DNA of 25,977 nucleotides from Candidatus Bathyarchaeia archaeon (GCA_050012255.1 JBEKHN010000025.1:1-25977), one strand, 5' to 3'; positions 1-25,977 are shown, counted from the first letter of the stretch. The notes: generated from the sequence alone by a model not told the origin. Translations and numbers: made by a program.

Positions 1-48
1 GGTTCGAGTGGGTGTTTGCGTGCTCACACCCTCCCCCCGGGTTCACCA
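1..48 (+). tRNA. 3' end of a tRNA (truncated by the window edge) with a 23-nt insertion in the T-loop
   Basis: GGTTCGAG-[23 nt]-T-CCCCC-CGGGTTC-A-CCA matches T-loop, T-stem 3' strand, acceptor 3' strand, discriminator and CCA. The 5' part is outside the window, so isotype is unknown. Confidence 0.55.
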
Positions 49-270
49 TCTGACCCAAATATGACTGAAGAGCAAAATGAGCAGCACAAGCCACTTCCCA
101 AAAGAATTTAGGAACACGCTAGCGCGCGCTTTTTCCCATGAGGCGTTGACGATATATCAAAACGAGGAATTAAACTGTCCAACCTCGCGAGGCGTGCGCT
201 AAAAATACAAAAACATCTCGGTTGGGCTAATGCCTTGAAGGGTTCAGGCTTCTATCGGACTAACACCGGA

Positions 271-300
271 GGGATTTGAACCCAAACGGGTTCAAGTCCC
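271..300. repeat. 13-bp hairpin built from two tRNA T-arm-like sequences
   Basis: GGGATTTGAACCC-AAAC-GGGTTCAAGTCCC (one G-T pair), just downstream of the stop of the 316..609 gene. Confidence 0.7.
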
Positions 301-315
301 AACGCGCGCGCTACT

Positions 316-609
316 TCAGGCAAACAGAAATCCTAGCGCGAGGCCGATCAGGAACGCAACGGAAGAATAAGGTAAGACGTTAAGCCATCCGCTTCCGACA
401 TCGTAGAGCTTGGGCAAAAACTTCATGGCCTCATCGAAAAGGCTGGTGAAGGTCAAGCTCAGGATTCCGGTCGCGACGAGGACTATGATGAGTGCGACAA
501 CGGCTATCAGAAGTTTCAAACCTTTCTTGACTATAGCGCCTACCAGCAAGCCTATGATGAATGGTAGGACAACCGGAATTAGCCAAGCGATGTCAGGTGG
601 AATTGACAT
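316..609 (-). CDS. Small hypothetical membrane protein (about 3 TM)
   Basis: 97-aa strongly hydrophobic ORF with ATG start and an upstream TATA palindrome. Confidence 0.85.
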   Translation of the reverse strand: MSIPPDIAWLIPVVLPFIIGLLVGAIVKKGLKLLIAVVALIIVLVATGILSLTFTSLFDEAMKFLPKLYDVGSGWLNVLPYSSVAFLIGLALGFLFA

Positions 610-654
610 AGTTCTCCCGAAATTTTGGCTCTTTTTATCTACAAGTAACTTCGG

Positions 655-676
655 AAACTTTTATATATAAAAGTTT
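655..676. promoter_or_regulatory. Perfect 22-bp palindrome containing a TATA box
   Basis: AAACTTTTATATATAAAAGTTT, about 50 nt upstream of the 609 start. Confidence 0.6.
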
Positions 677-1156
677 TGCCGCAGCCCGCCCAGACCATTC
701 TACATTCAAAACGATTACTTTAAGAACTTCTATTTTTGGGATACGACGCCTCTGATGGAAACAATGGACGTGCGAGCTGCATTTCTCCCGAAACAGCGAG
801 TAACTTCGCCTTTTTGACCGTGCGAGTAATAACATGACAGAAGGCGAAATTTAACCAGCTAGTTAAACGGATTAGCGCGGGCCCGAGGGATCAATTCAGG
901 TATCTAACCAAAGCGCGCGCTAAGCGTATTTCAAAGAAATCGAGTTTGAGTTTTCTGAGAGACATTTAAGCAGATCAGCTTAATTGTCCGCTTTTTTCTT
1001 TTCAAGTTTTCGGAGGAAACAAGAGTTGCCAAGTCACAATATCTACATTCTAAGCGAATGAACTTGGTTCCTGTTCAGGACATATCGAAAAACGGAATAT
1101 TCTTGATGGAATAAGAATCTATAAGAATAAACTAGAGGATTTATACATTCGGTTAT

Positions 1157-1396
1157 TTGATGACAGCGAGTTGTCCTTATTGCGGAAGGCCATTGGCCAA
1201 AGATGCTGGCAAGGATAGGTACTCCTGTGAGAATGAAGGATGTCCAGTCGTATTCGTGCGCTACCCTGCTAACCCCTTCAAAAGAAAAGTGTACTTTGCA
1301 TCCACTGTGAAAGAAGCGACGATCAGAAGAGTCGAAAAAGCAACCGCCCATGAGATCTCTTGTTATCGCTCAACCCAACTTTCGTATGTGCAATGA
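1157..1396 (+). CDS. Small Zn-finger protein
   Basis: CPYCG...YSCENEGC pattern; TTTATA about 17 nt upstream. Confidence 0.65.
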   Translation: MMTASCPYCGRPLAKDAGKDRYSCENEGCPVVFVRYPANPFKRKVYFASTVKEATIRRVEKATAHEISCYRSTQLSYVQ

Positions 1397-1568
1397 TTCC
1401 ATTCATAGCCCGCGCGAAAGTCACCTCATGAATGCCCACAAGAAGTATAGCCTCATCTTTCCAAATACTGGCTTGCTCGGTCGAACGAGAAGCGCGCTAT
1501 TAGTTACTTCACCAAAAGAATCACGTAGTCATTATAGACCTCAGATACAACAACTTGGACTGCGCTAG

Positions 1569-1775
1569 TTATCTGTGCAGTTTTATCACTAACTTAAAAT
1601 GTTTTGGTTCTTTTAGGTTGGCGAAGACCTTGCATGCTTCCAAAATGGCGGCGCAGTGCTTGCATTGAAGAAAGGTCGATTCGCGCTTTGCGATGAACCA
1701 AAAACCTTCAGCAGATTTGCACTCTGGACAAGCCCCTGGCAATTTGCGGAAGTCTTCAATTTCCCACAAACTCAA
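1569..1775 (-). CDS. Small Zn-ribbon protein
   Basis: CPEC-x17-CKHC pairs. Confidence 0.6.
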   Translation of the reverse strand: MSLWEIEDFRKLPGACPECKSAEGFWFIAKRESTFLQCKHCAAILEACKVFANLKEPKHFKLVIKLHR

Positions 1776-1956
1776 GCTTCTCCCGAACTATTCCGAATCG
1801 TGGTCCAATTTATCCCTTATGTAATCCTGCGTCCTTTCAAGAAATTGCCAGCTAGCGGGATGGTAGCGCCCGCTTTCGCATGACCCATGCTTTTTTGTCT
1901 AGGACTACAAGCAGACATGGGTTTTAATATAGTCGCTGGGAATTGAATCCAGCCCA

Positions 1957-2208
1957 ATGGAGACATCTCGCACGCGCTGCATAGATGAGGGTCTGGCAAG
2001 TTCCGATAGGCTTAACGCTTCTGAGAAAGCTTACGTGAAGTTTGATGTTGAGAAAACGTGGAAACCAGATGAAGTGAGTGTTCTTTTTATCGCTGAGTCT
2101 CCGCCATGGAATGGTAAACAACGCTACTTTTACCGTCAGGACGTCGTTGAGAATCGCACCAACCGCGCGCGCTTACGTAACAGAAAGGAACGTGTAGAAA
2201 TATCATGA
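1957..2208 (+). pseudogene. N-terminal fragment of a uracil-DNA-glycosylase-like protein
   Basis: WKPDEVSVLFIAESPP...RYFY resembles UDG-superfamily motif A. The ORF ends at 83 aa, far shorter than a full domain. Confidence 0.55.
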
Positions 2209-2540
2209 ACCCTTAAAAGAGGCGCGCGCGGAGAAGGAGCACGCCCGCCGTGGCGATAAACCGCTATTACATCCAAACCAAAATATGAACGTGCAGACTT
2301 GAGATTTCTGTCATCTCAACATAGCGCTCGCGCGCGCGACATTTCGCGCATGCGAAATAAAAGCAGAACTATAAGGATTCGGACCGTTTCCGGCATTGGT
2401 CTCTAGGGACCCATACCTAAAAGGGTGCGGGCCCCATTTCCCCCCAAGCGCGCGCTCTCAAAACATGTTCGGAAGAGAGAAAGCGCACACTAGGAGACGA
2501 ACTCGTCTTTATTAGCATAGATTCGCAAACTCGTATTCAA

Positions 2541-3581
2541 GTGATCTCAACGATGAGGCGAGTCTGTAACTATTTCAGTGAAGAAAAAAACACTAGCTAT
2601 TATCTGGAAACCTTCTGGCTGGGACTGAGGCTCTATCGTGGACTATTCGCAAACTCCCTTGGAGTGAGGGCTCCACTGTTTTGTGGGCACAAGCTAACAT
2701 ACAACTGCAATCTCCGATGCAAGATGTGCCCCTTCTGGAAAAGATCCAGCACTGATCCCAGTCTAGAGAAGGAAAAGGCAATTCTGAAGCAGATTCATGA
2801 TTCGGGCGTTTTTGGGATTGCGTTTGAAGGAGGAGAACCGCTCCTGAGAAGTGACTTGGTCAACATTCTTGCTTTTTCCAGGTCTCTGGCTTTGCATACA
2901 AGCCTTGTCACTAATGGAACTCTCCTAGAATCCAGAATAGATGAGATAGCACCGTACATCAACGGCGTCATCTATGTTTCGTTGGATGGTCTAGAAAAAA
3001 CTCATGACACGATTAGAGGAGTCAGTGGATGCTTCAAAAAAGCGATAGAAGGCATAATCGCATCCAACGAGAAGGTTTCCGTGACAATCAACACAACAAT
3101 AATGACAGATAATCTCCACGAGATAGAAGACATAGTGAAGTTGGCGAAGGAACTGCACACAGGAATATCCGTGACCGTAGCTCACAAGTATTGTAACGCG
3201 GATGTGTCTGCACCTACCGCAGACGAGACTGCAGAGATAGCCAAAAAACTCATTGAAATGAAGAAAAAAGGATATCCTCTTGTCAATTCAATCAATTATT
3301 TCAGAGTCATGGCAAAAGAAAGAAATTGGAAGTGTAGACCCTGGGCAGCAATCAACGTAGATCCAAAGGGAAACTTGGTTCTACCTTGTTATGTCGGTAA
3401 TGAATACGCAACCAGCGTTTCTATTCTTGAAACAGGCATCAAAACCGCAATCTCTGGATTTAGCTGGAAAGTAGCAGAGAACTGCCAGAAATGCATTCTC
3501 CACTGTTACGTGGAGCCTTCCTTGGTGCTTTCATCGGATTCCTTAGCCAGTCTCAATTGGGTATTTCGAGTCAGGATCTAG
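2541..3581 (+). CDS. Radical SAM protein with C-terminal SPASM/twitch-like Cys cluster (possibly archaeal PTO1314 family)
   Basis: CNLRCKMC, GGEPLL, TNG, VSLDG motifs; C-terminal C...PC...CQKC-x3-C. Exact start uncertain. Confidence 0.92.
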   Translation: MISTMRRVCNYFSEEKNTSYYLETFWLGLRLYRGLFANSLGVRAPLFCGHKLTYNCNLRCKMCPFWKRSSTDPSLEKEKAILKQIHDSGVFGIAFEGGEPLLRSDLVNILAFSRSLALHTSLVTNGTLLESRIDEIAPYINGVIYVSLDGLEKTHDTIRGVSGCFKKAIEGIIASNEKVSVTINTTIMTDNLHEIEDIVKLAKELHTGISVTVAHKYCNADVSAPTADETAEIAKKLIEMKKKGYPLVNSINYFRVMAKERNWKCRPWAAINVDPKGNLVLPCYVGNEYATSVSILETGIKTAISGFSWKVAENCQKCILHCYVEPSLVLSSDSLASLNWVFRVRI

Positions 3582-3800
3582 CGCGCGCGGAAAACCATCA
3601 GTCTTGGTTTTGCGTCTCCACAAGTGAAGTCGACTAGAACCGATGGCCAACTGCTTGTTCTCCACTAGTCCTCGTTTCCTTGCTTGCACAAGATACTTTG
3701 ACATGGTCCCAACGCCTAGACAGGCGTTCTTGGCAAGGTTTCTAGAATTTATCCAGAAACCACGTGGCATTTCATCAATCGCCTTTTCTGCTCCACTCAT
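3543..3800 (-). CDS. Small winged-helix-like DNA-binding protein
   Basis: SRNLAKNACLGVGTMSKYLVQARKRGLVE HTH/wing pattern. ATG at 3800 chosen; the 3' end overlaps the radical SAM stop. Confidence 0.55.
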   Translation of the reverse strand: MSGAEKAIDEMPRGFWINSRNLAKNACLGVGTMSKYLVQARKRGLVENKQLAIGSSRLHLWRRKTKTDGFPRALDPDSKYPIETG

Positions 3801-3901
3801 TTTCGTGATGTTCGTCAAGACACCGCTGCTCCTGTTCAAAAGCTACTATAGCATTCGTCGAAGGTTCTACTGACTTAAGAAGGTAGCGACGATCCCCCGC
3901 G

Positions 3902-4009
3902 CTACTTGCACCTTCTGAAGATCATCAGACCTTCATAGGTACAGACGAACGCAAATCCAGCCTGGATAGGCTTTTGAGCCTCACCTGCGTGCATCTCTTG
4001 AAGCCTCAC
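3902..4009 (-). pseudogene. Possible C-terminal remnant of a tyrosine integrase
   Basis: Manual translation ...EAQKPIQAGFAFVCTYEGLMIFRRCK* resembles the EA..LIE.GFEYVC...FRKRK tail I recall from bathyarchaeal integrases. No catalytic core is present. Confidence 0.4.
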
Positions 4010-4093
4010 TCACTTGTAGATCGATCTCAGAATCTCCCCAAGACTGAAACGCAGGGTAGCTTCCGGGAACTGGAAAAAAAATGACTGTGGGTT

Positions 4094-4246
4094 TTATCTT
4101 TGTTCTTTCACCAATAGCAGTCTCTTTGCGATCTCTTTAGAGATCTTTCCAAGGCCCTCAGCTAATTCTGCTCGGGAAACATCATCTATCGGATACACCT
4201 TTCCATTCTTATCGATGAAGACCAGGTCCAACTTCCTTTTTTCCAT
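4094..4246 (-). CDS. 50-aa hypothetical protein (not in ORF track)
   Basis: GAGGTGA Shine-Dalgarno, then ATG; MEKRKLDLVFIDKNGKVYPIDDVSRAELAEGLGKISKEIAKRLLLVKEQR*. Confidence 0.6.
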   Translation of the reverse strand: MEKRKLDLVFIDKNGKVYPIDDVSRAELAEGLGKISKEIAKRLLLVKEQR

Positions 4247-4368
4247 TCTTTCACCTCTTTTGCATTCTATTGTTCACTTTTTAGTCTTTGTGGGAGCCAG
4301 CTTGGCTCGACAAAGAGAGTAACCCCTTTTTTGCCAATTAACTCTCTCCTTCTCTTTCTGTTTCTTGA

Positions 4369-4569
4369 CTAGTGCGCGTGCGCTGACCCTGAATGAAACG
4401 TTTGTCCAGAATGTTTGGGTATGGTGTGACTCAACCTTCCCTTTCGATAATATGCCTTGAATGTCTTCTTGCATTTGGAGCAAACAAAAAGCTTGACGTG
4501 GAAATCAGCAAATTCCCACTCCGTCGATGAATCTAATACTTCGCTTCCACACCTAGGACACAACACCAT
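4369..4569 (-). CDS. Small Zn-ribbon protein
   Basis: MVLCPRCG...W...VKLFVCSKCKKTFKAYY; ATG at 4569. Confidence 0.7.
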   Translation of the reverse strand: MVLCPRCGSEVLDSSTEWEFADFHVKLFVCSKCKKTFKAYYRKGRLSHTIPKHSGQTFHSGSAHAH

Positions 4570-4833
4570 TGTCTGATCCAATTTGACTATCAGCAAAACC
4601 AAAGATAAAAGTTTCGAAAGCGAAACTCAATGCTCTTTCCAGTTTCGTCTGGGCAAGCTTCCATAAGTATTTCACAGCACGCACTTAGTATTAACCTTAA
4701 AAAATCTTGGCAACAGAAAAAGAAGTGGTTCCGTTTGGCTTATCTTAGTAATTTCAAGCTTTCTTAGACCGCGCGCGCTTGCTGGCCATATCTACTAAGA
4801 TACTGAAAGAAGAATTGCTTGATACTGTGAGAA

Positions 4834-5553
4834 TCACCTGTGTTCGTGAATCCACCCATGGTCAGCGTAGATCTTTCTTATCGCGGCTGATGTCAGGAAA
4901 TCGATGAATTTCTCGGACAGCTTCAAATTCTTACTGTAGGAGATTATGCCGACTACTGTGCTTCTGAAGACCTGAAGATTCTGGGGGAGTTCGATTATCT
5001 CGCAAGTGTCTGGCCATACACTCTGGAACGCATTCCATCCGAATATGGCGTCAACCTTGTCCGAGTGGATTAGACTCATCAGAGAGCCACATGCGTCTGC
5101 ATGATGGGTGATGTTTCGACGTATCTGGTCTGCCAGTCCTGCTTTGCTCGCTACGTCGTCCCACACGCCCTTCAGGCATCCTTCAACAGCTATTCCGATT
5201 CGAACGTTTTTCCTGCAAAGGTCTTTGAGAGAAGCGATTTTTGCTGGGTTTCCAACGGGAACAATTATGACGGATCTTCGATAGCCCAGACTCTTTCTCG
5301 AGCCTTTGATTATCAGTCCTCGATCTTCTGCGTCATCTAGGATGTACTCGGCTCCAGAAGAGAAGACGTCGCCTTTTTTAAATTTGGCTATTTCTCTCAA
5401 AAGGTCTTCTGGCTTGCCTATTCTCAAGTCGCATTTTACCTTGGAGTCTTTTTCAAAAATAGCTATCGCTTCACGGAGAGGGGGAGCAACTGCACCGGCA
5501 GAATATACCTTGAGCTGCTGCTTTTCAAAGGGCACTAAAATCATCAATGACAT
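4834..5553 (-). CDS. modA: Molybdate/tungstate ABC substrate-binding-like protein, no signal peptide
   Basis: LKVYSAGAV, GDVFSSG, IIVPVGNPAKIASLKDL, VDAIFGW and FIDFLTS...IYADHGW motifs of the ModA fold. Confidence 0.75.
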   Translation of the reverse strand: MSLMILVPFEKQQLKVYSAGAVAPPLREAIAIFEKDSKVKCDLRIGKPEDLLREIAKFKKGDVFSSGAEYILDDAEDRGLIIKGSRKSLGYRRSVIIVPVGNPAKIASLKDLCRKNVRIGIAVEGCLKGVWDDVASKAGLADQIRRNITHHADACGSLMSLIHSDKVDAIFGWNAFQSVWPDTCEIIELPQNLQVFRSTVVGIISYSKNLKLSEKFIDFLTSAAIRKIYADHGWIHEHR

Positions 5554-5686
5554 GGCTTATTCTTTTGATGAATAATAACTTTTAGCGCCCGATTAAATGC
5601 TAGTTGCTTCGAGCCCAATGCATTGCAGTATGCGTCTATTTCTATTGAGCTTGAACTCGAACGAGTTCGGACCTCCGTGGTTCCAT

Positions 5687-5741
5687 ACCCAAATAGTGGC
5701 GGGCCCGACGGGAATTGAACCCGTGGCCTACGGATTAAGAG
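5687..5741 (-). repeat. att site: copy of the tRNA-Lys 3' half plus 10 nt of downstream sequence
   Basis: ACCCAAATAGTGGCGGGCCCGACGGGAATTGAACCCGTGGCCTACGGATTAAGAG is identical to 8445..8499 and ends at the anticodon-loop boundary. Confidence 0.95.
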
Positions 5742-6646
5742 AATGGCCTACGGCCATAAGTCTCGCGCACGTACCGAAACCAAGAACGCTAGAACCAGTC
5801 GATTTCAACGAATACGCCAAATTTCTAGCTTCTACTCACTGTCGCAAAACCGCGAAAGATTTGCTGAGCTACACAAAACAGAATTGGCACTGTCTAGCAA
5901 CAAACGATCTATCGACACTAAACGCTTTCGCACCAAACAAACGCCGACACGCATTAGCCGCGCTCGCAAATCTGAGTCGATTTCTTGGATGTTATGAACA
6001 CTATCGAAGTTTGATCAGAAACTACGGTTTGAAATGGGAATCAACAAAGGCTGAAGACTTGATCTTAGCGCGATTGAGCAAGACCGAAAGTGACGGCTCG
6101 GTTCTCGAATGGATCAGAATGGTTCAAACGAAACTACCACACTTCAGAACTTTTCTTGAATTCCACGTGATAAGCGGTTTACGATTTTGTGAAGCCTTGT
6201 CCAGCTACAACCTGATAATCGAACTTTCCGAAAGCGGAAAACTTGGCCAATACTACAACGCTGAAAAAGAAGTTTTAGAGCATTATCGATTCCGAAAGAT
6301 ATTTCTACGAAAGAACAAGAAAGCGTTCGTAAGTTTCGTTCCAAAAGGCATAATCGAAGACATAAGCCAAAGCAAAAGAATCACTTTCGACCAAATAAGA
6401 AACCAGATAAAGAGACGTGGCATTAAACCAAAATTCGCGGATTCGCGTGAATACTTCGCCACATCCATGACACGACATCTATCGTTTCCAGAAGTCGATT
6501 TTCTGCAAGGCCGAGTCTCAGCGTCGATCTTCATGCGACACTATTTCAATCCAGCGTTGATTCCAGATTTGAAAGACAGAACATTCAAAGGCGTTGACGA
6601 AATCCAAAATCAGCTACATTGCGCACAGATGGCACATATATCTTAA
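5696..6646 (+). CDS. int: SSV1-like tyrosine integrase, C-terminal (catalytic) part int(C)
   Basis: SGLRFCE, DSREYFATSM and VDFLQGR...FMRHY correspond to SSV1 Int motifs. The N-terminus VAGPTGIEPVAYG is encoded by the tRNA antisense strand; GTG at 5696. Confidence 0.9.
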   Translation: MAGPTGIEPVAYGLREWPTAISLAHVPKPRTLEPVDFNEYAKFLASTHCRKTAKDLLSYTKQNWHCLATNDLSTLNAFAPNKRRHALAALANLSRFLGCYEHYRSLIRNYGLKWESTKAEDLILARLSKTESDGSVLEWIRMVQTKLPHFRTFLEFHVISGLRFCEALSSYNLIIELSESGKLGQYYNAEKEVLEHYRFRKIFLRKNKKAFVSFVPKGIIEDISQSKRITFDQIRNQIKRRGIKPKFADSREYFATSMTRHLSFPEVDFLQGRVSASIFMRHYFNPALIPDLKDRTFKGVDEIQNQLHCAQMAHIS

Positions 6647-6812
6647 ACCCATTTTTCTTTCTTTTTTGTTTAACGCCGTTTTCAATTTCTGAAACACGGT
6701 TATCTAATTTGTGGATTTTTCCTTTTACCACTTCGCGCGAAGTTTTCTTGCCTTCATATTCCTCTTTCAACTTGACTAGAGCCTTTTCTATGCCGTGACT
6801 GACAGAACCGAG
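6585..6812 (-). pseudogene. Possible truncated ribbon-helix-helix protein remnant
   Basis: The in-frame extension upstream of the 6770 TTG reads LGSVSHGIEKALVKLKEEY (RHH second helix-like) and is cut by TAA at 6813-6815. Confidence 0.35.
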
Positions 6813-6818
6813 TTACTT

Positions 6819-7301
6819 CTATATTTCTGTAATTTCCAATTTCCCTTTAATTTTCTCTAAAGTTTCTTTCAAATAAGGTAATGCCTTTTTGTTAGTTTCG
6901 ATTGACACTCCTTTTGGAGATATTGCCCTTAGGAAATATCCATCATCCTTACTATTCGGAAAAGTTCTCTTTATATTAAAAGCCGTCATACGATGACAAG
7001 CATGATTTCTTATTTCTGCTAACTCATTCATCCATGGTTCCCAAGAGTAATTACGAAATCTCTTTCCGAATCTTAGTTCAAGAGCCATATGCATATCATT
7101 CAGACAATCTTTTATCAAATCTCTAATTCTTCCAGAATTTCCTAATCGGTCTTTGTATTCTTTTGCTTTTGCGAGTTTCACAATCTTCAAACATTTAACA
7201 TAGGCTTGAAGGTATCTTGTTTTCGGAAGCCTATCCTTGTCTTTCGGAGAAAATATCTCTTTTTCCAGAAGCAAATCATATTCACAAAAAGGACATTTCA
7301 T
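6819..7301 (-). CDS. Putative HEPN-domain protein with N-terminal CxxC
   Basis: Helical 160-aa protein with EIRNHACH (R-x4-H) motif. Confidence 0.6.
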   Translation of the reverse strand: MKCPFCEYDLLLEKEIFSPKDKDRLPKTRYLQAYVKCLKIVKLAKAKEYKDRLGNSGRIRDLIKDCLNDMHMALELRFGKRFRNYSWEPWMNELAEIRNHACHRMTAFNIKRTFPNSKDDGYFLRAISPKGVSIETNKKALPYLKETLEKIKGKLEITEI

Positions 7302-7505
7302 TTCTTCATTCTACTCCTAGTTTGTCTTCTGTTCTTGTGCAGATTTAAGATTTCTGTCTTTGAGGAAAATTACAGGAAATTACAACGATACCTCTCGCTT
7401 CAGGTTTGACAAAAAAACGTGGCTCGGATGCTGAGTGAACATTGCGGTTAATTCTTGAAAATCAGATAAGTCACTTACTAACATATATCAAAAAGGTTTG
7501 AAATC

Positions 7506-7940
7506 ATGGCTGAACTACCACTTGAACTTGGAATAGTAGCCTCATTCATTGCTGCTATTCTTACAGCTACCTTTGCTCATTTATGGACACTTAGAAGAGA
7601 GAACGATTCTAAGAAAATGAAGATTATAGGATGGCTTGAATGGTTGAAGATGTTCTTAGAAACGACCGACCAATTCCGCTATAAAGAACAGAAAATCAAT
7701 AAATTACCTTGGTGGGCCGACCATGCTATGCAAGACATAGGCGAATCTTTGTATTTGGTGACTGAAAATACACGTAGAAATTTGCTAGGTTTAATCAATG
7801 AATGTTGGCTTGAAGAACCTGTCGTCGAATATTTAGAAGGACACAACGGCAAAATTTTGGACGTATTATACGACAAGAGCAAAGTTCAAACTATGAAGAG
7901 GAACATTGATATACTTATCAAACAAATTATAGACCCGTAG
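7506..7940 (+). CDS. Membrane-anchored hypothetical protein
   Basis: Single N-terminal TM (LGIVASFIAAILTATFAHLW) followed by a soluble helical domain; AT-rich. Confidence 0.75.
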   Translation: MAELPLELGIVASFIAAILTATFAHLWTLRRENDSKKMKIIGWLEWLKMFLETTDQFRYKEQKINKLPWWADHAMQDIGESLYLVTENTRRNLLGLINECWLEEPVVEYLEGHNGKILDVLYDKSKVQTMKRNIDILIKQIIDP

Positions 7941-7981
7941 TTTTTCTGTTCTACGCTTTTGTTCCTTTTGTCTTTCTTCGT

Positions 7982-8101
7982 TTATTTCTTTCTAACTTCC
8001 TTGAGCGTGTGTTTCTTCCGCTTTCCATTGATTTCGTTGTTTGCTTCAATGACCAATTCTTTAATTTGCGCTCGCATCGACTCTTTCATTCTTTCGGCCA
8101 T
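7982..8101 (-). CDS. 39-aa basic peptide (not in ORF track)
   Basis: MAERMKESMRAQIKELVIEANNEINGKRKKHTLKEVRKK*; TTTAAA at 8125-8130 upstream; divergent from 8201. Confidence 0.4.
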   Translation of the reverse strand: MAERMKESMRAQIKELVIEANNEINGKRKKHTLKEVRKK

Positions 8102-8135
8102 CCTAATCGCTGCAACTGTTCGAGTTTAAAGTGTG

Positions 8136-8404
8136 CTACACAAAACTTTTAAGGTGGTGTTGACATAGTTCACTACACAAAACATAAGGAGAAAAGAAGA
8201 ATGACGCAAAAAGTGAAATGTCCAGTATGCGGTCAACAAGGCGTTTTAATGTGGAAAAACACGACGACATTCGCTAAAGGCCATATGTATCGCTATCGAA
8301 AACTCTACGTCTATCACAACAAGACGCACGGGCAAAAATGGTGTTACCTGAAACCCGAACAGATTAAGGCACTCGGCGACACTACACAAAAAGCTACACA
8401 AAAC
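8136..8404 (+). repeat. CTACACAAAA(C) boxes at 8136, 8173, 8382, 8394 (fifth copy at 5869)
   Basis: Exact 10-11-mer direct repeats, all inside the element. Confidence 0.8.
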
Positions 8405-8422
8405 ACGGCAATCAAGAACTAA
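8201..8422 (+). CDS. Zn-finger protein, probable integrase N-terminal part int(N)
   Basis: CPVCG...KLYVYH...KWCYL resembles the SSV1 Int N-domain (YYVYK...KERYVG). It points into the right att; AGGAG SD upstream. Confidence 0.7.
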   Translation: MTQKVKCPVCGQQGVLMWKNTTTFAKGHMYRYRKLYVYHNKTHGQKWCYLKPEQIKALGDTTQKATQNTAIKN

Positions 8423-8444
8423 GAAATCAGCTTGTTTTCCCAAA

Positions 8445-8499
8445 ACCCAAATAGTGGCGGGCCCGACGGGAATTGAACCCGTGGCCTACGGATTAAGAG
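8445..8499 (-). repeat. att site overlapping the intact tRNA-Lys
   Basis: Identical to 5687..5741. Confidence 0.95.
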
Positions 8500-8532
8500 T
8501 CCGCCGCTCTAACCTTACTGAGCTACGGGCCC
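8455..8532 (-). tRNA. tRNA-Lys(CTT), intronless, CCA encoded
   Basis: GGGCCCGTAGCTCAGTAAGGTTAGAGCGGCGGACTCTTAATCCGTAGGCCACGGGTTCAATTCCCGTCGGGCCCGCCA folds as a cloverleaf with anticodon CTT. Confidence 0.97.
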
Positions 8533-8807
8533 ACGTGGTTTCTTTCAGAAAAGAACTAGCGGAAGGAATTTAGAGCTTTCGGTATCCGTTCGCGAATGCA
8601 TCTTACACGTTCAATCGTGTTTGTTTCTCTTTGCTCTTCTGAACTGCCTCCCGCATCAAATTCTTAATCGAGGAACGACTCTCCTCCGTGGTTCTGTATC
8701 TAGTCCATCGTACAACGTAGTTATGTTTTTAGCTTTCATGGGTCAAACTGCGGCGCACGAAGTTAGTCTGAGACTAAAGCTTTAAGTCTCCACTTTTAAT
8801 TTCCGTT

Positions 8808-9626
8808 GTGAAGAGGTTGGAAGGTTTGGGTGAGCTGGTTTTCGTTGGACTTGGGCTTCATGATCATTTGGGGATAAGTCTTCGAGGATTAGAGGAAACG
8901 AAAACGGCGGATGATATCTTCATCGAGCTGTATACGAGTCTGCTCCCAGACTTTTCGATGAAACTCTTCGCAGAACTCTCAGGCAAGAAGCCCCAGATAG
9001 TTGTGAGAAAAGACCTTGAAGAACGGAACGGAAAAATCATTCTGGACACAGCGGACGCTGGCAAGGCCGTTTTGCTTGTTCCAGGCGATCCCATGATCGC
9101 AACGACCCATGTTGCCTTGCGGATTGAAGCTGAAAAACGTGGGATAAGAACCCGAATAATCCATGGAGCATCAATACTTTCTGCAGCAATCGGCGTCTCG
9201 GGACTGCACAACTACAAGTTTGGAAAAAGCGTGACCATACCTTTCCCAGATAAGAATCCGTCTGAAACTCCATACGAAGTCATTGCTCAAAACAAGAAGC
9301 TGGGGCTTCACACCCTTTGCCTATTGGACATTGAAACAGGCGGAAATCGTTACCTAAGCATAGGCGACGCCCTGAGAGAGTTGTCAAAAACGGAGGCTAA
9401 AAGAAAAGATAAGGTGGTCACCATGGATACGCTTGCCGTCGGCGTTGCGAGAGCTGGAAGCAGTAACCCTAAAGTTAAGGCAGGTCCTGTGATGGATATC
9501 TTGGATTATGATTTTGGTCAGCCCCCTCACAGCTTGATCTTTCCCGGGAGACTTCACTTCATGGAGGCTGAGGCATTAATAGTGTTAGCAGGCGCACCTG
9601 AAACCTTAAGAAGGCTTGCAGAATGA
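8808..9626 (+). CDS. dph5: Diphthine synthase
   Basis: LVFVGLGL, ELYTS, GDPMIATTH, GLHNYKFGKSVT, GLHTLCLLD and PPHSLIFPG.LHFMEAE motifs. The start may be TTG at 8826. Confidence 0.96.
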   Translation: MKRLEGLGELVFVGLGLHDHLGISLRGLEETKTADDIFIELYTSLLPDFSMKLFAELSGKKPQIVVRKDLEERNGKIILDTADAGKAVLLVPGDPMIATTHVALRIEAEKRGIRTRIIHGASILSAAIGVSGLHNYKFGKSVTIPFPDKNPSETPYEVIAQNKKLGLHTLCLLDIETGGNRYLSIGDALRELSKTEAKRKDKVVTMDTLAVGVARAGSSNPKVKAGPVMDILDYDFGQPPHSLIFPGRLHFMEAEALIVLAGAPETLRRLAE

Positions 9627-9913
9627 GCCTGGATGAGCTTGCTTCAAAGTACATCAGCTCTGCTGAACAAGTCTTCACGAGAGTTGCAATTTCAACGGCC
9701 CCTGTCAGTGTGAATGTTGAAAGCGTGAGAAGGGTTGTAGACTGCGCTAAAGACTATCTTAAAGATGCGAGGTATTACATGAAAAAGAAGAAATTTGAGG
9801 TGAGCTTAACCTCTGTCGCCTACTGTGAAGGCTTGCTCGACGCACTCAGAATGTTAGGAGCGGTCAGTTTCGAATGGCCAAAAAAAGCGCGGAAAACGAG
9901 AAGCGAAGAGTAG
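9623..9913 (+). CDS. DUF357 family protein
   Basis: AKDYLKDARYY...SVAYCEGLLDALRMLG; ATGA overlap with dph5. Confidence 0.88.
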   Translation: MSLDELASKYISSAEQVFTRVAISTAPVSVNVESVRRVVDCAKDYLKDARYYMKKKKFEVSLTSVAYCEGLLDALRMLGAVSFEWPKKARKTRSEE

Positions 9914-10350
9914 TCCTTGCCTCAGGCGTGTTTGACCTGCTGCACCTGGGGCACGTGCGGTTTCTTGAAGAAGCAAAAAAAGCAGGCGGTCCGAACGCCA
10001 AGCTCATAGTGATCGTGGCAAGGGACAGCACGGTGGAGAAGAGGAAAGGGAAGAAGCCGGTGATGCCCGAGTATCAACGTTGCGCGCTCGTCGCTTCATT
10101 GAAGGTCGTTGACGAGGTCATGTTGGGATACGAGAACTTCAGCATGCAGAAGGTTCTTGAGAAGATCAGACCAGATGTCGTTGCGGTTGGTCATGACAGC
10201 CATGTCAGCGGCTTGGAGCGGGAAGTAAGAGATGCGATCAAGAAAAAAGGGTCAGACATAAAAATCGTGAAGATCAGCAAGTTCAGCTCAGACGAGCTGG
10301 ACAGTTCGTCAAAGATCAAGCAGAGAATCGTCGACCAGCTCAAAGGATGA
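9874..10350 (+). CDS. ribL: FAD synthetase (cytidyltransferase-like)
   Basis: VLASGVFDLLHLGH, VIVARD, RPDVVAVGHD and SSSKIK motifs. Confidence 0.9.
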   Translation: MAKKSAENEKRRVVLASGVFDLLHLGHVRFLEEAKKAGGPNAKLIVIVARDSTVEKRKGKKPVMPEYQRCALVASLKVVDEVMLGYENFSMQKVLEKIRPDVVAVGHDSHVSGLEREVRDAIKKKGSDIKIVKISKFSSDELDSSSKIKQRIVDQLKG

Positions 10351-10356
10351 GAGCTC

Positions 10357-10968
10357 ATGTCTAAGAACTCGAAAGCGTACATGCCAACTTTCATGCTTAT
10401 CGCAGTAAATGTGGCTGTTTACGGTTACACATGCTTTCTGAGCGGGGACCTCACCATGAGCGAAGCGGTCGGTCAAAACTACGGACAGTATAACCTTGCA
10501 GTTTTTAACGGTGAAGTCTGGCGGCTATTCACGGCAATGTTCATTCACGCCGACATCGCACACATCGTCGGCAACATGCTCTTTCTACTGATATTCGGGC
10601 TCAGGTCCGAAAAGCTGTTCGACCTAAAAGAATACTTCCTAATCTACTTCCTAAGCGGGCTGGCTGGAGGTTTTCTGACACTATTCTTAGGGCCTAATAT
10701 GCTCTCGGTCGGAGCTTCAGGCGCCATCTTCGGCATGATTGGGGCGAGCACGATTTATGCCAGACGTGCCATCGGTCAATCTATAGTTACCGCGCTGTTG
10801 TATTCTTTCTTCCTTTTGATAATTAATATCAGCCAAAACGTGAACGTTTTTGCGCACCTCGGCGGTTTAATCGCTGGATTACTGATAGGCTATATGCTGG
10901 CAACGACGCGCAAACCTCGGCAAATAGTCACATATGAGTACAGCTATCCCAGTTCTTACGGTACGTAG
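10357..10968 (+). CDS. Rhomboid family intramembrane serine protease
   Basis: WRLFTAMFIH, HIVGNM, GASGAIFG and AHLGG motifs. Confidence 0.95.
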   Translation: MSKNSKAYMPTFMLIAVNVAVYGYTCFLSGDLTMSEAVGQNYGQYNLAVFNGEVWRLFTAMFIHADIAHIVGNMLFLLIFGLRSEKLFDLKEYFLIYFLSGLAGGFLTLFLGPNMLSVGASGAIFGMIGASTIYARRAIGQSIVTALLYSFFLLIINISQNVNVFAHLGGLIAGLLIGYMLATTRKPRQIVTYEYSYPSSYGT

Positions 10969-11130
10969 AAAAAATACTGTTATCCATTGTGTTGATTGGA
11001 ACACGCTCAAGTCCAGACTGTCTATCCAGTTCTTCAAGCGCGCGCTGAAGCACTGCCTATACTCTAGCCTAAAAAAGAAAAGAGCCTCTGGGACATTTGC
11101 ACAACTCATAAGCGGGCTAGCTTAATCAAG

Positions 11131-13203
11131 TCACTCTCTTTGAGCCTGTTTTCTTCTGCAGACTATGACTGCCAGTAGTGTCGCTATGAAGACTAAGGGC
11201 AGAATGAGGAGTGATGGGAACTCTGGGATTATGATTATTTCAAGTTTTGAATGTTCATAGCTGAAGTAGATGATGCTCAGAGTTTCGTTCTCAAATATCG
11301 GCGCGTAAGAGACTTGAGTGCCGTTAATCGTTATGGTGTAGGGAGGAGACAGTAGACCATGAGGAATAGTCAATCTACAGAAGCCGTTAGTTTGACCTAC
11401 AGTCATGTTAGAAACACGCAGCGTGACAGTGCTGTTAGACTCGAAATATGCAAGGTCTTCTATAGTGGAGTTGGAGACAACATCAACACTATAGCCTAAT
11501 GAAGCGTTGAAGCTGGAAAACATGCCCATCAATGGATAGTTGTCTGTGTTGTTTGCATCAATGATGTACGTTAAGTCGCCTATTCCATCACTGCCTGTCT
11601 CATTCTGATGAGGACCACTGCACACATCTGTTCCGTTGTGATCGCTCCAGTAGTTTCCGCCAGAAGGGTAGCCATTGTCCCAAGTGTTAACCCATGATGC
11701 TACTGTGACAGTTCCATTTATGTTGTTGATGATATTGTTGTGGAATAAAGAATTACCCGAAGACGAGATAAGTTCGATTCCGGCGTAGTCGTTGTTTTCT
11801 ATGTTGTTTCCAACTATGCTGTTGCCCGAAGAAGAGTCAAGATAGATGCCACCCCTGTTGTTTGCCGTGGCATTGTTGCCAAGCAAAGTGTTATTGTTAG
11901 AAGAATAGCTGAGCCTAATGCCATCTTGGAAGTTTGCCGTGACGTTGTTGCCAACCAAAGTGTTGTTAGAAGAAGAGATGAGCCAGATGCCAAAATAGTA
12001 GTGCGTGCCTGCTATGTTGTTGCCAGATAAAATGTTGCTATTCGAAGAAAAGTCTGGGTAACCCTGCGAAGAGCCGAGCACAATGCCAAACATTTGACTT
12101 GATGTGACATTGTTGCCAGACAATATATTGTCAAAGGATGAGCCGAGCACAATGCCATAAGCGTTGTTTGCGACGTTGTTGCCAGTGATTTTTGAATCGT
12201 TTGTGAATGCAACCAGAATCCCCTGAGCATTGCTTGTTAGGTTCAGCCCTCGCGCAGTCACGTTGGCACAGTCAACGAGGCCCAAATATCCAATCTCTGG
12301 ATACGAATCAGCACTTACCATCATGTCTGACTGGTTCACGAAGTAGTAAACTGGCTTGCCGTTCACTAGATTTGAGGCATCAATTGAATGTAGATAGTGG
12401 CTCAAAGCATAACCATCAACTCCAAAATTGTATCTGTTACCTTCCATCACGTTCCCAGACAAAGTGTTATTGGAAGAAGCCCAGAGGCTAATGCCATAGC
12501 CGACGTTTGCACCATAGCCGTTGTTCAATGCGTTGTTGTCAGACAAAACATTGTGGTCAGAGGATGAGCCGAGCACAATGCCATCCCATCTGTTTGCCGT
12601 GACGTTGTTGCCAAATAAAACATTGTCAGAAGAATCAAAGTTGAGCGTAATGCCATCACCGTTATATGTAATGTTGTTGCCGAACAAAGTGTTCTTAGAA
12701 GAATTGCTGAGATAGACGCCATGATCACTGCCTGCGACATTGTTGCCAGACAAATTGTTGTTGAAGGAAGAGAAGGCGAGAAAAATGCCACCCCATTGGT
12801 TTGCCGTGACGTTGTTGCCAGAGAGAACATTACTAGAAGAACTGCTGAGCTGAATGCCATAGCCGAAGTTTTCTATCGTCATGTTTCCTAATGTGACGTT
12901 GACCCTTTCCGTAAGCGTTATTCCGTTCCCGTTTCTGACTCCCCTCACAGTGTAGCCTGCCCCATCAACCACAATGCTGTCCTTCTCAACAACTATGCCG
13001 TCAGCATCGCTGGTAACGTTGCCAGTTAAGGTGTAAGTGACATAGTCAAAGGTTGAAATGGGTGCACTTGGCGGGTCAATGCTCCCATCGGCTCTTATGT
13101 AAACGGTTCCACTTGCCTTGACTGGTTGAATGCTTAACGCTAGGGCTAAACATCCCATTAGAAGAAATGAAACCACTATTCCAGCAACTATTCTTCCAGA
13201 CAT
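11131..13203 (-). CDS. Surface protein with NosD/CASH parallel beta-helix repeats and PEF-CTERM-like anchor
   Basis: Signal peptide, GIxLxxSxxNxLxGNN repeats, GNYWSD, C-terminal IPEFPS-TM-RRK. ATG at 13203 preferred over GTG at 13224. Confidence 0.92.
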   Translation of the reverse strand: MSGRIVAGIVVSFLLMGCLALALSIQPVKASGTVYIRADGSIDPPSAPISTFDYVTYTLTGNVTSDADGIVVEKDSIVVDGAGYTVRGVRNGNGITLTERVNVTLGNMTIENFGYGIQLSSSSSNVLSGNNVTANQWGGIFLAFSSFNNNLSGNNVAGSDHGVYLSNSSKNTLFGNNITYNGDGITLNFDSSDNVLFGNNVTANRWDGIVLGSSSDHNVLSDNNALNNGYGANVGYGISLWASSNNTLSGNVMEGNRYNFGVDGYALSHYLHSIDASNLVNGKPVYYFVNQSDMMVSADSYPEIGYLGLVDCANVTARGLNLTSNAQGILVAFTNDSKITGNNVANNAYGIVLGSSFDNILSGNNVTSSQMFGIVLGSSQGYPDFSSNSNILSGNNIAGTHYYFGIWLISSSNNTLVGNNVTANFQDGIRLSYSSNNNTLLGNNATANNRGGIYLDSSSGNSIVGNNIENNDYAGIELISSSGNSLFHNNIINNINGTVTVASWVNTWDNGYPSGGNYWSDHNGTDVCSGPHQNETGSDGIGDLTYIIDANNTDNYPLMGMFSSFNASLGYSVDVVSNSTIEDLAYFESNSTVTLRVSNMTVGQTNGFCRLTIPHGLLSPPYTITINGTQVSYAPIFENETLSIIYFSYEHSKLEIIIIPEFPSLLILPLVFIATLLAVIVCRRKQAQRE

Positions 13204-13315
13204 TTTCTTTCTCCCTATATTCACCTTCGTTTAAAGAGGCCGACAATGTACACTTAGGTACATTAGACCTGCCAACCCTTTCCCATGAACACGCAATTTG
13301 TTGTAACACTTGGAA

Positions 13316-13343
13316 ATTTAAGAAACACGCACGATACGTGAGT
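13316..13343 (-). promoter_or_regulatory. Operator ACGCACG-ATA-CGTGAGT plus adjacent TATA-like box (copy 1)
   Basis: 27/28 identical to 23678..23705; oriented toward the 13203 gene. Confidence 0.75.
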
Positions 13344-13582
13344 GTCACAGAAAATGAGACACGTTGCAAAGACAACGTAGCGCGCTACAATTAGGAATGA
13401 TGAACACTTGGGTATTAATACCACTTCGCGTTCGGAGTGTTAATATGTGAGTATAAGCGCGCCGGAATTAACGTAATAGAAACGGGATTTTGCATCCTCT
13501 CGCCGAAAACGCTCTATGAGCACTTAATTCTTGGACAATCGAGGTTGGGGCAAGGTTTTTCTCTGGCGTAATTGATTATTCC

Positions 13583-13876
13583 ATGAAACACATGACCAAG
13601 TTCAGTTTTAGCGACGCCTTCTCCACAGGTATAGGCTTGGCAACGGGGTTGATTATGGTACAGTATGCGTTCCGAGCCATTGGAGCACCTGAGAAGACCG
13701 CCAGACAAGTCATTGTCTGCTTCAGATGTGATAGCAAAAACCCCGTGGAAAACAAGTTTTGCGGACAATGCGGTCAAGCCTTGTACCCTTTGCCTCCGAT
13801 CAATTGCCCACGATGTATGGCCATAATGTCATCGAGGATGAATTTTTGCGGAAGATGTGGCTCTCTGCTCAGGTAA
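13583..13876 (+). CDS. Double zinc ribbon protein with N-terminal glycine-rich hydrophobic helix
   Basis: CFRC...KFCGQCG...CPRC...NFCGRCG. Confidence 0.8.
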   Translation: MKHMTKFSFSDAFSTGIGLATGLIMVQYAFRAIGAPEKTARQVIVCFRCDSKNPVENKFCGQCGQALYPLPPINCPRCMAIMSSRMNFCGRCGSLLR

Positions 13877-13904
13877 GAGAAAATTGAACGTCGCCTGATT
13901 GGGT

Positions 13905-13932
13905 GTGGGTTCAAATTCCACCCCCTGCACCA
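13905..13932 (+). repeat. Isolated tRNA-Leu-like 3' end (att-like remnant)
   Basis: GTGGG-TTCAAAT-TCCAC-CCCCTGC-A-CCA with no 5' half upstream. Confidence 0.7.
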
Positions 13933-14152
13933 GCCTACCAGAATTTGGGTACGGTTTGAGCTTATTTTGTTAAAAGAGACTTGATTTTGGGCTTTGTTGT
14001 TGGGGTTGAGATTTGAGCACGTGTTTACCGGTGAAAGTGCTGGGCGTCTATAGCCGGGGATAGGTTCGAATATCGGTTTGATTTATCGGGGTTTATACTC
14101 TACTCTTTTTTCTTTTTGGAGAAAGGCTGAAGAATGGGCTTCAAATCAACTT

Positions 14153-17100
14153 TTAAAGTGGTGGACGTTTTCTCTTGTAGGCTATGGCTGCAAGCAGTGT
14201 TATTATCATGAATATTGGCAGGATTAGGCTTGATGGAAATTCTTGGATTACTTGGTAGACGAGGTAGGGTTCTGTTCCGTCAAGGGTTGCGTTGTTTCCT
14301 GCATTGTCATAGGCGACTATTCTGAATCTTACTGTTGTGCCTGCTTCTTGTTGTGGTATTGTGGCTTCGTAGAGGCTGGGTGATGCGTTAAGGTTCATGG
14401 GTAAGGGCTCTTCCCATGTGGTTCCGTTGTCTAAGGAATAGTATAATGTGACATTTTTCACCTGGTTTATGATGTCGGTAACGTTTGCTGAAACCTTCAC
14501 GGACTGGCCTGGTTGCACATCGCTAGGAGGCTCGCGGGATGGTATCTCGATGATTGGTCCGTTTGAATCTAAAGCTATCGTATCTGCGTATGTCTCTGAA
14601 ATCAGTCCTGCGTTGTCTTTGATTTGGTAGTAGACTGTCTTCGCTCCTTCTTCAGAAGTTAGAGTCCAAGTTTTTGTTGTGGAAAAGTCTTCCCAGGGTT
14701 CGGTGTCCCACACGCCGCCGTTGCTGTATCTGACTTGATAGACGCCTGAGGTGGCGTCGGTTGCGGTTAGACTTAACGTCACAGAGGTTGAGGTTGTGTA
14801 AGTATCGCTATTGTTGATTATGATAGAGCCCGTGGGAGTTGTCTTGTCCAATTTGATTCCAGCCAAAATGTGATGAATCTCTTCATTGTCTGCGTTGTCC
14901 ACGCTCCAATATTCGAGCGTGTTGTTGGCTCCTTCTGTTGCGATGAGTGGTTGTCCGTCGGGGCTGACGGTTTTGGTTGGTCCATCGTTGATTTTGTAGT
15001 AGGTTTCAGCTACGCCGCTCATGTCGTCGGTGGCTGTCAGGTTGATTGTGAAATGTGTGGTGTGCCACAAACTGTCATAGTCGTGAACGGTCATTGGAGC
15101 GGTGGAGTCTAGTATGACTGTTACGGGACTTGTGATGCTATGGCTCAAATCGTCATTGTCTGTTATCGTGAGGTTTACCTGGTATGTCCCCGTTGCGGTA
15201 TAGATATGTGCTATAATGGGGTCGGTTGTAATCGTAATGTTGCCGTCGCCAAAATCCCAACGGTAGCTTTCTACGGTCCCATCTGGGTCATAGCTTGATG
15301 AAGCATTGAAAGCCACAACCGTGTTTACGGGTGGAAATTCTGGCGAGTAAGTGAAATTGGCTACTGGAGGCGCAAACACTATGATTGTGACATAAACAAG
15401 ATTACCTTCTTGGCTAGTTACTCCAAGATCATCCATCACGATAAGTGTAGCGTTATAGATGCCGTGAGAAGTATATTGATATGAAACCATAGGTGAGGTG
15501 ATCCAACTGCTGTTTGTGCCATCCCCGAAATCAAAGAAGTAATATTCTATCTGGCCATCATCGGTTGATGCAGAAGCGTCAAAAGCGACAGCTTCATTTG
15601 TAATCACTAATGTTTTATCCACTATGAACATTGCTATCGGGCGATCGTTGATTTGACTAACGGGATCAGTTAGAAAAGGTATGAAATCAAAGTCTACTCC
15701 ATCACCATTGACTGAGTTTCCTGTCCCATTCACATTTAATGATTCATGGTATGGTCCGCTTGGATCACCCCAATAGTCATTTTCGGCATTGACGGTGGCG
15801 CCATCGGTTACGTTCATCCCAAAGGAGTTACGGTAAATGTCATTGTATTGAGCCAGATTGTTTACTGTGCGAATGTAGAAGACTCCATATGTGTTGTAAG
15901 AGATGGAGTTGCGAGTAAGATTAGCTATGATGGCTCCGTCGATCCATATTCCTTTTTGACGGTTTGCCGAGACTGTGTTATCCGACAATGTTAAATCAAA
16001 CTCAGCTCCGTAATGGTCTTTGGCAACCGCGTAGACTCCATTTTCCTTATTTGATGAAATTACGTTTGAAGAAACGATCATATTGTAGATGTAGGCGTAA
16101 CTACAGGCGCCATAGGAGCTGTCATAAAAGCCCACGCTGTACATGTATATGCCGCTTCCACTATTGAAAAGAACGTTATTGGACAAGAACGTTACATTAA
16201 AAATGGAACTATAGGCACACACGGGATTGCTAATACCGTAGGCGCAAGCGGATAAGTAGATCCCATTTCCTGTATTGAATGAAGCGTTGTTAAACGAAAA
16301 CGTAACATCGTAGATGTAACCCTTGTAACTCCCGTATGTGCCGCCACCTTCGCTATAGAGGTATACGCCTTCTCCGCTATTAGAGAGAATATCGTTGGAT
16401 GAAAAAGTAACATTATAGATTAAGCTGTCGCCTTCATAACTGCAGCTGTATATGCATATTCCCTTTTTATTGTTCGATGAAATCGTGTTGTTCAAGAAAG
16501 CAACATTGTGTATGTATGTAGTCAGCGAAGCATAGTGTTCTCCGGAGCTGATCAGGTCTATGCCATCTTCACCATTGGATGAAATAGTATTATTCAAAAA
16601 CTCAACATTAAAGATGTAGCTGTACGTCCTACCGCAGCTGTTGAGGGATATGCCCTTTCCCTGATTGAACGAAACATTGTTATATGAAAAGGCAACATTG
16701 TAGATGTAACTGTCTGCATCATAGCTTACGCAGTTCAGACTCATGCCGCCATATCCATTGAAAGAGATGTCGTTTGACGAAAATGTAATATTGAAAGCCT
16801 CCCAGCTTGGAGAATAATATGGATAAAATATCCCCTCACCGCACATCACTATGCCGTATCCACTGTTGGATGAAACTGTGTTATTCGAAAACTCGACGTC
16901 GTGGACGTAGTCGTGGCTGTTGTACTCCCCAGTAACCATCCTTAGGCTAATGCCGTCTCCTTGATTGCATGAGACGTTGTTAGAAAGGAACGCAACATTG
17001 TATATAGAACAAACCGAATTGTCTCCATCGGCGCAGTTGCTTAGACTTATGCCGTTTTCGCCACTGGCTAAAATCTTGTTAAAAGAAACTGTGACATTGC

Positions 17101-17893
17101 AAATGTAACTGTAGCCGTACCCACGAGTACTTTCGCTATAACTGGATAGGATTATACCCTTTCCACCATTGGATGAGATCGTATTAGACGAAACCGTAAC
17201 ATTGGAAATGTAGCTTTCGACAGAATAATAGCTGGAGCAGTAACTGCCTAGTTTTACGCCGTCTTCGAAGTTAGATAAAATTGTGTTACCAATAATTACA
17301 ACGCCCGAGTGAGGGTCTGAGTCGCTGGCTATCCCGTTCTTGTTTTGTTTTATGTTGTTTTCCTCAATGAGTACATTACTTCTGCCTTCGATGGTTACAC
17401 CATTTTCGTAATCATTAGATATTTCGTTGTTTTTGATAATTAATTCTCCTATGCTCCTTACTATCACGCCATTTTGATTGCCAGTTATATTATTGTTCGT
17501 AAGCTTAGACATGCTCGTGTCTTGCAGAAAAGCTCCCGTTCCGAAATATTGAATCTTGGCGTTTTTGACCGTTACGTTGCTCCTATGAGATAAGTCTATT
17601 CCAGTTCCGCTTCCTGTGCCTTGAAGAGTATAGCCTGCTCCGTCAACCACAATATCGTCTCTCTCGACTACAATTGAATCATTGATGTTGTCTGTAAATG
17701 TGTACGTAACATTGTCAATACTGGTTATGGGTGCTGTTGGTGGGTCTATGCTTCCTTCCGCCTTTATGTATATGGTTCCGCTTGCCTTAACCACTGGAAC
17801 ATTCAACACCACGCTAAAAACAGCCGTCAAAAACAGCATAACCCAAACACCAGAAACCACACCTCTCCTAAACCTACCCAAAACCTTCCCCAC
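14153..17893 (-). CDS. Large surface protein: parallel beta-helix, two PKD domains, Ig-like domains, PEF-CTERM-like anchor
   Basis: Signal peptide, N.ISSN...GI repeats, FDFGDG and WDFGDG PKD motifs, QEFPS-TM-KRKR. Confidence 0.93.
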   Translation of the reverse strand: MGKVLGRFRRGVVSGVWVMLFLTAVFSVVLNVPVVKASGTIYIKAEGSIDPPTAPITSIDNVTYTFTDNINDSIVVERDDIVVDGAGYTLQGTGSGTGIDLSHRSNVTVKNAKIQYFGTGAFLQDTSMSKLTNNNITGNQNGVIVRSIGELIIKNNEISNDYENGVTIEGRSNVLIEENNIKQNKNGIASDSDPHSGVVIIGNTILSNFEDGVKLGSYCSSYYSVESYISNVTVSSNTISSNGGKGIILSSYSESTRGYGYSYICNVTVSFNKILASGENGISLSNCADGDNSVCSIYNVAFLSNNVSCNQGDGISLRMVTGEYNSHDYVHDVEFSNNTVSSNSGYGIVMCGEGIFYPYYSPSWEAFNITFSSNDISFNGYGGMSLNCVSYDADSYIYNVAFSYNNVSFNQGKGISLNSCGRTYSYIFNVEFLNNTISSNGEDGIDLISSGEHYASLTTYIHNVAFLNNTISSNNKKGICIYSCSYEGDSLIYNVTFSSNDILSNSGEGVYLYSEGGGTYGSYKGYIYDVTFSFNNASFNTGNGIYLSACAYGISNPVCAYSSIFNVTFLSNNVLFNSGSGIYMYSVGFYDSSYGACSYAYIYNMIVSSNVISSNKENGVYAVAKDHYGAEFDLTLSDNTVSANRQKGIWIDGAIIANLTRNSISYNTYGVFYIRTVNNLAQYNDIYRNSFGMNVTDGATVNAENDYWGDPSGPYHESLNVNGTGNSVNGDGVDFDFIPFLTDPVSQINDRPIAMFIVDKTLVITNEAVAFDASASTDDGQIEYYFFDFGDGTNSSWITSPMVSYQYTSHGIYNATLIVMDDLGVTSQEGNLVYVTIIVFAPPVANFTYSPEFPPVNTVVAFNASSSYDPDGTVESYRWDFGDGNITITTDPIIAHIYTATGTYQVNLTITDNDDLSHSITSPVTVILDSTAPMTVHDYDSLWHTTHFTINLTATDDMSGVAETYYKINDGPTKTVSPDGQPLIATEGANNTLEYWSVDNADNEEIHHILAGIKLDKTTPTGSIIINNSDTYTTSTSVTLSLTATDATSGVYQVRYSNGGVWDTEPWEDFSTTKTWTLTSEEGAKTVYYQIKDNAGLISETYADTIALDSNGPIIEIPSREPPSDVQPGQSVKVSANVTDIINQVKNVTLYYSLDNGTTWEEPLPMNLNASPSLYEATIPQQEAGTTVRFRIVAYDNAGNNATLDGTEPYLVYQVIQEFPSSLILPIFMIITLLAAIAYKRKRPPL

Positions 17894-17927
17894 TATTCTA
17901 ATACACTCTGACCATCAGAAATACGTA

Positions 17928-17955
17928 ACTCACGTATCGTGAGTGAACCTCAAAT
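17928..17955 (+). promoter_or_regulatory. Operator ACTCACG-TAT-CGTGAGT plus adjacent TATA-like box (copy 2)
   Basis: Perfect 7-3-7 inverted repeat followed by GAACCTCAAAT, same spacing as copies 1 and 3; lies in a divergent intergenic region. Confidence 0.72.
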
Positions 17956-18001
17956 ACGACCATTTTCTCTTATCTAATTGCAAACTAAAAGGAGAAAGAA
18001 A

Positions 18002-18703
18002 ATGTTAAAGAGAATTGTTTCTGCGATAACAGTGGCAGTCCTCCTATTGTCAGTCGCCGTTTCGATCGGAGTAGCGAGCGCGCAGGTAGGCGTGAAGACT
18101 GGCGATTGGATAAAAGTTGACTATACCGTCACTGGCGCTCCTTCAGGAACGCAGTTGCCTCAATGGCTGAAAGTGGAGTTTCTGAGCGTTGAGGGAACAA
18201 ACGCTAGTGTTCGGGTGACTATGCACATGTCTGATGGAACAGAGCAGAATGCAACCGCACCTGTGGATGTTGTTAGCGGGGGCGGTGAAGCTTTTGGGCT
18301 TTCTGGGTTTGTCATTCCTGCTAACCTGACAGTTGGAGACGTCGTCTACATGAGTGGATATGGCAACGTAACAATTGCTGGCGAAAAAACAGACTCCTAT
18401 GCTGGAGCAAGCAGAACGGTCGTTTATGCGAGCTTCTCGCAGTATGGAATTCAACTCACGTATTACTGGGATAAGCTAACGGGAGTTTTAGTGGAAGCGG
18501 GCGTAGTTTCTGGAAGCATGACAGCAACTGGTAAGACAACGGAAACGAACATGTGGGAAGCTGGCCCCTCTGGCCTTCCAATAGAACCAATCTACCTCTA
18601 CATCATAGCGGCATCGGTGATAATAGTCGCGGTAGGAGCAGCAGTCTTCATGGTGCGGAGAAGAAAGAAACCTCCAGAAGAAGTTGAAAGCCCGCAGATC
18701 TAG
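18002..18703 (+). CDS. Secreted/surface protein with C-terminal TM anchor
   Basis: Signal peptide, VGVKTGDWIKVDY, YYWDKLTGVLVE, TM followed by RRRKK. Confidence 0.88.
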   Translation: MLKRIVSAITVAVLLLSVAVSIGVASAQVGVKTGDWIKVDYTVTGAPSGTQLPQWLKVEFLSVEGTNASVRVTMHMSDGTEQNATAPVDVVSGGGEAFGLSGFVIPANLTVGDVVYMSGYGNVTIAGEKTDSYAGASRTVVYASFSQYGIQLTYYWDKLTGVLVEAGVVSGSMTATGKTTETNMWEAGPSGLPIEPIYLYIIAASVIIVAVGAAVFMVRRRKKPPEEVESPQI

Positions 18704-19098
18704 AAAGCCGATTATCCATTTTTCTCACAAAGAGTCTCATCATAAGAGTCTTTCAAAGGAGACAAGATAAGCGCGCGCTGGGTTCAGGATGTGAATAAGT
18801 TCACACTTTGCGCGCGTTATCCACAATATCAGCATTTAAGGTGGCATCGGTCGACCAAGAAGCAAAAGCAAGCGGAACAATCTACATCGGGGCAGACGGA
18901 AGCGTTGGCCACCCAACAACGCGCCCTAAGAGAGGATAACATAAATGATGCAGAATAGAGCTTATTGCAATTGCTTTAACGGTGTTCTTCGAAGTAATTT
19001 GGCGTGGAATAGAATGCGGAATGAAGGGGAAGAAGATGCGAAATCTGGATTGGAATAGAAAGGAGTCCCATCGTAATCTCCTCAAGATCAGTTTGAAA

Positions 19099-19446
19099 AT
19101 GGATCTGAAGGCAGGCCCTACTCTTGTCTTCGAATCTGGCAGAAGGAAGGTTGGTTTCGCTTTCTGTCACAGAAGGCAGGATCGTTCTTTAAAGATTTCA
19201 AGATACACTCTTCCCCTGTGCGCCAGGTGTACTGGCCTTTGGTTGGGTTTTGTAATGGGACTTTCGCTTCGCGTTGCAGGGTTGCATATGCCTCTGCTGT
19301 TTGCGCTTGCACTTATGCTGCCCCTGATAGTAGATGGTCTTACGCAACTCGTTGGATTCAGAATGAGTAACAATCAACTCAGACTGATTAGCGGTGTCCT
19401 CTTCGGAATAGCTACAAACATGTTGTTTCTCTGGATGAAATTGTAG
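19099..19446 (+). CDS. DUF2085 family membrane protein
   Basis: FCHRRQDRS...PLCARCTG...DGLTQ.VG.RMSNNQLRLISG motifs. Start uncertain (ORF is open from 18982). Confidence 0.85.
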   Translation: MDLKAGPTLVFESGRRKVGFAFCHRRQDRSLKISRYTLPLCARCTGLWLGFVMGLSLRVAGLHMPLLFALALMLPLIVDGLTQLVGFRMSNNQLRLISGVLFGIATNMLFLWMKL

Positions 19447-19457
19447 GAGGCAGGAAA

Positions 19458-19979
19458 TTGAGTGAAGAAGGGGGAGACTGGACCGGAGTGTGCGTAAATA
19501 TCTTGGTAGCAATCGGATTTGCCTTCTTAGTAGTGTGGGCTGAAGAAAATCCCTTTTTGGCCACGGTGATGGTGACGACTTTTCTGGGCTTCATGATGGT
19601 TGCGTTGCCCCTATTCATATTCACTAAGAGCGTGGCGTTAAGGAGAGATATGGAGGCAAAGCAGAAAATGAAGTGGGGCATAGTCGTTGGTTACTTCATC
19701 GGCCTCTTCACGTTGATTTCAAGCATCCTTTTCAAATTTGTTACTGGCCTCTTTGCTGTTTTTGGTGTTTGTGCGTTTGCTGGTACTGCGGTGATCGCTG
19801 TTGCACGCTACGTTTACAAAGATTGGTTGAAGGAGAACGAGCGGAAGAGAAGGAAAGCCTTGGCTTGGGAGAGGAAGGATCAGTTGGAACAGTTGAAGGA
19901 ACAACTGGACAGAGGCGTTATCTCGCAAGAGGAGTATGAGCAGCAGAAGAAGAAGCTGCTTGACAAATCTGAGACATGA
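19458..19979 (+). CDS. 4-TM membrane protein with C-terminal SHOCT domain
   Basis: Four hydrophobic segments, then LEQLKEQLDRGVISQEEYEQQKKKLL; AGGAGG SD upstream. Confidence 0.85.
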   Translation: MSEEGGDWTGVCVNILVAIGFAFLVVWAEENPFLATVMVTTFLGFMMVALPLFIFTKSVALRRDMEAKQKMKWGIVVGYFIGLFTLISSILFKFVTGLFAVFGVCAFAGTAVIAVARYVYKDWLKENERKRRKALAWERKDQLEQLKEQLDRGVISQEEYEQQKKKLLDKSET

Positions 19980-20129
19980 TGTTTGTCGGCGCTCAGCAGG
20001 GCGGAGTTGGATTCATTCCTTCAGCATTTTTTCTCTGGTCCGTAGATTAGCCGCGAACTGACCCGTGTTCCCAACGCGCGCGAGCTCGGCGCAAGAGATG
20101 CTTCTTCACTCAGGCAGGGCAGAGTTTGA

Positions 20130-21230
20130 CTAAGGGTTTGTAGTTTCCTTGCCCAGTCCTTCTCCGCAGTTTCCGCAGAATTTCATTCCAACAGGATTTT
20201 TCGTGCCGCATTTTGGGCAGGTGATCTCTGTTCCTGTTTGCGTAGCAAGAGGAGCTCCGCAGCTTCCGCAGAACTTCATTCCAGCATTGTTCTCAGCCTT
20301 GCACTTGGGGCAGATTACCTTTGGCGCCGGGGCTAGAGCTGTACCGCAGGTTCCGCAGAACTTGGTTGCAACAGGATTTTTGGCTCCGCAGTTTTGACAG
20401 ATAACCACTTGCTGGGCTTGCGCACCCTGCGCCTGTTGCATCTGCTGAGCCATCAAGAGAGGCATTGTCAAACCCATCCCAGCGCCGACGCCGGCCGCAG
20501 CTGCTCCCCCACCTTCGGATCCTTTGAGTTCGGTCGCCGTTTCTTTCATGTACTGCATCACCATGGCTTGCGCTCCGACGCCGGATGCGAACCTTCTGGC
20601 TTCTTCTGGAATCTTGACGCCTTCAAAGAGGCAGTCTATGACTTTTAGACCGACTCTTGCCGCTTCGTCGCCGATCTTTAATGTCACCTTGTCTGTGGTG
20701 GCATCAACGTTCTTGACCAGAGTGAAGATGTCGAAGCCGCCGAATTCGTTTATGATTCGCTCGTTTATGAAACCTCTGATATAGTTTTCAACGTCTCTTG
20801 ACGTGCTGGAACCTTTGTTGCCGAAGAATTCCACGACGAAGAGTTTTGGATCTTCGATCTTGTAGAGTAAGTAGCCGAAGAAGCCGAGTTCTGCCTGATA
20901 TTTTATGTCTCCACTGGGTGCCGAGTACGCTGTGCCTCCGAAGTTGCCTCTGAACTGGCTGTTGCAGATGAACACAACTTCGCAGTCAAAGATATCGCCT
21001 ATAATCCCTAAGGCTTTAAGAGCACCGGTTAGAAGCGGAATATTGTTGCTGGTTATGGTGTGTCTTCCTGGACCAAAGACGTCATAGGCTTTTCCGTCTC
21101 GGAAGAATACGCCCCACTGATTTTCCTTGACTATCACTTGGCTCCCATACTTGAGTGAGAGTTTCGGGAACCTGTAGGCTATATCATCTGGTCCTGCATA
21201 ATCCCAAGCGACTTTTTCAATTATGGGCAT
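20130..21230 (-). CDS. SPFH (band-7, YdjI-like) protein with three C-terminal zinc-ribbon repeats
   Basis: GSQVIVKENQWGVFFRDGKAYDVFGPGRHT, Gly/Ala-rich linker, three CxxC...KFCGxCG repeats. Confidence 0.92.
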   Translation of the reverse strand: MPIIEKVAWDYAGPDDIAYRFPKLSLKYGSQVIVKENQWGVFFRDGKAYDVFGPGRHTITSNNIPLLTGALKALGIIGDIFDCEVVFICNSQFRGNFGGTAYSAPSGDIKYQAELGFFGYLLYKIEDPKLFVVEFFGNKGSSTSRDVENYIRGFINERIINEFGGFDIFTLVKNVDATTDKVTLKIGDEAARVGLKVIDCLFEGVKIPEEARRFASGVGAQAMVMQYMKETATELKGSEGGGAAAAGVGAGMGLTMPLLMAQQMQQAQGAQAQQVVICQNCGAKNPVATKFCGTCGTALAPAPKVICPKCKAENNAGMKFCGSCGAPLATQTGTEITCPKCGTKNPVGMKFCGNCGEGLGKETTNP

Positions 21231-21235
21231 TTAAT

Positions 21236-21763
21236 CTACGCCTCCGTTGGTCTGAATTGTTGTTCCCTTTCATCCCATTTAGACTCGAAACTGAGTATTA
21301 AGGATTTGATGTTCCTGGCTTTGGTCGATGCTTCGGTCCATCTTTCTGCTTGGCTATCGTCATAGAGTTCGCTAACTGCCTTTGTCATTGCTTCGATATC
21401 TTCGCTTAGAGTCTTGTCGTAGTTGAATACGCGCGCCAGCTCGGTTTCTCTTATGGCGCCTTTTCGGTCCATCAGTCCTGCGTAGCCGTAGTCGGCATGG
21501 TTGACTTTTTCCGCGACCCTGTCAATGATTTGTACCACTTTTTTGAAGTCGTCGGAAGCCTTTCCTATGTTCAATGCGGCAAGGTAGATTTCTTCCCATC
21601 TGTGCCGCAACTTTTTGAAGTCGTCGTAATAGAGGTCTCTTAATTTCTTGTCCAGCTCTCGCAGATCTTCCTTGTTTGCGTATCCCGCACCGAACAGGTT
21701 TTGGGCTTTAGCAAGTATTCCCTGCTTCTCCTTCACTCTTTCTATTGTTTCTCGTTCCGACAA
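21236..21763 (-). CDS. Conserved all-helical hypothetical protein
   Basis: GYANKEDLRELDKKLR...ADYGYAGLMD...IRETEL; 5-10 nt gaps to both neighbours. Confidence 0.85.
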   Translation of the reverse strand: MSERETIERVKEKQGILAKAQNLFGAGYANKEDLRELDKKLRDLYYDDFKKLRHRWEEIYLAALNIGKASDDFKKVVQIIDRVAEKVNHADYGYAGLMDRKGAIRETELARVFNYDKTLSEDIEAMTKAVSELYDDSQAERWTEASTKARNIKSLILSFESKWDEREQQFRPTEA

Positions 21764-21773
21764 TTTTCTAGCA

Positions 21774-23048
21774 CTATCCTATTTTGAAAAGTGGTCTTCC
21801 GCCACCTAGAATTTTGCCCTCGCAACCGTCCACGGCAATTACATAGTTTTCTCCTTTTAGCGTGTACTGCACGAACCACACAGGTGCATGCACAAGCTCT
21901 CCTTCTCCAAGAGCAACTGTTACGCTGCAAGTTTCAAGCGAGTCCACTTTTCCACTCGCTATCAGTCTTTCTTTGGCTTCAACCTCCGACTTTATCATCA
22001 TCTTGGCTTCTTCCTCGTTCAATTCTATGTTGAGGAATTCAGCGTCCTGTGGAAGCCTGCCCACATCAAAAGGTATCTTCCTCGCCGCAGGGACATCGTA
22101 AAAGTTGATTTCGCTTATCAGTGTCCGTCTGGCCAGTGTTGGCCAAATGTAGCTGTTTGAGAACGAATAGGAGACGCTCGTTGGCGTTTTGTCTTTTTGC
22201 TGGCTTCCGGCGTATGCCTCGGCTCCCGCGAGAACCAGCTTGCCAAATTTCTTCAGTTTGCTTGATCTTTTGTCCGTGATCGCCTCTTGGGCTTGGTGGA
22301 TTTCCCCCATGAATCCTGTCCCTGTCCTACCGCTGATGAAGGTGCTTGTATTTGCTGGGCAAACCCAAAAGGGAATATAGCGAAGTTTCGCGTTTGCGAT
22401 TGACGCGTCCTTAGAAACTCCTACTCTTAAGAGACCTTTGTCCATGTATTTCTGGGCGGCTTCAACTGCCTGCTGAGCGAATAAATGATTCTCCAGCATA
22501 CTATGTCTCTTTATTTCTTCTCCAGTGCCGATGGTCATCGTGAATCCGCAGTATCTGCATGTGATTATCAGGTCTTCTTGGGTCGCGCTCAGTGGACCGC
22601 CACACTTGCTGCAGCTAGTGGGTGGCGGTTGCATAGGTTTTGGTACTGGTTGAGCAACGGGCTGAACTGGAGTTGCCTGCAACGGGACCGTTGGCGCTCC
22701 AGGCGCCACTGGTATCACTGGGGATGGCTGAGGCGAAACCATTTCCGTGTGACTCTTGAATACTTGAGGATTCTTGGCCGATGCCAGAATGTTATCCTCA
22801 ACGATGAACCAAGCGTCTTGGTTGTTTTCCATTATTCCAGAAACCAAGAAATCGTCTGGAAGGCCTTTCACGCTTACAGTCTCCTTTGCTCCGAACATGC
22901 CGGGCCTTTTGTATTCGATCAGAAAACTCGTCTCGCCTGTCAGTAGGCGTTCAATTTTGTATCCTCGCTGCTCCATGGAGGATTTAAGTTTCTCTTGAAG
23001 AGCCTTAATGTCGACTCCGAGTCCCTGGTAACGCGCCACAATCATCAT
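21774..23048 (-). CDS. Zn-ribbon protein (YdjG-like) with Pro-rich linker
   Basis: CSKCGG...TCRYCG, LRYIPFWV, LVHAPVWFVQY, VDGCEGKILGG; ATG at 23048. Confidence 0.85.
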   Translation of the reverse strand: MMIVARYQGLGVDIKALQEKLKSSMEQRGYKIERLLTGETSFLIEYKRPGMFGAKETVSVKGLPDDFLVSGIMENNQDAWFIVEDNILASAKNPQVFKSHTEMVSPQPSPVIPVAPGAPTVPLQATPVQPVAQPVPKPMQPPPTSCSKCGGPLSATQEDLIITCRYCGFTMTIGTGEEIKRHSMLENHLFAQQAVEAAQKYMDKGLLRVGVSKDASIANAKLRYIPFWVCPANTSTFISGRTGTGFMGEIHQAQEAITDKRSSKLKKFGKLVLAGAEAYAGSQQKDKTPTSVSYSFSNSYIWPTLARRTLISEINFYDVPAARKIPFDVGRLPQDAEFLNIELNEEEAKMMIKSEVEAKERLIASGKVDSLETCSVTVALGEGELVHAPVWFVQYTLKGENYVIAVDGCEGKILGGGRPLFKIG

Positions 23049-23058
23049 CCCGGCGCGT

Positions 23059-23637
23059 TTAGAATTTGCGAACCCCTTGTGCCCCTTCTCGTGCTTCCTC
23101 ACTGTATTTGCGGTTCCAAACTTCTTCCAAGTTATGGCCGCATTTTGGACAGGCCTTAATAGGTTCTGACAGCGGTTGCGTTATGAAGCCGCAGCCGCCA
23201 TATTGCCTGGGACATTCGATTACGTATGGAAAGTTTATAGCGGGCTTCACTTCATGCGTTAAGTCGGGTCTGCCCTGAATTGTCGCAACCCCTTTGATTT
23301 TCACTTCCAGCTCTGTGAACGGGTCAGGTTTCGAAAACTGCGGGATGTCTATCTGAAAGGGCTGCTCGTAGTGCTGCCCCTGCGACAACTTGACAGGAGC
23401 TCCTACAGTGATCTTTCTTCCTTCTAATGATGAGCTACCGCTGAAACTGCTGAACCCTTGCTTCCATTTCACCTTTTTGTTGCCGCCGAATTCCAAGCGA
23501 AACTCGTCCACTGCAATGTTTTCTTGCGGATCTAGCACTATTTGTCCAGTCAGTTTATCTGTACTCTCGAACGCCACTTCGCTGAGCTTCAACTCTATTT
23601 TTGCTTTTGGCGCCGAGAACTTCTTGAAAAAACCCGT
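23059..23637 (-). CDS. Arrestin-N/Spo0M-like beta-sandwich protein with C-terminal zinc ribbon
   Basis: KIELKL...DKLTGQIVL...FRLEFGG...YEQPFQIDIP...IKGVATIQGRPDL, then CPRQYGGCG...CPKCG. The start codon is unusual (see findings). Confidence 0.75.
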   Translation of the reverse strand, partial: TGFFKKFSAPKAKIELKLSEVAFESTDKLTGQIVLDPQENIAVDEFRLEFGGNKKVKWKQGFSSFSGSSSLEGRKITVGAPVKLSQGQHYEQPFQIDIPQFSKPDPFTELEVKIKGVATIQGRPDLTHEVKPAINFPYVIECPRQYGGCGFITQPLSEPIKACPKCGHNLEEVWNRKYSEEAREGAQGVRKF

Positions 23638-23677
23638 GGTCTTCTCTCCTTCCTTAGGATGTTTGAACAGAACGCAC

Positions 23678-23705
23678 ATTTAAGAAGCACGCACGATACG
23701 TGAGT
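23678..23705 (-). promoter_or_regulatory. Operator ACGCACG-ATA-CGTGAGT plus adjacent TATA-like box (copy 3)
   Basis: 27/28 identical to 13316..13343; lies between the SPFH operon and the 7TM/wHTH pair. Confidence 0.75.
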
Positions 23706-23762
23706 CTGATAGAGCGTATTGCATGCGAAAACGAGATAAGTCACAAAGCTCAATCTAGAAAC

Positions 23763-24458
23763 ATGAGCAATGTGGCCTTGGTTCTGGCTGAGCTTGTTTC
23801 TGCGGCGCTGAGCTTCACTCTGGTGAGGTTTATGGTGAAGCCCTATCTATACACTGGTGAAGGTCGATATGTTGGGTTGCCGTTTGGATTCGCTTTTCTG
23901 GGCGCATCATATCTTTTCATGGGGCTCACCTTCTTTATGGAGAGCCATCCTTTTGTTGAAGAAATGAAATGGCTACAGCTTTTCACAGAAGTTTATGCGT
24001 TCGCTTTTCTTGCCATAACATACTACTTTTCGCAGAAAGAGTTTCAACGTGGTACGCGCTTGTGGTGGCAGTTTGTTTTTTCAGGGCTGATTGTCGGATT
24101 GATCGCTACATACTTTGTCATATTCGAACCTTATTCTCCCATGTTCACCTTGCCCAACTATGATGTAGCAAATAGATACATAAGCGTCTTTGACATTATT
24201 TTTGCTTCATATGTTTCTGTTTACACATTTAGGAGTCACGCGTTGAACCCAGACCCCAAGACGTTGTGGGCACCGCTCGGTTACCTTTTGATTGCCTTCG
24301 GTGAATACTCTTCTCTGATATGGTCGTGGGATTCAAGCTTTTCAGCCCTTGTAGGCGCATACACTATTCGGTTGACAGGCTTGTTTGTCTTTTTGCTAGT
24401 ATCCTATGGAGTTTTCAGTGCATCGCAAGCACCGCAGACAGAAAAGGGTCTCAAATGA
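23763..24458 (+). CDS. 7-TM membrane protein (putative sensor)
   Basis: Seven hydrophobic helices in 231 aa; TM1-3 and TM5-7 look internally repeated. Confidence 0.85.
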   Translation: MSNVALVLAELVSAALSFTLVRFMVKPYLYTGEGRYVGLPFGFAFLGASYLFMGLTFFMESHPFVEEMKWLQLFTEVYAFAFLAITYYFSQKEFQRGTRLWWQFVFSGLIVGLIATYFVIFEPYSPMFTLPNYDVANRYISVFDIIFASYVSVYTFRSHALNPDPKTLWAPLGYLLIAFGEYSSLIWSWDSSFSALVGAYTIRLTGLFVFLLVSYGVFSASQAPQTEKGLK

Positions 24459-24742
24459 AAAGGCTTGCTCGGAGAGACAAGATGAAAATTTATCGTGACG
24501 TACTCTCCGCCATTCAGAGTGAGACAGGCAATGGAGAAATCGTCTTCACTCGTGTTCAGCAAAGAACAAATGTTCCCTTTGACCGTCTCAAGACATACAT
24601 AACAGAACTCGTAGCATTAGGCCTAATCCAAAGCGAATGCTCGCCACAACTGACGGAAAAGGGCGATCAATATTTAGCTGAATATGAGAAAGTGTTAGAT
24701 TTTATGAAACGCATGGGATTGGCATATCGGGAAAAGAGTTGA
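24455..24742 (+). CDS. Winged-helix transcriptional regulator (COG3432-like)
   Basis: RRDKMKIYRDVL...TRVQQRTNVPFDRLKTYITELVALGLI...LTEKG; ATGA overlap with the 7TM gene. Confidence 0.88.
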   Translation: MKRLARRDKMKIYRDVLSAIQSETGNGEIVFTRVQQRTNVPFDRLKTYITELVALGLIQSECSPQLTEKGDQYLAEYEKVLDFMKRMGLAYREKS

Positions 24743-25041
24743 TGCCGTCGAGACGAAGCGTGTTTGCTGAAACAAGCACTAGCAAGGTTGAAAGGGAAAA
24801 GGAAAGACAGAAGATCTTCTAAGAAACAAACACGGCTAAAATGCGCAGAGGCTAACTTGCCTGTCACATTATGTTTGGCCTGCGCGGACTTCACAGAACG
24901 ATTCAACGTGGGTGAATGTCCCTAGTTTTTGCCCTGCAATTAAACGAACCAGCTTTGCAAGAAGTGCGCGTTAATGAGCAAGGGAATTAAATGCGAAGGT
25001 TCCATTCTTACATATTCGGAAACGAAGTTGCAGGTTTTCGT

Positions 25042-25485
25042 CTAGTGTTCTGCTGCTCCCCTAGCCGCTTCCTTTCCTATTGTTGCACGTGTGGATTCAA
25101 AAGCCTTTTCGGCCCTCTTCGCCTCTTCCGTATCCCTTAGTGCCCTTTCCTTCTCCTTAGCAATCAACTCGTTCAGTTTGTCAATGAAAGGTTCGGCCTC
25201 CTTCTCATCGAGAGGAAGGATAAGGTCCTTTCGCGAAGGAATATCTATCTTGACTCTTCCTTTCTTGTCCAGGCCAACGGACCTTATGTCTCGCAGCCGA
25301 ACATCAAGAGGAATCGCTGTCTGGAACAATAAACCCACACTGTCCCGAAAAGCTGGTTTTGCCTCCATCAGCTTCTCCAACTCCCTCTTGGCTCCCTCTT
25401 TCAAGTCAACCTTCAGAAGAGTCGCGTAAAGTCTGACCACAAAGTGGGGGTTATCAACTGTCATCACAGCGTCTTCATCACTCAT
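25042..25485 (-). CDS. Hypothetical protein, possibly PH-like fold with coiled tail
   Basis: Beta-rich core (VRLRDIRSV...VKIDIP...LILPL) capped by the helix EAEPFIDKLNELI; TATA-like sequence upstream. Confidence 0.8.
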   Translation of the reverse strand: MSDEDAVMTVDNPHFVVRLYATLLKVDLKEGAKRELEKLMEAKPAFRDSVGLLFQTAIPLDVRLRDIRSVGLDKKGRVKIDIPSRKDLILPLDEKEAEPFIDKLNELIAKEKERALRDTEEAKRAEKAFESTRATIGKEAARGAAEH

Positions 25486-25977
25486 ATCAAGCCACGATTA
25501 ATCGTATAAACATTAGTTGATTTAAGATTTGCGCCATGCAAAACTTGCCGCGCTCGCGGGCGAAAGCAAAGCTTGGAATGCGTCTGAAAACGTTGCCATC
25601 ACCATCAGATTGACAGCGTCGTAGAAAGCAACGGCAGTAAACTGAACGTCGTGAAATGTTCGTTTAAACCCCTTGTCAATTAGCGTGCGTACAAGATGCG
25701 GTGCGACGGCGGAGCGCATTGCGCGCTCACTACCCTTGCCCAGATTCTCTGCGAAGCCTTCAGCACACACTTGGCCTCGGGCCCCCGCCAATCCACTAGG
25801 GCCTTCACGAACGCCTACGTGCAGTACTAGTACCCTAGGGGGGAGGGGGAGGGTGAAATAGACGGGGTCAAAACGCGAACACAGGGGTAGCGTATTCCAC
25901 AAAAAAGGACTTCGCTTTTAGAAAGTTGTGAAGCCGCTGACCGTTTTCTTGTCGAACCTTTTGACCAGTTCCAGCGT

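What the first reader, a model, noticed from the sequence alone, without database searches (positions are those of the whole stretch)
20130..24742. 7TM + wHTH pair divergent from an arrestin-like / Zn-ribbon / helical / SPFH operon
Seen: four tightly spaced minus-strand genes share a roughly 125-bp control region with a translationally coupled (ATGA) 7TM protein and wHTH. Known: SPFH and Zn-ribbon partners resemble Bacillus YdjI/YdjG of the pspA envelope-stress operon, and arrestin folds act as adaptors for membrane proteins in eukaryotes. Inference: a kinase-free membrane signalling or remodelling module (7TM sensor, transcription factor, arrestin adaptor, SPFH scaffold). I do not know of it being described in archaea. 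Nearby SHOCT, DUF2085 and PH-like genes fit the theme.
Basis: partly seen in the sequence, partly recalled or inferred. Interest (0 to 1): 0.72.

Follow-up and report, generated by a model that had tools for sequence, protein, structure and literature searches.

The report
Archaeal SPFH operon with arrestin-fold partner
Four tightly packed genes of a Bathyarchaeial genome encode a flotillin-like membrane-scaffold protein with three partners, one of them arrestin-shaped, while the neighbouring membrane-sensor and regulator genes are a separate unit that lies beside them only in this lineage.

Summary
The genes are there as described: four minus-strand genes with 5-10-bp spacers, and a divergent 7TM gene that overlaps a winged-helix gene by ATGA.

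Supported:
- The 23059 protein has an arrestin-N/Spo0M-type fold (AF2 pLDDT 88; best Foldseek hits Spo0M, TXNIP-N, ARRDC3-N, VPS26).
- The SPFH protein is Band_7_1 with C-terminal zinc ribbons, the YdjI/SamI architecture.

Not supported: the 7TM/wHTH pair as part of the module.
- 38 metagenome relatives of the operon have at least 900 bp upstream. Only 2 carry the pair: the window's own contig and a 93% relative.
- In 29 other 7TM loci, 26 keep the wHTH and none has an operon gene within the 1.5-kb flanks.

New here: the 175-aa helical gene and the SPFH gene form a dyad found in Archaea and Bacteria.
- SPFH lies directly downstream in 46 of 49 and 71 of 80 loci.
- Archaeal versions add proteins with a Zn ribbon plus an alpha/beta C-domain. 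Several Thermoproteota lineages add arrestin-like proteins, fused to that C-domain in one relative.

Likely function (inferred): a PspA-independent sub-membrane SPFH scaffold with adaptor proteins. It is a new variant of a known kind, of moderate interest.

The parts
20130..21230 (-). Cytosolic SPFH protein (366 aa): Band_7_1 domain, then a Gly/Ala-rich hydrophobic segment (about residues 240-262), then three C-terminal zinc ribbons. This is the YdjI/SamI-type architecture.
   Evidence: Band_7_1 82.8 bits (cut-off 24), DZR 76.2 bits, Zn_Ribbon_1 in 3 stretches; no N-terminal TM segment; tail segment 244-260, hydropathy 1.45.
21236..21763 (-). 175-aa all-helical protein of an uncharacterised family. 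It is the near-obligate upstream partner of Band_7_1 SPFH genes in Archaea and Bacteria. Conserved motif YGY[AST]GFFD.
   Evidence: no Pfam or PDB relative by sequence; weak NF047596 (LIMLP_15305), 29.5 bits against a cut-off of 210, over the full length; 213 representatives at E <= 0.001. Atlas model pTM 0.83. SPFH directly downstream in 46 of 49 and 71 of 80 loci.
21774..23051 (-). 425-aa protein: well-modelled alpha/beta N-domain (1-105), Pro-rich linker, Zn ribbon (Cys 147/150/165/168), and an alpha/beta C-domain that defines a large archaeal family.
   Evidence: pLDDT about 90 for residues 1-100, 62.9 overall; weak N-domain hits to Flpp3, RnlA and BamC-N, best E 1.4e-3; 111 of 301 Bathyarchaeia genomes match; no Pfam family on the C-domain; structural neighbours in Thermoplasmatota, Nitrososphaerota and a Bacillota TFIIB-type-ZnR cluster.
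23059..23679 (-). 206-aa protein: one arrestin-N/Spo0M-like beta-sandwich lobe (about 25-150), a Zn ribbon (invariant Cys 163/177/180) and a C-terminal helix.
   Evidence: pLDDT 88.0, pTM 0.74. Spo0M 5cl2 E 1.6e-8, TXNIP-N 2.0e-8, ARRDC3-N 2.7e-8, VPS26 and beta-arrestins. Arrestin_N 21.0 bits, below the cut-off of 24.9; alignment.
23680..23762 (.). 83-bp divergent intergenic region between the operon and the 7TM gene.
   Evidence: sequence; no inverted repeat of 8 bp or more.
23763..24458 (+). 7TM membrane protein (231 aa) of no known family; first gene of an independent 7TM-wHTH cassette.
   Evidence: seven hydrophobic peaks; no family; 21 of 301 class genomes match, up to 5 matches per genome.
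24455..24742 (+). 95-aa winged-helix protein (HTH_45), overlapping the 7TM stop by ATGA; second gene of the cassette.
   Evidence: HTH_45 39.4 bits (cut-off 25.5). ATGA overlap; directly follows the 7TM gene in 26 of 29 other loci.
19458..19979 (+). Three-TM protein with a C-terminal SHOCT domain, convergent with the SPFH gene. A possible accessory, kept only in the window's close lineage.
   Evidence: SHOCT 41.9 bits; three TM segments; present in L102 and L103 only; a bPH_2+SHOCT gene lies beside the arrestin-like gene in L023.

Best explanation
Genes 20130-23679 (minus strand) form one conserved operon built round an ancient two-gene core: a 175-aa helical protein and, directly after it, a cytosolic Band_7_1 SPFH protein with a Gly/Ala-rich hydrophobic segment and C-terminal zinc ribbons (the YdjI/SamI type). 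Bathyarchaeia add proteins with a Zn ribbon and a characteristic alpha/beta C-domain; here that is the 425-aa protein, which also has an extra alpha/beta N-domain. This clade adds a single-lobe arrestin-N/Spo0M-like protein that also carries a Zn ribbon. Most likely mechanism (inferred, not shown): the SPFH protein oligomerises under the membrane and attaches through its hydrophobic tail. The helical protein is its constitutive assembly or regulatory subunit. The Zn-ribbon-bearing arrestin-like and 425-aa proteins act as adaptors that bring or hold client proteins at the scaffold. This parallels SamG/SamH/SamI in Bacillus subtilis, but without PspA. The 7TM and wHTH genes are a separate sensor-regulator cassette. 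It landed beside the operon in this lineage, and at most it regulates the operon locally.
For: Shown:
- Folds and domains.
- Operon conservation in 61 metagenome loci at 62-100% identity: ZnR425 gene in 51 of 56, helical gene in 30 of 34, SPFH gene in 25 of 26.
- The helical family is present in 158 of 301 Thermoproteota genomes sampled.
- The SPFH gene lies directly downstream of the helical gene in 46 of 49 phylum loci and in 71 of 80 genome-contig loci. By record title these include Asgard, Methanocella, Chloroflexota, Armatimonadota, Acidobacteriota, Bacillota and Planctomycetota. Partners sampled from a Bacillota, an Armatimonadetes and an uncultured-archaeon record are Band_7_1 plus DZR.
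- The C-domain family accompanies the dyad in 18 of 49 and 35 of 80 loci.
- Arrestin-like genes recur beside the dyad in other families: L023, L194, L204, L205. In L246 one lies about 5 kb upstream. In L019 the lobe is fused to the ZnR+C-domain.
- None of the four proteins has a TM segment at the usual threshold.
- G000 (98.5% complete) has no PspA_IM30 match.
- For the 7TM/wHTH cassette.
Against: No physical interaction, localisation or expression datum exists for any of these proteins. Arrestin-like+ZnR homologues often stand alone: 10 of 13 loci from the relatives search had no SPFH gene within about 8 kb. Two close relatives of the operon (G018 at 76% and G059 at 67% identity of the 425-aa protein) lack the arrestin-like gene. 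So the arrestin-like partner is dispensable. The similarity of the C-domain to YdjG rests on one Atlas structural row (TM 0.68/0.58) and on a published description, not on an alignment made here. The C-domain model is of low confidence. The operon has no TPM (YdjH-like) protein and no integral membrane anchor. A local regulatory role of the wHTH on the shared 83-bp region is not excluded.
Confidence: 0.6

Rival explanations
1. One reading: the 7TM protein senses a signal, the wHTH transduces it, and the arrestin-like protein and SPFH scaffold act on the 7TM protein, forming one kinase-free signalling module.
For: The genes are divergent, with only 83 bp between them. The arrangement is kept in the 93% relative L103. 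Arrestins bind 7TM receptors in eukaryotes, and Alvarez 2008 speculated that Spo0M could partner prokaryotic 7TM proteins (PMC2515105, passages read).
Against: Only 2 of 38 operon relatives with upstream sequence carry the pair, and one of the two is the window's own contig. In 29 other 7TM loci none has an operon gene within 1.5 kb, while 26 keep the wHTH. The cassette's commonest divergent neighbour is a secreted protein of about 440 aa (13 of 29). 21 of 301 class genomes have the 7TM against 111 of 301 with the C-domain family. In G000 the usual upstream gene of the operon lies on another contig, which points to a rearrangement.
Confidence: 0.06
2. Local regulation only: the wHTH, controlled by its 7TM partner, represses or activates the divergent SPFH operon in this lineage, as it would whichever gene the cassette lies beside.
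For: The cassette typically sits divergent from another gene (13 of 29 loci). The intergenic region here is short and shared.
Against: The 83-bp region has no inverted repeat. No operator motif was defined here and no expression data exist.
Confidence: 0.2
3. An ESCRT-associated or vesicle-sorting module like the 'Meth_adaptin' loci of Makarova et al. 2024. Those loci combine an SPFH+coiled-coil+ZnR protein with adaptin-appendage-like (Ig plus TBP fold) proteins that carry Zn ribbons.
For: The parts list is similar: an SPFH+ZnR protein, a beta-sandwich+ZnR protein, and a protein with an alpha/beta N-domain whose weak fold matches are Flpp3, RnlA and BamC, plus a Zn ribbon. That these matches share a TBP/helix-grip-like fold is my recollection, not a call result. 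The Meth_adaptin description comes from PMC10936438, passages read.
Against: No Vps4 or ESCRT-III gene lies in the operon or in the other window genes scanned. The genome has no PspA and only a sub-threshold Snf7 match on another contig (22.1 bits against 27.3). The N-domain fold matches are weak, and no homology to adaptin appendage was tested. The dyad also occurs in bacteria.
Confidence: 0.08
4. An anti-phage defence or abortive-infection system built on a membrane-perturbing SPFH protein.
For: Multi-gene cassette with Zn ribbons and variable accessory genes. An integrase and a low-GC stretch lie elsewhere in the window.
Against: None of the six proteins matches a PADLOC family at a meaningful level (best E 0.0028). 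The dyad is usually single-copy and present in about half of the phylum's genomes sampled, which looks like a housekeeping gene rather than a defence island. The integrase is about 13 kb away.
Confidence: 0.04

Closest known systems
Bacillus subtilis SamGHI (YdjGHI) of the pspA-ydjGHI operon
   Same: The SPFH protein belongs to the same Pfam family (Band_7_1). It has no N-terminal TM segment, and a low-complexity stretch and zinc ribbon(s) follow the domain (PMC8581546 and PMC11237479, passages read). A Zn-ribbon protein with an alpha/beta domain is encoded in the same operon. The Atlas aligns that domain with a Bacillota 'TFIIB-type zinc ribbon' cluster, and YdjG carries Pfam TF_Zn_Ribbon (bioRxiv 2021.02.15.431232, passage read).
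   Different: The genome has no pspA. The operon has no TPM-domain YdjH and no TM segment in the Zn-ribbon protein. It has two partners that the passages I read on the Bacillus operon do not mention: the helical protein and the arrestin-like protein.
Spo0M / arrestin clan (Pfam CL0135)
   Same: The beta-sandwich of the 23059 protein matches Spo0M, TXNIP-N, ARRDC3-N and VPS26 at Foldseek E 1e-8 to 1e-5. Relatives L246 and L204 pass the Arrestin_N cut-off. NCBI names one homologue 'sporulation protein'.
   Different: The protein has one lobe only, about 125 residues, followed by a Zn ribbon and a helix; arrestins and VPS26 have two lobes. The window protein itself scores below the Pfam cut-offs. 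Spo0M has not been linked to SPFH proteins in the papers found.
Meth_adaptin ESCRT loci (Makarova et al. 2024, mBio)
   Same: Archaeal loci that combine an SPFH protein bearing a Zn ribbon with beta-sandwich/TBP-fold adaptor-like proteins bearing Zn ribbons.
   Different: No Vps4, ESCRT-III, GOLD or ProX gene here. Homology of the adaptor-like proteins was not tested. That paper's supplementary tables and figures could not be read.
Stomatin-NfeD and HflK/C-FtsH pairs
   Same: An SPFH scaffold gene paired with a dedicated partner gene in a two-gene unit (general knowledge, recalled).
   Different: The partner here is a small soluble helical protein of no known family, not an NfeD protease/OB-fold protein or FtsH. 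The SPFH protein lacks the N-terminal membrane anchor.

Membership tests
Arrestin clan (Arrestin_N / Spo0M / Vps26) | Arrestin-type beta-sandwich fold | tested here: met
   AF2 model pLDDT 88.0. The best Foldseek PDB hits are Spo0M 5cl2, TXNIP-N, ARRDC3-N and VPS26; 126 matches at E <= 0.001.
Arrestin clan (Arrestin_N / Spo0M / Vps26) | Sequence score above the Pfam gathering cut-off | tested here: not met
   Window protein: Arrestin_N 21.0 bits against 24.9; Spo0M 14.7 against 23. Relatives pass: L246 33.9 bits, L204 30.4 bits. PF00339 is precomputed for some of the 120 homologues listed.
Arrestin clan (Arrestin_N / Spo0M / Vps26) | Two tandem lobes (N and C) as in arrestins and VPS26 | tested here: not met
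   Strands span residues 26-149 only, followed by a Zn ribbon and helix 184-201.
Arrestin clan (Arrestin_N / Spo0M / Vps26) | Binding of membrane-protein tails / adaptor function | not testable with these tools
   Needs biochemistry.
Band_7_1 SPFH, YdjI/SamI type | Band_7_1 domain above the cut-off | tested here: met
   82.8 bits against 24.
Band_7_1 SPFH, YdjI/SamI type | No N-terminal membrane anchor; low-complexity stretch and zinc ribbon at the C-terminus | tested here: met
   Description of YdjI from PMC8581546 (passage read).
Band_7_1 SPFH, YdjI/SamI type | Operon or genome partner PspA | tested here: not met
   No PF04012 match in G000, which is 98.5% complete.
SamGHI-like system | YdjG-like partner (Zn ribbons + NTF2-like domain + TM segment) | tested here: inconclusive
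   Atlas structure row 7: Bacillota TFIIB-type-ZnR cluster, TM 0.68/0.58 over 233 residues. The 425-aa protein has no TM segment. No direct alignment to YdjG was possible.
SamGHI-like system | YdjH-like TPM-domain membrane partner | tested here: not met
   No TPM match in any operon protein.
Meth_adaptin-type ESCRT locus | Vps4 and ESCRT-III genes in the locus | tested here: not met
   None among the window proteins scanned. Snf7 scores only 22.1 bits, on contig C18.
Meth_adaptin-type ESCRT locus | Adaptin-appendage (Ig + TBP) homology of the partner proteins | not tested
   Only weak fold matches of the N-domain to Flpp3, RnlA and BamC. The VIA-align libraries were not available.
HTH_45 winged-helix regulators | HTH_45 domain above the cut-off | tested here: met
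   39.4 bits against 25.5.

The most novel reading that the evidence does not exclude
The helical-SPFH dyad is an ancient sub-membrane sorting scaffold common to Archaea and Bacteria. In Thermoproteota it has recruited Zn-ribbon-tagged adaptor proteins, including a single-lobe arrestin and a protein with an alpha/beta N-domain. That would make it a prokaryotic forerunner of arrestin/Vps26-type cargo adaptors working on SPFH (flotillin-like) membrane domains, and kin to the adaptin-like SPFH loci linked to archaeal ESCRT systems.
Probability: 0.12. Interest if true: 0.8.

Novelty: new variant of a known kind. Interest (0 to 1): 0.45.

Why it matters
Cytosolic Band_7_1 SPFH proteins are known from one experimental system, B. 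subtilis SamI/YdjI. There they link membrane stress, PspA and development.

This analysis shows that in about half of the Thermoproteota genomes sampled, and in many bacterial phyla, such a protein is paired with a small helical protein that has no Pfam family and no solved relative. That pairing gives a concrete, testable candidate for the core partner of this SPFH class.

It also shows a recurrent genomic link, and in one case a gene fusion, between prokaryotic arrestin-fold proteins and SPFH scaffolds. I found no paper describing this link. Spo0M-type proteins have had almost no functional context, so the link gives them one.

Finally, the analysis removes an attractive but unsupported idea, an archaeal 7TM-arrestin signalling module.

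Tried and rejected
Complex prediction of the SPFH protein with the helical protein (alignments A5 and A3): the verdict was 'no answer' (score 0.19, mark 0.32). This is no evidence for or against binding.

RNA evidence: no RNA run was listed for 20130-24742. This is not evidence on expression, and read laying was not used.

Fold of the 425-aa protein: Foldseek against PDB gave no match at E <= 0.001, and the weak hits concern only the N-domain. The C-domain model is of low confidence. Profile searches against PDB sequences found only Zn-ribbon matches (A2 and A4) or coiled-coil noise (A3).

Pfam found no family for any of the 49 helical-family members, nor on the C-domain of the 25 aligned members.

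Defence hypothesis: PADLOC gave nothing meaningful.

Operator search: the 83-bp intergenic region has no inverted repeat. No motif comparison across cassettes was made.

The GAIN match of the helical protein (21.9 bits, below the cut-off) was set aside as helical noise, because only 1 of 49 members shows it.

I considered whether the helical protein is a PspA/ESCRT-III relative. No named family appeared among its Atlas neighbours and no direct comparison was possible, so this was left open rather than claimed.

The supplementary tables and figures of Makarova 2024 and Ravi 2024 were not read. They may list Bathyarchaeial SPFH loci or the helical family.

Full report
OBSERVATION. One search lists four minus-strand ORFs:
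- 20130-21230 (366 aa);
- 21236-21763 (175 aa);
- 21774-23102 (442 aa from GTG, or 425 aa from the ATG at 23051);
- 23059-23679 (206 aa).

The spacers are 5, 10 and 7 bp. On the plus strand a membrane-protein ORF ends at 24458. Its ATG at 23763 gives 231 aa with seven hydrophobic peaks. A winged-helix ORF starts at the ATG at 24455, overlapping that stop as ATGA. The divergent intergenic stretch is 83 bp (23680-23762).

Pfam gives:
- Band_7_1 (82.8 bits) plus DZR/Zn_Ribbon_1 for the 366-aa protein;
- HTH_45 (39.4 bits) for the small plus-strand protein;
- SHOCT and DUF2085 for the neighbouring genes;
- only sub-threshold Arrestin_N (21.0 bits) and Spo0M matches for the 206-aa protein.

The 'PH-like' gene at 25042-25485 matches nothing.

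THE FOUR OPERON PROTEINS.

(a) The 206-aa protein. I folded it with a 26-row alignment (A1). The model has pLDDT 88.0 and pTM 0.74: a beta-sandwich over residues 26-149, then a Zn ribbon and a C-terminal helix. The best Foldseek hits against PDB are B. subtilis Spo0M (5cl2, E 1.6e-8), TXNIP/VDUP-1 N-domain, ARRDC3 N-lobe, VPS26 and beta-arrestins, with 126 matches at E <= 0.001. It is therefore arrestin-fold, but a single lobe. Relatives from other families pass Pfam's Arrestin_N cut-off (L246 33.9 bits, L204 30.4 bits).

(b) The 425-aa protein. Its model is mediocre (pLDDT 62.9), except for the N-domain at 1-105, which is near 90. Foldseek finds only weak N-domain matches to Flpp3, RnlA and BamC-N, best E 1.4e-3. 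After a Pro-rich linker come a Zn ribbon and an alpha/beta C-domain. No Pfam model covers that C-domain in any of 25 aligned family members. The ESM Atlas aligns residues 160-442 of the 442-aa form with archaeal clusters from Thermoplasmatota, Bathyarchaeota and Nitrososphaerota (TM 0.61-0.82). It also aligns them with a 343-aa Bacillota cluster named 'TFIIB-type zinc ribbon-containing protein', of which 59% carry PF08271 (TM 0.68 by query). YdjG of B. subtilis is described as carrying TF_Zn_Ribbon (bioRxiv 2021.02.15.431232, passage read) and as two Zn ribbons plus an NTF2-like domain and a TM segment (PMC11237479, passage read). The YdjG likeness is thus a lead, not a demonstrated homology.

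(c) The 175-aa protein. It is all-helical (Atlas model pTM 0.83). It has no Pfam family: 49 members were scanned and none gave a consistent match. It has no PDB relative by profile. It has only a weak full-length match to NCBIfam NF047596, 'LIMLP_15305 family' (29.5 bits against a cut-off of 210). An exhaustive HMMER search found 213 representatives at E <= 0.001, nearly all of 160-190 aa.

(d) The SPFH protein. It has no N-terminal TM segment. After the Band_7_1 domain come a Gly/Ala-rich hydrophobic stretch (244-260) and three zinc ribbons. [quoted passage not shown]

IS THE 7TM/wHTH PAIR PART OF IT? No.

- A metagenome scan with the arrestin-like protein gave 61 loci at 62-100% identity. 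Where enough sequence follows, the 425-aa gene comes next in 51 of 56 loci, the helical gene in 30 of 34 and the SPFH gene in 25 of 26.
- 38 of those loci have at least 900 bp upstream. Only L102 (100% identical, the window's own contig) and L103 (93%) carry the 7TM/wHTH pair. In 19 loci the upstream gene is a co-directional 230-aa protein of no family, and in 5 more the largest nearby ORF is an SMC-like ATPase.
- In G000 that 230-aa gene lies on another contig, C12. This points to a rearrangement in the window's lineage.
- Conversely, the 7TM protein matches 21 of 301 Bathyarchaeia genomes sampled, with up to 5 matches per genome.
- In the 29 loci outside the window, 26 have the wHTH gene directly after the 7TM gene. 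None has an operon gene within the 1.5-kb flanks.
- 13 of the 29 have a secreted protein of about 440 aa as divergent neighbour, and 7-8 have a PQQ-like beta-propeller gene downstream.

The pair is therefore a self-contained cassette with other usual neighbours.

WHAT THE OPERON BELONGS TO.

Within the class:
- The 425-aa protein matches 111 of 301 Bathyarchaeia genomes sampled. Most matches are paralogues of 250-360 aa that consist of Zn ribbon(s) plus the C-domain.
- Wider flanks show modules of the form ZnR250 - helical - (ZnR410) - SPFH in several genera. One lies on contig C3 of G000 itself. G000 has three Band_7_1 matches in all.

Across the phylum:
- A profile of the helical family matches 158 of 301 Thermoproteota genomes sampled, mostly once per genome.
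- I examined 49 loci other than the window's: the tool's 29 best, plus 20 that I picked to spread over families.
- The SPFH gene lies directly downstream on the same strand in 46 of them and somewhere in the locus in all 49. A C-domain gene is present in 18 and an arrestin-like gene in 3.

Across GTDB species genomes:
- By record title the 80 include Bathyarchaeia, other Thermoproteota, Brockarchaeota, Nitrososphaeria, Jordarchaeia and Freyarchaeota (Asgard) and Methanocella. They also include bacteria labelled Anaerolineae/Chloroflexota, Armatimonadetes, Blastocatellia, Clostridia/Bacillota, Coatesbacteria and Phycisphaerae.
- The SPFH gene is directly downstream in 71 of 80 loci and within the locus in 73.
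- Of the 7 loci without it, at least one lies at a contig end. Two that I examined (L239, L268) encode helical proteins with an N-terminal Zn ribbon fused on.
- Partners sampled from a Bacillota, an Armatimonadetes and an uncultured-archaeon record are Band_7_1 plus DZR.
- C-domain genes appear in 35 of the 80 loci. All of these bear archaeal titles except one labelled Bacteroidales (L279), which looks Bathyarchaeial.

The core is therefore a helical-SPFH dyad shared by both domains. The ZnR+C-domain proteins are an archaeal addition.

THE ARRESTIN LINK. It is real but not universal.
- Arrestin-like+ZnR proteins matched 13 of 61 close relatives, counting G000. In 10 of the 13 loci fetched there was no SPFH gene within about 8 kb.
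- Two close relatives of the operon, G018 and G059, lack the arrestin-like gene.
- The link nevertheless recurs independently. It is the four-gene operon of this clade.
- In G054 (L023) the arrestin-like gene is divergent from the dyad. Arrestin-like genes also lie in the dyad loci of G186, G355 and G354 (L194, L204, L205). In L246 one lies about 5 kb upstream.
- In G058 (L019) a 466-aa protein has the arrestin lobe replacing the N-domain of the ZnR+C-domain protein, directly upstream of the helical and SPFH genes. That fusion protein scores Arrestin_N at E 7.7e-6 and Spo0M at 1.3e-5.
- A fusion of this kind is classical evidence that two proteins act together.

One further regularity: every component carries, somewhere in its family, a Zn ribbon of the same Pfam types (Zn_Ribbon_1/DZR). 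In most relatives a small Gly/Ala-hydrophobic + DZR protein is also encoded convergently after the SPFH gene. I infer that the Zn ribbons are the common assembly or membrane-proximal tag. This was not tested.

MECHANISM (inferred). By analogy with SamGHI, I propose four steps:
- the SPFH protein oligomerises beneath the membrane, attached through its hydrophobic tail and/or partner proteins;
- the helical protein is its constitutive subunit or regulator;
- the ZnR+C-domain protein plays the SamG-like recruiting role;
- the arrestin-like lobe offers a client-binding surface.

The system must work without PspA. G000 (98.5% complete) has no PF04012 match, and its only Snf7 match is sub-threshold and on another contig. 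None of the four proteins has a TM helix, so any membrane anchor must be the Gly/Ala-rich segment or a protein encoded elsewhere. The convergent SHOCT three-TM gene (19458-19979) is a candidate in this lineage only. [quoted passage not shown]

COMPARISON WITH WHAT IS KNOWN. The closest experimental system is SamGHI/YdjGHI (PMC8581546, passages; PMC13713150, abstract only). The closest comparative-genomic descriptions are two:
- the band-7+ZnR / YdjG / TPM operon of Firmicutes in Ravi et al. 2024 (PMC11237479, passages);
- the Meth_adaptin ESCRT loci of Makarova et al. 2024, with an SPFH+coiled-coil+ZnR protein and adaptin-appendage-like proteins bearing Zn ribbons (PMC10936438, passages).

Archaeal Spo0M-type arrestin-clan proteins were noted by Alvarez 2008 (PMC2515105, passages). 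Full-text searches with these term sets found no paper describing the helical partner family, an arrestin-SPFH operon, or this Bathyarchaeial locus:
- YdjI/YdjG/SPFH;
- Spo0M/arrestin/SPFH/archaea;
- PspA/Band-7/SHOCT/Toastrack;
- COG4260/Band_7_1/PF13421;
- Bathyarchaeota/SPFH/stomatin/flotillin/arrestin.

VERDICT. The sequence observation is confirmed. Its integrating hypothesis is not: the 7TM-wHTH cassette is a bystander, or at most a local regulator. What remains is a new variant of a known kind, a YdjI/SamI-type SPFH system. It has a previously undescribed, near-universal helical partner and, in Thermoproteota, Zn-ribbon adaptors that include an arrestin-fold protein. Function is inferred from context only. 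Interest is moderate (0.45).

Noticed in passing
G000 contig C3, locus L065:7632-10396: The same genome holds a second, paralogous module: a 250-aa ZnR+C-domain protein, a helical protein and a Band_7_1+ZnR protein, at 25-34% identity to the window's genes.
   Followed up: partly
L058:11066-11380, L059:7251-7496 and most of L104-L157: In most relatives a small gene of 80-104 aa lies convergent just after the SPFH gene. It encodes a Gly/Ala-rich hydrophobic segment plus a double zinc ribbon and resembles the SPFH protein's own tail (44-51% identity). The window has the SHOCT three-TM gene in that place instead.
   Followed up: partly
L073-L101 (7TM-wHTH cassettes in other genomes): The cassette is multi-copy in some genomes (up to 5 matches), and one locus holds two tandem copies (L086). 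In 13 of 29 loci it lies divergent from a gene for a secreted protein of about 440 aa with no family. In 7-8 loci a PQQ-like beta-propeller/Ig gene follows the wHTH.
   Followed up: partly
window 23635-23679: Homologues of the arrestin-like protein start about 14 codons further in (MGFFKKF). The window has ACG at that codon, preceded by a purine-rich stretch, and uses an ATG upstream. L103 shares this extension.
   Followed up: no
L019:3659-5059 (G058): A 466-aa fusion of an arrestin-N lobe with the Zn ribbon and C-domain of the 425-aa family lies directly upstream of the helical and SPFH genes.
   Followed up: yes
L239:5359-6516 and L268:5746-6522 (bacterial records): Helical-family proteins with an N-terminal zinc ribbon fused on. 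These loci have no adjacent SPFH gene.
   Followed up: partly
window 5597-6646 and 6001-8000: An archaeal phage-type integrase gene lies beside a low-GC stretch (GC 0.36-0.39 against about 0.45-0.48 around it), with two ORFs of no family. This may be an integrated element.
   Followed up: no
window 11131-13224 and 14153-17893: Two large surface proteins with NosD/right-handed beta-helix repeats. The larger (1246 aa) also has PKD domains and a C-terminal hydrophobic anchor.
   Followed up: no
L104:1346-2038 and G000 contig C12:39053-39733: A 230-aa protein of no Pfam family precedes the operon, co-directionally, in 19 of 38 metagenome relatives, next to an SMC-like ATPase gene. In the window's genome it lies on a different contig.
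   Followed up: partly
L064:8187-9188 (G000 contig C9) and L066-L070: Paralogues of 330-360 aa in the C-domain family have two Zn ribbons and a Gly-rich hydrophobic insert inside the C-domain. L068 has a C-terminal TM segment. These forms come closest to the published description of YdjG.
   Followed up: partly
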